DNA of 64,000 bases from an uncultured Verrucomicrobiae bacterium. GTDB lineage: Bacteria > Verrucomicrobiota > Verrucomicrobiia > Chthoniobacterales > UBA10450. Shown here piece by piece: positions 1 to 64,000 of the stretch. The notes below the pieces were generated by a model that was not told the origin of the DNA, made no database searches, and saw only the letters and a list, made by a program, of their open reading frames with translations. The DNA is taken from positions 64,001-128,000 of the forward strand of contig CAWFGO010000002.1 in NCBI GenBank assembly GCA_963815455.1. The letters are read 5' to 3'. How positions within the stretch are numbered: the stretch's first letter is position 1; each line of letters begins with the position of its first letter. Position numbers and translations under genes: made by a program.

Positions 1-2006
1 TGATCCGCCGTGACGGACGCGACCTTGCCGCTCTCGGTTGAGAGAAGAACGGCGTGCGAATCGCGCGCTACCTTCGCCTCCAGACCGGTGCCGACCAACG
101 GCGCTTCGGAAACAATCAACGGCACGCCCTGGCGCTGCATGTTGGAACCCATGAGCGCGCGATTGGCATCATCGTGCTCCAGGAACGGAACCAGCCCCGC
201 CGCCACCGAAACCAGCTGCTTGGGCGAAACATCCATGTAATGGACCTTCGACGGCTCGACTTCCAAAAAGTCGCCGCGGTAACGGACCGAAACTTTTTCG
301 CCGGTGAAATGTCGGCGCCCGTCAATCGGCGCATTGGCCTGGGCAACGAGATAATTTTCTTCGCGATCGCCAGTGAGATAATCGATCTCGTCGGTGACCC
401 GGCCGTTGTGCACCTTCTGGTACGGCGTCTCGATAAATCCAAATTCGTTGATCCGCGCGAAAGTCGACATCGAGCTGATCAGACCGATGTTCGGACCTTC
501 CGGCGTCTCGATCGGACAAATCCGTCCGTAATGCGACGGATGAACGTCGCGCACTTCGAATCCGGCGCGATCCCGGCTTAGACCGCCAGGCCCGAGCGCC
601 GACAAACGTCGTTTATGGGTCAACTCCGCCAGCGGATTGGTCTGGTCCATGAACTGCGACAACTGCGAGCGGCCGAAGAAATCGCGAATCACCGCGCTCA
701 GCGCTTTCGGGTTGATCAGCTTTTGCGGCGTCATCCCGTCCACGTTGATGTCGAACAATGTCATGCGCTCTTTCACCAGGCGCTCGGTCCGAGCCAGGCC
801 CACCCGGCATTGATTGGCCAGCAATTCGCCCACGGTGCGCACGCGACGGCTTCCCAAATGATCGATATCGTCCAAAGTGCCTTCGCCCCGGCGCAGATTG
901 ACCAAATATTTGATCGCACCGATGAAATCCTTGTCGGTCAAAATCCGCTCGCCAAGATCGACATCGATGCTGAGTTTCTGATTGATCTTGTAGCGACCGA
1001 CCCGGCCCAAATCGTATTTTTTCGAATCGAAAAAGAGCCGTTTGAGCAAGGCCCTCGCATTCGCCACCGTGGGCGGATCGCCAGGACGCAGCTTGCGATA
1101 AATGTCCTTGAGCGCTTCTTCCTGATCGTGCGCCGGATCTTTCCGGAGCGCTTTCACCACGGTGTCGTCATTCGAGATATCGATGACTTTCACTTCCTTG
1201 ATCTTGAGCGCCATGATCTCGCGGACCGTCGCCAGCGTGAGCGGCTCGAATGCGCGCGCAACCGTGACTTCCCCGTCCATGATTTCGGCCGTGAGCACCT
1301 TGGTGGCGAGCTTCTCTTCGTCGAGCTTCTCGCTTAGCTTGAGGGTCTCGATGTTATAGAAAAGCTTGATGACTTCTTCGTCCGTTCCGTATCCGAGCGC
1401 CCGGAGAAAAGTCGTGGCCAGGAATTTCCGGCGGCGTTTGCGACGATCGAGATAGATATACAGCAGATCGGCGGTATCGAATTGCACCTCGATCCACGAC
1501 CCGCGATCCGGAATGATGCGGAAACTGTAGAGTACCTTGCCGTTGACGTGGATGGTCGATTCAAACGCGATACCCGGCGATCGATGCAACTGGCTCACCA
1601 CCACGCGCTCCGCGCCATTGATGACGAACGTGCCCTGTGCCGTCATGAGCGGGATTTCGCCCATGTAAACTTTCTCTTCCTTCGTCCCCTTTTCTTCACG
1701 GAGCTGGAACGTCACATGCAACGGCGCGCTGTAAGTCTGGCCCTCCCGCTGCGCCTCGAGCGCACTCAATTTCGGCTCGCCGATCTCGTAATGGCTGAAA
1801 TCGAGCACCGCTTTTTCATCGTAGCTCTCAATCGGAAAAACCTCCTTGAAAACAGCCTGCAATCCCTGGTTCTTCCGTTTGGAAAACGGGACGTCTTTTT
1901 GGAGAAAATCGACGTAAGAATTGAGCTGAACTTCGATCAAGTTCGGCGGCTCGATGGCTTCTTTGATTGTTCCGAAGTGAATCCGTTCCGAGTTTCTTTC
2001 CGACAT
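1..2006 (-). CDS. rpoB: RNA polymerase beta subunit, runs off window start
   Basis: Minus-strand translation from ATG 2006 gives MSERNSERIHFGTIKEAIEPPNLIEVQ...; includes GTFVINGAERVVVSQLHRSPG and RDVHPSHYGRICPIETPEGPNIGL; follows rplL. Confidence 0.98.
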   Translation of the reverse strand, partial: MSERNSERIHFGTIKEAIEPPNLIEVQLNSYVDFLQKDVPFSKRKNQGLQAVFKEVFPIESYDEKAVLDFSHYEIGEPKLSALEAQREGQTYSAPLHVTFQLREEKGTKEEKVYMGEIPLMTAQGTFVINGAERVVVSQLHRSPGIAFESTIHVNGKVLYSFRIIPDRGSWIEVQFDTADLLYIYLDRRKRRRKFLATTFLRALGYGTDEEVIKLFYNIETLKLSEKLDEEKLATKVLTAEIMDGEVTVARAFEPLTLATVREIMALKIKEVKVIDISNDDTVVKALRKDPAHDQEEALKDIYRKLRPGDPPTVANARALLKRLFFDSKKYDLGRVGRYKINQKLSIDVDLGERILTDKDFIGAIKYLVNLRRGEGTLDDIDHLGSRRVRTVGELLANQCRVGLARTERLVKERMTLFDINVDGMTPQKLINPKALSAVIRDFFGRSQLSQFMDQTNPLAELTHKRRLSALGPGGLSRDRAGFEVRDVHPSHYGRICPIETPEGPNIGLISSMSTFARINEFGFIETPYQKVHNGRVTDEIDYLTGDREENYLVAQANAPIDGRRHFTGEKVSVRYRGDFLEVEPSKVHYMDVSPKQLVSVAAGLVPFLEHDDANRALMGSNMQRQGVPLIVSEAPLVGTGLEAKVARDSHAVLLSTESGKVASVTAD

Positions 2007-2326
2007 AATCACTAGATCAAGGGTTACAAACCCATGCCGGCCACAATAAATGGCGGCCGACGCAGGTAAGGTGTTTCAGGGGGTCAGGGACGCGCGAAGA
2101 GCGCAAAAATGGCAGCAAAACAGCAGGCTGTCAAATCGACCGCCTCCGTTCTGTTGCCAATCTTGTATTCTGCCCTTGGACGCCGGGTTAGCAATACTTC
2201 TAACAGAGTCTGACGGTAAAGGAAATTAGCCCCAACGCAAGCAAAAAAACTCCCATCGCTGGGGTACAAAACAAACGTGAAGACTCCGACGAATCAGAGT
2301 CTCCACGCTGAAAAAAGAAATTGTTA

Positions 2327-2710
2327 TTATTTGATCTCGACCTTGGCTCCGGCCGCTTCGATCTTTTTCTTGATCTCGTCGGCTTCGGCTTTGGTCACGC
2401 CTTCCTTGATCGGTTTGGGCGCACTTTCCACCAATGCTTTCGCTTCGGCTAATCCAAGTCCGGGCACCGCGCTGCGAACTTCCTTGATCACACCGATCTT
2501 GTTCGAGCCAGTTTCCTTCAGGATGACGTCGAAGGTGGTTTTCTCCTCAGCCGCGGGAGCTGCTGCGCCCCCGACACCAGTCGGGGCTGCCGCCGCTACC
2601 GGAGCCGCTGCGCTCACGCCCCATTTTTCTTCGAGTTCTTTTACCAATCCAGCAATCTCAAGCACGGACATGCCGCTGAGTTGCTCCACCATTTTAGCTG
2701 TATCTGCCAT
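2327..2710 (-). CDS. rplL: 50S ribosomal protein L7/L12
   Basis: [39 protein letters not shown] ribosome-binding site upstream of ATG 2710. Confidence 0.98.
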
Positions 2711-2839
2711 TTTATTTTCCTCCAATTGCCGCCGGCGAAAGCCTCCGCCGATTTAACCCCGAAAGCCTTCGGGGCGGACAGTTTTAGTTTCGTTGCTCGC
2801 CCAGCACTTTGACTAGCAAAGGGCTGAGCGAAATTCCTT

Positions 2840-3538
2840 CTATCCGCCGTCCTCCGGGTTTGATTTTTCTTCAACCGGAGTTTCCGCGGACGCGACTGGC
2901 GTTGCTTCGGAGACCGGTGTTTCCGCGGCTGCTGCCGGAGCCGGCGATTCCACGGGTGCTTCCGCTGCCGGTGCCTCTGCTTTCGGCGCTGGTTCTGCCG
3001 GAGCTGGAGCCGGCGCCGGCTTTTCCGCTGGCATTGATCTTTCTCTCGCGCCCATTAATCGGGCAAAAGCCGAGGCGGGTTCGTTCAGTACCCGCACCAG
3101 GCGAGTCGCCGGCGCCATGAGCAATCCAAGCAATTGTGAAAGCAACACTTCGCGCGACGGCAGGTCGGCCAGTGTTTCCAATTCGGCAGTCGACATCACC
3201 GCCCGATCGACTAGCCCAATCTTGAGCGCGGCAACCTTAAATTCAGTCGCAAACGTCTTTAACACTTTCGCCACCGGCGCGACATCTTTCTCGCCCGTCA
3301 CGACAGCCGTCTGACCGATCAATTTCTCACTCACGTCCGGGAAACCGGAATCGGTCATGGCCCGCTTCAGGAAATTGTTTTTGACCACGTGGACTTCCGC
3401 GCCCGCAGGGGCGAGCCGGTTCCGCAGTTCGCCAAAATCCCCAACTTTCATGCGCTGGTAATCGGCCACCAGCACAAACGGCGAGCGCTTCAGTTTCTCG
3501 GACAACTCCGAAACGATGCTGGCTTTTTCCGGCCTCAT
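2840..3538 (-). CDS. rplJ: 50S ribosomal protein L10 with Ala/Pro/Glu-rich C-terminal extension
   Basis: VVKNNFLKRA, LADLPSREVLLSQLLG; lies between rplA and rplL. Confidence 0.95.
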   Translation of the reverse strand: MRPEKASIVSELSEKLKRSPFVLVADYQRMKVGDFGELRNRLAPAGAEVHVVKNNFLKRAMTDSGFPDVSEKLIGQTAVVTGEKDVAPVAKVLKTFATEFKVAALKIGLVDRAVMSTAELETLADLPSREVLLSQLLGLLMAPATRLVRVLNEPASAFARLMGARERSMPAEKPAPAPAPAEPAPKAEAPAAEAPVESPAPAAAAETPVSEATPVASAETPVEEKSNPEDGG

Positions 3539-3546
3539 GTTGTGAT

Positions 3547-3613
3547 GTAGCATCGGCATCCTGCCGATGGTCCGAGCCGGACTGGCGATTCATGGGCTGG
3601 AAGCCCATGCCAC
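3547..3613. repeat. REP doublet, GTRGCAT family
   Basis: gtagcatcggcatcctgccgatg...catgggctggaagcccatgccac; two hairpins in inverted orientation; similar copies at 37212-37270 and 62332-62380. Confidence 0.8.
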
Positions 3614-3651
3614 TTATTAGCTTTCTCTGATCGCATATAAATTCCTGGTTA

Positions 3652-4359
3652 TTATGCCCCGACGCTCAAATACGGCGACGGATCGACGTGAACGCCGGGC
3701 GACATGGTCGCACTAACCGTCACGCTTTCAAGGTAGCGCCCTTTCGCCGTCGCCGGACGGGCCCGCACCACCGCTTCGATCACAGCGTTGCCGTTTTCCA
3801 CGAGCGCATTTTGTTCAAATGAAAATTTCCCCACCGGCACGGCGACATTGCCATTCTTATCGAGCTTGAACTCGACCCGCCCGGCTTTTACTTCCTGCAC
3901 CGCTTTCGCCGTGTCTTCGGTCACGGTTCCGGTCTTCGGGTTCGGCATCAGTCCGCGAGGGCCGAGCACTTTTCCGAGCTTGCGCACTTCGGCCATCGCC
4001 GTAGGCGTCGCCACCGCCACATCGAAATCCTGAAAACCATCCTGAACTTTCTTAATCAGATCCTCGAACCCGACATGTTCCGCGCCGGCATCCTTCGCCG
4101 CTTGCGCGGCCGCACCCTGGGCAAAAACCAGCACTCGCACCGTTTTCCCGCTGCCGTGCGGAAGCGGACACGTCCCCCGCACCATTTGATCGGATTGTTT
4201 GGGATCGACACTGAGCCGGAACGAAACCGTCACGGTCTGATCGAACTTCGTCGGCGGAAATTTCTTCAACGTCGCGACGGCGTCGCTGAGGTTATAAGAC
4301 TTGGTCCGGTCCACCTGTTCGGCGGCGGCGCGATATCTTTTCGAACGATTGTTTTGCAT
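3652..4359 (-). CDS. rplA: 50S ribosomal protein L1
   Basis: KFDQTV, LGKVLGPRGLMPNPKTGTVT, KAGRVEFKLDKNG. Confidence 0.98.
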   Translation of the reverse strand: MQNNRSKRYRAAAEQVDRTKSYNLSDAVATLKKFPPTKFDQTVTVSFRLSVDPKQSDQMVRGTCPLPHGSGKTVRVLVFAQGAAAQAAKDAGAEHVGFEDLIKKVQDGFQDFDVAVATPTAMAEVRKLGKVLGPRGLMPNPKTGTVTEDTAKAVQEVKAGRVEFKLDKNGNVAVPVGKFSFEQNALVENGNAVIEAVVRARPATAKGRYLESVTVSATMSPGVHVDPSPYLSVGA

Positions 4360-4367
4360 GGCTTTGT

Positions 4368-4396
4368 GCAGTGCGAACGAGCGGAGACTCTCCTGC
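4368..4396 (-). promoter_or_regulatory. Putative L1 autoregulatory (kink-turn-like) site in the rplA leader
   Basis: GCAG-GA-GAG...CTC-GTTCGCA-CTGC bulged stem just upstream of the rplA start. Confidence 0.45.
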
Positions 4397-4413
4397 GGTA
4401 AGTCGGGACGCGC

Positions 4414-4441
4414 ACAATAAAGCAAAGCCACCGGCTGTCAA
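4414..4441 (-). promoter_or_regulatory. Putative sigma70 promoter for rplA-rplJ-rplL
   Basis: TTGACA-N16-TATTGT on the minus strand. Confidence 0.6.
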
Positions 4442-4564
4442 ACCACGAATTAACACCAATAAACACGAATCAGGGAGGATCGCTGTAGCTTCGGCTGTCC
4501 CCGGCCTCTACAGCCGTTCCCGCCGTCCCTCCGCCCGATTCGTGCCTATTCGTGCAATTCGTGT
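4442..4564. repeat. Inverted CACGAAT-type repeat element with nested GTAG hairpin
   Basis: accacgaattaacaccaataaacacgaat...attcgtgcctattcgtgcaattcgtgt; similar CACGGAT-type element at about 46369-46504. Confidence 0.55.
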
Positions 4565-4620
4565 CTCAACCTCGTTTTTGCCTTGCAAAATTTCCCATGA
4601 TCCTGGTAAAAACAGTGATT

Positions 4621-5493
4621 ATGAAACGCCCCACCGTTTATAAACTGTCGATCCTCGCCGTTATCCTGTTTGGCTTGGCCAATCTAACCTCCGCCCGCCC
4701 GATCGAGTTCAGTGAGCTTTCGCTCCTGGTTCGCGCCCGCGAGAGCGAGAACTCAATCAAGAACGACGTTGCCGAGCGCAAATTGATGCATGCGCTGACG
4801 CCGCAACAGGAGAGCAAATTGAAAGCCGAAGGGGCAAGCGATTCGCTGATAAATTCTTTGCGTAATCCAAACCAGATCGTGTCGAAAGATGAAGCGGCTG
4901 CCTTCGAGAGCGCAAGCGCGCAAAAAGCGAAAGCCGCTCCGGCAGGCAGCGTAGGATCGACAACTGGCCGCGCCGAGCAGGGAAAATTATACGTTTTCGA
5001 TGTCGCGCTGGGGCATCCAATCAATCTCAGCCAATGGGGTGGCTATGATTACGAGCTGGCGTTCTATTCCTACCGTTGCGCCGGTGAAGACATTGTCGAG
5101 CCGGTTCTCATCGATCCGGTTCGGACAATCTCTGTGGTCAGCCGAGTTATTCCTACCCAGGGTTCGAGCGAGGATGAAACGTTCGCGGACAATGGTTTCA
5201 CTCGCGATTGGTATCGCCGTCAGCGTTTCATGGCCACCGATAATGATGGCCACCGATTCACGCCCTACGATGCCCGGCGCGATTTGAAGGACGATCGCTT
5301 CAACTTCAGCGACACCGTCGCGGCGAGTTCGTACTCGGCTTCCCGTCCATTAGCCATCGATTGGAGCAGTCCGGTCACAATTGAAGGCGTCCCTTATGCG
5401 CTGTATCCCGTTTACGGCGCCGGCGGTGTCTCGCTTTACTACATCGGCGGTTCGAGCACTTCGGTTAGGCTGGCAGTCAGCACCAACCGATAG
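4621..5493 (+). CDS. Hypothetical secreted protein
   Basis: Long ORF with signal peptide MKRPTVYKLSILAVILFGLANLTSA; no family recognised. Confidence 0.7.
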   Translation: MKRPTVYKLSILAVILFGLANLTSARPIEFSELSLLVRARESENSIKNDVAERKLMHALTPQQESKLKAEGASDSLINSLRNPNQIVSKDEAAAFESASAQKAKAAPAGSVGSTTGRAEQGKLYVFDVALGHPINLSQWGGYDYELAFYSYRCAGEDIVEPVLIDPVRTISVVSRVIPTQGSSEDETFADNGFTRDWYRRQRFMATDNDGHRFTPYDARRDLKDDRFNFSDTVAASSYSASRPLAIDWSSPVTIEGVPYALYPVYGAGGVSLYYIGGSSTSVRLAVSTNR

Positions 5494-5496
5494 AGC

Positions 5497-6864
5497 TCAA
5501 TCAACCGGGATCTCAGCAGCGGAAACGTCCGTTGAAACGGTCGGCCCCGGGGTAGCCGGGCCGTTCCGGATGATCTTTCCCTCCTTCATCACGAACGAGA
5601 CGCGTTCGGTCGCGGTGATGTCGGAAGTCGGATCGCCGGGCATGGCCACGATGTCGGCCAGTTTTCCTTTCTCCAACGTGCCAACTTTCTGCGCGATGCC
5701 GAAAAGTTCGGCGTCGGTTGCCGTTGCAGCTTTCAACGCATCGATCGGCGCCATCCCGAGATCGACCATGAGTTTGAATTCCTTGGCGTTCTGGCCGTGC
5801 GGGAAAACGGCGGCATCCGTTCCGAAGGAAATTTTAACTCCGATTTTCACTGCGTTCCGAAACATTTCTGTGCGCGCCGCCGTCGCCGCTTTCGCTTTGT
5901 CTTGGAGCGGCTTGGGATAATTGCCGATCTTTTGCATGATCCATTCCGACGCCATCAACGTGGGCGTGAGATAAGTTCCTTTCGCTTTCATCTTGGCTAA
6001 CGTATCAGGTTTTAAGAACGAACCGTGCTCGATCGAATCGACCCCGGCGTCGATCGCTTCGCGGGCGGCTTGATCGCCATGGCAATGCACTGCCACTTTC
6101 TTGCGCAAGCGGTGCGATTCATCCACCAGGGCTGCCATTTCTGCCGGCGTCAATTGCGGTGTGTCCACTTCATCGGCTAACGAAAGAACTCCGCCGGAGA
6201 CCGCAGCTTTGATCACATCCGCGCCATTTTTCACTTCGAACCGCACCGCTTTTCGAACGTCATCCGGACTATCGACAATGCCATCGGTGTAATCCGGTTC
6301 GCGCCCAAAAAGAAAATCGCGAAACCCGCTGGTGGGATCGAAATGGCCACCCGTGGCGCCGATTCCCTTCGTCGCCACGAGCATTCTCGGACCGACAATC
6401 ACGCCTTTATTGATCGAATTGCGCAATGCAACATCGACAAACTCGCGGCTGCCAACGAACCGGCTGCCGAGATCGCGCACTGTTGTGAATCCCGCTTCGA
6501 CTGTCGCGCGCGCGTAAGTCGTCGCTTTGATCGCCTGCTCGGCCACGTTGAGATCGAGCTCGTGGAGCCGCCGAACGTTGTAGTCGCCGGAAAAATCCAA
6601 TGTCAGATGCGAATGAGCGTCCATGAATCCCGGCGAGAGCGTGGCATCGCCGAGATCGATAACTTTCGCGGCGTCCGGCACGGCCAGGTTACTGGCAACA
6701 TCGACAATCTTGTCGCCTTGCACGATCACGACAGCGCTCTGTAAAAGCGTCTTGGATTTCCCGTCGAACATGCGGGCCGCTTTGAGGGCAACGACTTGAT
6801 CGGCTGCACGCGCCGAAACTACCAGACACAAGCAAGCGACAAAAATTTGGGAAAGAATCTTCAT
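5497..6864 (-). CDS. Secreted metal-dependent amidohydrolase (Xaa-Pro dipeptidase-like)
   Basis: PGFMDAHSH, GFTTVRDLG, SIEHG, FGTDA, GKLADIV motifs; signal peptide. Confidence 0.9.
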   Translation of the reverse strand: MKILSQIFVACLCLVVSARAADQVVALKAARMFDGKSKTLLQSAVVIVQGDKIVDVASNLAVPDAAKVIDLGDATLSPGFMDAHSHLTLDFSGDYNVRRLHELDLNVAEQAIKATTYARATVEAGFTTVRDLGSRFVGSREFVDVALRNSINKGVIVGPRMLVATKGIGATGGHFDPTSGFRDFLFGREPDYTDGIVDSPDDVRKAVRFEVKNGADVIKAAVSGGVLSLADEVDTPQLTPAEMAALVDESHRLRKKVAVHCHGDQAAREAIDAGVDSIEHGSFLKPDTLAKMKAKGTYLTPTLMASEWIMQKIGNYPKPLQDKAKAATAARTEMFRNAVKIGVKISFGTDAAVFPHGQNAKEFKLMVDLGMAPIDALKAATATDAELFGIAQKVGTLEKGKLADIVAMPGDPTSDITATERVSFVMKEGKIIRNGPATPGPTVSTDVSAAEIPVD

Positions 6865-6914
6865 TGTGCCGGTTTAGAAGTAATCGCTGTGCCTGGCAAG
6901 AAAGGAAACCACCT

Positions 6915-7052
6915 GGAGGGCGCCGCCGTTCCCCGAAAAAGCGATGCGGAGACGCATCGCACTCCTCAAGCTTCGCGAAATGTTACGCACGCTTCCATTA
7001 TTTTCGCGCGCGCATGCGCGCTTTCGGAGTGCGGGGCGTCCTCGCACCGCTT
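6915..7052. repeat. GGAG-family REP-like palindromes
   Basis: aagcgatgcggagacgcatcgcactcc and its inverted partner ggagtgcggggcgtcctcgcaccgctt. Confidence 0.55.
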
Positions 7053-7056
7053 AATC

Positions 7057-8046
7057 TCAATCCCTCGTCAGTGGCCCCATTTTCACCACTTCCAAGTCGC
7101 TCCCTTTCACACGCTTGATCGCGCCCAAGGCCTCGTCGTCCCAGCGATCGTCGGGCGCGCCCGAGATGAACCAGTCGCCGCCGTTGTCGGCCAGGATCAT
7201 GCCGTAGATTTTAAGACAACGCAGAATCACCTGCGCGGCTTCGGGAAATTTGGAGATGTCGTAATCCGCCTTCAATCGCACCCGTAATCCCATCGGCGGC
7301 AGCGATGAGTCTTTGCTTTCGCTGGCATAATGCGATGCGGGCGGCACGTAGGCTCGCTGCGTTTTCTGCACCGTGAATCGCAGCGCGTGGCGAATCTCTT
7401 TTTGCTCCATCACTTCGTCGTAGCGCGCCAGGCCGGGGAAAATCGGCAGACCAGCGGCATCGGCGCTGGTCCAACCGGCCGGACGCGACTTATTGCTCTT
7501 CAAATCGAAAACCGCGCCCGCACCGGCGCGCCACGCCTTACCGTCGGGAGAAGCCGAAAAGATTTCGTAAAGCTTTTCGTTGTCGCGGTCGAGCACCAGA
7601 ACATGGCGGTCGCCATCGGCGTCGGCCTTCGGGCCGCCTTCGATCGGCGCATCAGGCGGAATCGGGTATGGGCCGGGATCGCTTTCGTCGGCGTATTCAA
7701 AAGTGAGCGAGACTTTCGGCTGCGTGCCCGCGACGACGACATACGGAATACCGAGCGGCGCGCCCTCATAAGGCGCCCCGAAATCCGGGTGCAGCGGTTT
7801 GTCGGCGCCGATGCTTTTGATGAACGCCGACGATTTGGCGTCCACCGGCAATTTATCAACCGGCGTGTTCCACGGATTATCGTCGGGAAACGGGCGATAG
7901 CCGCGCAAACTCGTGTTGGGACCGAGATGGCGTTGTTCCTTGGCGGGCGATCCCGCAACCAAAACATCATCGCCGCAGACCGAAGCCAACAACAATCCAG
8001 CAAGGCCCAGTGACAGAATCCGATAATTAGCGTTCGAGGCAGGCAT
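7057..8046 (-). CDS. Secreted protein of unknown function
   Basis: 329-aa ORF with signal peptide and motifs FPDDNPWN, YADESDPGPYPIP, GDRHVL, GWTSADAAGLP. Confidence 0.8.
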   Translation of the reverse strand: MPASNANYRILSLGLAGLLLASVCGDDVLVAGSPAKEQRHLGPNTSLRGYRPFPDDNPWNTPVDKLPVDAKSSAFIKSIGADKPLHPDFGAPYEGAPLGIPYVVVAGTQPKVSLTFEYADESDPGPYPIPPDAPIEGGPKADADGDRHVLVLDRDNEKLYEIFSASPDGKAWRAGAGAVFDLKSNKSRPAGWTSADAAGLPIFPGLARYDEVMEQKEIRHALRFTVQKTQRAYVPPASHYASESKDSSLPPMGLRVRLKADYDISKFPEAAQVILRCLKIYGMILADNGGDWFISGAPDDRWDDEALGAIKRVKGSDLEVVKMGPLTRD

Positions 8047-8052
8047 GGGAAC

Positions 8053-8904
8053 TTATTGTCTGGATATCACAACCGCCTTGGCCAGTTGCTCGCCCGCATC
8101 AGTCAAAAAAAAGAGATAGTTTTTGCCTCGCTCCACCGTCACACGGCGCGTCCCTTTCCCGTCCTCAGCCACGCGCTTTTCTTCCCCCTGCGAGCCCTCC
8201 TTCATCCAGACTTTTGCATCCGGATGGTCCGGCCCGCCGTCCCAAGTCAGCGTGACCGTACCCTCAGATTGCCCATCGGGAATGTTAACGACTGTGGGAT
8301 GGGCCGAGATGGTAGGAGAAGCCGTCGAAGACTGCGTTTTCGGCATTTTGCCGCTGCTCTTAATAGGCGGTGTGGCGGTAGGCGGTTCAACAGGCGCCGC
8401 ATCCGCGCACTCCATGTGCGTTTCGCTGTACCAATTTACCTTTATCGAAGGCGTTGCTTGGTTGTAACCGGTGCCCTCAATCCTGCCGGAAGGCCCGATC
8501 GTGCCGTTATAAACGCCAGTGGTGTTGTTGTTCCAATGAATGATCACGTCGAAGTGATCGTCTTTCATGGTGCCGTCGACAGTGCCGCGGACGTTCGCTT
8601 TGCCTTCGATGCCGGGGCCGCCATCTTTTGGTGTCACATCTATTCTATGATTTGCCTTCCCCGTAATCACAGTTCCGTTCTGGTCCAGCTCGAGGTCCAC
8701 ATTGGTTGAGCCTTGTTTAAACCGCCACCCGTGGCCGACGTTCCATTGAGAACACTGAGCTTCCACGGGCGGAGCCGAAAACGCGAAAATGGATGTGAAC
8801 AAAAATCCACCAAGCGCTAGAGCAAACCACCTGCGACGGATTAGTGCCTTGTCGCCGCTTTGGATCACCGGCGGTGACAGAATTGAATGATGTTTTGTTT
8901 TCAT
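8053..8904 (-). CDS. Array unit F: secreted protein with Cys-bounded beta-rich domain and Ig-like domain, no His tail
   Basis: MKTKHHSILS leader, AxA-like cleavage (VEA/QCSQW), ends of first domain HMECAD. Confidence 0.85.
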   Translation of the reverse strand: MKTKHHSILSPPVIQSGDKALIRRRWFALALGGFLFTSIFAFSAPPVEAQCSQWNVGHGWRFKQGSTNVDLELDQNGTVITGKANHRIDVTPKDGGPGIEGKANVRGTVDGTMKDDHFDVIIHWNNNTTGVYNGTIGPSGRIEGTGYNQATPSIKVNWYSETHMECADAAPVEPPTATPPIKSSGKMPKTQSSTASPTISAHPTVVNIPDGQSEGTVTLTWDGGPDHPDAKVWMKEGSQGEEKRVAEDGKGTRRVTVERGKNYLFFLTDAGEQLAKAVVISRQ

Positions 8905-8935
8905 ATGGTTTGGGTTCTGAAACGTTTTCGTCGAT

Positions 8936-9978
8936 CTAATCGTTGCCTTGGTTCTCATCATCGTCGTGATGATGACGGTTCTTATGCTTTTTAGGCTGGT
9001 CTTCCGTGTCGCTCGATGAAGATTCGTCCGCTTCTGGATGCCGGAGCCTAGACCCTCGGGGCCCTTGGGCCGACGAGTTCTCCGCTCTGACAGTAACAGA
9101 GGCCAGGCGCTCCTCGGAGTCGGTCAGAGTAAAGGTATTTTCCCCTGGCTTTATCGGCACCAATTGTGAACCTTTGCTTCTCAGCGGAGCGACGGACTCG
9201 TCGTCGTTGTTTACCTTAATCCTCACTTGGGCGTTCGGGTGGCCGCTTCCTGCATCCCAAGTCAGACGAGTGGATCCGCTGTTTTGCCCGTCGGGAATGT
9301 TAACGACTGTGGGATTGGCCGAGATGGTAGGAGAAGCCGTCGAAGACTGCGTTTTCGGCATTTTGCCGCTGCTCTTAATTGGCGGCGTGGGCTTCGGCAT
9401 CTTGCCGCTGGACTTAATCGGTGTGGCGGTAGGCGGTCCAACAGGCGCCGCAGCCGCGCAATCAAAATGGTGTCGAGGTAAACCATTTTACGGTTTATCG
9501 AACGGCATTCTTGGTTGTAAGCCGTTCCCTGGATGCCGGAAGCTGCCTCGACCTATTGCGCCGTTATAAACGCCAGTGGTGTTGTTAGCCCAATTAATAT
9601 TACGTTGAAACTGTCGCCTTCACGGTGCCGTTGACTCGACCCTGAACGTACGCTTTTTCGCCGAACATCGCCCTTCCCGTAGTCTAGGTATTCCAAATTA
9701 TATTATGGGTCGCAGTCCATTGACTATTTTGCCATTCTGGTGCAGAGTTCGAATCGAAATGATTGCGCCTTTACCCGAGCCTTGTTTGGACCGCCACCTG
9801 GCCGACATCTATTGCTGACAACTGGCTTCCGCGGAAGAAGCCAACAGCGCGAAAATGGATGTGAACAAGAATCCACCAAGCCCGAGGGCAAACCACCTGG
9901 GACAGATCGAATTGTTTCGATTTTGGTCGCCGCTTTGGGTCACCGGCGCTGACAGAATTAATGATGTTTTGTTTTCAT
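8936..9978 (-). pseudogene. Array unit E: paralogue of unit F with His/Asp tail; several frameshifts (decay or sequencing error)
   Basis: ATG 9978 MKTKHH leader; pieces WFALGLGGFLFTSIFA and AEA-C; intact 3' ORF 8936-9400 ending KKHKNRHHHDDDENQGND. Confidence 0.75.
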
Positions 9979-10021
9979 ATGTTTTGGGTTCTGAGATTTT
10001 TTCTCGACTCAAGATGTCGAT

Positions 10022-10579
10022 CTAATCGTTACCCCTGGTCCTGATCGTCGTGGTCGTGCTGATGGGTCTTTTCCACTGGGATGCGGCCGCCGAAGGGTCG
10101 TCCCCGCAGGACATTCTCTTGCTGCCGACCCAGTTTACCCCTTGGGAGGTAGTACCCTCGATTTTGCCACCAGGGCCGACGCTACCCGTAAAGCGGTATT
10201 GCGTCGTACCTATCGTGAGTTACAGAGTGAAGGAATTTATCTGTGATGTTTCCACTTATTATACCGTCCTGTGCTTGTTCGAGGCAGGCGGCAATATGAG
10301 TGCCGTTCCAGTAAGATTCGCGCTCGTCTGTCCCCAGTTCGCCCTGCTGCAGGTTGACGGACACATTCATCCCATTGCCATTTGAATACCCAGTTGTCCG
10401 CTGACATTCCAACGCTTGCACTGCGCTTGCGCTGGAGAAGGCAATAAGGCGCAGACTGAGATGAACAAGATTCCGGGAAGTCCCAATGCAAATAACCTGC
10501 GAGGGACAGTATTGTTTAGGGTTTTGCCGCCGCTGTACCCTGACCGCGCTGACATGATTGACTGAATTTTTGTTTTCAT
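10022..10579 (-). pseudogene. Array unit D: paralogue of unit A; frameshifted
   Basis: MKTKIQSIMSA...SVCALLPSPAQAQCKRWNVSGQ, near-identical to the unit A leader; ends in a remnant of the shared HDDQDQG-ND tail. Confidence 0.75.
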
Positions 10580-10622
10580 ATGTTTTAGTTCTGAGAGGTT
10601 TCTTCGGCTCAAAGATGTCGAT

Positions 10623-11555
10623 CTAATCGTTGCCCTGGTCCTGATTGTCGTCGTCGTGATGATGATGGTGCTTTCTCTTATTCTTCTTGTGCTTTCCGTG
10701 CTGGTCGTCCTCCGTATCGTTTGATGAAGATTCGTCCGCTTCTGCACTCGGGGCTGGCTTGGAAGGGCTAGGCGCTGGAGTGTGCATTTGAATGAAGCCG
10801 CCCGCTGTTCCGCTGCCAGACACTGGGGTAGTAGCCGGCTTGGGTGTCGGTTTGGGCACTTGAACCCCGTTAGGCACTGTCTGCCCGCTAACGTAGTCCT
10901 CTATTTTGCCGCTGGATTTAGGAAGACTGCCCGGCTTAAAAAAGCTCTCACTCTCGCACGTGACGGTTCTGCTGGCCAGCTCCTTGCCCGCGTAGTACTT
11001 TTTGCCGTCAACTTCAGTTACGACAACAGCGGCGGCGTTGGCACTGCGTCGACTGTGGTTTCCGCCGCCCGCGTCACTCACCTCCCTCAGAACAAAGCGA
11101 TAGCTCTCGCCCCGCCCGACCCGAAACTTACACCCCTTCGGAAAGTCTAGTATCGACGGCGGAAAGATTTTTTGGGGCCCGCCGTTCAAACTAAAATACA
11201 GCGCGACGTGGGGGTGTTTCTCTCCACCCCTCCAGTAGATCGTGGTCGTGCCCTTAGTTTGCCCACCGGGAATGGTAACGATGGGAGGACACATCAGGAC
11301 GAACGGAGGCTCAAACGGGCAATCGCGGACTTCGACCGGGCATCCCTCATCGTTGGCGTCGGGACTTGAGCCCGCGACGGTGACTGGAGGCAACGGGGCG
11401 CAAAGTGCGGCGAACAAGACGCATCCTTTTCCTGCAATCGAGAAGATTGCCGGCCAATAACTAGTTGTTTTCATATAATCGGTTCGCTGCTTCGCGTTTT
11501 TGTCGCCGCTTTGGGTCACCGGCGCTGATAGAATTGGGTGATGTTTTGTTTTCAT
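10623..11555 (-). CDS. Array unit C: secreted protein with Ig-like domain and His/Lys/Asp tail
   Basis: MKTKHHPILSAPVTQSGD leader, internal second start MKTTSYW, tail ADESSSNDTEDDQHGKHKKNKRKHHHHHDDDNQDQGND. Confidence 0.85.
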   Translation of the reverse strand: MKTKHHPILSAPVTQSGDKNAKQRTDYMKTTSYWPAIFSIAGKGCVLFAALCAPLPPVTVAGSSPDANDEGCPVEVRDCPFEPPFVLMCPPIVTIPGGQTKGTTTIYWRGGEKHPHVALYFSLNGGPQKIFPPSILDFPKGCKFRVGRGESYRFVLREVSDAGGGNHSRRSANAAAVVVTEVDGKKYYAGKELASRTVTCESESFFKPGSLPKSSGKIEDYVSGQTVPNGVQVPKPTPKPATTPVSGSGTAGGFIQMHTPAPSPSKPAPSAEADESSSNDTEDDQHGKHKKNKRKHHHHHDDDNQDQGND

Positions 11556-11680
11556 TGTTTTGGGTTCTGAGATTTTTCCCAGATTCAAGATGTCGATCTA
11601 ATCGTTGCCGCTATCATCATCGTTGTCGTAATGGTGAATGGGTGTTTTTCTTGTGCTTTGCCGCTGCCGGTTGCTTCGGC

Positions 11681-12208
11681 CTAGTCACGGCACTCCATCA
11701 AATCCGTGGTGGACCAGCGTACCTTCTTGTTAGGGCTTCTCTTTTCGTAACCCATGCCGCCTGTGATCTGCCCTCGTTTTTTGCCTTCACGTTGAATCTC
11801 GAATCGAGGCCTGATCGTTGCGTCATAAACGCCCGTAAGCCCATTACTCCAAGAAATCTCGAAATGGATTTTATCTGCCGAAACCCAACCCGCGACTTTA
11901 CCCTCACCTGCTGTGCTCCTCCAATCCGCGGTCAGATACTGTGCGGTCCCTGTAAAGCGGCCCCCCTGGAAAGATAATGACAACTGATTCCGTTGTACTT
12001 GGTTATCCTGCGTAAACTCAAAATAAGAGATGGACCATCCTTTGGGGCACTGGCCTTTCACTGGAGAAGATAAAAACAGGATAACTAAAAGTAAGGCACT
12101 AAGACCCACGACGGGACGCACTCGACGAATCGGACGAGTGCTTTCGATTGCCTGGCTAGAAGTTTTGGCTCCAGATGCTGGCAGAATTGAATGATGTTTT
12201 GTTTTCAT
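11681..12208 (-). CDS. Array unit B: secreted Cys-bounded beta-rich protein; tail remains only as a remnant after the stop
   Basis: MKTKHHSIL leader, VKG/QCPKGW...LMECRD; tail remnant at 11598-11680. Confidence 0.85.
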   Translation of the reverse strand: MKTKHHSILPASGAKTSSQAIESTRPIRRVRPVVGLSALLLVILFLSSPVKGQCPKGWSISYFEFTQDNQVQRNQLSLSFQGGRFTGTAQYLTADWRSTAGEGKVAGWVSADKIHFEISWSNGLTGVYDATIRPRFEIQREGKKRGQITGGMGYEKRSPNKKVRWSTTDLMECRD

Positions 12209-12250
12209 TGTTTTGGGTTCTGAGATTTTTCTCGGCTTGAAGATGTCGAT

Positions 12251-12850
12251 CTAATCGTTGCCCTGCTCCTGATCGTCGTCGTGATGATGATGCTTTTTCT
12301 TATTCTTTTTGTGCTTTTTGTGCCAATCCTGCGTGTCGTTGGATGAAGATTCGGACATTGAGCTAGCGCCGGTTTTTTGCGGATTTGCATCCGCGCACTT
12401 CATGCTCCTGCTGCTGACCCAGTACACTCCGCTGGCGTCCCTGGCGCCGATATAACCTTCGATTATGCCACTAGCGCCGATGGTGCCCGTATAGCGGCGT
12501 GGAAGCCCATCTACGGTGTATGCCATCGTGAAGGCATTGCCGGAGATGTTTCCACTTATTGCATGGCCGGCCGTCGTCCCCGTAAGATTCGCACTCGCCC
12601 CTTCCCATTTACCCTGCCGCAGGTTGAGTGAAGAAATTCCCCCATTGCTCGTCCGCATTTCCCATTGTCCGCTGACATCCCAACGCTTGCACTGCGCTTG
12701 CGCTGGAGAAGGCAATAAGGCGCAGACTGAGATGAGCAAGATTCCGAAAAGTCCCAGGGCAAATGACCTGCCAGGGACGGTATTGTTTAGTTTTTGGTCA
12801 ACGCCTTTGGCATCCGCCGCTGATAGAGTTGAATTGTATTTTGTTTTCAT
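12251..12850 (-). CDS. Array unit A (first gene): secreted Cys-bounded beta-rich protein with His/Lys/Asp tail
   Basis: MKTKYNSTLSA leader, AQA/QCKRWDVSGQW...SMKCAD, tail SSSNDTQDWHKKHKKNKKKHHHHDDDQEQGND. Confidence 0.88.
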   Translation of the reverse strand: MKTKYNSTLSAADAKGVDQKLNNTVPGRSFALGLFGILLISVCALLPSPAQAQCKRWDVSGQWEMRTSNGGISSLNLRQGKWEGASANLTGTTAGHAISGNISGNAFTMAYTVDGLPRRYTGTIGASGIIEGYIGARDASGVYWVSSRSMKCADANPQKTGASSMSESSSNDTQDWHKKHKKNKKKHHHHDDDQEQGND

Positions 12851-12890
12851 ATGCTTTGGGTTTTGAAACGGAATTGTCTTTAACCGTCAA

Positions 12891-12917
12891 CGCGCAGGCC
12901 GGTGGCAAATCACGCCA
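12891..12917 (-). promoter_or_regulatory. Putative ECF promoter for the array
   Basis: TGGCG-N18-CGCG, same spacing as TGTCC-N18-CGCG at 45689-45715. Confidence 0.5.
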
Positions 12918-13004
12918 TTTTTTTTGTTACTTTTTCCGCAACCGGTGTGTCATGATCGGGCCGCAGGCGCGGTAATCTGGATTTTCGCGCGCGAAATTAT
13001 CCCG

Positions 13005-13631
13005 GTGAAATCATCTGCCCTCGATTCTGGAGCCTCCGAACAGGAGGGCGAAACGGCAACGCCAAACAAAGGCGAGGTGACGCGATGGCTGATCGCCGGC
13101 AGCGCGGGCGATGCTCACGCGCTCGAGTCTTTGCTCCCGCTGGTCTATGAAGAGCTGCATCGCCAGGCCGTCAGCTTCTTTCGCCGGGAACGCGCGGGAC
13201 ACACGCTTCAACCGACGGCATTGGTGAACGAAGTTTATCTGCGCCTCATCAATCAGCACGAGGTGAGCTGGCAGAATCGCGCGCAATTTTTCGGGATCGC
13301 CGCGCAAATGATGCGGCGCATCCTGGTAAGTCACGCCCGCGGCCGGGATGCGAAAAAGCGGGGTGGCGCAGGCCAGCAGATTACCTTGCAGGAGGAAATG
13401 GCGGCCGCGCCCGAACGCGACCTGAATCTGCTCGCCCTCGACGATGCGCTGACCAGGCTGGAGACGGTTGATCCGGACAAAAGTCGAATGGTGGAGCTGC
13501 GTTTCTTTAGCGGATTGTCGGTGGAAGAGACGGCGGAAGTAATGGGAGTTTCGTCGCGGACGATTGACCGGCAATGGCAAACGGCAAAAGCATGGCTGCA
13601 CCGGGAAATGAGCGCGGGAAAAGCGGCGTGA
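13005..13631 (+). CDS. ECF sigma factor, TIGR02999/ECF43-like (kinase-associated)
   Basis: LLPLVYEELHRQA, HTLQPTALVNEVYLRL, VELRFFSGLS, TIDRQWQTAKAWL; stop overlaps the kinase start; exact start uncertain. Confidence 0.92.
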   Translation: MKSSALDSGASEQEGETATPNKGEVTRWLIAGSAGDAHALESLLPLVYEELHRQAVSFFRRERAGHTLQPTALVNEVYLRLINQHEVSWQNRAQFFGIAAQMMRRILVSHARGRDAKKRGGAGQQITLQEEMAAAPERDLNLLALDDALTRLETVDPDKSRMVELRFFSGLSVEETAEVMGVSSRTIDRQWQTAKAWLHREMSAGKAA

Positions 13632-16310
13632 CCTCAGAGAAGTGGAAGCAAGTCGAGGCGCTCTTCGAGCAGGCACTTGAAGTTCCGACTGCCGAACGGC
13701 CTCAATTTTTGCAAAGGATCGGTGACGACGAACTGCGTCGCGAGGTCGAGTCACTGCTTCAGGCCCACAATCAAGCCGGCGCTTTTATCGACGAACCGGA
13801 TCACTTCATTTCAACTGAAAGTCTGGAAGAAAATGGCGGTAGCTTTTTGCCCGGCGAGATCATCGATCGCTATCGCATTATCCGCGAGGTCGGGCGCGGC
13901 GGAATGGGCGCGGTTTTTCTGGCCGAGCGCGCCGACGATCAATATCAGAAACAGGTTGCGATCAAGCTGATCAAGCGCGGCACGGATACCGATTCTGTGC
14001 TGCGCCATTTTCGCAACGAGCGGCAGATTCTCGCCGGCTTCGATCATGCCAACATTGCCCGGCTCTTTGATGGCGGTACGACTGAGAGTGGTCTGCCCTA
14101 TTTCGTGATGGAGTACATCGAGGGACTTCCGATCGACGAGTACCTGCAACACACACGCGCTCTCGGTCGTTGAACGGTTGAAGCTCTTCCGCGAAGTCTG
14201 CGCCGCTGTTTCCTACGCCCATCGTCATCTTGTTATTCATCGGGACATCAAACGCTCAAATATTCTGATCACGGCGGACGGCGTGTCCAAGCTGCTCGAC
14301 TTCGGGATTGCAAAAATCCTTCAGCAAGGGGACCAGCCGCTGGCGACGATGACGGGGATGCGGCTGATGACGCCCGAGTGCGCCAGCCCGGAGCAGGTGC
14401 GAGGTCAGCCGGTGACTACGGCGAGTGATGTCTATTCGTTAGGCCTGGTGCTGTATGAATTACTCTGCGGCCGGGCGCCTTATCGATTCCCCAGTCAGAC
14501 ACCGCACGAAATCGCGCGCGTGATTACCGAGACCGAGCCGAAGAAGCCGAGCACGGCCTTCGCTCGAAGCGATGGAAGTTCACAAATTCCAAATCCCAAA
14601 ATATTGCGGGGCGATCTCGACAACATCGTGCTGATGGCGTTGCGCAAGGAGCCGGAGCGGCGCTACCAATCAGTAGAGCAATTCTCCGAAGATATCCGGC
14701 GGCACCTGGAAGCGCGGCCCGTTCACGCGCGCAAAGACACTTTCGGCTATCGCTCCGCCAAATTCGTGCGACGAAACAAGGCCGCGCTCGCCGCGGCCGC
14801 GCTCGTATTTCTTGTTCTGGTCGGCGGCATAGTTGCGACGAGCCGGCAGGCTCATATTGCCACGCGGGAAAAGACTCGCGCGGAGCGGCGCTTCAACGAC
14901 GTGCGCAAGCTGGCCAACAGCGTCTTGTTCGATTACCACGATGCGATCAAGGACTTGCCCGGCGCGACCAAGGTGCGGGAGCGATTGGTCAAGGATGGTT
15001 TGACTTACCTCGACAGTCTGGCCGGCGAAGCGCACGGCGACCCTGCCTTGCAGCGCGAGCTCGCCGCCGCTTACGAGAAAGTCGGCGACGTGCGCGGAGG
15101 AGAATCGAGCGGCAGCCTTGGCGACCTAGCTGGGGCGCTGGAGAGTTACACGAAGTCGCTCAGGATTCGCGAAGCCCTGGTAGCTCTGAATCCCAATGAC
15201 GCGCAGGCACGGCGCGGCCTCGCCAGCAGCCACCAAAAAATTGGCTACCGGCTGCTCGACACCGGCGAGGCGAGCAATGGCTTGGAGCATCTTCGGAAAG
15301 CTCTAACGCTTTACCTCGACCTGACGCGGGAACAGCCTGCCAATGACGACCTTCAGCTCGAGTTCGTCGATACCTACGACAAGCTTGGGCAAGCGATGAA
15401 AGTGCAGGGTGATCTCGTCGGCGCGCTTAAACAATATCGCGCAGCCTCGGCCATCTGCGAAGGGCCTGCCGCCCGCCATCCGCAAGACCAAAAGTACCGT
15501 CGCGCACTCTGGACCACCTACGAGCACACGGCGGATGTGCTGTATTTACAAGAAGCAGGCGCTGAAGCCCTCGCCGCCAACAGCAAAGCGCTCGCGCTGG
15601 GAGAAGCGTTGATCGCGGACGACCCCATCAACGCCGATTACCGCCGCGGCCTGGTGCTGAACTATAAGCGTGGTGGCGACTATCGCAGATGGACCGACCC
15701 GCGTGGCGCACTGGAGTACTTCCGCAGGGCGGTAGCACTCGACGAGGAGTTGCTCACGGCGGACCCGGCTAATGCGTTAACCCGTAAGGATCTTGGATAC
15801 TTGCACAAGAGGATAGCCGACTTCCTGGGGAATCTGCACGACGACTCTCAAGCTCTCTTGCACTTCCGTAAGGCGCTGGAGGCTTATCAACAGGTGGTCA
15901 CAGACGCCCCCACAGACTTGATCTCGCGATTCCTGGTCGCCACTTGTCGCGGTGGCGTGGCTCAGAGCCAGGCACGGCTGGGCGAGGTTGATCCTGCGCT
16001 GCAAGAATGTGGCAAAGCGATTGCCCTCCTCGGAGAGATTACTGAAGACGCGACAAACGCTCGTCAGCGGTTGAATAGAGCTCAGGCGTATGAAAATCTT
16101 GGCTCTGCCTACCTCGACGTGGCCACGTCCCCGAAAGCATCGACCAGCGAGACCACTCAGCGCATGAGCGCTGCTCGCGACATGTATCGGGAAAGCCTGA
16201 ATGTCCTCGATGACTTGCGTAGTCGCGGCATCTTGAACGCGGCCGACGAGGTTTGGGCGAAGGACATCGCTGGCCAGCTCGCCAAATGCGACACGGCTTT
16301 AGGCAAATAA
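13628..16310 (+). CDS. Membrane Hanks-type Ser/Thr kinase with extracytoplasmic TPR domain; +1 frameshift near 14144, probably an error
   Basis: GRGGMGAV, VAIK, HRDIK, DFG, SDVYSLG, one transmembrane helix, TPR-like helices; joins ORFs 13574-14173 and 14178-16310. Confidence 0.9.
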
Positions 16311-16425
16311 GCGCAGGCCAGTCATTTCGAGCTCTGCGTTCCGGTTTACTCCTGAGTATTCACGGTCTCGCGTAAAAGGCAGAAACGTCTTGTTTCGCCT
16401 TGAGCGCTTCGTTTCAATCGCTCGC

Positions 16426-18300
16426 ATGAAACCTCTCGCCTGCATCGTGTTGGTTGCGATTGTCGTCCTTTCCGTCGTCTTCGGAACCTTGGCCCAAACG
16501 CCGCCGCCGACCGCGCCGTCGCCATCGCCCTCTCCGGCACAACGTCCCACTGATTATGATCTTCGCTGGGGTGTAAGGATCCCGATGCGCGACAAAGTCG
16601 AGCTGAACGCGACGATTTATTTTCCGAAAGCGGCCGACCCGGCTTCGCCCGCAACGGGCTCCGCCGCGGCGAGCGGTTCACAGGCAAAGACGCCGGTAAT
16701 CTTTACCCTGACGCCGTATATTTCCGACAGTTACCACGCGCGCGCGGCTTATTTCGCTTCGCATGGTTATACCTTTGCCCTTGTCGATGTTCGCGGCCGC
16801 GGAAATTCCGACGGCGAGTTCGAGCCGTTTGCGCAGGAGCCGCGCGATGGTCACGACGTGGCGGAATGGCTGGCGCAGCAACCGTTTTGCGACGGCAAAG
16901 TCGCGATGTGGGGTGGTTCGTATGCCGGTTTCGATCAATGGGCGACCGCGAAAGAACTGCCGCCGCACCTGGCTACGATCGTGCCCGCCGCCGCCGCGCA
17001 TCCGCCGCTGGATTATCCGTCGTATCAAAACGTCGGCGAAACCTACGACATGCAATGGTACACCTTTACCAGCGGCCGGGCCGGACAATCGAATCTCTTT
17101 AGCGATTCAAAATTCTGGCGCACAAAATTTCTCGACGCCTATAAAAAACACATCGCCTTCAAGACTCTCGATTCGTTCGTCGGCAATCCGTCGGTCAATT
17201 TCCAGCGGATCCTGAAACATCCCACTGCTGATGCCTATTACGACGCGATGGTGCCGAGCGTTGAGCAATACAAGAAGATCACGCTGCCGATCTTGACCAT
17301 CACCGGCCAGTACGACGGCGATGAGCTGGGTGCGATGACCTTTTACCGAAATCATATCGCAAACGCGTCGCCTGAGGTTCGCGCGAAACATTTCCTCATC
17401 ATCGGTCCGTGGGACCATGCCGGAACGCGCACGCCGACCGATGAATCGGCTGGCGTGAAATTTGGCCCGGGCGCGATTGTCGATCTAAACGATCTACACC
17501 GGCAATGGTACGACTGGACGATGAAGAGCGGGAAGAAACCGGAGTTCCTGAAAGACCAGGTCGCGTATTACGTTCTCGCAGCAGGCAACAGTGGGGCGAA
17601 CGGCGAATGGAAATATGCCGACGATTATGCCGCGCTGATTGCGAAACCGAAGACGTTCTATCTCGATTCAAAGACCAGCGACGCCAATGGCGTTTTCCGA
17701 TCCGGCGAATTGACCGAAGCCCAACCCAAGGAGGGCACGGATCAATACGTTTACGATCCGCTCGACACCAGCCGCGGTGAAAACGTCGAGGGCGTCGAGC
17801 CAAACGACAAGACAGCCGGCCTTGATCAGCGATTCGCGCTCAGCATCGGCAAGGATGGGCTTGTTTATCATACCGAGCTGCTAAAAACCGAGACGCCAAT
17901 AATTGGATGCCCAAAGGTTGCCCTGTGGTTGTCGATCGACACGCCGGATACCGACATCGAAGTCGACCTGTACGAAATCCAGCCCGATGGGACGAGCATT
18001 GCCTTGTGGAGCGATGTGCGCCGTCTGCGTTACCGCGACTCATTACGCGAAGCAAAGCCGGTGAAGCCGGGTGAAATCGTGAAATGCGATTTCGATCCGG
18101 GCTTGTTCGTTGCCCGGCGATTAATGAAAGGAAGCCGGCTGCGCCTCGTCGTTGCATCACCGAACTCGATCTTTTGGCAAAAAAATTACAACTCGGGCGG
18201 AGTTGTGGCCGACGAAACGGCCAAAGATGCGAAGACCTGCCACGTGAAAGTCTTTCACGACGCGGCGCACGCCAGCGCGATCGATCTGCCGCTGCGCTAA
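16426..18300 (+). CDS. CocE/NonD family hydrolase (S15-like)
   Basis: IPMRDKVEL, DVRGRGNSDG, WGGSYAG nucleophile motif, GPWDH. Confidence 0.92.
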   Translation: MKPLACIVLVAIVVLSVVFGTLAQTPPPTAPSPSPSPAQRPTDYDLRWGVRIPMRDKVELNATIYFPKAADPASPATGSAAASGSQAKTPVIFTLTPYISDSYHARAAYFASHGYTFALVDVRGRGNSDGEFEPFAQEPRDGHDVAEWLAQQPFCDGKVAMWGGSYAGFDQWATAKELPPHLATIVPAAAAHPPLDYPSYQNVGETYDMQWYTFTSGRAGQSNLFSDSKFWRTKFLDAYKKHIAFKTLDSFVGNPSVNFQRILKHPTADAYYDAMVPSVEQYKKITLPILTITGQYDGDELGAMTFYRNHIANASPEVRAKHFLIIGPWDHAGTRTPTDESAGVKFGPGAIVDLNDLHRQWYDWTMKSGKKPEFLKDQVAYYVLAAGNSGANGEWKYADDYAALIAKPKTFYLDSKTSDANGVFRSGELTEAQPKEGTDQYVYDPLDTSRGENVEGVEPNDKTAGLDQRFALSIGKDGLVYHTELLKTETPIIGCPKVALWLSIDTPDTDIEVDLYEIQPDGTSIALWSDVRRLRYRDSLREAKPVKPGEIVKCDFDPGLFVARRLMKGSRLRLVVASPNSIFWQKNYNSGGVVADETAKDAKTCHVKVFHDAAHASAIDLPLR

Positions 18301-18330
18301 GTGATCGTTAGCGCACCGCCCTTCTTCTCC

Positions 18331-18450
18331 GTCATTCTGAGCCCCGAACGCCTTCGGGGTCGAAGGATCCCGTTGCGCCAGCTTTAAGGTGCCAACCCGG
18401 GATCCCTCGACGGAGCCTGTCCTGAGCGAAGTCGAAGGGCTCGGGAAGAC
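18331..18450. repeat. GTCAT...ATGAC-family REP/MITE-like element with nested CCCCGAA..TTCGGGG hairpin
   Basis: gtcattctgagc...gctcgggaagac terminal inverted repeats; family also at about 22918-22980, 36824-36916, 37655-37786, 40963-41090, 53207-53333, 53799-53901, 58756-58836. Confidence 0.8.
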
Positions 18451-18456
18451 AGGCGA

Positions 18457-18822
18457 TTGACAACCCTGTTCGCCTCCGGCAAACAAGCCCGTTTGTCGCA
18501 ATTGCTCGTTGCACTACTGATTGCGGTGGCCGTCGATGCCGGCGCGAAGTCGGCAGGTAGCGGGCGCGACAGCGATTCACTCGACAAGCTCTCCGATGAT
18601 TTCTGGGCCTGGCGGGCCAAATACGCGCCGTTTACCGGCGACGATGTGAACCGAATGGAGCGGCCCGGCGGTAAGCGTGATTGGTCGCGGGCCGGGAACG
18701 CGCGAACATGCCACGTGAAAATTTATCACGATGCGACGCACGCCAGTGCCATGCAGCTGCCGTTGCGCGGACGGTTACTTGTCGATCTTAAAGCAAGCAT
18801 AACTAGGCTCGTCATGTTCTGA
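18457..18822 (+). pseudogene. Chimeric remnant: DUF885 5' fragment fused to CocE 3' fragment
   Basis: 18574-18690 matches the N-terminus of the gene at 21249 (34/39 aa); 18697-18768 matches the CocE C-terminus (17/24 aa). Confidence 0.85.
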
Positions 18823-18844
18823 CGCGGTTGTTATCCTTCCCTAA

Positions 18845-21244
18845 ATGGCGATTGACCCGGAGGCGGATTTTCAGCTCGAGATCGGTCATGTCCTCTTCAT
18901 CGACATCGTCGGTTACTCGAAATTACTGATCGACGAGCAGCGACAACGTCAGAATGCGTTGAACGCGATCGTGCGTGAAACGGAGCAGTTCCGTCTCTCG
19001 GACGCTGGCGGAAGACTTGTGCGCTTGCCTACGGGAGATGGTATGGCCCTGGTGTTTCGCGATAGCATGGAGTCGCCCGTACATTGCGCGGCCCAAATCA
19101 GCAAAGCGCTGCAGACCCATCCGGAGCTCCCGGTGCGCATGGGGATTCATAGCGGACCGGTCAGCGATGTTCGCGACGTGAACGAACGTTCCAATGTGGC
19201 GGGCGATGGAATAAATCTCGCGCAACGGATAATGGATTGCGGCGACGCCGGCCATATTCTTTTGTCAAAACGCATCGCCGATGATCTGGCGCATCACAGC
19301 CGATGGCGTTCACAACTGCACCCGTTAGGCGAGGCCGAAGTGAAACACGGCGCCACGATCGACATTGTCAATTTCTTTGGAGATGGTTTTGGCAACGGGG
19401 CCGTGCCAGAAAAAATCGCGAAAAAGAAACGCGAAATCGACGCCGCAGCACGCAGCGAGCAAAGGCGCTCGCGCAGAAAGATAGCGGTCGTAATCCTTTT
19501 GTTAGCCGCAGTTGCAATTGGATCGTCAATGTTTGCCTATCGGTTTATGCGTCTGCGCAACGCAGCGGATGTGGGCTCGAATAAAAGTGTGGCCGTGCTC
19601 CCGTTCGAAAATCTGAGCGCCGATCCCGACAACGCTTTTTTCGCTGATGGAATTCAGGAGGACGTTCTAACAAGTCTCGCGAAGGTGAGCGATCTTAAGG
19701 TAATCAGTCGCACGTCGGTCATGCAATATCGGGGCGCGAAGGGAAATCGTAACCTTCGCGAGATCGCGCGCGCACTCGGCGTTGAGAATGTTCTGGAAGG
19801 AAGCGTTAGGCGGGTCGGAAACCGTGTCCTCGTGAATGTGCAGCTGATTGACGCGCCCAACGATCGGCATATTTGGGCCGAGCGTTACGACAGGACTATC
19901 GCAGATTCAATTGGCCTGCAAGGTGAACTCGCCGTGGAAATCGCGGCCGCGCTCAAAGCGACGCTCGCACCAATAGAAAAAGCGCGGCTCGCGACAAAGC
20001 CAACCGCAAATCCTGACGCTTACGTTCTCTATCTCCGCGCAATCGATCGTACGCGCACGGCCGCCTCAAAGGAAGATGCATTTGCGGTTGATGCACTCTA
20101 CGCGAAGGCGATTGAACTTGATCCGACATTTGCTTTGGCCATCGCGCGTCGATCGATGTGGAACACCGTAATGTACAGCGTCAGCCGCCTACCAGAGTTC
20201 AAGGCCAGAGCGCCCGCGCTTGCCGCGCAGGCTCTGCAACTCTCGCCCGATTTGCCAGAAGGGCACGTCGCGCTCGGCCTTTGCTTTTTCCGGATCGACC
20301 AGAATTACCCGGCGGCGCTGAAAGAATTTTCCATCGCCGCATCCGCGTCGACATTGGAACCGGATGTACTCGATTACACCGCCTCTATTTACTGCCGGCA
20401 GGGTCGCTGGCGAGAGGGACTTGCCAGCTACGATCGCGCGCAGGCACTGGATCCAAGAAATGCGCACGCCGGCGGTCCACAGACACGTGCGATGTTGCGC
20501 GATTGGTCTGGAGCCGTGGCCGGGTTTGAGCGGCTGCTGGCCATCGAGCCTGACAACATTTACGCAACGTGCGAATTTGCGCTGGTCTTGGTTCAACAAA
20601 GCGGGGACTTCGATCGGGCGAAGCAAATTCTTGCTGCGGTGCCGCCCGGCTTACACGGCGCAGGTGGACAGCCTTCGATGCTCGACGTGGTTCTGGCGGA
20701 GACCCGCTGGGAAATTAATATGCTCGCGCGCGATTACGCGGCGGCCGAAAAAGTCCTGGCCGATTACAAGGGCGACGAGTTCCTCGACATGCGCGCGGGT
20801 GAAAAGGCCTTTGATGCCGCGCGATCGGCGCTGGCTCGCGGTGATGTTAATGCAGCCCAACCGTTGTTTGAAAGGGTAAGATCGATTTACGAGGCAAGGG
20901 CGCGCGACCATCCCGATGACGCCAAATTTCACGGACCACTCGGACCGCTCTACGCGTATCTCGGCCGAAAAGATGATGCGTTTCGGGAAAGCCTTCGGGC
21001 CGTCGAGCTCTCTCCGGAAAGCAAAGACGCAATCGCCGGAGTAGCTTATTCGAACAATCTCGCGCTGGTCTACGCCCGGACGGGCGAGACCGATAAGGCG
21101 ATCACGCTAATTGAGCGTCTGCTTACGACTCCAGGCGGAGTCACGCTAACGGATTTGCGGTTGAATTGGCAGTGGGACCCGCTCCGGACGGATCCGCGCT
21201 TTCAGAAAATCCTCGCCGGATCTGAGCCGAAGACGATCTACTAG
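18845..21244 (+). CDS. Class III adenylate/guanylate cyclase-like domain + transmembrane helix + TolB-N-like + TPR protein
   Basis: VLFIDIVGYS, TGDG, RMGIHSGPV, GINLAQRIM; KSVAVLPFENLS; WDPLRTDPRFQ. Confidence 0.9.
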   Translation: MAIDPEADFQLEIGHVLFIDIVGYSKLLIDEQRQRQNALNAIVRETEQFRLSDAGGRLVRLPTGDGMALVFRDSMESPVHCAAQISKALQTHPELPVRMGIHSGPVSDVRDVNERSNVAGDGINLAQRIMDCGDAGHILLSKRIADDLAHHSRWRSQLHPLGEAEVKHGATIDIVNFFGDGFGNGAVPEKIAKKKREIDAAARSEQRRSRRKIAVVILLLAAVAIGSSMFAYRFMRLRNAADVGSNKSVAVLPFENLSADPDNAFFADGIQEDVLTSLAKVSDLKVISRTSVMQYRGAKGNRNLREIARALGVENVLEGSVRRVGNRVLVNVQLIDAPNDRHIWAERYDRTIADSIGLQGELAVEIAAALKATLAPIEKARLATKPTANPDAYVLYLRAIDRTRTAASKEDAFAVDALYAKAIELDPTFALAIARRSMWNTVMYSVSRLPEFKARAPALAAQALQLSPDLPEGHVALGLCFFRIDQNYPAALKEFSIAASASTLEPDVLDYTASIYCRQGRWREGLASYDRAQALDPRNAHAGGPQTRAMLRDWSGAVAGFERLLAIEPDNIYATCEFALVLVQQSGDFDRAKQILAAVPPGLHGAGGQPSMLDVVLAETRWEINMLARDYAAAEKVLADYKGDEFLDMRAGEKAFDAARSALARGDVNAAQPLFERVRSIYEARARDHPDDAKFHGPLGPLYAYLGRKDDAFRESLRAVELSPESKDAIAGVAYSNNLALVYARTGETDKAITLIERLLTTPGGVTLTDLRLNWQWDPLRTDPRFQKILAGSEPKTIY

Positions 21245-21248
21245 ATAC

Positions 21249-22907
21249 ATGAACAACTTTCGAGCTTCCCTGTTTGTCTTCCTTCTGTTCGCCTCAGGCG
21301 CATACGCAGATTCGCTTGACAAACTGGCTGACGATTTCTGGACCTGGCGCGCGAAGAACGCTCCGTTCACCGGCGACGATGTAAACCGGCTGGAGCGGCC
21401 CGGCGGGATGCGCGACTGGTCGCGGACTAGCATCGACAAGCGACGCAAAGACCTCGCTGATTTCCAAACACGCTGGAAGAAGATCGACATCAGCGGTTGG
21501 CCGATTCCGAAACAAGTCGATTACAAATTGATCGGCTCGGCCCTGGCGCGCGGGCATTGGGAACTCGACATTAATCCTCGCTGGAAACGCGATCCCAATT
21601 TCTATCTCGAACAAACGCTCACCGCGCTCACCGAGTCTTTAACAGTCCCCGCGCCGTACGACGAAGCGCACAGCAAAGAGATCCTCACGCGCATTGAAAA
21701 TATTCCATCGATTCTCAAGCAAGCGGAAAAAAATCTGGATGAGCCGCCGGCGCCATTCGCTTCCGTTGCCATTCAAGCGCTGGACGGAATCCGCGATCGC
21801 CTCCAAAAAATGGCGAGTGCCCTGCGACCATCGACAACGCTTAAAGGCGAACAACTGAATGACGCGACAAATCGCGCCGCCGATGCCCTGGAACATTTGC
21901 AAGGACATTTGAAGCAGTTATTGCCGTCGCTTCCGCAACAAACCGCGCTCGGTCGCGACGCTTACGTCTTCTTTCTCAAGCACGTCGCTCTCTATCCTTT
22001 TTCACCCGAGGAAATCCTGGCTATGGGGCAGCAGGAATGGAATCGGGCAGTTGCCTTCGAAGCGTTCGAGAAGAATCGGAACAAAGATGTACCGCCGCTC
22101 AAGATCGCCGATAACATCGACAATTGGATCAAGAAAGCCGCAGCCGACGAACTCCAGGTCCGCAAATTTCTGGAGGAACACAATATTCTCACTGTGCCCG
22201 ATTGGGTGCAGCATTACACGTTGCGGCCAACGCCGGAATATTTGCGCGCGTTGGGATTTACCGAGACCGACGATTTCACCGGACCGTCGCGATTGAAGGA
22301 AAATTGTATCCGCTACATCGCCGAGCCTTCTGAAAATCTCGGTTACTTCTGGCGCGCAACGGCGATGGACTCGCGTCCGATCTGCGTCCACGAAGGAATT
22401 CCGGGCCATTATTTTCAGCTTTGTCTTTCCTGGAAACACGAGGATCCAATCCGCCGGCATTATTACGACTCCGGCGCCAACGAAGGGATCGGTTTTTATG
22501 CCGAAGAGATGACGTTGCAAGCGGGCTTGTTCGACGACAGCCCGCACACCCGCGAGATCATTTACAATTTCATGCGTCTGCGCGCGCTGCGCGTGGAAGT
22601 GGATGTGAAACTCGCGCTCGGACAATTCACCCTCGAACAAGCCGCGAAATATTTACAGGAGAAAGTCCCGATGGACGAAGGCACCGCGCGCCAGGAAGCG
22701 ATCGCTTTCTCCACCGGCCCGGGCCAGGCGTTAACCTATCAGATCGGGAAACTCCAGATTTTGAAATTTCTGGCCGACGCGCGCATGCAGCAGGGCGACA
22801 AATTCAATCTCCGCGCCTTCCACGATTTCGTCTGGAAGAACGGCAACGTCCCGATTGCGTTGCAAGAGTGGGAATATTTAGGTGTTGGCCGCGAAGTTCC
22901 TAAATAA
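21249..22907 (+). CDS. DUF885 family secreted protein (metallopeptidase-like)
   Basis: HEGIPGHYFQ, NEGIGFYAE, PGQALTYQIG, FNLRAFHD. Confidence 0.88.
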   Translation: MNNFRASLFVFLLFASGAYADSLDKLADDFWTWRAKNAPFTGDDVNRLERPGGMRDWSRTSIDKRRKDLADFQTRWKKIDISGWPIPKQVDYKLIGSALARGHWELDINPRWKRDPNFYLEQTLTALTESLTVPAPYDEAHSKEILTRIENIPSILKQAEKNLDEPPAPFASVAIQALDGIRDRLQKMASALRPSTTLKGEQLNDATNRAADALEHLQGHLKQLLPSLPQQTALGRDAYVFFLKHVALYPFSPEEILAMGQQEWNRAVAFEAFEKNRNKDVPPLKIADNIDNWIKKAAADELQVRKFLEEHNILTVPDWVQHYTLRPTPEYLRALGFTETDDFTGPSRLKENCIRYIAEPSENLGYFWRATAMDSRPICVHEGIPGHYFQLCLSWKHEDPIRRHYYDSGANEGIGFYAEEMTLQAGLFDDSPHTREIIYNFMRLRALRVEVDVKLALGQFTLEQAAKYLQEKVPMDEGTARQEAIAFSTGPGQALTYQIGKLQILKFLADARMQQGDKFNLRAFHDFVWKNGNVPIALQEWEYLGVGREVPK

Positions 22908-23076
22908 AGCCAATTCTGTCATTCCGAGCGAAGTCGCCTGCCTTGCCGAAGCCTTGTGCGAAGGCTGGGAGGAATCTCTCGCTTTCCACAAGCCGGGGAG
23001 CTACATCGACGGGACACGTTCCATTGCAACAACGCGGCATTCATTCAACCAACCTCGTGAAAAGGATCGAAGCTCG

Positions 23077-23121
23077 TTTCGGCTAGCAGCCGAAACCAAC
23101 AGGCTGGCAGCCTGTGCTCCC
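23077..23121 (-). repeat. GGGAGC-family REP (two hairpins), same architecture as the RAYT flanks in alaS
   Basis: Reverse complement gggagcacaggctgccagcctgttggtttcggctgctagccgaaa. Confidence 0.7.
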
Positions 23122-23161
23122 CAATCCGTGAAATCCGCGTCATCCGCGGTTTGCTTCGCCT

Positions 23162-25201
23162 TCAGTGCCGGGTTCCAAATTGACGCGCTTGCTCGAACGC
23201 CTCGGCCGCGCGTTCCTGCTGATTGAAATGGGCCAGATATCGGCCGCGGTTCTCCAGCATCGCTCTGTAAGCCGGAATCACCTTCACATTCACGACGTCA
23301 TCTGGCTCGAACCTGTTGGTCCCGTCGGTTAGGCCGCGCATTTGCAGGTGCAATTCTCCGGGGTCGTGAAAGTCATGGTCGCGGACCAACTGAAACACGA
23401 GCCCTCTGGGGACTACTTGAAAATTTTGATCGAGCCATCGATTCAGATCGATTTCACGCGATTCCCTCATCACGAAAACTTCATTGGTGACGTAAACCGG
23501 CGCGACTTGGATTTCTTTGGTGACAAAGGATTGAATCATCCGCTGAAAAGCGCTGCTTATTTGCTGGGTCAGGGCGGTGCTTTTCCGATACACCTCGGGA
23601 TCGTGTTCCCAATTCTTCAGGTACGCTAAATACGGATTGACCGTATCGCGCGATCTTTCGATGAAATCCGGGTAAGCCCGCTGCAAGTAATCGAAATACC
23701 AGGAGCGGCGCAGCAGTAGCATATCCACCGCTTTGATGTCCCGGCGACGCTGCTCTATTTCGCGGGTGTAAAGCATGGGCGAGGCAACCTGCCAGTCGAA
23801 CGTAAGCAGAAGGCCATTCGGTTCGATCGTGTTCTGAATGTTCTCCACGTAATCGTGCGCAATGAAATAATGGCTCCGATTATTGAAGGGCCAGTTGCTG
23901 GCCAGAGCCAATACCGGAACCAGCGCGACGGTCGAGGAAATCAACACCCTGCCCGTAGTCGTTGCGCGTTTTGCCGATGCAAATTGCAGGAATGAATGAA
24001 AACCGATTCCGGCAGCGATGCTTATCGCGATAAAAACCGGCAAGTAATACGCGTCCTTATCTTCGGCGATCTCGTAGTTGAGGTTGTAGGCGAGATTCGC
24101 CAGAGCAATAACGAGCAACCATAGAAAGATGGCGCGATCTCGTTTCCATGCGGCGATGAAACCTGCGATCGCGACAACAATGGCAATTGGAAGCCACGGC
24201 GGGCCGAATTCGCGAAGCAGGAACCGCCCGAACTGCAGAAACTGCTTGCCGATAATCGTCGGCGAAAATGAGAGGAAGAGTTGATACTGCTTGCCGGTGA
24301 TGTGCGCCCAGATCTTATCGAGCGAGTGCGGGTCTCCCCAGTTCAAGATCGGTTTGTGCGCAGCGGCCAGCGGCAGGTAGGTGTAAACAACGAGCAGGGC
24401 GGCAAAGGAAATGAGTGCCGCGTACAATAATCTCTTGCTCGCAAAAAATCTGAGGCCCTGAGTCTTGTAGACCAGAACCGCCAACGCTGGCAGTACCAAC
24501 GCGACGGTCACGTGGTGAACGCCCAGCGCGAGTCCGAAGACGACCGCCGCCGCGTACAGAAAACAATCATGATCGACGATGCCAGCCCTGAAGCCGCGAG
24601 CGGTTGTCGATCTTTCATCTTCGACGATCCGACGCCGCCAGTGAGCCATCAAGAACAGGATCGTCAGAATAAGAAATGTGTTGAGTGCATAGACCTCGGT
24701 GATGGTCGCGTACGACCAAAGCGTGCGTGAAAATGCCAGGACCAACCCCGCGCCAATGGCGGGAATAATTGTTACCAGCCAACTGCTTGTCGAATTGCCA
24801 TCGGCAGCGGTGGCAATCGAATGAGGAGATGGCTTCCTGCCTTTTCGTGCCGCCTTTTTGGATCTGCGTTGCAATTCCACGATATATGAAGCCGTAAAAA
24901 TAATCTCAGCCACGAGGAGCGTGAGCATCGCGCAAGCAAGCGCCGCAAAAAACGCCGAAGCAAAATTGATCCGCACCGCGACGTTACCGATCGGAACCAG
25001 CGAAGCGAGATGAGCCAGCAGCAGATACAACGGAAAACCCGGCGGGTGAGCGACGCCGAGGAAGCGAGCGGCAACAATCAATTCGCCGCTGTCCACCAGA
25101 GTGACCGTCGGCGCCAGCGTCCGGATGTAAACAACGAGCGCGACGAGAAAGACCAGCGCAGCAGAAACGAAGGTTGAGGTGCGAAAAGTGAACTTCGTCA
25201 C
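23162..25201 (-). CDS. DUF2723/TMEM260-like membrane glycosyltransferase
   Basis: TLAPTVTLVDSGEL, GVAHPPGFPLY, TITEVYALN; many transmembrane segments. Confidence 0.85.
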   Translation of the reverse strand: MTKFTFRTSTFVSAALVFLVALVVYIRTLAPTVTLVDSGELIVAARFLGVAHPPGFPLYLLLAHLASLVPIGNVAVRINFASAFFAALACAMLTLLVAEIIFTASYIVELQRRSKKAARKGRKPSPHSIATAADGNSTSSWLVTIIPAIGAGLVLAFSRTLWSYATITEVYALNTFLILTILFLMAHWRRRIVEDERSTTARGFRAGIVDHDCFLYAAAVVFGLALGVHHVTVALVLPALAVLVYKTQGLRFFASKRLLYAALISFAALLVVYTYLPLAAAHKPILNWGDPHSLDKIWAHITGKQYQLFLSFSPTIIGKQFLQFGRFLLREFGPPWLPIAIVVAIAGFIAAWKRDRAIFLWLLVIALANLAYNLNYEIAEDKDAYYLPVFIAISIAAGIGFHSFLQFASAKRATTTGRVLISSTVALVPVLALASNWPFNNRSHYFIAHDYVENIQNTIEPNGLLLTFDWQVASPMLYTREIEQRRRDIKAVDMLLLRRSWYFDYLQRAYPDFIERSRDTVNPYLAYLKNWEHDPEVYRKSTALTQQISSAFQRMIQSFVTKEIQVAPVYVTNEVFVMRESREIDLNRWLDQNFQVVPRGLVFQLVRDHDFHDPGELHLQMRGLTDGTNRFEPDDVVNVKVIPAYRAMLENRGRYLAHFNQQERAAEAFEQARQFGTRH

Positions 25202-25356
25202 GGAACTGCTTCTACCATACTGATAGACACCAGATCATGAGATTTTCACCAAAGTTCGTTTCGGCGAGATGCCGAAACCAGGTTCGCCGCGGCGACCGCC
25301 AGCCAGTCTGTGAAACCCGCATCATTCGCGATTGGATCGGTGTCCTCGTGGTCGTG

Positions 25357-25812
25357 TCAGCGCAGTTTAAGAAGCACATCGTTGATCGCCGAGTCGAGGG
25401 CCTTCAGTTTGAAGGGCTTGATGAGCACCGTCGCGTTCACTCGCCGGAAGAAAAACTCGATTGCCGGATTGTTCTGGTGGCCGGTAAAAAAGATGAACCG
25501 CCGAGCAGCAGCCGGCCGGGCCCGGGTCACCGCCCAGTAGAACATTTCGCCCCCGACTTTCGGCATCATCATGTCGCAAATGATGAGATCAAAGGCGCCT
25601 TTCATGATCGCGCGCAGGCCCTCGACGCCGCTTCGGACAGAGGTCACCTCACAAGAGCGGAGGACCAGGTGTTCGTGGAGAACCTCCCGGAAATCATCGC
25701 GATCTTCCAGGAGCAACACTCGCCGGGCCGGCCCCTTTGGTGTAGCCACTTGCTCGTTAATGTCGAGAGCGATCGACTTCGCGGGAACGTAAGTTATCGG
25801 TGGCCGGCGCAT
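25357..25812 (-). CDS. Single-domain response regulator receiver
   Basis: VLLLEDRDD, FDLIICDMMMP, FFTG, LIKPF. Confidence 0.85.
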   Translation of the reverse strand: MRRPPITYVPAKSIALDINEQVATPKGPARRVLLLEDRDDFREVLHEHLVLRSCEVTSVRSGVEGLRAIMKGAFDLIICDMMMPKVGGEMFYWAVTRARPAAARRFIFFTGHQNNPAIEFFFRRVNATVLIKPFKLKALDSAINDVLLKLR

Positions 25813-25911
25813 CGCCCCAAGCTAATTAGCAAGACGGGTGCCCTCGGCACAGTTCGGGATGCCTCTTTGCCCTGGCCTTGAAACCCGCGGCACTACTACT
25901 GATTGTCGATC

Positions 25912-25981
25912 CTAATCGACGATTTCGAGGCCCATTTGGCGGGCGGTACCGGCGATGATGCGATAGGTGCCTTTCGCTGCT
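25912..25981 (-). pseudogene. Displaced duplicate of the rplK 3' end
   Basis: 25912-25962 matches 26612-26662 with three synonymous differences ([20 protein letters not shown]). Confidence 0.9.
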
Positions 25982-26033
25982 GCGCCCGACAAAAATGAAT
26001 TGCGGGATACAGCGTGTGATCGGAGAATTAACC

Positions 26034-26252
26034 GTGGATACAGCGTTACCTCTGGACAAGATGACTGTCGAAGAAAAACTCAGGGCGATGGAATCTATTT
26101 GGCAGTCGCTCTCGAAGCAGGAGGAAAATGTGCCCGTTCCTGACTGGCACAAACGCGTCCTGGATGCGCGTCAGCGGCAGATCGATGCCGGGGAAGCTAC
26201 CTTCATTTCTTTGGAAGACATGAAGGAACGTGTCCGGAAGCGAACTGAATGA
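26034..26252 (+). CDS. Addiction-module antitoxin (TIGR02574-like)
   Basis: LPLDKMTVEEKLRAMESIWQSL...VPDWHKRVLDAR; stop overlaps toxin start. Confidence 0.85.
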   Translation: MDTALPLDKMTVEEKLRAMESIWQSLSKQEENVPVPDWHKRVLDARQRQIDAGEATFISLEDMKERVRKRTE

Positions 26253-26541
26253 GAGTCCAGATCCTGGACATGGCCGAAGAGGACCTTGTCGAGGGATACT
26301 GGTTTTACGAAGCTCAAGAACCGGGTTTGGGAGCGTATTTTCGCGATAGCATCTATGCCGACCTTTATGCGCTAGAAAAACGGCAGGCGTTCATCGCATC
26401 GTTTACAAAAACTATAACCGGGCGCTCGCCGCCCTGTTTCCATTCGCGTTGTACTACTCGGTTTCGGGGCAGACAGCGTTTGCCCGAGCGATCGTCGATT
26501 GCCGGCGAGACCCTACATGGATCAGGGAGCATCTGGAATAA
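26249..26541 (+). CDS. RelE/ParE family toxin; frameshift in an A-run near 26376-26380
   Basis: AEEDLVEGYWFYEAQEPGLGAYF, then in shifted frame AGVHR...FPFALYY...IVDCRRDPTWIREHLE-stop. Confidence 0.8.
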
Positions 26542-26611
26542 GTTCGCTTCGACGAGGGCGCCGAAAACCAGGTCTGCGACCGCTCTCCAATCCGCGTAGT
26601 ACGCGGTTCAA

Positions 26612-27037
26612 CTAATCGACGATCTCGAGGCCCATCTGGCGGGCGGTACCAGCGATGATGCGGAAGGCGGCTTCGCTGCTTCGGGCGTTCAAGTCTTTCC
26701 CTTTCGTTTTCACGATGTCCATGACTTGTTTGCGCGTGACGGTGCCGACTTTGACTTTGTTCGGCTCTTTGGAGCCGGCGGCGATGTTGGCCGCTTTTTT
26801 CAACAAGATCGCGGCCGGCGGGCTCTTGGTAATGAAGGTGAACGATTTGTCTTTGAAAACGGTGATCACGACCGGAAGAATATCGCCGGATTGTTTTTGG
26901 GTGGCGGCGTTAAATTCCTTGCAGAACGCCATGATGTTGACGCCGCGCGGTCCGAGCGCGGTGCCAACGGGCGGCGCCGGGTTCGCCTGACCTGCGGGGA
27001 TCTGCAATTTGATGTGTGCTACAATTTCTTTAGCCAT
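26612..27037 (-). CDS. rplK: 50S ribosomal protein L11
   Basis: [39 protein letters not shown]. Confidence 0.98.
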
Positions 27038-27083
27038 CTGGAAAAGTTAGAGTTGTTAGTTGAGAGTTGAGTAATTGTCGATC

Positions 27084-27653
27084 TTAGCCGCGCTCGACCT
27101 GCCAGTATTCCAGTTCCACCGGGGTGGCGCGGCCGAAAATGGTGACCGAGACGCGCAGCTTGCCGCGCTCCGGGTCTATTTCTTCGACAATGCCGTTCTG
27201 GTTTTGGAACGGACCGTCGGCGACCTTCACGGTTTCGCCCACTTCGAAGCTGACTTTCGGCTTCACCTTTTCTTCACGCTCTTTCATTTGCGCCAGCATG
27301 CTGTCCACTTCGGATTGGCGCATCGGAATCGGTTTGTCCTTCGTGCCGGCAAAACCGATCACGCCCGGTGTGTCGCGAATAAAATACCAGGTGCGTCCGA
27401 TCAGCTGGTTGTTTTCGTCGAGCAAATGCATGTTCACGATCAGATAGCCCGGGAAAAACTTGCGGGTCGTCTCGCTCTTCTTGCCCTTCTTGATTTCCGA
27501 GACCCGCTCCGTCGGAACCATTACCTCGTAAACAAGGTCGCCCATTTCCTCGGTCTTGACGCGCTTCTCGATGTTCTCCCGGACCTTGTTTTCCTGGCCG
27601 GAGAGCACGTGCACGACGAACCATTGGTCTTTGCCTGCAAGTGTTTGCGACAT
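27084..27653 (-). CDS. nusG: Transcription termination/antitermination factor NusG
   Basis: WFVVHVLSGQENKV, KFFPGY, GPFQNQNG, IFGRATPVEL. Confidence 0.98.
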   Translation of the reverse strand: MSQTLAGKDQWFVVHVLSGQENKVRENIEKRVKTEEMGDLVYEVMVPTERVSEIKKGKKSETTRKFFPGYLIVNMHLLDENNQLIGRTWYFIRDTPGVIGFAGTKDKPIPMRQSEVDSMLAQMKEREEKVKPKVSFEVGETVKVADGPFQNQNGIVEEIDPERGKLRVSVTIFGRATPVELEYWQVERG

Positions 27654-27655
27654 AA

Positions 27656-27874
27656 TCAGTGGAGCCGGGTAAAGAAGTGCACAACGTTCACCAGGACGAA
27701 ATCGAACAACGCGACGTAACCGCCAAGCAACAACATGGCGATGATGACCACGAGGGTCGAATCAGTGAGTTCCTTGTAGCGGCGGAATCCTTTTTCCTGC
27801 GGGTCCCACGGCCAGGAAGCTTTCTGAAGCTCGACCTTCACTTCATTGAAGAAGGTTTTGGTTTTTGTGATCAT
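27656..27874 (-). CDS. secE: Preprotein translocase subunit SecE
   Basis: FFNEVKVELQKASWP plus one transmembrane helix; between tRNA-Trp and nusG. Confidence 0.92.
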   Translation of the reverse strand: MITKTKTFFNEVKVELQKASWPWDPQEKGFRRYKELTDSTLVVIIAMLLLGGYVALFDFVLVNVVHFFTRLH

Positions 27875-27896
27875 GAACTAATCAAACACTCATCAA

Positions 27897-27969
27897 CACG
27901 CCAGGAGGGACTCGAACCCCCAACAGGCGGTTTTGGAGACCGCTACTCTACCAATTGAGTTACTGGCGT
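27897..27969 (-). tRNA. tRNA-Trp (CCA); 3' CCA not encoded
   Basis: ACGCCAGTAACTCAATTGGTAGAGTAGCGGTCTCCAAAACCGCCTGTTGGGGGTTCGAGTCCCTCCTGGCGTG. Confidence 0.95.
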
Positions 27970-28040
27970 AAAACTCTTCCTCTTCCTCTTAATCTTCCTC
28001 CACTCAGAGAGGAGAAAAGAGGAAGCGGTAGAGGAAGATT

Positions 28041-29225
<1,185 letters not shown>

Positions 29226-29294
29226 GTCGATCTTTCTTTTTAATTAATACTGCGTCTTTTTTTCTAATCATCTGCCCCGGTCCCGAGCTCACTC

Positions 29295-29370
<76 letters not shown>

Positions 29371-29528
29371 GGCTCTTCGTCATGTCGATGCTCGCCGCGT
29401 TCTCCGTGGCGGAGCCGAGCGACGAACCGGTTTGCTCCTTGCCAGAGAGTCAAAAGTCCCAGAGCCGCGTCAAATTTGCATAATTTGAACGACTTTGGGA
29501 CCGCCTCGTTCCAGCAAAAAGCGTCCGC

Positions 29529-29556
29529 AAGCTAACAGCACGCCCCCCACTGTCAA
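29529..29556 (-). promoter_or_regulatory. Putative sigma70 promoter of the tRNA-Thr-tuf operon
   Basis: TTGACA-N16-TAGCTT with TG extension. Confidence 0.55.
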
Positions 29557-29639
29557 AGAAATTTTGGAGCGCAAACGGACCGAAATCCGTGGCCTAATGG
29601 AGCCTCCTCTGCCTTTTCCTTTCGATGGAAGATTATGAC

Positions 29640-30560
29640 TTACCGAATCCGTGTGCTGCTGGTGGGTTCTTCCTTGCCCCGGGTCACCAGGCGCCACACG
29701 ACCGCGCCGATAATCAAGACGGCAAACGCGATCAGGAGGTAGATCAGGAAGTGGCTCTCCGCCGGCGGCGGCGCAGGGGTGGGTGGCGGCGCGTTTTTCG
29801 CCGCCAGCCTCGAGCGATAGTATTGCAGCCGCTGGATGGTTTCATAATCGTCCGGCTTGATCTTTAAGGCCGCCTCAGAATCAGCGATGGCCTTCTCATA
29901 TTGCTCCATCAAACTATAAGTGTAACCGCGCTTGGCGAAGGTATCCCCGTCATTGGGATTTTTCTCCAGGATAAATGTGTAATCGGCAATGGCGGCATCG
30001 AAATTTTTCAGGCCGCGATAGGCGAACGCTCGCCGGTCGTAATTCTGCATGTCGTTCGGATCCTTCGCGATCGCCGTGGTGAAGTCCGCGGCCGCCTTGT
30101 CCCATTGGGTCAGCCCGATCTCGGCGAACCCGCGGTATTTATAGGCCAGGGCATCATCGGGCTTTAGCTCGATGGCCTTGTTGAAATCCGGCAGGGCGAG
30201 GTCGTACATCCGTTGCATCGCCTGGGTGTTGCCGCGTTCGCGATAGGCAATCTCGTCCTTCGGAGCCAGTTCGATCGCTTTCGAGAAATCGGCCACCGCT
30301 TCAGCGAGCCGGCCGCTTGCCCGATAAGCCGTAGCCCGGTTGGTGTAACCAAGTGGGTCCTGCCCATTGGCTTGGATGTATTTGGTGAATTCGGCAATGG
30401 CCGCGTCGTATTGTTTCTCCCGCGCAAGCTCGATTCCGCGCTCGATATGCCCTCCTCCGCCACCACCGCTCCTCTTTCTGGCGAGCCCCGTCTCGACGAG
30501 CCCAAACAAAATGAGTGACACTGCCGCCAACGTGACTGTCTGCTTGTTCAAGATATTCAT
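29640..30560 (-). CDS. Secreted TPR protein with C-terminal membrane anchor
   Basis: Signal peptide, repeated A..DF.KAIEL.P TPR units, C-terminal transmembrane helix. Confidence 0.88.
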   Translation of the reverse strand: MNILNKQTVTLAAVSLILFGLVETGLARKRSGGGGGGHIERGIELAREKQYDAAIAEFTKYIQANGQDPLGYTNRATAYRASGRLAEAVADFSKAIELAPKDEIAYRERGNTQAMQRMYDLALPDFNKAIELKPDDALAYKYRGFAEIGLTQWDKAAADFTTAIAKDPNDMQNYDRRAFAYRGLKNFDAAIADYTFILEKNPNDGDTFAKRGYTYSLMEQYEKAIADSEAALKIKPDDYETIQRLQYYRSRLAAKNAPPPTPAPPPAESHFLIYLLIAFAVLIIGAVVWRLVTRGKEEPTSSTRIR

Positions 30561-30636
30561 TTCTCCTCCGAGATTACTTTTTGCGCGATTAATCGTCTGT
30601 AGGCGAGCAAATTAAACAGCCAAAGTCACCACAAAT

Positions 30637-31639
30637 ATGCAACAGCCGCATCACCCGCCGAGAATTGTCGATCTTCCGCCCGGGCGGAACCTCTCCAAAG
30701 GCTACGCCGCGGTATTCGCCACGGTGGTCATCTGGTCGATGCCGTCGCTCTTCATGTTCTACCTCAATCGCTATTACGATCCCTGGGCTCAAAATTTCTA
30801 TCGTTATTCCGTCGCTTGCATCGCCATTCTGCCTTTGATGCTCTATCGCATTTATCGCGGCGGACCGCGGATCGACAGGCGCGCCATCGGCCTTTGCCTC
30901 ATTCCTTGTCTCCCCAATGTCGTTCATCAAGTCACCCAGGTAATGGCGCTCTTCTACATGGGCCCCGGCGTGTATGCGATTTTCGCCCGCTCATCAGTGA
31001 TCTTCACCGCCCTGCTCGTGCTCGCATTTTTTCCGGAGGAACGTCACGTGATTCGGCAATGGCAATTTCAAGCCGGCACAATTCTCGGATTGATCGGGGC
31101 GTTCGGCGTGATTTGGTTCCAAGCCGGCGCGCTCACCACGGCGAGTCCGTCCCCTGGCGGACACGACCGGCATATCGCGCTGCCGGGATTGTTCATCGCT
31201 TTCACAGCGACATTCTGCTGGGCGCTATACGGGGTCCTGGTCAAACGCCCGTCGGCCCAGCTCGGGTTCCATTCGCAGTTTCGGCTTGATCAGCTTTATC
31301 ACTTCGGCGCTGCTTTTGCCGCTCACCGCGATCTTTGGCCGGATCAACACCCCATTGCATGCCGGCGGCCATGTGAATTTGATTCTGATCATCTCGGCCG
31401 TGACCTGCATCACTCTCGCCCATGTTCTCTATTACGTGGCCATCCAGCAGATCGGTGTCGCGCTCGCCCAGACCCTTCAACTTCTTTGCCCGGCCGGCGC
31501 CATGGCCCTCTCGTTTTGGATCTTCGGCGAGCACCTTACTCAAGCACAGCTGTGGAGCGCTGCCATCCTCCTCCTCGGCGCATTCCTCGCCATGCGCACG
31601 AAACCGATCTCAACAACCGAAACGGCCGAGAATATTTGA
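30637..31639 (+). CDS. DMT/EamA family transporter; frameshift near 31267
   Basis: Multiple hydrophobic helices; second half in ORF 31286-31639 (LYYVAIQQIG, IFGEHLT). Confidence 0.8.
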
Positions 31640-31640
31640 G

Positions 31641-31703
31641 GTAGGGACGCACCTCCGGGGCGTCCGTCGAATTTCTCGGCGCGCTCGGAGAGCGCTCCCT
31701 ACC
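31641..31703. repeat. GTAG-family REP doublet between convergent genes
   Basis: gtagggacgcacctccggggcgtccg...cggcgcgctcggagagcgctccctac. Confidence 0.75.
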
Positions 31704-33950
31704 CTTTCTTTAACGCCATCACCTTGCGAACGAGTTCGATAAATCCGGCACGATATCCATTCGCGTCGCTGCCTTTTCCTTCCTGGGCCCATTCCAGGAC
31801 CGCGCCGAGTGTTCCGTTTCCCTTGTATTCGGAGTCGCGAAGGATCATTCCGAATTCGGCGACCGCGCCCGCGAATTTCAAGTCTTGCGGCGCGCGCGAG
31901 AAATCGGTCCCGCTATCTACCAGCGCGTGCTCTATCAGCTCGCTCTTGTCACCATCCGGCTTTTTGAAACGCAGCTTCACTGTGAGCATTTCGGCTGTAG
32001 CCGCTTCGCTATGCGAAGCGTTCTTGCTCGTTGCAGGCGATTGATACTTGAGCGGTTCCACCGGCGGGACGCTCTCCGCCGAATCTGTCGCTGCGCCGGC
32101 TGGAACAACCTCATACAAAGCCGTCACCGTATGCCCGGCGCCAATCTCGCCAGCATCGACCTTGTCGTTATTGAAATCCTCTTTGCGCAACATCCGTTTC
32201 TCGTATCCGATCAGCCGATACGACGCCACCCGAGCAGGATTGAACTCGACCTGAATCTTCACGTCCTTCGCGATCGTCACCAGCGTCCCATTCATTTGCT
32301 GAACGAGAACCTTGCGCGCTTCATCGAGCGAATCGAGATAAGCATGATTCCCGTTCCCTTTGTCGGCCAGCTTTTGCATGGTCGAATCCTTCAAGTTGTC
32401 AGTGCCAACGCCGACCACGCTTAAGAACACGCCGCTCTTCGCCTTCTCCTCGATCAAGCGGATTAGATCGCCCTGGCTTGTCACCCCGATGTTGAAATCG
32501 CCGTCCGTCGCCAGGATCACCCGATTCACACCGCCCTTGATGAAATTGTCGGTCGCGATCCTGTAGGCCAGCTCGATTCCCTCCGCACCATTGGTCGATC
32601 CGCCGGCCTGCAAATTTTCCAGTGCGTCGAGAATCTTCTCCTTGTGATCGCCGCTAGTGGACGGCAGCACCAGACCGGAACTACCGGCGTAAACCACAAT
32701 CGCCACTCGATCGTTCTCAGTTAGCTTATCGACGAGCAATCGCATCGCCTGTTTCACTAGCGGCAACCGCTCCGGTTCGTCCATCGAGCCCGAGACATCG
32801 AGCAGGAAAACAAGATTGCTCGCGCCGCGCTTATCAATCGCAATCTCACGGCCTTTTAGTCCGATGCGCACGAGCCGGTGCGATGTTTCCCACGGACAAC
32901 CGGTAACATCGACATGCACAGCGAACGGCTTTTCATCGGTCGGCTGCGCATAATCGTAAGTGAAATAGTTGATCATCTCCTCCACCCGCACCGCGTCCTT
33001 CGGCGGCAGCGATCCTTCATTGATGAATCGCCGCACGTTCGAATACGAAGCGGTGTCCACATCGATCGAGAACGTTGAAAGCGGATTCGCCTTCGAGTCG
33101 AGAAATGGATTCTCCTCGGATGTGATCGTAGGTCGCGGTGTTGAAGTCACTGAAGGTTCGCGAATTCAGCGGCCATAATCCGTAAGCGACGGTTCCGCCG
33201 CAGCGTACGATTGCACCAAACCAGCTGCCACTCGGGCTAGCTTGGCTGGACGTTTGGCTACTGCTCTATTGCGCGAAACAATCGGTGCCCGATTCTCCCG
33301 TTTCGAAAACACGGCGATATCGGTTTTGTCTTCGCCCGCGCCCGCCGTGCGCGCCCCCGGCAACGTGTTGCCGTACGATTCGGGCGTGATTGAAGGCACC
33401 TCCGACCTTCTATAGGCTTCGAAAGCGCAAGTTCCTCGCTAAATTCTGGCTGTTCCGCGGGCGCTGAATCTTGCCGCTTGTAGCTTCGCTTTGCTCTAGC
33501 TCGCCCTGAATCTCGCCGAGGGAAGACGCCGCGCCAACCGCAGAGGGGTTCCCGCAAACTCCGGACTTCCTTCCGTTTCTATCTCTGCAAATTTGTTTCC
33601 CTCACGCGGCGCAACAGCCAGCGGATTAACGCGCCAATTGTAGGAACCAATCGCCAGTGCTCCGATCACCGCGAGAAGAGCCAGAACGGCCGCAATCGCC
33701 AAAGGGCGCCCTTTTGACCAAACCCAGGGATCATCGCGAATATCGATCAAGTTCGCGGCGGGTGGCCTTTCATCGTTCAACTGGGCAGCGAACTCGTTTC
33801 GGGCGTCCGTGCCAAGCCTCTCGTTTCATTCACAGCACGCTGCGCTTCGGGCGAATCGGCGACCGCTCTTGCGACTGCCGATCTTTCCGGCTCGTCTAAT
33901 TCGTCTAGCGCGAACGCAGTCAATTTAGGATCATCGAGGTTCATTTTCAT
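31699..33950 (-). CDS. YfbK-like vWA-domain protein with anti-sigma-like N-terminus; several frameshifts in 33150-33850
   Basis: STFSIDVDTASY, LLDVSGSM (MIDAS), LATDGDFN, YRLIGYEKR; N-terminus MNLDDPKLTAFALDEL overlaps the sigma stop. Confidence 0.85.
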
Positions 33951-34498
33951 CAGGTGGTTCTGGGTTCAAATGGCAAAAAATCCTTGGAAGCTTCCGCATA
34001 ACGCAGTCGCAACGTTTTCAGCCCGGTGTGAATCAGAACACCGACGTTGTTGGCGTTTGTTTTCGTGATCTCGGCGATTTGGTGATAACTGAGATCGTTT
34101 TGAAATTTGAGTTGAATCACTTCCTGCTGCCGCGGCGGCAACGTCGCCACGATGCGTAATAGGAATCCGGCCGCTTCCTTTTGCTCAAGTTGTTCGAACG
34201 GCATTGCCTGGTCGCTCGCACGCGATTCGATTACTTCCTCGTCGAGAAAGATCATCCGTTTTTCTTTTCGACACACGTTGAGCGCGCCATTGCGGCAAAC
34301 TGTGAAGAGCCACGTCACCGGCTCGCCTTCATGGGCAACACCGTTCCGCTGAAATTTCATGAATGTCTCCTGGACCACATCCCTCGCCCTTTCCCTGTCC
34401 CCCGTGATCCGCGTCGCGAATTGCAGCAGCGGAATCTCAAATCGCCGTATCAGCGTTTCGATCCGCTCCGATTCCGCGTTCGCGTCAGAGTCCGGCAT
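33950..34498 (-). CDS. ECF sigma factor
   Basis: ARDVVQETF, WLFTVCRN, LPPRQQEVIQLKF, LSYHQIAEI. Confidence 0.92.
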   Translation of the reverse strand: MPDSDANAESERIETLIRRFEIPLLQFATRITGDRERARDVVQETFMKFQRNGVAHEGEPVTWLFTVCRNGALNVCRKEKRMIFLDEEVIESRASDQAMPFEQLEQKEAAGFLLRIVATLPPRQQEVIQLKFQNDLSYHQIAEITKTNANNVGVLIHTGLKTLRLRYAEASKDFLPFEPRTT

Positions 34499-34575
34499 AT
34501 GTTCAGGAAGTTTAACGCGCGAGCTGGCAAAAAATTAGGAAATTCTTGTCGTTGTAGGCCAACAAGCGCCAACAT

Positions 34576-35199
34576 CTAATACGATGCGCCGCTAAGTGTA
34601 TAAGTGATCGGAACTTGGACCCTTGTAACCGTCCCAGGCCGGAATCGCCATCTTCGAAAGGCGCTCACGGCCGAATTATCCAGAACCGCGCTTCCGGTGG
34701 ATTGCACGATTCGAGCGTCGGTCACATTACCGCTCGATGAGTCGATCGTTAGGATAACCACGCCTGACCCAGTGGCGCGCTGCCGCCGCGCTTCATACGG
34801 ATAACTTGGACGTGGCGCATAGATCGCCAGCACTTTCACTGAGCCGAGGCTCGGACCAGAGACTCCCGGTGCCGACGCTGATTTTACAATGAGAGGCATT
34901 GGTTTCCGTTTTTTCGCGCTAACCGGCGCCGGAGAAGAACTCTCTTCCGGAAATGCTTCGTCTTGTTTGACGAACTCGGAAGGCTCCGGTGGTATTGGTT
35001 CGTCGGGCTGGATTGGCGATTGCTCCGGCGGCGGATCAATCGCTACAACTACGCCGGGGTCGGTTGTCGGCGGAAACGATGGAGCCTCGGGCGCATTCCG
35101 GGCCAGAGAGATTGCGGCAAAATGAAGCGCGATCGCGCAAACAAATGCGACCCAGATCCGCCAACGCTTAGTCCGCGAGTAAAGCAAAGCTGATGTCAT
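34576..35199 (-). CDS. TonB family energy transducer
   Basis: N-terminal transmembrane helix with His, Pro-rich linker, PSYPYEARR...STGSAVLDNSAVSAFRRWRFRP. Confidence 0.88.
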   Translation of the reverse strand: MTSALLYSRTKRWRIWVAFVCAIALHFAAISLARNAPEAPSFPPTTDPGVVVAIDPPPEQSPIQPDEPIPPEPSEFVKQDEAFPEESSSPAPVSAKKRKPMPLIVKSASAPGVSGPSLGSVKVLAIYAPRPSYPYEARRQRATGSGVVILTIDSSSGNVTDARIVQSTGSAVLDNSAVSAFRRWRFRPGTVTRVQVPITYTLSGASY

Positions 35200-35295
35200 G
35201 ATCAAATCCTCCTGATGAGACGAACACCGCAGCCGGAGAAAACTTAGGAAAAATAATGCGACGCTCGGAGAGTGCCGCTACAATCGCCGGATCGG

Positions 35296-36186
35296 ATGAA
35301 CCTGAAGACGTATCTCAAATCGCGCCAAAAGCAGATCGACCGCGCGTTGGATCAATATCTGCCCAACGAGAGCACCAGGCCGGCGACGATTCATAGGGCG
35401 ATGCGCTATAGCCTGTTTGCTGGGGGAAAACGGCTTCGGCCAATTTTGTGTCTGGCGGCAGCCGAGGCTTGCGGCGGGAGGATCGACAAGGCGCTCCCGC
35501 TCGCTTGCGCAATCGAGTGCATTCATACCTATTCGCTGGTTCACGACGATCTCCCCAGCATGGATAACGACGATTTCCGGCGTGGCCGCCCGACTTGTCA
35601 TAAGGTTTTCGGCGAAGGCATGGGGGTGCTGACGGGGGATGCCTTGTTGACAATCGCCTTTGAAATCTTGTCCCGGACAAAGCCAACCCGTCGCTACGAC
35701 ATGTCGATGTTGCTGCGCGAGGTCGCGGTCGCCGCGGGCAGCGAAAAACTGATCGCCGGACAGGTGGCCGATCTGGAAGCCGAAGGCAAGAATGCGGATC
35801 GGGGCCAGTTACGTTACATCCACGAAAATAAGACCGCGGCGATTCTGGCCACTTCGGTGCGGCTCGGGGCAATGAGCGCCAACGCGAACTCGAAACAGCT
35901 TGGCGCCATCACAAAATTCGGACGCGCGCTTGGGCTCGCTTTTCAAGTGATTGACGACATTCTCGACGTGACGCAAACCTCCGAAAAACTCGGCAAGAGC
36001 GCGGGCAAAGATATCGCCGCGCGGAAAGCGACTTACCCCGCCGTCATTGGGCTGCAAGAATCGCGCGCCGAAGCGAAACGGTTAACGCGTCGCGCGCACG
36101 AAGCCTTGTCGATTTTCGGCTCAAAGGGAGAAGCCTTGCACGCGCTCGCGAATTACTTGCTCGAACGCGAGTACCTAAAGATGTAG
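35296..36186 (+). CDS. ispA: Polyprenyl (farnesyl/geranylgeranyl) diphosphate synthase
   Basis: GGKRLRP, HDDLPSMDNDDFRRG, FQVIDDILD, GKSAGKD. Confidence 0.92.
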   Translation: MNLKTYLKSRQKQIDRALDQYLPNESTRPATIHRAMRYSLFAGGKRLRPILCLAAAEACGGRIDKALPLACAIECIHTYSLVHDDLPSMDNDDFRRGRPTCHKVFGEGMGVLTGDALLTIAFEILSRTKPTRRYDMSMLLREVAVAAGSEKLIAGQVADLEAEGKNADRGQLRYIHENKTAAILATSVRLGAMSANANSKQLGAITKFGRALGLAFQVIDDILDVTQTSEKLGKSAGKDIAARKATYPAVIGLQESRAEAKRLTRRAHEALSIFGSKGEALHALANYLLEREYLKM

Positions 36187-36207
36187 AGGTCCGTTCGTCC
36201 GCGACGA

Positions 36208-36495
36208 TCAATCTCTTGGGGGCTGGGGATCTCCGGCCGGATCGAGCGGGCGATTAAGCAAAGTCTCCGGGGTCGGACTCGGTGTCAGCGCCGCCTCCGG
36301 AACCTCTTCCACTCGTTCTCTAGCCGTCGGGAGTTTTATCTTGCCACGCTCCACTCGGCCGCTCTCTTCCAGCTTCGCCAGGTTCCTCGCCTTTTCTTCG
36401 GCCTCGGCTTTTCGCTCCTGGCGATAGCTGGCGCAAGCGCTCAAGAAAATGAACCCTGCCAAAATTCCCCCAAAAATTGCCAATCTCACAACCAT
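36208..36495 (-). CDS. Small putative lipoprotein
   Basis: Hydrophobic N-terminus with LSAC lipobox; follows tsaD. Confidence 0.55.
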   Translation of the reverse strand: MVVRLAIFGGILAGFIFLSACASYRQERKAEAEEKARNLAKLEESGRVERGKIKLPTARERVEEVPEAALTPSPTPETLLNRPLDPAGDPQPPRD

Positions 36496-36517
36496 AGAAT
36501 AAAGCGAGAATGATCAA

Positions 36518-37645
36518 CTAAACGAGCGCAAGATTTGGGTCTATCTCTTCACTGACCTTCGATTCGAACCCGCCCATTAATCGCTTCGAGGCCGCAAACG
36601 CGATCATCGCCGCGTTATCGGTGCACAACCATGGCTCCGCGCTCCGGAACTCGAATCCTTCCCGCGCACATGCCTCTCGTAATTGCCGGCGCAATTCTTC
36701 GTTGCAACTCACTCCACCGCTCACCGTCACAAGACTGACATCGTATTTCCGCGCCGCCGCGATCGTCTTGCTCACCAGAACATCGACAATCGCCTGCTGG
36801 AATGAGGCGCAGAGATCATTCATGTCATCCCGAGCGAAGTCGAGGGACCTCGTTGCGCTACCTTCAAGATTTTTCATCGCGATCCCTCGACTACGCTTCG
36901 CTTCGCTCGGGATGACGGCGAGTTTCGGCAACATGTACCGCACAGCCGTTTTCAATCCGCTAAAACTAAAATTTTCGGAATCGAGCATGCTTCGGGGCAG
37001 ATCAAATCGCTTCGGGTCGCCAGTCCGTGCCTGTTTTTCGATTTCCGGGCCGCCGGGATAACCGAGCCCGAGCATCTTGGCGACTTTGTCGAACGCTTCG
37101 CCGGCGGCATCATCGACCGTGCGTCCGACGATTTCGTAATCGCCGACGCCACGCACGAAGATCGACATTGTATGCCCGCCGCTGACGATCAGAGCGATAT
37201 GGCGAGGAATCGTGGCATTGGCATCCTGCCGATGGTTCCTGGGTTTACATCGGCTGGAAGCCGATGCCACAAAAGGCGAAAGCAAATGGCCTTCGAGATG
37301 ATTGATGGCCAGATATGGTTTGCCGAAACCAATCGCGAGCCCCTTAGCAATTGAAGCCCCAATCATGAGCGAACTTGCCAAGCCGGGCCCGCCAGTGGCG
37401 GCGAAAGCATCGATCTGGGACATGTCGATCCTGGCCGCGCGGGTGGCGCGTTCGAGCAGACGCGGCGCGTGCAGCAGATGATTGCGAGACGCGATCTCAG
37501 GCACGACTCCGCCGTAAGCTTCATGCGCGGCGACTTGCGATGCGACTTCGCTGGCGAGCAACTCCGAGCCGGAGTTGCCTTCCGACTTCCGCAGGATCGC
37601 CACCGCAGTTTCGTCACAGGAAGTTTCTAAAGCTAGTACTGTCAT
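36518..37645 (-). CDS. tsaD: tRNA N6-adenosine threonylcarbamoyltransferase with two in-frame REP-derived insertions
   Basis: LETSCDET, GGVVPEIASRNH, NHLEGH, VSGGHT, DDAAGEAFDK, TDNAAMIA. Confidence 0.96.
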   Translation of the reverse strand: MTVLALETSCDETAVAILRKSEGNSGSELLASEVASQVAAHEAYGGVVPEIASRNHLLHAPRLLERATRAARIDMSQIDAFAATGGPGLASSLMIGASIAKGLAIGFGKPYLAINHLEGHLLSPFVASASSRCKPRNHRQDANATIPRHIALIVSGGHTMSIFVRGVGDYEIVGRTVDDAAGEAFDKVAKMLGLGYPGGPEIEKQARTGDPKRFDLPRSMLDSENFSFSGLKTAVRYMLPKLAVIPSEAKRSRGIAMKNLEGSATRSLDFARDDMNDLCASFQQAIVDVLVSKTIAAARKYDVSLVTVSGGVSCNEELRRQLREACAREGFEFRSAEPWLCTDNAAMIAFAASKRLMGGFESKVSEEIDPNLALV

Positions 37646-37794
37646 GTCGAGCAAAGTCGCCTGCCGAGCCGTAGCTTTATGCGAAGGTCTGGAGACATCC
37701 CGTTGCCTAGCCTTAAGGTAATGCAGCGGGGTTCCTCCCTCCTTCGCATAAAGCTACGGCGTGGCAGGCGACTTCGCTCGGAATGCCGGCTGGG

Positions 37795-39093
37795 CTACTT
37801 CTTCACCGGTTCCGTTTTCGATCCGCCCTGTTGCGCGTAAATCATGACGCCTTTGAGCGCGTCGATGGCACGCAGCATTTGCGGATCTCGTGTCTTGACG
37901 AGGATTTTGTCTTCGTCGGCCCTGGCGCCCTCGGTGCTTCGCGCGGTGAAGAGCAGGCGCGATTGTTCCACCGTTAGCGGCACCCGAATATTGGGGGTAA
38001 TGCCATTCCCCTGAATCACCTGCTTGCCCGGTGTATAATATTTCGCGGTGGTAATGCGCAACGCCGATCCGTCCGGCAATTGCAGGACATTCTGAACCGA
38101 GCCTTTCCCAAAAGTCGTTTCGCCTACCAGAATCGCACGGCGCAAATCCTTCAGCGCGCCCGCGACGATTTCGGCGCCGCTGGCGCTCCCTTCATTCACC
38201 AGGACGGCCATTGGAAAATGGGGACGTTCTTTTATTCCTCCCGATGTGGCATAATCGCGTTGCTGGGATGCGACGCGCCCCTGCGTTGAAACCACTTTCG
38301 TGCTCGGCGGTAAAAATTGCGCGCATACGTCGACCGCGCTGTTCAACAGCCCGCCCGGATTATTGCGAAGATCGAGAATGAGCGCCTGCATCCCGCGCTT
38401 CTGCAAGTCGTCGAGCGCTTTCGACAATTCGTCGGCCGTCGGTTCGTTGAACTGGATCAAGCGGACATAACCGATCTTGAACGGCCCGGTCAGCTCCGGA
38501 TCCAACAGCCGCACCGCTTTCACGCTTTGCACTTTTATCTCTACCCGCTCGAGCGTGTATTCCTTGATCTCCTTGGTCGAAGGCCGCAACAATGTGAGTG
38601 TCACCTTTCGTCCGGGCGGTCCGCGCAAAACATTGACCGCGTCTTGCAGTTCCATTCTTTCGGTCGAAGTGCCATTGATCTTCAGAATCTGGTCGCCCGA
38701 GAGAATGCCGGCCTTGGCCGCGGGCGTGTCCTCCATCGCGCTGACAACCGTGGGCACACCGTTTTTTATCGAGACCTCGACGCCGAGTCCGTTGAACCGG
38801 CTCCGGGTATCGTCCTGCATATCGCGAAAATCGTTCGGATCCATGAACTGGCTGTGGGGATCGAGCGATGCCAGCATCCCTTTCATTGCCGCCGTGATCA
38901 GATCGTGGTAGCCCGTCTTGTTCCCATCGACATAATCCTGCCGGATCACTTGAAGCGCCTTTGCGAAAATGGAGATTTGCGAGTAACCGTTGTCGTCTTC
39001 CTCATTCGCTGCGCGGGCGTCATGAAAACGCTCGCCGAGCCAAACGAAGGACAACAGGCAAATCAACCCGCCGAGAATCAGGCTTCGTCTCAT
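37795..39093 (-). CDS. Carboxy-terminal processing protease (S41, CtpA-like)
   Basis: LDPHS, PDZ domain, LDLRNNPGG, SASGAEI, TFGKGSVQ, TTAKYYTP. Confidence 0.93.
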   Translation of the reverse strand: MRRSLILGGLICLLSFVWLGERFHDARAANEEDDNGYSQISIFAKALQVIRQDYVDGNKTGYHDLITAAMKGMLASLDPHSQFMDPNDFRDMQDDTRSRFNGLGVEVSIKNGVPTVVSAMEDTPAAKAGILSGDQILKINGTSTERMELQDAVNVLRGPPGRKVTLTLLRPSTKEIKEYTLERVEIKVQSVKAVRLLDPELTGPFKIGYVRLIQFNEPTADELSKALDDLQKRGMQALILDLRNNPGGLLNSAVDVCAQFLPPSTKVVSTQGRVASQQRDYATSGGIKERPHFPMAVLVNEGSASGAEIVAGALKDLRRAILVGETTFGKGSVQNVLQLPDGSALRITTAKYYTPGKQVIQGNGITPNIRVPLTVEQSRLLFTARSTEGARADEDKILVKTRDPQMLRAIDALKGVMIYAQQGGSKTEPVKK

Positions 39094-39176
39094 TTTATGA
39101 AAAATACCGCCGCACCATCGCTCATGTGGAAATTTTTGGCAATGAGCGCGGTGCGGTTAAACTTGTCGAAGGTGTA

Positions 39177-40955
39177 ATGATCTTTTGCCTGAAAATCGTC
39201 GTTCGCGCCGCTTTCCTGTTCGCGCTCTGTTTGCCCACGGCGAACACATTCGCCGCCCAAACCGCGGATTCGGAATATGAGAAGGTGGCCGAAGAATTCA
39301 TTAAGGGTTACTTCGCCGCTAATCCGGTCGAGGCTACGGCCCTCGGGCTCCACGAATACGACGGCAAGATCACCGATTTCAGCCGCCTCGCTTTGGATGC
39401 CGAGCTGGCCCGGTTGCGCCGGTTCGACGATCGGCTGAACAAATTCGAGCTCGATAAGCTAAGCGCGCGGCAGTCGCTCGACCTCCGCACGCTGAAAGCG
39501 GCCATTCGAAAAGAAATTCTGCGAAGACAGGAAATGGGCATCTACGAGCGCAACCCCATGGTTTATGCGCGCGCCGTCGATCTGGATGTCTATATCAAGC
39601 GCGCATTCGCCCCGCTCGATGACCGCGTTCGCAGCATCATCTCCATCGAATCGCAGGTCCCCAACATCATGATCGCGGCCAAGACCAATCTGGACGACGT
39701 GCTTCCCAAACCCTATGTCGAGCTCGCCATTCAAATCGCCAGAGGCGCCGCGGATTTCTTAAGGACGAATCTGGTGGCATCCATTGCCGAACTGAAAGAC
39801 GATCGGATTCGCGCGGACTTCCAGGAATCCAATCGCAAAGCTGCGGCCGCTCTGGCCGATTATGCGTCGTGGCTGGAACGCGAAAAACTTCCCAAGGCAT
39901 CCTCCGAATTCGCGATCGGCGAGGAAAAATTCAAACGACTATTGGCAGAAACCGAGCTTGTCGATCTTACCCCGCCGAAACTTCTCGAGATCGGCCTGGC
40001 TCAGCTCAACTCCGAACAACGAGCGTTTACCGTGGCGGCTAAAGAAATTGATCCCACCAAGCCTGCCACCGAAGTTTTCAAACAAATTCAGCGCGAGCAT
40101 CCCACTGCGGAAAATCTGCTCTCCAGCATTGGGAACGATCTCGAAGACATCCGGAAATTCGTCATCAGTCACAAGCTCGTCACCATTCCGTCCGATGTCA
40201 GGGCGCGGGTAAAAGACACACCCCAATATCGGCGCGCCACGTCGTTCGCCTCCATGGACACGCCGGGCCCGTTCGAGAAACGAGCGACCGAAGCCTATTA
40301 TTATGTCACGCCGACAGAGAGCGATTGGTCCGATAAACAGAAGGAAGAGTGGTTAACCGCGTTCAATTATTACACGGCAGGCGTTGTTTCCATTCATGAG
40401 GCCTACCCGGGACATTACGTGCAGTTCCTGCGATTGAATGCGTCGCCCGCGACGAAAGTGGAAAAGGTTTTCGGCAGCTACGCTTTCACTGAGGGCTGGG
40501 CGCACTACTGCGAAAAGATGATGATCGACGAGGGTTACGCCGGCGCGTCCGGAGCAACTTCGAGCGAACAGGATGCAAAACGCGCCGCCAAATATCGCAT
40601 GGCCCAGAGCAGCGAGGCCCTGCTGCGCCTCTGCCGCTTATGCGTGTCGATCAAAATGCACACCCAAAAAATGTCGATCGACGAGGCCACGAAGTTTTTT
40701 CAGGACAACTGTTACTACGAAGAAAAACCGGCCCGAGCCGAAGCGATGCGCGGCACGTTTGACCCCGGCTACTTCAATTACACGCTCGGCAAATTGCAAA
40801 TCCTGAAACTGCGCGACGATTACAAAGCGCAGGAGGGAGAAAGTTTCTCGCTCCAAAAATTTCACAACGAAATTCTCAATCACGGAATGCCGCCGATTCG
40901 ACTCCTCCGCGAGATCATGCTCAAGGACAAGGCGAAATGGGACGAAGTGCTTTAA
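39177..40955 (+). CDS. DUF885 family secreted protein
   Basis: HEAYPGHYVQ, EGWAHYCE, YTLGKLQI, FSLQKFHN. Confidence 0.88.
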   Translation: MIFCLKIVVRAAFLFALCLPTANTFAAQTADSEYEKVAEEFIKGYFAANPVEATALGLHEYDGKITDFSRLALDAELARLRRFDDRLNKFELDKLSARQSLDLRTLKAAIRKEILRRQEMGIYERNPMVYARAVDLDVYIKRAFAPLDDRVRSIISIESQVPNIMIAAKTNLDDVLPKPYVELAIQIARGAADFLRTNLVASIAELKDDRIRADFQESNRKAAAALADYASWLEREKLPKASSEFAIGEEKFKRLLAETELVDLTPPKLLEIGLAQLNSEQRAFTVAAKEIDPTKPATEVFKQIQREHPTAENLLSSIGNDLEDIRKFVISHKLVTIPSDVRARVKDTPQYRRATSFASMDTPGPFEKRATEAYYYVTPTESDWSDKQKEEWLTAFNYYTAGVVSIHEAYPGHYVQFLRLNASPATKVEKVFGSYAFTEGWAHYCEKMMIDEGYAGASGATSSEQDAKRAAKYRMAQSSEALLRLCRLCVSIKMHTQKMSIDEATKFFQDNCYYEEKPARAEAMRGTFDPGYFNYTLGKLQILKLRDDYKAQEGESFSLQKFHNEILNHGMPPIRLLREIMLKDKAKWDEVL

Positions 40956-41093
40956 CCTCCCTATCGTTCCGAGCCCCGAATGTTTTCGGGGTCGAGGAAT
41001 CCCGTTGCGTAACCTTTAACTTAATTCCACGGGATCCTTCCCGCCTTCGCATAAAGCTACGGCGCGGCAGGCGACTTCGCTCAGGACGACAAA

Positions 41094-42302
41094 TTACTCA
41101 TCGTCATCTGCCGCGCCCAAGAGATCCTTAAACACCGGCTGCGGATTGCTCGGCAATTCTTCCACCTTTTGCAGCTTCTTTGTGATCGCGCGGGAGCGAA
41201 CATCGACGTCTTCCATTTTCCGCGCCGCTTGATCGAGCTTGTCTTTCACCGCGGATAGGGCATCGCCAAATTTTCCAAACTCGTTCTTCACCCCAGCGAG
41301 CAGGTTCCACACTTCGCTCGATCGCTTTTGAATTGCCAGGGTGCGAAAACCCATTTGCAAACTGTTGAGCAAGGCCACCAGCGTCGTTGGCCCCGCGAAA
41401 ACGACGCGACAATCGCGTTGCACCTGTTCCACCAGGCCTATGCGCCGAATCGCTTCCGCATAAAGCCCCTCCGTCGGTAAAAACATCAGCGCGAAATCGG
41501 TTGTGCGCGGCGGGTTGATATATTTCTGGCAAATATCTTTCGCGGATTTCTTCAGCTGTGTCTCCAGATTCTTCATTGCCTCGTCGACCGCGGGCAGATC
41601 GCCCTTCTCCTGCGCGCCGACCAATCGATGGTAATCTTCGATCGGAAACTTGGCGTCAATCGGCAGCCAGACCGGCGCGCCATTTTCGTCGCCCGGCAAT
41701 TTGATTGCGAACTCGACGTTCTCGCCGCTCTCTTCGCGCGTCTTCACGTTCCTTGCGAATTGATCGGACGTAAGCACTTGCTCGAGCAGATTGCCCAGTT
41801 GCACTTCGCCCCAGCCGCCGCGTGTTTTCACGTTGGCCAGCACTTTCTGGAGACCGCCGACATCACTCGCCAGTTGCTGCATCGCACCGAGACCTTGATG
41901 CACTTGTTCAAGCCGATCGCTTACGTGCTTAAACGCTTCTCCCAGTCTTTTCTCCAGGGTGCCTTGCAATTTTTCATCGACCGTCGCGCGCATCTTATCG
42001 ATCTGTCTGGCATTATCCTCCTGCAATTGCTTCAATCGAAGATCGACAATCGATCGCACCCCTTCGAGCGATTTCGTTAATTCTTCGCGCTGCGCTTTCG
42101 CCGCGCTGGCGTTCTCCTCCCGGCTGCGCGACATTTCCTCGCGCAGCATTCGCTCCTCGCGTTCCTGCGCGGTCTCGAGCAATCCGATTTTTCTTAACAG
42201 CACGCTTTCATCGTTGTGACCGCGGCGCGCCAGCAAAAAACTGATCGCAACCAGAATCGCGCCGCCAATCAAACCTATCACAAGGTGAAGCTGCGGACTC
42301 AT
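41094..42302 (-). CDS. rmuC: DNA recombination protein RmuC
   Basis: KTRGGWGEVQL, PIDAKFP, MFLPTEGLYAE, GPTTL, LQMGFRTLAIQKRS. Confidence 0.93.
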   Translation of the reverse strand: MSPQLHLVIGLIGGAILVAISFLLARRGHNDESVLLRKIGLLETAQEREERMLREEMSRSREENASAAKAQREELTKSLEGVRSIVDLRLKQLQEDNARQIDKMRATVDEKLQGTLEKRLGEAFKHVSDRLEQVHQGLGAMQQLASDVGGLQKVLANVKTRGGWGEVQLGNLLEQVLTSDQFARNVKTREESGENVEFAIKLPGDENGAPVWLPIDAKFPIEDYHRLVGAQEKGDLPAVDEAMKNLETQLKKSAKDICQKYINPPRTTDFALMFLPTEGLYAEAIRRIGLVEQVQRDCRVVFAGPTTLVALLNSLQMGFRTLAIQKRSSEVWNLLAGVKNEFGKFGDALSAVKDKLDQAARKMEDVDVRSRAITKKLQKVEELPSNPQPVFKDLLGAADDDE

Positions 42303-42394
42303 GCGAGCGTAAGGTAGCACAACCGCCCCGCTTGTGATTACAAAGTCGCAATCCAGAGGCTTGAGCTACTCCCAACAGCGCACCTTCGTTCCCT

Positions 42395-42472
42395 ATACGC
42401 CGCGCGGCCCAATGCGGGGAATCCGAAAACCTCCGCGTAATGGTCCTCTGTCAGATTGTCGATCCAGCCGAA
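42395..42472 (-). pseudogene. Displaced diverged copy of the btuB 3' end
   Basis: FGWIDNLTEDHYAEVFGFPALGRAAY versus FGRIDNLTNEHYAEVLGFPSLGRAAY (21/26 aa). Confidence 0.85.
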
Positions 42473-42569
42473 ATCTGACAGGCAAAAGGGTTCAACTACG
42501 CTCGGTAGGCCATCTTTCGGTCCATCAGCGTAGCCGGCTAGGGAAGGCCTCTTCCTGACCGCCCTTTGA

Positions 42570-42980
42570 TCAGTGCGACGATGTGAGGTCTGGTCCGCGC
42601 GCAAATGGGCGGCGTCTCCACGTCGCAGTTGAGTGGGGCCATTTTAGCCAACCCAGCGCTTCGAGCGCTCGCAACATGACTTGGGCGCGGGTACAGAGGT
42701 GCAATCGGGCTAGAATCGACTCCACATGATGAGCCACGGTGCGAGAACTGACACCAATGATGATCGACAACTCCTCATTGGTCTTGCCGTGAGCAAGCCA
42801 AAAGGCAATTTCTGCCTGGCGACCAGTCAAACCGAGAGCTCTCAGAGCTGCAAGGTCGTCCGGCAAAGGACTGTCGCCATTACAACTGTTCGAATCGCTC
42901 ATGGTTGGCGGCGCAACGCCGAGAACGTGGCCGTTGTGGTCGCGGTGACCGTTTTGATTCTTGGTGAAGCCTACCTTCAT
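42570..42980 (-). CDS. LuxR-type HTH regulator (DNA-binding domain only)
   Basis: GLTGRQAEIAFWLAHGKTNEELSIIIGVSSRTVAHHVESI. Confidence 0.85.
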   Translation of the reverse strand: MKVGFTKNQNGHRDHNGHVLGVAPPTMSDSNSCNGDSPLPDDLAALRALGLTGRQAEIAFWLAHGKTNEELSIIIGVSSRTVAHHVESILARLHLCTRAQVMLRALEALGWLKWPHSTATWRRRPFARGPDLTSSH

Positions 42981-42989
42981 CGAATCCCG

Positions 42990-45668
<2,679 letters not shown>

Positions 45669-45688
45669 ATGGGTCTCCACCAGCTAAC

Positions 45689-45715
45689 CGCGCCATTTGC
45701 CGGCGAAAACGGACA
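45689..45715 (-). promoter_or_regulatory. Putative ECF promoter
   Basis: TGTCC-N18-CGCG upstream of the secreted protein gene. Confidence 0.5.
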
Positions 45716-45769
45716 GTCCTCGAAAGTACTTCCGCTTTTTTCTGTAAAAGGTTAAAATCGGCCTAGCAA

Positions 45770-46345
45770 ATGAGCGCGCTCCCCGCACAAGAAGTCACCC
45801 AAATCCTCCAGGAATGGAGTCAAGGGGACCAAGACGCGCCCAACCGGCTTATGCCGCTGGTGTATGAAGATCTGCGCCGGCGGGCCGCGGAATATCTACG
45901 GCGCGAACGGCCAGACCACACCCTGCAAGCAACCGCGCTGGTGCACGAAGCGTACTTGAAACTGGTCGATCAAACCCGCGCGAATTGGAAAGACCGGGCG
46001 CACTTTGCCAGCGTCGCTGCCAAACTGATGCGGCGCATCCTTGTCCAGCATGCCCGCGACCACAACCGGGAGAAACGCAGCGGCAAATGGGAAAAAGTCT
46101 ATCTCGATGAAACGAGGGAGCTGGCCTGTGAGCGGTCGCTCGACCTTATCGCCGTAGACGATGCGTTGAAAAATTTTGCCACCACTTATCCGCGTGAAGG
46201 CACGGTAGTGGAATTGAAATTTTTCGGCGGCCTCGAGGCCAAGGAAATCGCCGAAGTGCTGGATGTCTCCTCTAAAACCGTTTTACGCGATTGGAATTTT
46301 GCCAAGCTCTGGCTCCGCCGGGAGCTCACCGGAAACGCGGCGTGA
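45770..46345 (+). CDS. ECF sigma factor, TIGR02999/ECF43-like
   Basis: LMPLVYEDLRRRA, HTLQATALVHEAYLKL, VELKFFGGL, TVLRDWNFAKLWL. Confidence 0.93.
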   Translation: MSALPAQEVTQILQEWSQGDQDAPNRLMPLVYEDLRRRAAEYLRRERPDHTLQATALVHEAYLKLVDQTRANWKDRAHFASVAAKLMRRILVQHARDHNREKRSGKWEKVYLDETRELACERSLDLIAVDDALKNFATTYPREGTVVELKFFGGLEAKEIAEVLDVSSKTVLRDWNFAKLWLRRELTGNAA

Positions 46346-46510
46346 GAAAGCGCCTTTGCGGAGAATGACCACGGATTACACGGATGGTCGCGGATGTTCT
46401 GAAAAAAACGATTTGAATTGAAGCAAGGTGGCGACTGATTTTCACAAATTAGAGAGACGAGTCTCTTCAGTATATATCCGTGTTGATCCGCGTAATCCGC
46501 GGTTAATCCA

Positions 46511-49067
46511 ATGACCTCGTCGGAGCGAGCAGAACGCCTTGCCGAACTTGTTAAATCCGCGATCGAGCGCGATCCGCGGGAATGGCCATCGTTTCTGGAC
46601 GACACATGTGGTTCCGACGCCGGCTTGCGGGCGGAAGTGGAGTCGCTGCTTAAACATCATCAAGCCGCGGATCAATTCATTGAAGAACCGGCCCTGCATC
46701 TTGCCGCCGAATCCTTCGTGCGCGATACCGGCGCCTACCGGGCCGGACAAATAATTGGTGATTACGAAATTCTGTCGCTCATCGGCAGTGGCGGAATGGG
46801 CGAAGTTTATCTCGCGCAGGATCGACAACTGCATCGCAAAGCCGCGCTCAAGCTCATTCGCCGTGGAATGGACTCGGACGATATCATTCGTCACTTCCAA
46901 CGCGAAGAGCGTCTCCTGGCCGGTCTTAATCATCCGAATATCTCTCAGCTCTACGGCGGCGGCGTGACCGCCGATGGGATTCCGTTTTTCGCCATGGAAT
47001 ATGTCGAGGGCGAGCGACTGGATCAGTATTGCAATGAGCGCCAGCTTGCAACCGAGGAGCGACTCCAACTCTTTCGCAAGGTTTGCTCAGCCGTCACTTA
47101 CGCGCACCAGCACCTGGTCATTCACCGCGACATCAAACCAGCGAACATTCGCGTCACCGCCGAGGGCGAACCGAAGCTGCTCGACTTCGGCATTGCGAAA
47201 CTTCTGGACTCGGAGAGCGCGCAAAGCAGCGGCCAGACTCTCACGCTCCAGGGCGTAATGACACCTGAGTACGCCAGCCCGGAACAAGTTGCCGGCGGAA
47301 GCATGACGACGGCGAGCGATGTCTATAGTCTCGGCGTTGTTCTTTACGAACTGCTTACGGGACAGAAACCGTATCAAGATCGACAGTCGCACACCGACGA
47401 ACATCGCCCGCGCCATCACAGAACAAGAACCGTCCCGGCCGAGCACTGCAATTTCAACCGCAACATCCGGTTCACAATTCACACATCACGATTCACGATC
47501 TCTCCGCGGCGATCTCGACAACATCGTGCTCATGGCGATGCGCAAAGAATTTTCTCGCCGTTACGCCTCGGTCGCGCAGTTTTCCGAAGACATTCGTCGC
47601 CACCTCGAGGGGCTGCCCGTTATTGCGCGAAAGGACACTTGGAGTTATCGCGGCGGCAAATTTGTCAGACGAAACAAAATCGGCGTGGCCGCGGCGGTGC
47701 TCGTCGCTTTGACGCTGATCGGTGGCATCATCGCGACAGCCTGGCAGGCGAAGAGAGCTCTTGCTCAAGCGCGAATCGCAGCCGAGCAGCGTGACCGCGC
47801 GCAAAGACAAGCGGCCAAGGCGGAACGGGTGACCACGTTCGTGCAAAACGTGCTGGGCTTTTCCGATCCGGGTTGGGCTTCGTCGAACCCGCAGAGAAAC
47901 CGGGACGCCACCATTGCAGAAGCTTTGATCGAAGCGGCTCGGCGCGCCGAGACGGAGTTGGCGGAGGAGCCGGAAGCGCTCGCGGCGGTCCACTTCACTA
48001 TTGGAAACACCTACAGAGTTCAAAGCAAGTTCCCTGAAGCCGAGCCTCATTTGCGGAAGGCATTGGAGATCCGGCGCCGCGTGCTCGGCGACAAACATCC
48101 GGAGACGGCGCAAAGCATGGTCGCCGTGGCCGAATGGTGTGTGCTCCGCGGTCAGCATAATCCTGAAGCGGACTCGCTCTACCGCGAGGCCATCCCAATC
48201 TTTCGTGCCGCACGTGATGCGAAATGGCTCGCCATCGCCCTTAACGATTATGGGGTCCTCAAGTCGAGCACCGGGGATTACGCGGCGGCCGAGACGCTCT
48301 TGCGTGAAGGCTTGGAAGTTTCTGCCGAATTGAGAGGCGTAGAGCGTGCGCCAAGAGCGATCATGTACAGCGCGCTGGGCGCGGCACGGTGTCAGCAAGG
48401 CGATTTCACCCAAGGCGCTGAGCTCCTGCAGAAATCAATTGATGAATTCCGCGCCTTGCCGGGGGAGCCGCGTTCGGAGCTGGCCTTCGCGCTTAGTACT
48501 CTCGGCAACGTTCGACTAATCCAGGGTGACTATGACACGGCTGAATCCTTTCTGCGGGAGGCGTTTGAGCTTTTTCGAAAAACGGTGGGCGAAAATCATC
48601 AATTCAGCGCCGGCCCGCTGATCATTCTGGCCGAGCTTTATTACAAGCGAGAGAACTACGAAAAGGCGCGGAGTGAAATTGAGCATGCGATGCAGATCCA
48701 GAAAAACGCGCTTCCGGCCGACCACATCGATCTCACCTGGTCACGTCTCACGCTGGGGAAGATTCTCACCCGAACCGGCGCTCTGGAAGCGGCCGAACGT
48801 TGCCTTAGAACCGTTTTGGAAAAGTTGGCCAAATTACTTCCACAGGACCACCCAAATGCGGCTGCGGCCCGAGGCGCGCTCGGCGAATGTCTAGTTCTGA
48901 AAAAGCACTACGCCGAAGCAGAGCCGCTTCTGCTCGATTGTCACAAGATCTTTCAAGCGCGCTTCGGTCCTGCCGATCCTCGAACCAAGACTGCGAAGGA
49001 GCGTCTCGTCAAACTTTACGAAGCCTGGGGAAAACCGGAGAGCGCGGCACCCTATCGCACTTCATAG
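46511..49067 (+). CDS. Membrane Ser/Thr kinase with TPR domain; frameshift near 47375
   Basis: GSGGMGEV, HRDIKPAN, DFGIAK, TPEYASPEQ, transmembrane helix, HP-type TPR repeats. Confidence 0.9.
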
Positions 49068-49082
49068 AACAGCGATTCGGGG

Positions 49083-51164
49083 CTAAAATCGTATCTTCAT
49101 TCCTCCGTAGGCCGCCCGCCCCAGAGACGGGAAACCAAGCACTTCCGCATAGTGTTCATTCGTTAGGTTATCGATTCGACCAAAAAGCGAGACATGCGGA
49201 TTGAAATCGTATTCCGCCGCGAAATTCACAAAGTTGTAATCTTCGATGTCGCGATTTGGCCCAAAGAAATTGGCGTTGATCTCTTCACGAGCATTCACCC
49301 ATTTGGCCGACAGCGTCGTGCGCAATCTGTTGCACCACAGATAGCTCGCCGACGCGTAGACCTCATTTCGTGGCCGGCGCGGCAGACGCGAGCCTTTCGG
49401 CGCGCCCACATCCGCCCCCGATGTTTTCTCGGTGTCGAGGTAAGTGTAGGCGCCGCTGAAAATGAGATTTGGGATCGGATTTGCCCGCAATTCCACTTCG
49501 ACCCCCTGCGTCTCGGCCGACCCAAGATTCAATGTCTCGAAAAGTCCGCTGAATCCGATGAGGTTCGACAAATCGTTATGAAAATAGGTCGCGCCGATCG
49601 TTATTTTCTTTTCCCAAAAACGCTGCTCGACGCCTGCATCCCAGCCCAGGCCCTCTTCCGGCTCGAGCGGCGGCAATGGCGCCATCGGATCCGGATTGAA
49701 CCGAAAGATCTTGTCCTGGCTGCTCGGCGGACTGAATCCTCTCGCCACGCTCGAATGCAGCGTCGTGTCGGTTTGGTCGATCTTGTAGCTGCCGGCAAGA
49801 CGGTAGGTCCATATGCCGCCAAACTGATTGAACGAATCGTGACGTCCGCCGGCGACCAGAATGAGCTCTTCCACCGGCTTGATCATGACCTGAAGGAATT
49901 CGCCGGTTTGTTTGGTGTGATCGCTCAGAAACGTTTCGCCAAAAAGCACGTGCGGACGCTCCTGTTCCGCATCCACCTCATTATAAAAGAACCCCGAAGT
50001 CAGAGTCAGCCACGATGCCGGATGCAGATCGTTCTGATAGTCGATCGTCTTGCGCGTGAACAACGCCCGCGTCGGGCCGACAAATCCGTCATCATTCGGA
50101 TCGTTGACCTGGCGTTCCTCGTCGTAACTGAAAATGAACCGATGATTCCACCAGTCTTCGATGTGAACATCGATATGCGGCGCGATCAGCCAGCGTTCGG
50201 TCAGGAAATTATCGCGAGGCCGGGGATCGGAAACGGTGTTTGGTAACCCGATATCGCTTAACGAATAGGTAAACAGCGTGCTGAATCGCAATGCCTCATT
50301 CGGACTGTATCCAACCTCACCGAGCACCGCGGTGTTGCGATACTGATTGTTCGGACGCGCGTTATCGGTATCGAGACGACTGACTCCCAGGGAATAATCC
50401 AGCTCGCCGGGCTCGCCGCCGGGCGAATCCGCTGGAATGGCAAACTTGCCGTCGCTGTGCAGCCATTCCCGAAATGTTCCATACGAACCGCCTTCACCCG
50501 CCAGCGTGATCCCCGGCGAACCATCTCCACGCTTGGTGAACATTTGAATCACCCCCGCCAGCGCCCGCGGCCCATAAATCGTACTTTGCGGGCCCCGCAC
50601 GACCTCGATGCGATCAATATCGTCGGTGGTAAAATCGGCGAAATTGAAGGCGCCCTGAAGCCCCTGGTTGATCGGAACGCCGTCCAGCAGGACCTGGGTA
50701 TGCTCGCTGCGCAACCCGCGCGTAAACACAGATGTGAGCTGGCCGGGCACCCCGGTTTGCACGACCGACAGACCCGGCACCTCCCGAAGCGCGTCACTTA
50801 CCCGTTCGATCTGCTTAACATCGAAATCCTGTGATGTGATCTCACTGACGCTGGAGGGCGATTGATCCAACGGAATCTCATTTCGGGTTGCTGAGACAAC
50901 AACTCGTGCCGCTTCCGCCTCCCCGTTGGCGTTCACCGATGCGGAACTCGCCTGGGCCAGGCGCGCGGAGGTAGCGATGAACAACATAAAAACCAGGAGC
51001 GCGACTTCTGAGAAGCGCACAGCCTGCCCGCCCGTGTGCGGGCGGCTCGCGTGCACTTTCCGGCGGCTCGCCGGAAAGAATGTGTTTGGCCAGCCGCCAA
51101 ACACGACACGCCGGCGGCGTGTGCTCCCCAGACAACAGAAACAAAATAACAGGCGATTTTGCAT
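49083..51164 (-). CDS. btuB: TonB-dependent receptor, probably the cobalamin transporter
   Basis: TonB box VVVSATR, plug ALREVPG/RIEVVRGPQS, C-terminal Phe; cobalamin riboswitch upstream. Confidence 0.85.
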   Translation of the reverse strand: MQNRLLFCFCCLGSTRRRRVVFGGWPNTFFPASRRKVHASRPHTGGQAVRFSEVALLVFMLFIATSARLAQASSASVNANGEAEAARVVVSATRNEIPLDQSPSSVSEITSQDFDVKQIERVSDALREVPGLSVVQTGVPGQLTSVFTRGLRSEHTQVLLDGVPINQGLQGAFNFADFTTDDIDRIEVVRGPQSTIYGPRALAGVIQMFTKRGDGSPGITLAGEGGSYGTFREWLHSDGKFAIPADSPGGEPGELDYSLGVSRLDTDNARPNNQYRNTAVLGEVGYSPNEALRFSTLFTYSLSDIGLPNTVSDPRPRDNFLTERWLIAPHIDVHIEDWWNHRFIFSYDEERQVNDPNDDGFVGPTRALFTRKTIDYQNDLHPASWLTLTSGFFYNEVDAEQERPHVLFGETFLSDHTKQTGEFLQVMIKPVEELILVAGGRHDSFNQFGGIWTYRLAGSYKIDQTDTTLHSSVARGFSPPSSQDKIFRFNPDPMAPLPPLEPEEGLGWDAGVEQRFWEKKITIGATYFHNDLSNLIGFSGLFETLNLGSAETQGVEVELRANPIPNLIFSGAYTYLDTEKTSGADVGAPKGSRLPRRPRNEVYASASYLWCNRLRTTLSAKWVNAREEINANFFGPNRDIEDYNFVNFAAEYDFNPHVSLFGRIDNLTNEHYAEVLGFPSLGRAAYGGMKIRF

Positions 51165-51354
51165 AACAAGTTTCCTCCAACTCCAGAGAGTCGGACTTGT
51201 TTGCTTCTTTGGTTCGACGGTCAGAGACCGCCGCTACAAAAAGCGCATCGCCCAGCTCTCATTCCTCTTTTTGCGAAGAAGTTTTTTCGCGGGCCCCAGC
51301 AGAAGGTCGACGGTCATAGACCGCCGCTACCGAAAACACACGAATGAGATGGAC

Positions 51355-51625
51355 CAGTCGAATATTCTGGCTCCTGGCATCTGGAGCGGTTGAGTGTTCT
51401 TGGTTGAGTGTTGAGAGAATCAAGAAAGCCTTTCGGCTGCACTCAACTCTCAACCCTCATCCCTCAACCATCTCCGCCCTTCTTCCCGCCTTCACCCCCG
51501 AATGCTTTCGGGGATTGGCCGTGGGAAGTTGTATCCAGTTACAGCAGCGCAACTGCTCCCGGTTTACACGGGATTTCTCGCGCCGATCCACTTTTTCAAG
51601 CTCGCAAAGAACTAGATCGACAACT
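51355..51625 (-). ncRNA. Cobalamin riboswitch
   Basis: GAAATCCCGTGTAAACCGGGAGCAGTTGCGCTGCTGTAA...GCCAAT...GTGAAGG...AGCCAGAATA with possible GTCGA/TCGAC P1; upstream of a TonB-dependent receptor. Confidence 0.75.
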
Positions 51626-51683
51626 AGCCGCCGCCGCTTCTCAGCTCAAGACAAATCTGATCAGTCGCGCTATAATTGCCGCC

Positions 51684-52643
51684 GTGCTCTCAACTAATCC
51701 CAAACCGAACCTGGTCGTCACCGGTGGCGCCGGCTTCATCGGCTCCAATCTTACGCTGGCGCTGCAAGAGCGATTCCCAGGCGCGCGCCTGACGGTGATC
51801 GACGATTTCCGTTCCGGCGACTTTAAGAACCTCGCCGGCTACACTGGCGATTTCGTGGCCCAAAACCTGGCCACGTTCGATTGGCGCGAACAATTCGGCG
51901 ATCCGGCAGCTGCCGGATTCGACGCGATTTTCCATCTGGCATCGATCACCGATACAACTAATCACGATCAGTTGGAACAAACACATGACAACGTCGAGAG
52001 CTTCCGGCGCATTCTGAATTTTGCGCGGTCAACCCAGACGCGAATCATTTACGCCTCGTCTGCTTCCATTTATGGCGCCGCCAGCGATCCCAGTGCCGAA
52101 TCGAACGGCGCGGCCCCGGCAAACATTTATGCGTTTTCGAAAGCGATCATGGACAACATCGCGATGCGGGAAGCCAGCGAGAATCCCGAATGGATAATTG
52201 TTGGCCTGCGTTACTTCAACGTCTACGGACCGCGCGAAGCGCACAAGGGCGTGCCCGCGAGTATGGTTTATCATCTCGCCCAACAAATGAAAGCCGGTCG
52301 GCGGCCGCGCATTTTCAAACAAGGCGATCAAAAACGCGATTTTGTGTATGTGAAAGACGTGGTCGAAGGAAGCATTCGCGCGCTCAATGCCGAGACCAGC
52401 GGAATTTACAATCTCGGCTGCGGTCAGGCGCGCTCGTTTAACGAACTAGTTGACGTTCTAAATCGAACTTTGGGCACACATTTTCAGCCCGATTACATCG
52501 ACAATCCCCACGCTCACTATCAAAATTTTACGCAAGCTGATCTCACGAGGGTGCGGAGCGCGCTCGGCTACGAGCCACGATTTCCGCTCGAAGAGGGCGT
52601 GCGCGACTACATGCAGTGGCTGTACGGAGGTCAGGCTACCTAG
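51684..52643 (+). CDS. hldD: ADP-L-glycero-D-manno-heptose 6-epimerase
   Basis: VTGGAGFIGSNL, YASSAS, YAFSK, GLRYFNVYGPREAHKG, RDFVYVKD, YQNFTQAD. Confidence 0.88.
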   Translation: MLSTNPKPNLVVTGGAGFIGSNLTLALQERFPGARLTVIDDFRSGDFKNLAGYTGDFVAQNLATFDWREQFGDPAAAGFDAIFHLASITDTTNHDQLEQTHDNVESFRRILNFARSTQTRIIYASSASIYGAASDPSAESNGAAPANIYAFSKAIMDNIAMREASENPEWIIVGLRYFNVYGPREAHKGVPASMVYHLAQQMKAGRRPRIFKQGDQKRDFVYVKDVVEGSIRALNAETSGIYNLGCGQARSFNELVDVLNRTLGTHFQPDYIDNPHAHYQNFTQADLTRVRSALGYEPRFPLEEGVRDYMQWLYGGQAT

Positions 52644-52711
52644 CCTGACTCGGCCGACAGGCAGCTTGCCTGTCGAACTGGCGAACCCAAGTTCAGCAGG
52701 CTGGCAGCCTA

Positions 52712-53182
52712 TCATCCGGCCAGATCGCGAAACGCTTTTTCCGACATCTGGAGCTCGTGCCATTCATTGTCGATCTTTGCCCCGAGCCGTTCATAAAACT
52801 GGATGCTGCGATGGTTCCATTTCGCGACCCACCATTTGATCACGCCACAACCGGTCCGGATCGCTTCCTTCGCGACCGCTTTCATTAAAAGCTCGCCGAG
52901 CCCCTTGCTGCGGTGCGCCTTGGCAACATAAAGCTCCTTAATGATGATGTTCGGCCTCGCGCGGTATGTGAACGGAACAAAATGATAAACAAGGATCCCG
53001 ACCAGCTGGCCGTTCTCTTCGGCGACGAGACAATGGAAATCAGGCGGCGATTGGCGAAACCCTTGCTCGCGCAACGTCTCTTTCGTCACCGCGAAATCTT
53101 TGTCATATTTTTCGAACTCGGCCAGCTCACGCATGAGCGGAAGCAGATTGGGAACGTCGGCTTCGACTGCTTTTCTAATCAT
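52712..53182 (-). CDS. GNAT acetyltransferase (spermidine/spermine N-acetyltransferase-like)
   Basis: MRELAEFEK, ELYVAKAHRSKGLG, WNHRSIQFYERLGA. Confidence 0.9.
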   Translation of the reverse strand: MIRKAVEADVPNLLPLMRELAEFEKYDKDFAVTKETLREQGFRQSPPDFHCLVAEENGQLVGILVYHFVPFTYRARPNIIIKELYVAKAHRSKGLGELLMKAVAKEAIRTGCGVIKWWVAKWNHRSIQFYERLGAKIDNEWHELQMSEKAFRDLAG

Positions 53183-53339
53183 GGGAGCTACCATCTATGC
53201 AGCATTGTCATCCTGAGCGAAGTCGCCTGCCGCGCCGTAGCTTTATGCGAAGGCGGGAAGGATCCGCTGCGTTAGCTTTAAGGTTTCATCACGGGATTCC
53301 TCAACCCCGAAAACATTCGGGGCTCGGAATGACAGAAGA

Positions 53340-53750
53340 TCACCCTTCCCAGAAAAACTTCGTCGGGCGATTAATTTCCGGCGGCAGACTCTTGTGCACT
53401 GGGCAATTGAGCGCGGTCTGCTCCAGCGTCTGGCGATGCGGCGAACTTGCCGGCAACGGAATGTGAACCTCGGAAGGCAATCCGACGATCCGCCGCGGCG
53501 CGTCCTTCGACATCTCCTTCGTCACCGACACTTTCATTCCACGAAGATCGACGCCGAGCTCTTCCGCTTTGATTCCCATGGTGGTACTGATGCATGTCCC
53601 CAACGCGGTGGCCACCAGATCGGTCGGCGAAAACGCTTCGCCTTTGCCTTTGTTATCCGTCGGCGCATCGGTCGCGATCTTTGATTGGGAAGGCCCATGC
53701 GTGGCATCGCAATGCAAACCGCCGGTGTAACTCACATCAACTTTAACCAT
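53340..53750 (-). CDS. OsmC family protein
   Basis: TDAPTDNKGKGEAFSPTDLVATALGTC, CPVHKSL. Confidence 0.92.
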   Translation of the reverse strand: MVKVDVSYTGGLHCDATHGPSQSKIATDAPTDNKGKGEAFSPTDLVATALGTCISTTMGIKAEELGVDLRGMKVSVTKEMSKDAPRRIVGLPSEVHIPLPASSPHRQTLEQTALNCPVHKSLPPEINRPTKFFWEG

Positions 53751-53909
53751 TCGCGAATATGCGGCGCGTCGCTGAATTACGCAACGGGTGCTCACGTTGT
53801 CATCCTGAGCGGAGCGAAGGATCTCGCGACGGTCGATAGATCACGCGAATTCGGGTGCCGCTGGCTTCGACTGTGAGGTCCCTCGCTAGGCTCGGGATGA
53901 CAAGGCAGC

Positions 53910-54975
53910 CTAGTGCGAGATGATAGCCTTCTCTTGAATCTTATCCGCATGCTCCGCGAACGCGTCGTGAAAAATGCGGGTGAGTTCCCGATCGTGTAAA
54001 ATAATCATATCCGTATCGTGTTTTTTGATATCATCGTTCTGCCACGCTTCGTTCCACCAACAAAAGCCAATCACCGCCGGCCAACGATTGGATAACAAAT
54101 CCTGAAGCGCCTCTTTCGTCCAATGCACAGCATCCACATGGCGATTATGCAGATCGCAACCGAACTCCGCGACGATCACGGGCTTACCCGACGCGATTTT
54201 CGTGAGCCGCGGATAGGCTTTGGACATCTTGAATCGGAAACTTTCGGTGCCATCGCCCATGGTCGGCGTAGTCGGACCGTAAACACTGAGCGCAACCCAA
54301 TCACAATAGCTTCCGCCCGGAAAATAATTCTCGAACGCGTTCCATTTTCGCTCGCGGCTCATCCCACCAGTTGACGTGCCAGATCCATTGCAAATTACTT
54401 GCGCCTTCCGCGCGCATGAGATCGACAATGTGCCGATAAGCGGAAACGTAACGGCGCGGTCCCTCGCCCGGGCCGCCATTCCATTTCCCGTTCCAACTGA
54501 ACCAATCTCCGTTCGGCTCAGTCCCCCATTCGATGAGAATTGGCGAACCAAATTTCTTCGCCTCCCTAGCCCACTCGCGAAGATCGACATCGAATTCGCC
54601 GTCGATGATCTTTTCCAGAGTGAATTTCTTCTCGGAACGCTTTTGATCGACACCGGAGCGCAACATTAGGCGCACATACGGAATCTTGCCGAGATCGCGG
54701 ATCCAGTGGCACATCGGTGCCGGAAATTTTCGCGATTCGAACCAATTATCGGAAAAATAAATCCAGGCGACATGTTGGCCGACCGCGTTCTCGTAACGCG
54801 CGACATCTGCCGGCGTGACATCATGCTCGGTCGGATCATGTTCGTCCGTGCCGGCGCCGCCCCAATAAAATCCGTGATAAAGTTTGCCCGGAGGCGGAGA
54901 GATGCGCAGCGGTTGTGCATAGGCCTGCGCGATACAGCAGAGCGCAAGCAACGATCGAATTAGCGATTCTTTCAT
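53910..54975 (-). CDS. GH26-like glycoside hydrolase; frameshift near 54346
   Basis: IIDGEFD, EWGTEPNGDWFSW, WIWHVN, YFPGGSYCDWVALSVY, KPVIVAEFG. Confidence 0.8.
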
Positions 54976-54982
54976 CCTTCTG

Positions 54983-55053
54983 TAGCGGCGGTCTCTGACC
55001 GTCGCTCGAAACCCCAGAAAGGAAACAGTACGACGGTCACAGATCGCCGCTAC
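54983..55053. repeat. GTAGCGGCGGTC-family REP doublet
   Basis: gtagcggcggtctctgaccgtc...gacggtcacagatcgccgctac; copies at 51216-51237 and about 51309-51330. Confidence 0.8.
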
Positions 55054-55101
55054 AAATTCGCGGGTGGCTTGCGACGAATTCGTTTCGCGATAGCCTTAAA
55101 T

Positions 55102-55545
55102 ATGCACAAAAATGTCACGGGCAAGGATCTAACGAAGGAGTCGCCCCGCAGCCCGCGGATTCGGGTCGGCGGCTACGCGATTCTCGGCCGGACGATCGAC
55201 AAGTGTCGGGCATTAGTGGCCGGAAACATCGGCGAGTATCACTTCGATTGCCCGCTCGATAATACGCTGTTCGGGTTCAAAGGCGTCAAGGGCGCAGATT
55301 TCAAGGCCCAGATCGAGAACGGCGCAAGCGATCAGCAAATGGCCGAATGGCTCGACGCAAGCGGCGAGAAAAAGACGCCGGAGGAAATCAAACGCTGGGG
55401 CGAGCAGGCCGAAGCCGCGAGTCTCTACAACGAACCGGAGAAGCGCGAGTATTTCGTCGAGAGCTGCAAAAAACTCGGCCTCGATCCGGCCAAGACGACG
55501 ACGTTCGATTGGCTGGAAGCCGACGACAAAGCGAGCCACGAGTAA
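55102..55545 (+). CDS. DUF5069-like protein
   Basis: DLTKESPRSPR, GRTIDKCRA, GEYHFDCPLD. Confidence 0.75.
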   Translation: MHKNVTGKDLTKESPRSPRIRVGGYAILGRTIDKCRALVAGNIGEYHFDCPLDNTLFGFKGVKGADFKAQIENGASDQQMAEWLDASGEKKTPEEIKRWGEQAEAASLYNEPEKREYFVESCKKLGLDPAKTTTFDWLEADDKASHE

Positions 55546-55569
55546 GCGGCGTAACCTGTCCTGTCGATC

Positions 55570-57192
55570 TTACGTCTTGATGATCGGCGGTGGAATGTCT
55601 TCGGTCGGACCGGCGTCAATACCGTGGCGAAGTTTGCTATGGCGCACGCTGTAGAGGAAGTAGATGGCCAACCCGATGGCGAGCCAAACGAAGAAACGAA
55701 TCCAAGTTTCGATTGGCAAACTGAGCATGAGCGCCGCGCACAAAAGGACGCCAACGATCGGAAATGTGGGCACCATCGGCACACGGAATGGTCGAGGACG
55801 GTTGCGATCTGTCCGGCGAAGCACGACCACGCCACAGCAGACGAGAACGAAAGCGAAGAGAGTTCCAATATTCGTTAGGTCAGCGAGCGAACCAATATCT
55901 GTAATCATCGCAACGCCTCCGACCGCAATGCCCGTCCAGATGGTGGTGATGTGCGGCGTGCGGAAGCGCGGATGAATTTTGGCAAAGTATTGCGGGAGCA
56001 AGCCGTCACGGGCCATCGCCATAAAGATGCGCGGCTGGCCGAGTTGAAAGACCAGCAATACGGAGGTGAGCCCAGCCAGCGCCCCTGCGCTGATGACCGC
56101 CTGCGCCCACGGCTTCGCCGCGAAAGCCGTCGCGACCGCGGCCGAATCACCAAGGTAAGCGGTGTACTTTTTCATCCCAGTGAGAACGCCTGACATCAGG
56201 ACGTAGAGGACGGTGCAAATGATCAGGCTGGCAATCATCCCGATCGGCAAATCGCGCTTCGGGTTTTTCGTCTCTTCGGCCGTGGTCGAGACGGCATCGA
56301 AGCCGATGAAAGCGAAAAAGACAATCGCGGCGCCGCTCATCACACCGCCAAAACCGCTCGGCATAAAAGGATGCCAGTTGGTCGGGTTGACCATGAAGGA
56401 GCCAAAGGCAATCACGAAAACGACCACGGCGAGCTTGATGATGACGATGGTCGTGTTGGCAGTCGCGCTCTCGCGAATGCCGTAGACCAGCAACACCGTC
56501 ACCCCCATGACGATGAGAAACGCGGGCAGGTTGAAAGCGATCGGATACCCCATGATGACGGGCAGCGTAGTGGAAGAATAATCGCTCAAGGCCGCCCCGC
56601 CCTTGGCGATGATGGTGCCGGCGGTCGTGTGATCGCTCACCAGCCAAAGCGGAAACTTGAGGTGCAACCCGAAAGGTAGATTGCCCAGCAGCTGCACAAA
56701 GTACCCGGACCACCCGACGGCGACGGCCATGTTGCCGACCGCGTATTCCAGAATCAAATCCCAGCCGATAATCCAGGCGATGATCTCGCCCAGCGTGGCG
56801 TAGGAATAAGTGTAGGCGGAACCTGAAACCGGGATCATGGCCGCCAGCTCGCTGTAACAGAGCGCTGCGAAACCGCAGGCAAAGGCCGCGACCACAAAGG
56901 AAAGGGCAACTGCCGGGCCCGCCGCAGGCCGGCCGAAAACAAGGTCGGTGTGATTGATATAAGCGATGATAAAATTGAGGACCGGCGTCTTCACAATCGA
57001 CTCCCCAACGTGCGCCGACTCGCCCGCCGCCGCCGTGCCGGCAAGCGCGAAAATTCCCGCGCCAATAATTGCGCCGATTCCGAGACAAGTGAGATCGAAC
57101 GCCGTCAGCGCACGCTTCATTTTGCGCTCGGGCGCTTCCGCCTCGCGCATGAGCAGCTCGGGACTTTTAGTTTTGAAAAGCGGAGACCCCAC
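55570..57192 (-). CDS. APC family amino acid permease
   Basis: LGIGAIIGAGIF, GSAYTYSY, FFAFIGFD, MARDGLLP. Confidence 0.94.
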   Translation of the reverse strand: MGSPLFKTKSPELLMREAEAPERKMKRALTAFDLTCLGIGAIIGAGIFALAGTAAAGESAHVGESIVKTPVLNFIIAYINHTDLVFGRPAAGPAVALSFVVAAFACGFAALCYSELAAMIPVSGSAYTYSYATLGEIIAWIIGWDLILEYAVGNMAVAVGWSGYFVQLLGNLPFGLHLKFPLWLVSDHTTAGTIIAKGGAALSDYSSTTLPVIMGYPIAFNLPAFLIVMGVTVLLVYGIRESATANTTIVIIKLAVVVFVIAFGSFMVNPTNWHPFMPSGFGGVMSGAAIVFFAFIGFDAVSTTAEETKNPKRDLPIGMIASLIICTVLYVLMSGVLTGMKKYTAYLGDSAAVATAFAAKPWAQAVISAGALAGLTSVLLVFQLGQPRIFMAMARDGLLPQYFAKIHPRFRTPHITTIWTGIAVGGVAMITDIGSLADLTNIGTLFAFVLVCCGVVVLRRTDRNRPRPFRVPMVPTFPIVGVLLCAALMLSLPIETWIRFFVWLAIGLAIYFLYSVRHSKLRHGIDAGPTEDIPPPIIKT

Positions 57193-57274
57193 GTCGGCGG
57201 GTATGGTGTCATCGAGCCCTCCGCGCGGTCAATCCAAAGTTTCGATGGCGCAAATTAAGCTCCCTTGGATCGAC

Positions 57275-57487
57275 ATGTTTGGGCTAAGCGGGGCCAGTTT
57301 AATCGGCGGTTTGATCTTTGGCTCAGTCGGCTTTGTCGCATTCGTTTACGGGAAGCGAATGAACCTTTGGAAAATGATGCTCTGCGGACTCGCTCTCATG
57401 ATCTATCCCTATTTCGTCGAAAACATGTCGATCGCGTTCGCCATCGGAGCCGCCGGCACCGTGGCCCTTTTCTTTCTGCGCGATTAA
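57275..57487 (+). CDS. Small membrane protein
   Basis: GLIFGSVGFVAFVYGKR...GLALMIYPYFV; three short hydrophobic segments. Confidence 0.7.
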   Translation: MFGLSGASLIGGLIFGSVGFVAFVYGKRMNLWKMMLCGLALMIYPYFVENMSIAFAIGAAGTVALFFLRD

Positions 57488-57556
57488 CCTAAATCGCCGG
57501 CCAGGATACAAAGGTTCCGAATAGACGTTCGGGCGCGGCTTTCCTAAGCTCGGGCA

Positions 57557-58747
57557 ATGGGTGATGATTTCAGCAAGCTCGTTTTAGGCGATACGGCGAT
57601 CTCAGCCGTTGAACGCTCGACTTCGCCTCGACGCTTTTTCGGCCGCCGAAAAAAGGAACAACCGCCTTTGACCCAATGCGAAAATTGCGGCGCCCAGTTG
57701 CATGGCCAGTATTGCGGACAATGCGGGCAGCCGGCTATCGATTATCGCCGTTCCTTCGGGCACGTGCTGGTCGATGTTCTAAACGAATTTCTCAACTGGG
57801 ACTCCAAATTCTTCGCCACAATCGGGCTGCTTGTCGCGAAGCCGTGGCGACTAACGAACGATTTTCTGGCCGGACACCGCGTCCGTTACGTGCATCCGCT
57901 TCGGCTTTACCTGCTGGCGAGCATCATCTTTTTCTTCGCCATCAATTACTGGGCGAAATCGATTCCTTCAACCAAATTAACTTCGGCCGAGCGCGCCGAG
58001 ATCGCAGCCGATCTGAAGAAAGAGAATCTCACCGCTGACCAGCGCGCCAAGATCGAACAAGCTTTGAGCCTTCCCAATGTTCCGCCCGACGTTGCCGCTT
58101 CCGTTCGGAAAGGCATCGAGGAAAAGAGGACCAAAGCCAACGGAAGTTCGATTCCCGCGGCAACGAGTTCGCCGCAGCCAACAAGCACTGCGGAAGCAAC
58201 TCCGGTTGAGACATCGGCCGATAAATCCGCGCACGATCGACCATTTTTGCAATTCGGCGGCGACAAGGAACCAAAGGATCGGCTTGGAAAGTGGTTAAAG
58301 GCTCGGGCCAAGGAAAAAATCGGCGAGCACGGAAGCAATGCCCAGTTATTTCTTCGAACGCTGATCAGCAATCTTCCTTACATGGTGCTGTGCTGCATCC
58401 CGCTTTTCGCTTTCGTCTTAAAGATCCTCTACGTCCGCAAAAAGATCTTTTACATCGATCATCTGATTTACGCGCTGCATATCCATACCTTTGCCTATCT
58501 CGCCGTGATGTTGATCATTCTGGCCACGATCGGTCTCAATCACTCAATGCCCGGCACTCTGACAGGATGGATTATCGCGGTGCTGTGGATAACATTCGCG
58601 GTCCAAATCTTTCTGTCGATTCGACGCGTTTATCGCCAAGGCTGGTTCTTCACCATCTTCAAGTTCTTCCTGGGCGGGTTCGTATACCTGATTGTTCTTC
58701 TATTCGCGCTGACCACGACTTTCTTCATCACCTTGGCTCTGCCGTAG
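57557..58747 (+). CDS. DUF3667-like membrane protein with N-terminal zinc ribbon
   Basis: CENCG...YCGQCGQ, RYVHPLRLYL, YIDHLIYALH. Confidence 0.82.
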   Translation: MGDDFSKLVLGDTAISAVERSTSPRRFFGRRKKEQPPLTQCENCGAQLHGQYCGQCGQPAIDYRRSFGHVLVDVLNEFLNWDSKFFATIGLLVAKPWRLTNDFLAGHRVRYVHPLRLYLLASIIFFFAINYWAKSIPSTKLTSAERAEIAADLKKENLTADQRAKIEQALSLPNVPPDVAASVRKGIEEKRTKANGSSIPAATSSPQPTSTAEATPVETSADKSAHDRPFLQFGGDKEPKDRLGKWLKARAKEKIGEHGSNAQLFLRTLISNLPYMVLCCIPLFAFVLKILYVRKKIFYIDHLIYALHIHTFAYLAVMLIILATIGLNHSMPGTLTGWIIAVLWITFAVQIFLSIRRVYRQGWFFTIFKFFLGGFVYLIVLLFALTTTFFITLALP

Positions 58748-58842
58748 GAATTTCTGTCATCCTGAGCCGAGTCGAAGGATCCCGCGGAATTCACCGTCAG
58801 CGTTTTAACGAATTGCCTCGACCGCTTGGTTGTGACAATGCG

Positions 58843-61800
58843 CTAGCTCAGTAATCTTCTTGCTTCCGCCAACGCGATGTCGATCTTGCTCGCGTCCTTG
58901 CCCGCGCCTTGCGCATTTTCCGGACGCCCCCCGCCCTTCCCGCCGACGATGGGTGCGATCTGTTGAATCAATTTGTTCGCCTGAACTTTCGCGGTCATTT
59001 CTTTCGGAACGGATGCGATTAATGCGACGGATTCTCCATTCGAACCGGCAAGAAATATTGGACCGGTAAACTTCGATTTCATCGCGTCCACAATAGCCTG
59101 AAGCAACTTCGAATCTGCGTCCGGCACCTGGGCCACGCAGAAATCCTTGTGCCCGGCGATAAGCTCGTTTGCGATTTGCACAGCCCGTCCCTGCAACTCG
59201 GCTCCCGCCGTTTTCGCAGCTTTCTTTTCCCACTCGCGAACATCGACATCGATCCTTTCCAAATGCGCCGCGCGCGCGGCGATCTGTTTCAACATCTCCA
59301 ACGTTTCCGCTTTCTCCGAAAAGATTGGCAATGCCGCGACATCCGATTTTTTGCGCACCAGCATTTCGAATTTTTCCTGCTGACGAGTTGCCTCCTCCAT
59401 GGCCCAGTGACGCGATGCTTCGCCCGCCACGGCTTCGATACGACGGACTCCCGCCGCGATTGCTTCTTCCTTTACGATCCGGAACGAACCTATCTCGCTT
59501 GTCGATCTTACGTGAGTGCCGCCACATAGCTCCATCGAATACCCGTTCAACTCGCGCGGTGTCCCGCCGATTTGCAAGACCCGCACCGTATCGCCGTATT
59601 TCTCACCAAAGAACTGAATGATGTCTTTGCGCTGCTTCGCGTCCGCGTACGGAATTTCCGCCCACGAGACCGAAGCATTTTCCCCAATCTTCTCATTCAC
59701 CAATGTTTCCACATCGCGCACCTGCTGTTTCGTCAGCGCCGCGCTCGAGAAATCGAACGTCAGCTTGTCCGGTCCGACGTAACTCCCTTTTTGCGAAGCG
59801 TCGCGCGAAACGACTTCATGCAGCGCCCAATGCAATAAATGCGTGACGGTGTGATGCCCCTGAATCGCGCGTCGGCGATCCACATCGACCGAAACACGCA
59901 CGGCCTCGCCCGGTTCGGGGGCGCGCCCTTGCGTCAGCATCGTGCGATGAATAAAAACATCACCGCGCTTCTGCGTATCGGTAACGCGAAGCTGGCCGAC
60001 CTCTGTGCGATCATGTCCGGGAACATGAAGCAACCCTCGATCGCCAACTTGTCCGCCCATTTCGGCATACAGAGGTGTTCGATCGAGAACGACATTTAGT
60101 TCGCCCGGTTTCTTGCCCGGCAGAACGGCTTCAACCACAGCCTCCGCCTCGAAAAAATCGAACCCAAGAAATCTGGTCGGTGCGGCCTGCAACTCCCCCT
60201 CTTCCACACTGATCTTCTCTTTCTTCTGCGCTTTGCGCGCCCGCTCACGCTGTTGCTCCATTAGCTTTTCGAAGCCGGGAACATCGACAGTTAGTCCACG
60301 CTCGCGCGCTATCAGCTCGGTCAGGTCGAGCGGAAAACCGTAGGTATCGTAAAGTTTGAAGGCGACCTCGCCGGAGATATGGCGCGCATCGGGCATCCCT
60401 TTTTCTCGACGAGCTTCCGAATTATCCAACGCTTCCGATTCACTCCCTGGATGGGGAGCGCGAGCATGTTGCTCGCTCTGGCCGGCATGCTGCCGGCCAG
60501 TCTCTCCACGCTGGGCCCATTCCCAGACCCACGGATAAGGCTCATCCGCTCCCACCAGATTCTCCGTCCACGGATTGCGGCAGATATAGAGAAACTTCTC
60601 CTCCACATCCTGATCGGAGCGCATCAGCCGGTCGTGATATTCATTCTCCCAAACCTGCCACCCTTTCTTGTCCTCTAATTTATTGATTTCCCGTGCGCTG
60701 AACGACTTAATCGAATGCATCAACTCGGGCAGTGACCAGAAGACGGGTTTCTCCCCATCGTCATCCGTTTTGGGAAACGGTTGAAAGAGAATGTGAACGT
60801 GATCGGGCATCACGCAGGTTGCGAAGAGGTCGTAGCGTTTCTGATCGAAATTGGCCACGGCGTTCAACGTGATCGTCCGTGCTTCAGGAGAGAGAACACG
60901 ATGTTTGCGAGTTGAAAACGTCACGTGATAAATGCCGTGGGGACGCTCGTAGTGAGGTAAACGGCGTTTCGAATATCTCCCGCCGTGCGGCCCATCCGGC
61001 AACATGCCGGATGGAGCGGGCAGAATGCCCGCGCTCCCCGACGCGCTGCCCGCGCCCGTCAACCGCGCGATTTCGCGCTCGAACAGCTCGATCCCTTTGT
61101 CCAGCGTCTTGTTAAACGCTTCTTCCTCGCGCTTAATCGTTTCTTTGATGTGCGTCTGTTTCGCGCGGACCTCGGGAAAAACGTCACCCATGGTTTTCGC
61201 GACTACATCGACAAGCTCGAAAAGGAACGGCTCATGAAAATCGAGCGTGCGACCGTAACGGACTGCGCGGCGCAGAATGCGCCGCGAAACGTAACCGCGC
61301 CCTTCGTTTGACGGAATGATTCCATCGGCAATGGCGAAGCTTAGTGTGCGAATGTGATCGGCGATCACGCGGAAGGCGATGTCTACGGAGAGTTGAGGGT
61401 TGAGAGTTGAGGGTTGAGGGTCGTTTTTCGGTAGCGTGCTCGCGTATTTTTTGCCGCTGAGTTTCTCCAGCTCATCGAAAATCGGACGGAAAACGTCGGT
61501 CTCGTAGTTTGAGACTGTGCCTGCGAAATCCGTAAGATTTTTTGTGCCTTGAATGATCGCTGTGACGCGCTCGAAACCCATGCCGGTATCGACGTGGCGG
61601 GCTGCGAGCGGCACGTACTCGATCCGGCCGGGGTCGGCGCCCCCGGCTACAGGTTGGGCATTGAACTGAATGAACACGAGGTTCCAAATCTCGATGCAGC
61701 GAGGATCGCCTTTGTTTACGAGCGCGCCGCGGGTATCGCCGTCGGGTGTAAGATCGACATGTACTTCCGAACATGGCCCGCACGGGCCGGTGTCGCCCAT

Positions 61801-62323
61801 CATCCAGAAATTGTCGGCTTTGTTTCCGTTTACGATATGAACGGCTGGATCGAGATCGGCTTCACGAAATAATTTCTCCCAATGATCGTGGGCTTCCTGG
61901 TCGAACTCGCTCGGTTCGCCGGGCCCAGGTTTGTAAACCGTGGCGTAAAGCCGTTGGGCAGGAAATTTCCAGCGATTGACGAGTAATTCCCAGGCCCATT
62001 CGATCGCCTCTTTCTTGAAATAATCGCCGAAGCTCCAATTGCCCAGCATCTCGAAAGAACGTGTGGTGATACGTGTCGAGCCCGACGTCTTCGAGGTCGT
62101 TATGCTTGCCCCCGGCCCGGATGCACTTTTGCGTGTCGGCAACCCGCGCCGGACGCCAGGACGGCTTCTGTTGCCCGAGAAAAATGGGCACGAACTGGTT
62201 CATGCCGGCGTTGGTGAAAAGCAGGTTGGGTGCATCCGGCAGCAACGAAGACGACGGCACGATGGTGTGCTGTTTCTCGCGAAAGAAATCGAGAAAGGAT
62301 TGTCGGATCTCGGCGCTGGTCAT
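58843..62323 (-). CDS. alaS: Alanyl-tRNA synthetase with in-frame RAYT insertion; frameshift near 62055, probably an error
   Basis: [76 protein letters not shown]. Confidence 0.97.
60454..61038 (-). mobile_element. REP-flanked RAYT (TnpA-REP, HUH Y1 transposase) inserted in frame in alaS
   Basis: [52 protein letters not shown]; inverted REP doublets at 60454-60500 and 60992-61038. Confidence 0.9.
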
Positions 62324-62389
62324 TACAGGAGGTGGCATGGGCTTCCAGCCCATGTCTCATCGGCAAGATGCCGATGCCACGCGATGCTT

Positions 62390-63094
62390 TCAACCGCAGA
62401 TGTAACGATACCGCAAAGGCTGATAACCCGCGGCGATCATTTGGTTCACATTGCGCACCGACGCCAGGGTCCTGCTAAACGGCGCCGCTTCGTAGAAGAG
62501 CGCACGGATTCTCTTGTTATCGAGCCACTTTACAAACATGACGACATGGCCACCCCGCAGATTCATGATGTCCGCAGGTTTAAGCGCGGCGGCCGAGGAA
62601 AGTTTGAGGCAAACTTCGCTCAGGGAATAGGTCGAATAGCGATTCTGCAATCTCCAACATCGACAGATGAATCCCGAACAATCGATGCCAACCGCGGTAT
62701 CGCTGACCCCCGCGCCATCGAGCCGGCGTTTTTCCGGCGTGTAGATATCGCCGGCGGCTTTGCCCGCTTTGATTCCGGCATCGAAACTCGCCGGCGTATC
62801 GAGTCCTCCCCATTTGTAAGCGACGCCGATGTTTTCACAATCGACCTGCCAACACTGGGACAAAGGAAAGCCGCGAGCACCGTCGCGATCTGGCGTATGC
62901 ACCTCTATCCCATTTTCGTCTTTACCGTGCAGCAAATTCTTCGCTGACCCTTGCCAGCGATGTTTAATGTAAGACTCGGCAATGCGAAGTGCTTCTGCTC
63001 GCGTCACTGTCTGAGCGCTCACCAGCGAACAAAGCGCGAAAAAGAAGATCAAGGAAAGCACGTATCCGTGGAGAGTTTTCGGTCTCGGCCTCAT
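62390..63094 (-). CDS. Secreted NlpC/P60-like (C40) protein
   Basis: YKWGG, GIDCSGFI, GGHVVMF; signal peptide; start uncertain. Confidence 0.7.
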   Translation of the reverse strand: MRPRPKTLHGYVLSLIFFFALCSLVSAQTVTRAEALRIAESYIKHRWQGSAKNLLHGKDENGIEVHTPDRDGARGFPLSQCWQVDCENIGVAYKWGGLDTPASFDAGIKAGKAAGDIYTPEKRRLDGAGVSDTAVGIDCSGFICRCWRLQNRYSTYSLSEVCLKLSSAAALKPADIMNLRGGHVVMFVKWLDNKRIRALFYEAAPFSRTLASVRNVNQMIAAGYQPLRYRYICG

Positions 63095-63326
63095 TTCCGT
63101 AATTGGACTTCCTTGGTCATTCGTCATTAGATCTTCGTCATTGTAACTCATTGTTGATCCTAATTGCGGTGAAGTTTCACGAGAGCGCGAAGATTTCCAA
63201 ATGGAAATGTGCGTCGGGCCGCGTGATGTGCCCGTGAGGGCGTCCTGAATCCGAACGAAGACCAACACCTTGATGCAGCTCAAGTGGCGTTATTTGGCCA
63301 AGAGCTTCGACAGGACAGACGGAATT

Positions 63327-64000
63327 TCAGAAATTGTGCGTGTAGCTGATAATCAGCTGCCAGTCAGCAATCGTTGCGATTCCTGGCCCTGGAAGAGTGC
63401 CGGTTCTTCGAAATGGCACGCTCCTGTCAGCGTGACGGTGGAAAGCGATCGGCACAAAGACCGACAAAGAGTCTTTGGCGTTCGACCAAGCCACTCCGGG
63501 TTCAAATGAAAATGAATTTCCAGGAAATCGCCAACCGTCACTGGCCCCAATGGCGTCATATACGGGAACACCTTCCCATCTCACCCCCGCACTGGCTGAG
63601 ACTCCTTTCGAGGGCCAGATTGCCTGTGAAACGCCCATCCGCGCGAGCCACTGGTCCGCGATGGAGTTATACTTCAGACCTTTATAGCCGCCGGCCGTTA
63701 GTGGCGGCTCATCGGCGAAATCAGTCTGGACGTCGCTCATCTCCTCAGGGTTAAAGAGATAGATAACGTCGGCGTACGCGAACGTGTTTTTGAACCAGTC
63801 CGAATAAGGCAGATTTGGAAAATACAATCGGCTGAACGCGTGCGTGGCCAAAGTGACGCCCCAGCCGCCGTCTGCCGGTTGGATCGCAATGCTGACCGGC
63901 CGCAAAACTTTTCCGGTGGCGCGGTAGGAATAATCCGACGCATCGTCCACTCCGACTGGAATCTTGATTCCCAACCCGAAAGAAATGTTTCGATCGGGGG
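63327..64000 (-). CDS. Putative outer-membrane beta-barrel/transporter, partial
   Basis: Open frame to the window end, amphipathic strands, C-terminal YTHNF. Confidence 0.6.
   Translation of the reverse strand, partial: PDRNISFGLGIKIPVGVDDASDYSYRATGKVLRPVSIAIQPADGGWGVTLATHAFSRLYFPNLPYSDWFKNTFAYADVIYLFNPEEMSDVQTDFADEPPLTAGGYKGLKYNSIADQWLARMGVSQAIWPSKGVSASAGVRWEGVPVYDAIGASDGWRFPGNSFSFEPGVAWSNAKDSLSVFVPIAFHRHADRSVPFRRTGTLPGPGIATIADWQLIISYTHNF

Follow-up and report, generated by a model that had tools for sequence, protein, structure and literature searches.

The window analyzed here, a 64,000-nt stretch of the 3.6-Mb genome of an uncultured soil bacterium of the Verrucomicrobiae (G000), contains an accessory block with six tandem genes (c1 to c6), a conserved companion gene, and a divergent sigma factor/kinase pair (Table 1). 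As stated in a preliminary description made from the sequence alone, the six genes lie in the same direction on the reverse strand and all start with MKTK (ATGAAAACAAAA). The MKTK start by itself was rejected as a diagnostic feature, since five further G000 open reading frames (ORFs) begin in this way. A QGND-stop tail had also been reported at every junction. This holds for c1 and c3, the only intact ORFs ending in QGND, whereas c6 lacks the tail and stops in its Ig domain, the c2 tail is out of frame, and c4 and c5 are frameshifted.

Table 1. Features of the accessory block (positions in the window; the six array genes start at their higher coordinate).
Feature	Position	Strand	Description
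Accessory block	6865..16389		9.5 kb, between amidohydrolase and CocE-type hydrolase genes
Companion gene	7057..8046	-	329 aa, conserved, predicted secreted, no Pfam match
c6	8053..8904	-	283 aa, intact; leader 1-50, barrel 51-166, Pro-rich linker, Ig-like 194-283
Junction linker c5/c6	8905..8935	-	31 nt, shortened
c5	8936..9978	-	Broken, 4-9 frameshifts; leader, barrel, Ig, tail
Junction linker c4/c5	9979..10021	-	
c4	10022..10579	-	Broken, 2-4 frameshifts and 1 stop; leader, barrel, tail
Junction linker c3/c4	10580..10622	-	
c3	10623..11555	-	310 aa, intact; leader, degenerate Ig-like domain, linker, tail; no barrel
Junction linker c2/c3	11556..11597	-	
c2	11598..12208	-	Leader, divergent barrel, then tail remnant out of frame
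Junction linker c1/c2	12209..12250	-	42 nt, non-coding
c1	12251..12850	-	199 aa, intact; leader, barrel, Lys/His/Asp tail ending QGND
Predicted ECF-type promoter	12889..12917	-	TGGCGTGATT-N10-CTGCGCGTT; behind A-tract, 38 nt before c1 ATG
ECF sigma factor	12924..13631	+	Divergent; TIGR02999 over cut-off; QPTA motif, ECF43-like
Hanks-type Ser/Thr kinase	13574..16310	+	With TPRs; split near 14143-14178

The c2 ORF (175 aa, 11681-12208) stops after the barrel, and c3 has a second in-frame start, MKTT, at 11474 within its leader. The nearest array paralogs of the broken c4 and c5 genes are c1 and c6, respectively, and the frameshift counts given for both vary with the reference used. Assembly error is an unlikely cause of this damage because the comparison loci hold far fewer frameshifts per length: 6-13 occur in the 1.6 kb of c4 and c5, against about 2 in 21 comparison loci (approximately 20 kb) plus the kinase split.

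Modules of the array proteins and the companion gene

The preliminary description treated the genes as unrelated cassettes, a view we abandon here: judged from their sequences, they are paralogs of one unnamed family that is predicted to be exported. Four modules are distinguished: the long leader for export, the barrel with its predicted avidin fold, the Ig-like domain, and the Lys/His/Asp tail. The middles of the genes are divergent, as had been noted, but they consist of homologous modules (barrel in c1, c2, c4, c5, and c6; Ig in c3, c5, and c6). RR is found in 40 of 71 leaders, a feature that bears on a Tat reading, while a lipoprotein reading was rejected because the leaders end in VEAQ or AQAQ before the Cys, with no lipobox.

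That no named family could be recognized was borne out by the searches. The array genes have no match over cut-off in Pfam, none of 48 members matched NCBIfam, and none of 5 matched PADLOC or PHROGs; Rfam gave 0 matches in 6800-13200. The best PDB sequence match has an E of at least 0.086, with no avidin among the matches at E<=1, and at E<=0.01 the Avidin Pfam profile (PF01382) matched none of the 48 members. Atlas leads for the barrel all score below 0.9 (OAA lectin 0.85, Avidin 0.84). Searches of openly available papers listed no description of the array family or locus. The family is nonetheless large, with 909 clusters (50% identity) scoring E<=1e-10 to it, and 74 of 85 homolog clusters consist of one sequence each at 90%.

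An AlphaFold model of c6 (mean pLDDT 81.8) predicts an 8-stranded antiparallel barrel of avidin/streptavidin-like topology, which matches several avidins with Z 9.6-11.4 and rmsd 2.3-3.0 Å over 94-103 residues at 8-15% identity. The barrel-then-Ig order is matched by 1jju (Foldseek E 5e-5). A fold match alone shows no function, and by eye the polar Asn/Tyr positions of what we take to be the biotin-binding motif seem replaced (F/I/L at 62, Ala at 84). Within the barrel, the core Gly/Trp/Cys are fixed, and residues 87-104 are variable in both sequence and length. Elsewhere, fusions join a barrel or Ig module to tachylectin, AbfB, and CAP domains; longer fusion proteins were absent among 7999 candidates, a result of little weight.

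The companion protein is 85-89% identical in three other genomes with arrays (G030, G035, and G153) and 83-95% identical among its nearest 28 matches. All 8000 scored candidates matched it, and its Atlas matches are unnamed clusters. An invariant D255-N-G motif (7188-7180) may correspond to the D-x-G-G motif of MltA/3D-type enzymes. Five MltA-type lytic transglycosylases are among the first 14 fold matches, which also include expansins, at Z 3.3-4.2, a range in which Z is unreliable, with rmsd 4.2-6.4 Å over 119-178 residues. The model weakly resembles glycan enzymes with a double-psi barrel (MltA, expansins), which gives a first structural clue to a hypothetical protein that is very widespread.

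Probable exchange of genes and modules

The sequence AACGATTAGATCGAC is present in all five junctions and nowhere else in the G000 genome. The junctions, first described as the same, are related rather than identical: each of the 10 pairs is 75-85% identical across 130 nt, and the longest exact match is 40 nt. Within them a 15-nt core is unchanged in 5 of 5 copies, and it is kept even where there is no translated tail (c2 and L031). The gene ends are indeed more alike than the middles, with mean DNA identities of 0.80 for the linker, 0.76 for the tail, and 0.70 for the leader, against 0.62 for the barrel and 0.61 for Ig (shuffled baselines, 0.53-0.59). The non-coding linker, which is A-rich 5′ of the MKTK starts, is 86% alike inside G000 versus 71% to other genomes. 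Ig-ended genes carry other junction sequences, and leader and junction are also found on unrelated cargo, for example the 329-aa gene in G035 and G153.

Of 355 family genomes, 5 carry arrays, which differ in content; arrays also occur in Acidobacteriota. At one site, array content and order vary between genomes of different genera. The 9.5-kb block is absent from the congener G001 and from 6 of 19 other relatives' loci, where the flanking genes lie within approximately 1 kb. One barrel type is 92% alike between G030 and G035 and 65-67% alike for G153. These array comparisons are with other species or genera. The sequencing runs listed were two DNA runs with small shares and no RNA run; they provided contigs only, short or foreign, most of them from relatives, that cover pieces of the locus. 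Several candidates were set aside: the profile matches in G001 and G190 come from Ig domains within larger fusions to other proteins rather than from arrays, a 30-nt match in G033 is too short, and the contig joints 8929-12240 and 11524-9962 are relatives' sequence mapped via repeats rather than array variants.

Exchange is also visible inside the genes. c1 and c4 share 56 nt exactly at the signal-peptide end, c5 and c6 have a 63-nt exact tract in common within the barrel-Ig linker, and in G153 a 193-nt exact tract of Ig and junction lies beside a 77%-identical barrel. In these three paralog pairs the runs are longer than permutation would give (p<=0.002), and those of three ortholog controls fall within the permutation range (p = 0.055, 0.18, and 0.37). 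Among 92 proteins there are 11 module combinations. Barrel and Ig pairwise identities are uncorrelated (rho 0.04, 1326 pairs), a value that gathering the homologs with a single query may have depressed. In 38 three-module proteins, a tree-conflict statistic reached 494 for barrel versus Ig, compared with 34 +/- 14.5 (maximum 62) in 20 column shuffles, and 254 for leader versus barrel, compared with 39 +/- 13.5. For 18 of 66 gene pairs, barrel and Ig have different third-position divergence (p<0.05), the barrel always being older, and this pattern is not predicted by protein constraint alone. The pairs in these comparisons are non-independent, and the p-values are uncorrected. Two results count against exchange: mean synonymous divergence over all pairs is nearly the same for Ig (0.46) and barrel (0.47), and leader identity is 0.46 within a contig (n=20) versus 0.54 between contigs.

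The near-identical tracts inside genes, together with the conflicting trees, indicate that modules are shuffled besides whole genes. The preliminary description had proposed the junction repeat as a handle for recombining whole genes; the differences in content and order at one site agree with this, but the exchanged unit is often an intragenic module. A RecA gene is present in G000. Exact runs of at most 40 nt between junctions are low for frequent RecA crossover, so the events may be rare and old.

A candidate promoter and a divergent sigma factor/kinase pair

The 29-nt motif of the predicted promoter also stands ahead of the arrays in G030, G153, and G191, and the ECF/kinase pair is divergent from the arrays in these genomes as in G000. 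The G035 array has neither the pair nor the motif. Family-wide, 24 of 37 motif matches have exactly the 29-nt length; an ORF follows all 19 examined 29-nt sites versus 5 of 13 sites of other length. An ECF gene lies within 1.5 kb at only 7 of 17 motif loci. One further gene with the motif, encoding an RHS/peptidase-C39 protein, adjoins the G030 array.

The sigma factor sequence HTLQPTALVNE contains a Thr-bearing sigma-2.2 motif with no DAED, and the Hanks kinase is adjacent. The likeness to ECF43 rests on this motif and on TIGR02999 and PF07638 scoring, with the hallmarks taken from the available portions of PMC13147305 and PMC8999054. The split in the kinase is probably an assembly indel: contigs of two runs are without one base at 14143, and the G030 kinase is a single 898-aa ORF. 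As read from the sequence, the conserved promoter-like motif and the divergent ECF43-type sigma/kinase pair likely control the array.

Interpretation and comparison with known systems

We consider it probable that the locus is a row of tandem paralogs, predicted to be exported and built from four exchangeable modules, which homologous recombination likely reshuffles and which a divergent, kinase-activated ECF sigma factor likely transcribes from one promoter. RecA-type crossovers or conversions could occur in the junction and leader, in the barrel-Ig linker, and in Ig and junction together. Such crossovers would delete, duplicate, or import genes and swap barrels between carriers, and spent copies would decay, as may have happened to c4, c5, and the c2 tail. 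The kinase would phosphorylate the ECF43-type sigma factor, and the 29-nt promoter would then fire on an envelope or biotic cue. The weakest steps concern function. The barrels may act as variable domains for binding, with specificity set by the strand 3-4 hairpin, which varies in length, and they may be displayed outside the cell with the conserved MltA-like glycan enzyme for contact with other organisms. Overall, the array products could serve as variable binders or inhibitors.

The same recombination could instead maintain periplasmic inhibitors or immunity proteins against incoming wall hydrolases or toxins, an esaG-like bank beside a secreted MltA-like enzyme. We regard this as rather unlikely. 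The inhibitors MliC/PliC and AprI are 8-stranded barrels closed by disulfides, which would suit such a role, as would the MltA-type and expansin fold matches and invariant D-N-G of the companion and the RHS/peptidase-C39 gene beside the G030 array. However, MliC and AprI are absent among the 50 fold matches listed, which does not exclude them; the companion is conserved, whereas a cognate toxin would be polymorphic; the G000 block has no toxin gene; and the lectin-domain fusions point to binding or adhesion. ECF43 pairs answer predation or polymyxin according to the available text of PMC8999054, a further point consistent with immunity.

Plain birth-and-death duplication, with the ends kept by constraint on signal peptide, translation start, and tail and with recombination incidental, is improbable. 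The A-rich linker and MKTK start could help translation or export, the five other MKTK ORFs fit this, leaders show no within-contig excess identity, and 2 of 6 copies are decayed. This reading is nevertheless already largely refuted by the tree-conflict and exact-run tests: the conflict lies far above the shuffles, synonymous and non-coding sites are homogenized (as in the 193-nt tract), and the junction core survives without a translated tail.

That a site-specific recombinase, such as one of the genome's integron integrases, targets the junction in trans and the genes are true mobile cassettes is very improbable, for all that the core is invariant and real integrons exist elsewhere in G000 (three IntI matches over the TIGR02249 cut-off). 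In agreement with the preliminary description there is no local recombinase, the nearest tyrosine recombinase being approximately 280 kb away, and no linked IntI/attI at the array, the IntI genes lying on other contigs or more than 600 kb off. In the 6.5 kb over the array there are 0 attC-like sites (RYYYAAC...GTTRRRY), whereas next to each of four intI loci the same script found 4-11 strand matches (approximately 123 nt). The folding of the junction strands does not surpass that of shuffled sequences (z -1.40 to 0.09), swaps occur inside genes, and Ig-ended genes use different junctions. Integron, hairpin, and site-specific readings were rejected on attC absence, folding scores, and integrase distance.

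Returning to reshuffled exported paralogs, a broader and decidedly speculative extension is that abundant soil bacteria possess an inducible antibody-like repertoire, in which a kinase-sigma switch would deploy avidin-fold binders, swapped across genera on shared leader/Ig/tail carriers, with a wall-cutting enzyme against competitors or predators; the Acidobacteria bank would stand behind a different membrane sensor. The reshuffling mechanism is known from staphylococcal and streptococcal arrays, and the cargo is a large unnamed family. This family spans two major phyla of soil, about whose secreted proteins little is known, and its small barrels, closed by disulfides and with lid loops that vary, would constitute a natural library. 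For an ECF43-type sigma factor of a verrucomicrobial genome, the locus also offers a candidate promoter motif and a candidate regulon.

With its co-oriented non-identical tandem paralogs, identity blocks flanking variable regions, and conflicting or mosaic phylogenies, the array is probably reshuffled by a mechanism of the known lpl/esaG/tipC kind. Streptococcal tipC and S. aureus esaG are tandem immunity-gene arrays of Firmicutes with linked type VII toxins; in the available portions of that report (Garrett et al. 2022, PMC9484751), they likewise consist of non-identical tandem paralogs with conserved blocks (gene start and end in tipC) and variable middles, and homologous recombination produces gain, loss, and mosaic genes with no integrase. 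Unlike them, the G000 proteins are multi-module, predicted to be exported, and accompanied by an ECF/kinase pair, with no cognate toxin in the block. The S. aureus lpl cluster, lipoprotein-like paralogs on island nuSa-alpha, resembles the array, as far as the accessible text of Tsuru and Kobayashi (2008, PMC2568036) describes it, in its exported-protein paralogs, its accessory island, and the conflict between 5′ and 3′ ORF trees. There, a 3′ end, intergenic region, and next 5′ end travel together, as Ig and junction do in G153. The lpl lipoproteins have one central conserved block and variable ends, unlike the array, which has a conserved junction and leader, several handles, and no lipobox.

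Integrons and CALIN share a co-oriented gene row with related sequences between, and differ in that the array has paralogous cargo and intragenic swaps, with no attC core sites or hairpin. The predicted barrel has the 8-stranded fold of avidins (agroavidin, shwanavidin, bradavidin), and the barrel-then-Ig order is that of the quinohemoprotein amine dehydrogenase alpha-chain; unlike these, the array is a hypervariable paralog set, not a lone biotin binder or enzyme domain. The sigma factor resembles the ECF43 pairs EcfK-PknS and EcfP-PknT in its adjacent kinase and lack of DAED, and has QPTA where, in the portions available, the ECF43 consensus is QTTA (PMC13147305, PMC8999054). The ECF43 regulons described in those portions comprise a type VI system and polymyxin resistance, and, unlike these, the predicted regulon here is a set of exported proteins.

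Array genes and their protein family

All six starts ATGAAAACAAAA reported in the preliminary description are present, on the minus strand from 12850 to 8904, and AACGATTAGATCGAC is common to five junctions (tail end, linker and next start), with no further copy in the 3.6-Mb, 7-contig genome. The junctions had been described as identical; measured over 130 nt they are 75–85% identical, with exact stretches of at most 40 nt. The middles do diverge as claimed, but because module profiles assign a predicted avidin-fold barrel, an Ig-like domain and a Lys/His/Asp tail across c1–c6, the genes in transcription order, they are homologous modules rather than unrelated sequence. GC content is 52.8%, versus about 59.5% in flanking genes. 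Decay of c4 and c5 is likely real rather than a local assembly error, because the 21 comparison loci show only about two frameshifts, against 2–4 in c4 and 4–9 in c5. The split of the neighboring kinase gene is probably an assembly error; contigs of two sequencing runs lack the indel.

Features of the array region and of related loci (window coordinates unless a contig or locus is named)
Feature	Coordinates	Strand	State or length	Content
rplA-rplJ-rplL region	3652–6864			preceded by hypothetical gene and amidohydrolase instead of rplK
9.5-kb accessory block	6865–16389			between amidohydrolase and CocE-type hydrolase genes
Companion gene	7057–8046	−	329 aa	predicted secreted protein
c6		−	intact, 283 aa	leader, barrel, Ig
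c5		−	4–9 frameshifts	leader, barrel, Ig, tail (all four modules)
c4		−	2–4 frameshifts and stop	leader, barrel, tail
c3		−	intact, 310 aa	leader, Ig, tail
c2		−	stop after 175 aa, tail out of frame	leader, barrel, tail
c1		−	intact, 199 aa	leader, barrel, tail
ECF sigma gene	12924–13631	+		divergent from array
Hanks kinase gene	13574–16310	+	split by one-base indel near 14143	divergent from array
G000 (source genome) integron integrases	C1:1718441, C1:1495265, C3:784758, C2:708045		three full, one partial	outside window
G001 (congener) fusion gene	L098:2913–4019			unnamed domain with Cys...His pattern fused to Ig module
G030 (relative) RHS gene	L013:2353–7260		1636 aa	peptidase-C39-like domain; directly after array; own motif copy
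G190 (relative) CHAT genes	L099:7672–11015			tandem CHAT-domain pair, N-termini alike, C-termini differing; one ends in Ig module

Searching with c6 yields 85 relatives; at 90% clustering, 74 of these stand alone in their cluster, and several come from contigs of equal length. A 48-sequence profile run on 1.84 billion representatives matched 909 clusters with E ≤ 1e-10. The AlphaFold model of c6 has two confident domains (mean pLDDT 81.8). The predicted fold of residues 51–164, an 8-stranded barrel, resembles those of avidins, of designed barrels and of a quinohemoprotein amine dehydrogenase domain (Z 9.6–11.4, identity 8–15%), and residues 194–283 are predicted to be Ig/FnIII-like (Z 8–9.7). 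Among 87 barrels, Cys51 and Cys166 never vary and the core Gly/Trp positions hardly do; the strand 3–4 hairpin (87–104) is hypervariable in length. In avidins the equivalent loop is the ligand lid.

Module exchange

Eleven module combinations occur among 92 proteins. Over 1326 pairs, identity in the barrel does not track identity in the Ig (rho 0.04), a value that the one-query collection may bias downward. For the 38 proteins that combine a leader, a barrel and an Ig, the tree-conflict statistic reaches 494 between barrel and Ig and 254 between leader and barrel, with shuffle maxima near 62 (20 column shuffles per comparison). Exact tracts exceed permutations (p ≤ 0.002) between c5 and c6 (63 nt), between c1 and c4 (56 nt) and between two genes of another relative, G153 (193 nt of Ig and junction, the adjoining barrels being 77% alike); those in three ortholog controls do not. 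Synonymous divergence of barrel and Ig differs in 18 of 66 non-independent pairs, the barrel being older every time, and the means over all pairs are equal (barrel 0.47, Ig 0.46). The non-coding linker is 86% alike within the source genome and 71% to other genomes; extra leader likeness within contigs was sought and not found (0.46 within, 0.54 between). One barrel type, 92% identical between G030 and a further relative, G035, occurs with an Ig in G153 at 65–67%. The unrelated companion gene is preceded by leader and junction in G035 and G153, non-barrel genes of G030 also end in the tail, and recA is present in the source genome.

An integron reading was rejected: a script validated at four intI loci elsewhere in the genome, where it recovers ~123-nt attC arrays, finds no attC-like site in the array, junction strands fold into hairpins no better than shuffles, and the closest tyrosine recombinase lies ~280 kb away, which bears out the earlier claim of an array without an integrase.

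Distribution and regulation

Profile matches occur in 7 of 355 family genomes, the source included. Since two of these (G001 and G190) carry lone Ig fusions, arrays are found in 5 of 355, and incomplete or short-read genomes may conceal more. The unnamed domain of the G001 fusion has no Pfam or NCBIfam match; its pattern is reminiscent of NlpC/P60-type hydrolases. Arrays next to the same amidohydrolase and/or CocE genes differ in number, order and cargo: there are four genes in G035, seven in G030 and nine in G153, which has a small additional site. G191 has two genes at a different site. Because the amidohydrolase lies within ~1 kb of CocE in G001 and in 6 of 19 other relatives' loci (one of the 19 from G003, which is flagged as unpublished and carries no claim of its own), the 9.5-kb block is absent from these. 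Gene content past the amidohydrolase differs from relative to relative.

A species-wide search gave 14 loci, 12 from Blastocatellia-group Acidobacteriota and 2 from Verrucomicrobiae, the latter not counted as independent. The source organism itself is probably a Chthoniobacterales-type verrucomicrobium from soil. Among the 12 there are at least two barrel genes in 10, a divergent winged-helix and PD40 regulator in 9, the companion gene in 3 and the MKTK junction in none; their common DNA is mainly the Ig domain. Blastocatellia arrays (L051–L063) mix the same barrel and Ig family with a second barrel type behind this regulator.

An ECF sigma gene of the TIGR02999 type, bearing QPTA and neighbored by a Hanks kinase gene, is divergent from the arrays of G000, G030, G153 and G191, an arrangement that fits the ECF43 hallmarks in the available portions of two accounts (PMC13147305, PMC8999054). 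An A-tract with TGGCGYGAWY-N10-CYGCGCGTT stands 38 nt before c1, and the same pattern precedes other arrays; G035 lacks both sigma gene and motif. The 355 genomes hold 37 motif matches in 27 genomes, versus 9 for a reversed control; as the pattern was built from array sites, only ten other genomes are independent. The exact 29-nt length is kept in 24 of the 37. Among 32 sites examined, those of 29 nt precede an ORF in 19 of 19 cases and those of other lengths in 5 of 13; the ORFs behind 29-nt sites mostly have signal-peptide-like starts, and an ECF gene lies within 1.5 kb in 7 of 17 loci. We infer from sequence that the 29-nt motif is a promoter, and motif-preceded genes across the family would form a candidate regulon of TIGR02999 sigmas. 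At L123, L127–L130, L133, L134, L144 and L146–L150 the motif lies before further genes, which encode repeat-rich surface proteins whose starts resemble signal peptides.

Possible function and known systems

The companion gene is 85–89% identical across three genera, and its protein belongs to a very large, widespread unnamed family. The predicted model (pLDDT 92.7) has weak fold matches (Z ≤ 4.2), the top ones consistently double-psi-barrel glycan proteins, with five MltA-type transglycosylases in the first 14, plus expansins. An invariant D-N-G, resembling the catalytic D-x-G-G, is present, and the protein could possibly represent a new glycan-cutting family. Barrel or Ig modules also occur elsewhere in fusions, with tachylectin and CAP domains in 2 of 24 scanned proteins and with AbfB and CHAT domains in 2 of 64. 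The RHS/peptidase-C39 gene of G030 carries the same promoter-like motif. We therefore favor array proteins acting as variable extracellular binders for biotic contact; the main rival is that they would be hydrolase inhibitors or immunity proteins.

The array is real, its probable mechanism is of a known kind, and its protein family, as the preliminary description held, has no name in family libraries or PDB sequences; literature searches, at the level of search listings, found no published description of it. In the available portion of the work of Garrett et al. (PMC9484751), tipC and esaG arrays recombine through conserved blocks, and lpl units span junctions in that of Tsuru and Kobayashi (PMC2568036). 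The mechanism here probably works likewise, and three of five features of recombining tandem paralog arrays are present.

Follow-up and report, generated by a model that had tools for sequence, protein, structure and literature searches.

The alaS gene on the minus strand of the window (the whole stretch of 64,000 nucleotides that was analysed) contains, in frame, a cassette in which the core of a REP-associated tyrosine transposase (RAYT) lies between two inverted REP sequences. The feature is real, and it is a member of the RAYT family that lacks two of the defining traits of REPtrons, i.e., being free-standing and being vertically inherited. Cassettes of this kind were also found in other housekeeping genes, and by analogy the cassette appears to live like an intein-type tenant without splicing. 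With a probability of about two-thirds, we consider that the insert is a mobile REPtron cassette which housekeeping proteins carry as a passenger domain without splicing, that its nuclease is active on REPs, and that the cassettes move.

TnpA-REP is monomeric and cleaves at CT, guided by GTAG (PMC3479197), and RAYTs have been described as extragenic and vertically inherited, without evidence of their own mobility (bioRxiv 2021.07.10.451892; PMC8266576). In a RAYT survey, overlong family members were discarded as fusions or annotation errors, and REPs inside tnpA-REP genes were reported for subclass 2.4 (PMC6006769). ORFs with in-frame REPs have been reported from Opitutus terrae, and these are not RAYT genes (PMC3733652). 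Here and below, statements from these papers refer to the available portions of their text. The initial annotation regarded the arrangement as undescribed, and our literature searches, which covered sources other than subscription journals and preprint supplements, likewise found no description of a whole RAYT gene inside a host gene. A term search of two text supplements of PMC6006769 (figures aside) gave no match, and PMC5581495 contains no wording on fusion or in frame.

The initial annotation had noted about 227 stop-free codons between two segments of alanyl-tRNA synthetase (AlaRS), and the insert proved to have exactly 227 (61059-60379, minus strand). In insert-free relatives, the stretch that comprises 240 residues in the window alaS is often 15-17 residues long. 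The insert passes the Pfam Y1_Tnp model PF01797 (35.2 bits, cut-off 23) and the NCBIfam RAYT model NF047646 (81.4 bits, cut-off 80), and the host passes TIGR00344 for alaS (691 bits, cut-off 457), so that an in-frame RAYT within alaS is confirmed. The motifs claimed previously, His-Val-His, WENEYHDR (60628-60651), and the Tyr of YICRNP, were all located (Table 1).

Table 1. Features of the insert and of its host gene in the window
Feature	Position	Strand	Remark
alaS 5' part, starting MTSAEIRQ	62055..62323	-	Out of frame with the rest; ORF 61862-62353 matches PF01411 positions 1-92
Extra base (frameshift) in alaS	62054..62057	-	Probably a consensus error
alaS part after the frameshift	58843..62053	-	TIGR00344, 691 bits; PF01411, PF07973, PF02272
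Whole in-frame insert, 227 codons	60379..61059	-	Stop-free between AlaRS segments of 13 and 16 protein letters
Short leader 5' of the left REP	61040..61059	-	Doubled feet at this place in G022 and G173
Left REP, GGGAG foot and two hairpins	60996..61039	-	Encodes the N-terminal linker (14 protein letters)
RAYT (TnpA-REP, HUH/Y1) core, about 151 codons	60523..60975	-	PF01797, NF047646
HUH motif (His-Val-His)	60793..60801	-	Both His invariant in 97/97
Putative catalytic Tyr (YICRNP)	60586..60588	-	Invariant in 97/97; stretch aligns to 4ER8 residues 87-133
Right REP, inverted copy	60453..60496	+ (foot on + strand)	Complement encodes the C-terminal linker
Non-REP tail, about 25 codons, from the right foot to ISGEVAF	60379..60452	-	Length varies among relatives
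Asp of LYDTYG	60346..60348	-	Ten codons past the insert; aligned to human AlaRS chains

The two REP arms that bracket the core are 44 nt each and 82% complementary, and each consists of a GGGAG foot followed by two hairpins; the cassette from the left REP to the inverted right REP is about 590 bp. A 60-nt stretch with the left REP folds at -22.4 kcal/mol. The leader resembles a decayed earlier REP foot, and it may be a remnant of one. An HUH motif and a Tyr in a Y1 core, together with flanking inverted REP hairpins with a GT[A/G]G-type foot, are thus present as in RAYTs and REPtrons, and the core motifs (DHVH, WE, and YICRNP) fall between the signatures listed for RAYT subclasses 2.1-2.8. The core was not assigned to the IS200/IS605 TnpA family, as it scored 28.5 bits with NF033573 (cut-off 55) and the copies in the genome are just 40-46% identical to the insert. 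With a profile of 20 cores, the best PDB match was E. coli TnpA-REP (4ER8), a weak one (E 0.006), and a single-sequence PDB search gave 2fyx alone (E 0.36).

In an AlphaFold model built from 97 fusions (mean pLDDT 81), the RAYT core (mostly 70-96 by block) and the AlaRS domains are both confident, and both folds are thus predicted to be intact in the fusion proposed by the initial annotation. The segments with pLDDT below 50 (334-366 and 517-553) are the REP-encoded peptides, which are predicted to be disordered, flexible linkers between AlaRS and the core. A fold search with the full fusion model returned AlaRS-type chains only, and a single-sequence fold of the core (pLDDT 43.7) was set aside.

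The cassette follows the reading frame of its host. The left foot shares the same frame in 97 of the 98 cassettes, and in every host gene the frame stays open at either junction. Between foot and core, 3 of 92 embedded copies have an in-frame ATG, and 41 have no ATG, GTG, or TTG. The left linker contains a Met (61003-61005), but as this Met is not conserved, internal initiation there was rejected as a general mode. A promoter scan gave a single consensus match, which lies outside the insert and is no more than expected by chance. Since the cassette has no conserved start or stop, its expression would have to come from the host frame, in line with the initial annotation, which proposed that the element gains expression from the host gene. 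All nine stand-alone copies that were scored have their stop past the right REP, and in seven of the nine a start codon precedes the left REP. Three stand-alone cassettes (L039, L041, and L058) apparently share one locus, at which the start codon overlaps an upstream stop-like triplet; this overlap suggests translational coupling in place of fusion.

The host gene itself is interrupted upstream of the insert by an extra base that splits alaS into the ORFs 61862-62353 and 58843-62142. The initial annotation was right about the insert itself and omitted both this frameshift and the flanking inverted REPs. The frameshift raises the reading that alaS of this strain is a pseudogene or a mis-assembly and that the fusion is not made, which we regard as very improbable. 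The assembly (3.6 Mb, about 90% complete) has one alaS and no second copy was found in it, which answers the check for a single copy proposed by the initial annotation. Contigs of other organisms, at low identity, have one base fewer at the site, which says nothing about the frameshift in this strain. In the same assembly, a test of conserved genes that spanned 51 kb at most gave six frameshift sites, two of them in carB; thus an assembly or consensus error is the likelier origin, and the extra base is probably not the mark of a pseudogene. The best 120 homologues of the junction region are all AlaRS-RAYT fusions and come from several independent sources. Many of them carry an automatic double name, i.e., the databases label the fusion by automatic annotation; the organism names among them are few and mostly Chthoniobacterales or other Verrucomicrobia. 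Frameshift aside, the host has the features of a bacterial AlaRS, and its editing motifs are invariant in 97/97 aligned fusions. The Asp of LYDTYG is likewise invariant in 97/97 fusions, and it would correspond, with the numbering offset taken from the alignment, to the Asp that reads G3:U70 (Asp400 in E. coli, Asp416 in human). In E. coli, Asp400 is needed for the recognition of tRNA-Ala (PMC6055181).

The insert lies ten residues ahead of an Asp that E. coli requires for recognizing tRNA-Ala, and this position may favor a reading in which the insert is removed or clipped, either by an undescribed RNA splicing step via the terminal repeats or by proteolysis at the linkers, which would leave a two-piece AlaRS and a free RAYT. 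The complementary ends could pair in the mRNA, and both linkers are predicted to be disordered. However, no intein family was matched in the insert or the host (Pfam and NCBIfam), in agreement with the initial annotation, which saw no intein motifs, and no Rfam intron or ribozyme was found in the insert; one unrelated match to a snoRNA model (E 0.83) lies outside it. There is no conserved His-Asn or His-Gln end (3/131), the junction distances differ between carriers, and the open frame across both junctions in every host is not required by RNA splicing. We therefore regard removal as improbable. Two specific forms were rejected: an intein, because neither a Hint domain nor the terminal residues were found, and an IStron or other self-splicing intron, because no group I or II intron RNA was found.

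The initial annotation had suggested a search for RAYT inserts in other essential genes, and these were found in recG, metH, carB, thrS, valS-type, purH, and other genes, which rules out a fusion special to alaS. In the window genome, in-frame RAYTs are also present in recG, metH, and carB, each gene being its only copy. A RAYT match was obtained in 101 of 147 genomes of the family, and 122 of 138 matches (E below about 1e-34) lie in ORFs of at least 500 codons (118 of 134 when four rows that stem from unpublished genomes are left out). Among 119 near-full-length cassettes from genome loci, a top-scoring subset with host labels assigned by motif (four checked by NCBIfam), 106 are inside host genes (recG 60, alaS 20, metH 16 at two sites, thrS 6, and carB 4) and 13 are stand-alone; thus the free-standing, extragenic state of known RAYTs is the exception here. 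No stand-alone RAYT of this clade was found in the window genome. A profile search gave 150 listed matches, from which 49 long representatives (at least 330 residues) were sorted by host: AlaRS (19), RecG (5), class I (ValRS-type) synthetases (5), methylase-like/DUF1156 proteins (5), PurH (3), and one each of PriA, shikimate kinase, pyruvate formate-lyase, biotin ligase, Ham1, hydantoinase, and a 4Fe-4S protein; of the remainder, one is a fragment with tRNA_SAD only and four have no host family. More than 130 AlaRS clusters have a RAYT insert, and some AlaRS proteins have two cassettes at different loops. In a phylum-wide sample, 2 of 200 other genomes matched, both at the same alaS loop, so that this RAYT clade is concentrated in the family.

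Several further loci were observed. The carB gene (L177, G000:C1:1469339-1473118), with two frameshifts upstream in the gene, contains a RAYT of another type, with a longer core and GTAG-footed REPs; embedding thus extends beyond a single clade. Two in-frame REP pairs, without a transposase, lie in a DNA polymerase III alpha-type gene (L176, G000:C2:503631-506831). In metH (G000:C3:169636-174156), one site contains a RAYT cassette; a second site, at which relatives carry a full cassette, has a REP pair. G000 further has five stand-alone, distant Y1 genes (C2:520570, C5:101194, C3:679491, C3:533771, and C1:863683), with about 25% identity to the insert; at least one of these is broken, and one has its own GGAG-footed hairpins.

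The alaS loop is occupied patchily. By coordinates, the RAYT clade was present at the loop in 19 of the 139 published genomes of the family that have an alaS match, and in 5 of 34 genomes of the best-sampled genus; the loop of a same-genus relative of the window genome is empty. A tree of 145 cores requires 10 changes of the alaS-site label, six of them forced by well-supported branches. At least six RAYT lineages are thus found at this loop, in a pattern that departs from the host tree. A test of 20 alaS cores with 48 others rejected monophyly of the alaS cores (p-AU 9e-47). The window core belongs to a clade of 11 rows that is confined to alaS, and its five genome carriers are scattered on the host tree, a quick tree of 57 AlaRS with weak short branches, in which the nearest alaS to that of the window is insert-free. 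Host and core identities are hardly correlated (Spearman 0.09; 105 proteins, with pairs that are not independent), and in 203 pairs the hosts are at least 90% identical and the cores less than 55%. For example, G167 and G157 have sister alaS genes with 91% identity and RAYTs with 46%. Inheritance is therefore not vertical and congruent with the host. On the other hand, the same loop holds unrelated segments of 24-81 residues in other relatives, so that tolerance of the loop alone explains part of the pattern; in L011, L018, L020, L143, L161, L163, L164, and L168, these are segments of 70-81 residues of several kinds. In addition, the closest cores, about 28 (75-84% identical), sit in alaS genes that are 82-89% identical, and long vertical stays are thus possible.

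Such a distribution may also arise if the cassettes are passive, i.e., if they come by homologous recombination or by transfer of alaS segments and the RAYT duplicates short REP pairs only. This would fit the published record, which has no evidence of RAYT self-mobility (bioRxiv 2021.07.10.451892; PMC8266576), and the near-confinement of the window lineage to alaS: the best-scoring relatives of the window core are all AlaRS until a carB copy at 63%. However, a marker 8-10 codons downstream of the cassette (YDTY or YDEQ) tracks the host and not the cassette, and in G036 and G114 it differs from that of their cassette kin, which argues against long recombination tracts. In addition, alaS cores group with thrS cores (98*) or with stand-alone copies (99*) with the same REP type, and homologous recombination cannot produce cores of the same type in non-homologous genes. 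Passive arrival is thus unlikely in our judgment.

The cores appear to be under selection. The two His and the Tyr are all kept in 152 of 153 alaS-site cores, a set in which the window is counted twice and one further duplicate is present, and in which the choice of homologues by similarity favors intact motifs; in recG cores from genome loci, they are kept in 55 of 60. In 16 within-lineage pairs, pN was 0.06-0.26 and pS was 0.39-0.91; hence the dN/dS check suggested by the initial annotation gave a dN far below dS and indicates purifying selection, with dS saturated for most core pairs and thus no exact ratio. Matched inverted ends were found in 98 of the 119 cassettes (median 48 nt, 86.5%). 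At both ends, C/T-rich positions lie 2-3 bases before the GG-G[G/T]AG foot, though on different codon positions. The foot is GTAG in 37/98 left and 39/98 right ends, with the other foot letters fixed by the search pattern; that of the window insert is of the GGAG type.

Strong purifying selection and persistence in more than 130 AlaRS clusters could also mean that the RAYT has become a domesticated domain that aids the host enzyme, e.g., in nucleic-acid binding, and is no longer mobile. Such a domain should not be absent from 120 of the 139 family genomes with an alaS match, replaced by unrelated lineages, or found in unrelated enzymes, and the matched inverted repeats with a conserved foot point to a constraint at the DNA level. 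Domestication is thus quite improbable, slightly more so than removal of the insert. The stable domestication at the alaS site that the initial annotation considered is not supported by the patchy occupancy, the several unrelated lineages, and the lack of a match to the alaS tree. Its other suggestion, protection from loss, holds partially at most, since most close relatives lack the cassette.

REPs like those of the cassettes are dispersed in the genomes. The window genome has 111 footed hairpins, mostly in inverted pairs, versus 10 after shuffling; 62 are of the recG type, 12 of the metH type, and 6 of the alaS type, each number including two flanks. The cognate REP type of the window insert has four dispersed double-hairpin copies in this genome. 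One REP type has 26, 25, 15, and 8 copies in four genomes with the matching alaS RAYT and at most 7 elsewhere (147 genomes); however, the patterns were chosen after seeing the flanks, so that carriers have two copies by construction, and kin genomes are not independent. When the two flank copies are subtracted, G157 (6) is no longer above G145 (7). The unpublished genome G008, with a similar left end in alaS and one REP match, is a counter-case. The REP pattern of the window lineage, which also fits some recG-type REPs, peaks in the carriers G173 (35) and G022 (32), and the window genome has 6. RecG-type REPs number 5-93 in all 15 carriers, and 9 of 132 other genomes have at least 10. These counts suggest a tie between REP abundance and the matching alaS RAYT, a weak one for the window's own copy. 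Joints between both REPs in three low-identity contigs of other organisms were taken most simply as REP pairs from elsewhere.

The preferred reading, that of a mobile, unspliced passenger, can be put as follows. A cassette open from end to end, without a conserved promoter, start, or stop, would sit in single-copy housekeeping genes, at surface loops that tolerate it, and would be translated as a passenger domain, in one polypeptide with the host. The REP-encoded peptides would act as disordered tethers, so that the host enzyme and the monomeric HUH nuclease could fold independently; a life as a tethered domain is plausible because TnpA-REP is a monomer that cuts at CT under the GTAG guide. 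The tethered nuclease would process cognate REP hairpins, presumably with a cut at the pyrimidine pair before the foot, and would thereby spread short non-autonomous REP pairs through the genome. Whole cassettes would more rarely move, driven by the RAYT, or replace each other at a few hot-spot loops. In its boldest form, the proposal is that these are self-mobile RAYTs without promoter, start, or stop, that they are active single-stranded DNA nucleases expressed only as unspliced domains of essential proteins, and that they overwrite each other; we consider the chances of this to be evenly balanced. If it is true, the cassettes are direct cases of RAYT genes that move themselves, like inteins without splicing.

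Inteins with homing endonucleases place a nuclease in frame in essential single-copy genes, at recurring sites and with a patchy spread. In contrast to inteins, the cassette has no splicing domain and would stay in the protein, it occupies variable loops rather than conserved motifs, and its chemistry would be the single-strand chemistry of HUH enzymes. IStrons, which combine a group I intron with an IS605-type transposase (bioRxiv 2023.11.20.567912), are similar in that an element with a Y1 transposase tolerates landing within genes, but they are removed by a self-splicing RNA and carry TnpB, whereas the cassette has neither an intron nor TnpB. The described REPtrons (4ER8; PMC3479197, PMC8266576, PMC6006769, and bioRxiv 2021.07.10.451892) share the HUH and Tyr core, inverted G[G/T]AG-footed REPs, dispersed cognate REP pairs, and few copies per genome. 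However, their RAYTs are free-standing, extragenic, and host-congruent, whereas the present ones are mostly in frame inside housekeeping genes, with REPs that lie in translated frames, GGAG feet commoner than GTAG, and one site whose occupancy is polyphyletic. The in-frame REP/RPE insertions of Opitutus terrae and Rickettsia (PMC3733652) show that palindromes are tolerated in protein loops, including in Verrucomicrobia; these insertions consist of repeat alone and add between a few and about 80 residues, whereas here a whole transposase gene travels along.

In the RAYT literature, these genes are non-jumping, extragenic, and vertical, and their mode of spread is open; the cassettes, which occur as whole REP-RAYT-REP units at numerous non-homologous sites and as different units at a single site, offer defined ends, targets, and cognate REP pairs for the study of RAYT mobility. 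They would represent a third route for a mobile element in an essential gene, beside introns and inteins, namely, to remain in the protein, tethered as a domain. The hot-spot loops show at which places AlaRS, RecG, MetH, CarB, and ThrRS naturally tolerate an insertion of 200 residues.

Some minor features were observed in and near alaS of the window. Directly 5' of its start, a double-hairpin palindrome (62332-62380) has a foot-like GTGG at both ends and loops resembling those of alaS-type REPs. A small in-frame palindrome (61627-61653, PVAGGADPG) extends a loop from 12 to 20 residues, with the same length in G023 and G034. In a motif of 10 protein letters near 61290, Ser stands in place of the Leu found in the consensus of 97 homologues, either a variant or a base-call error. 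A second alaS loop contains a short in-frame tandem repeat (61390-61419, 10 protein letters), and at this position relatives have REP pairs or another RAYT.
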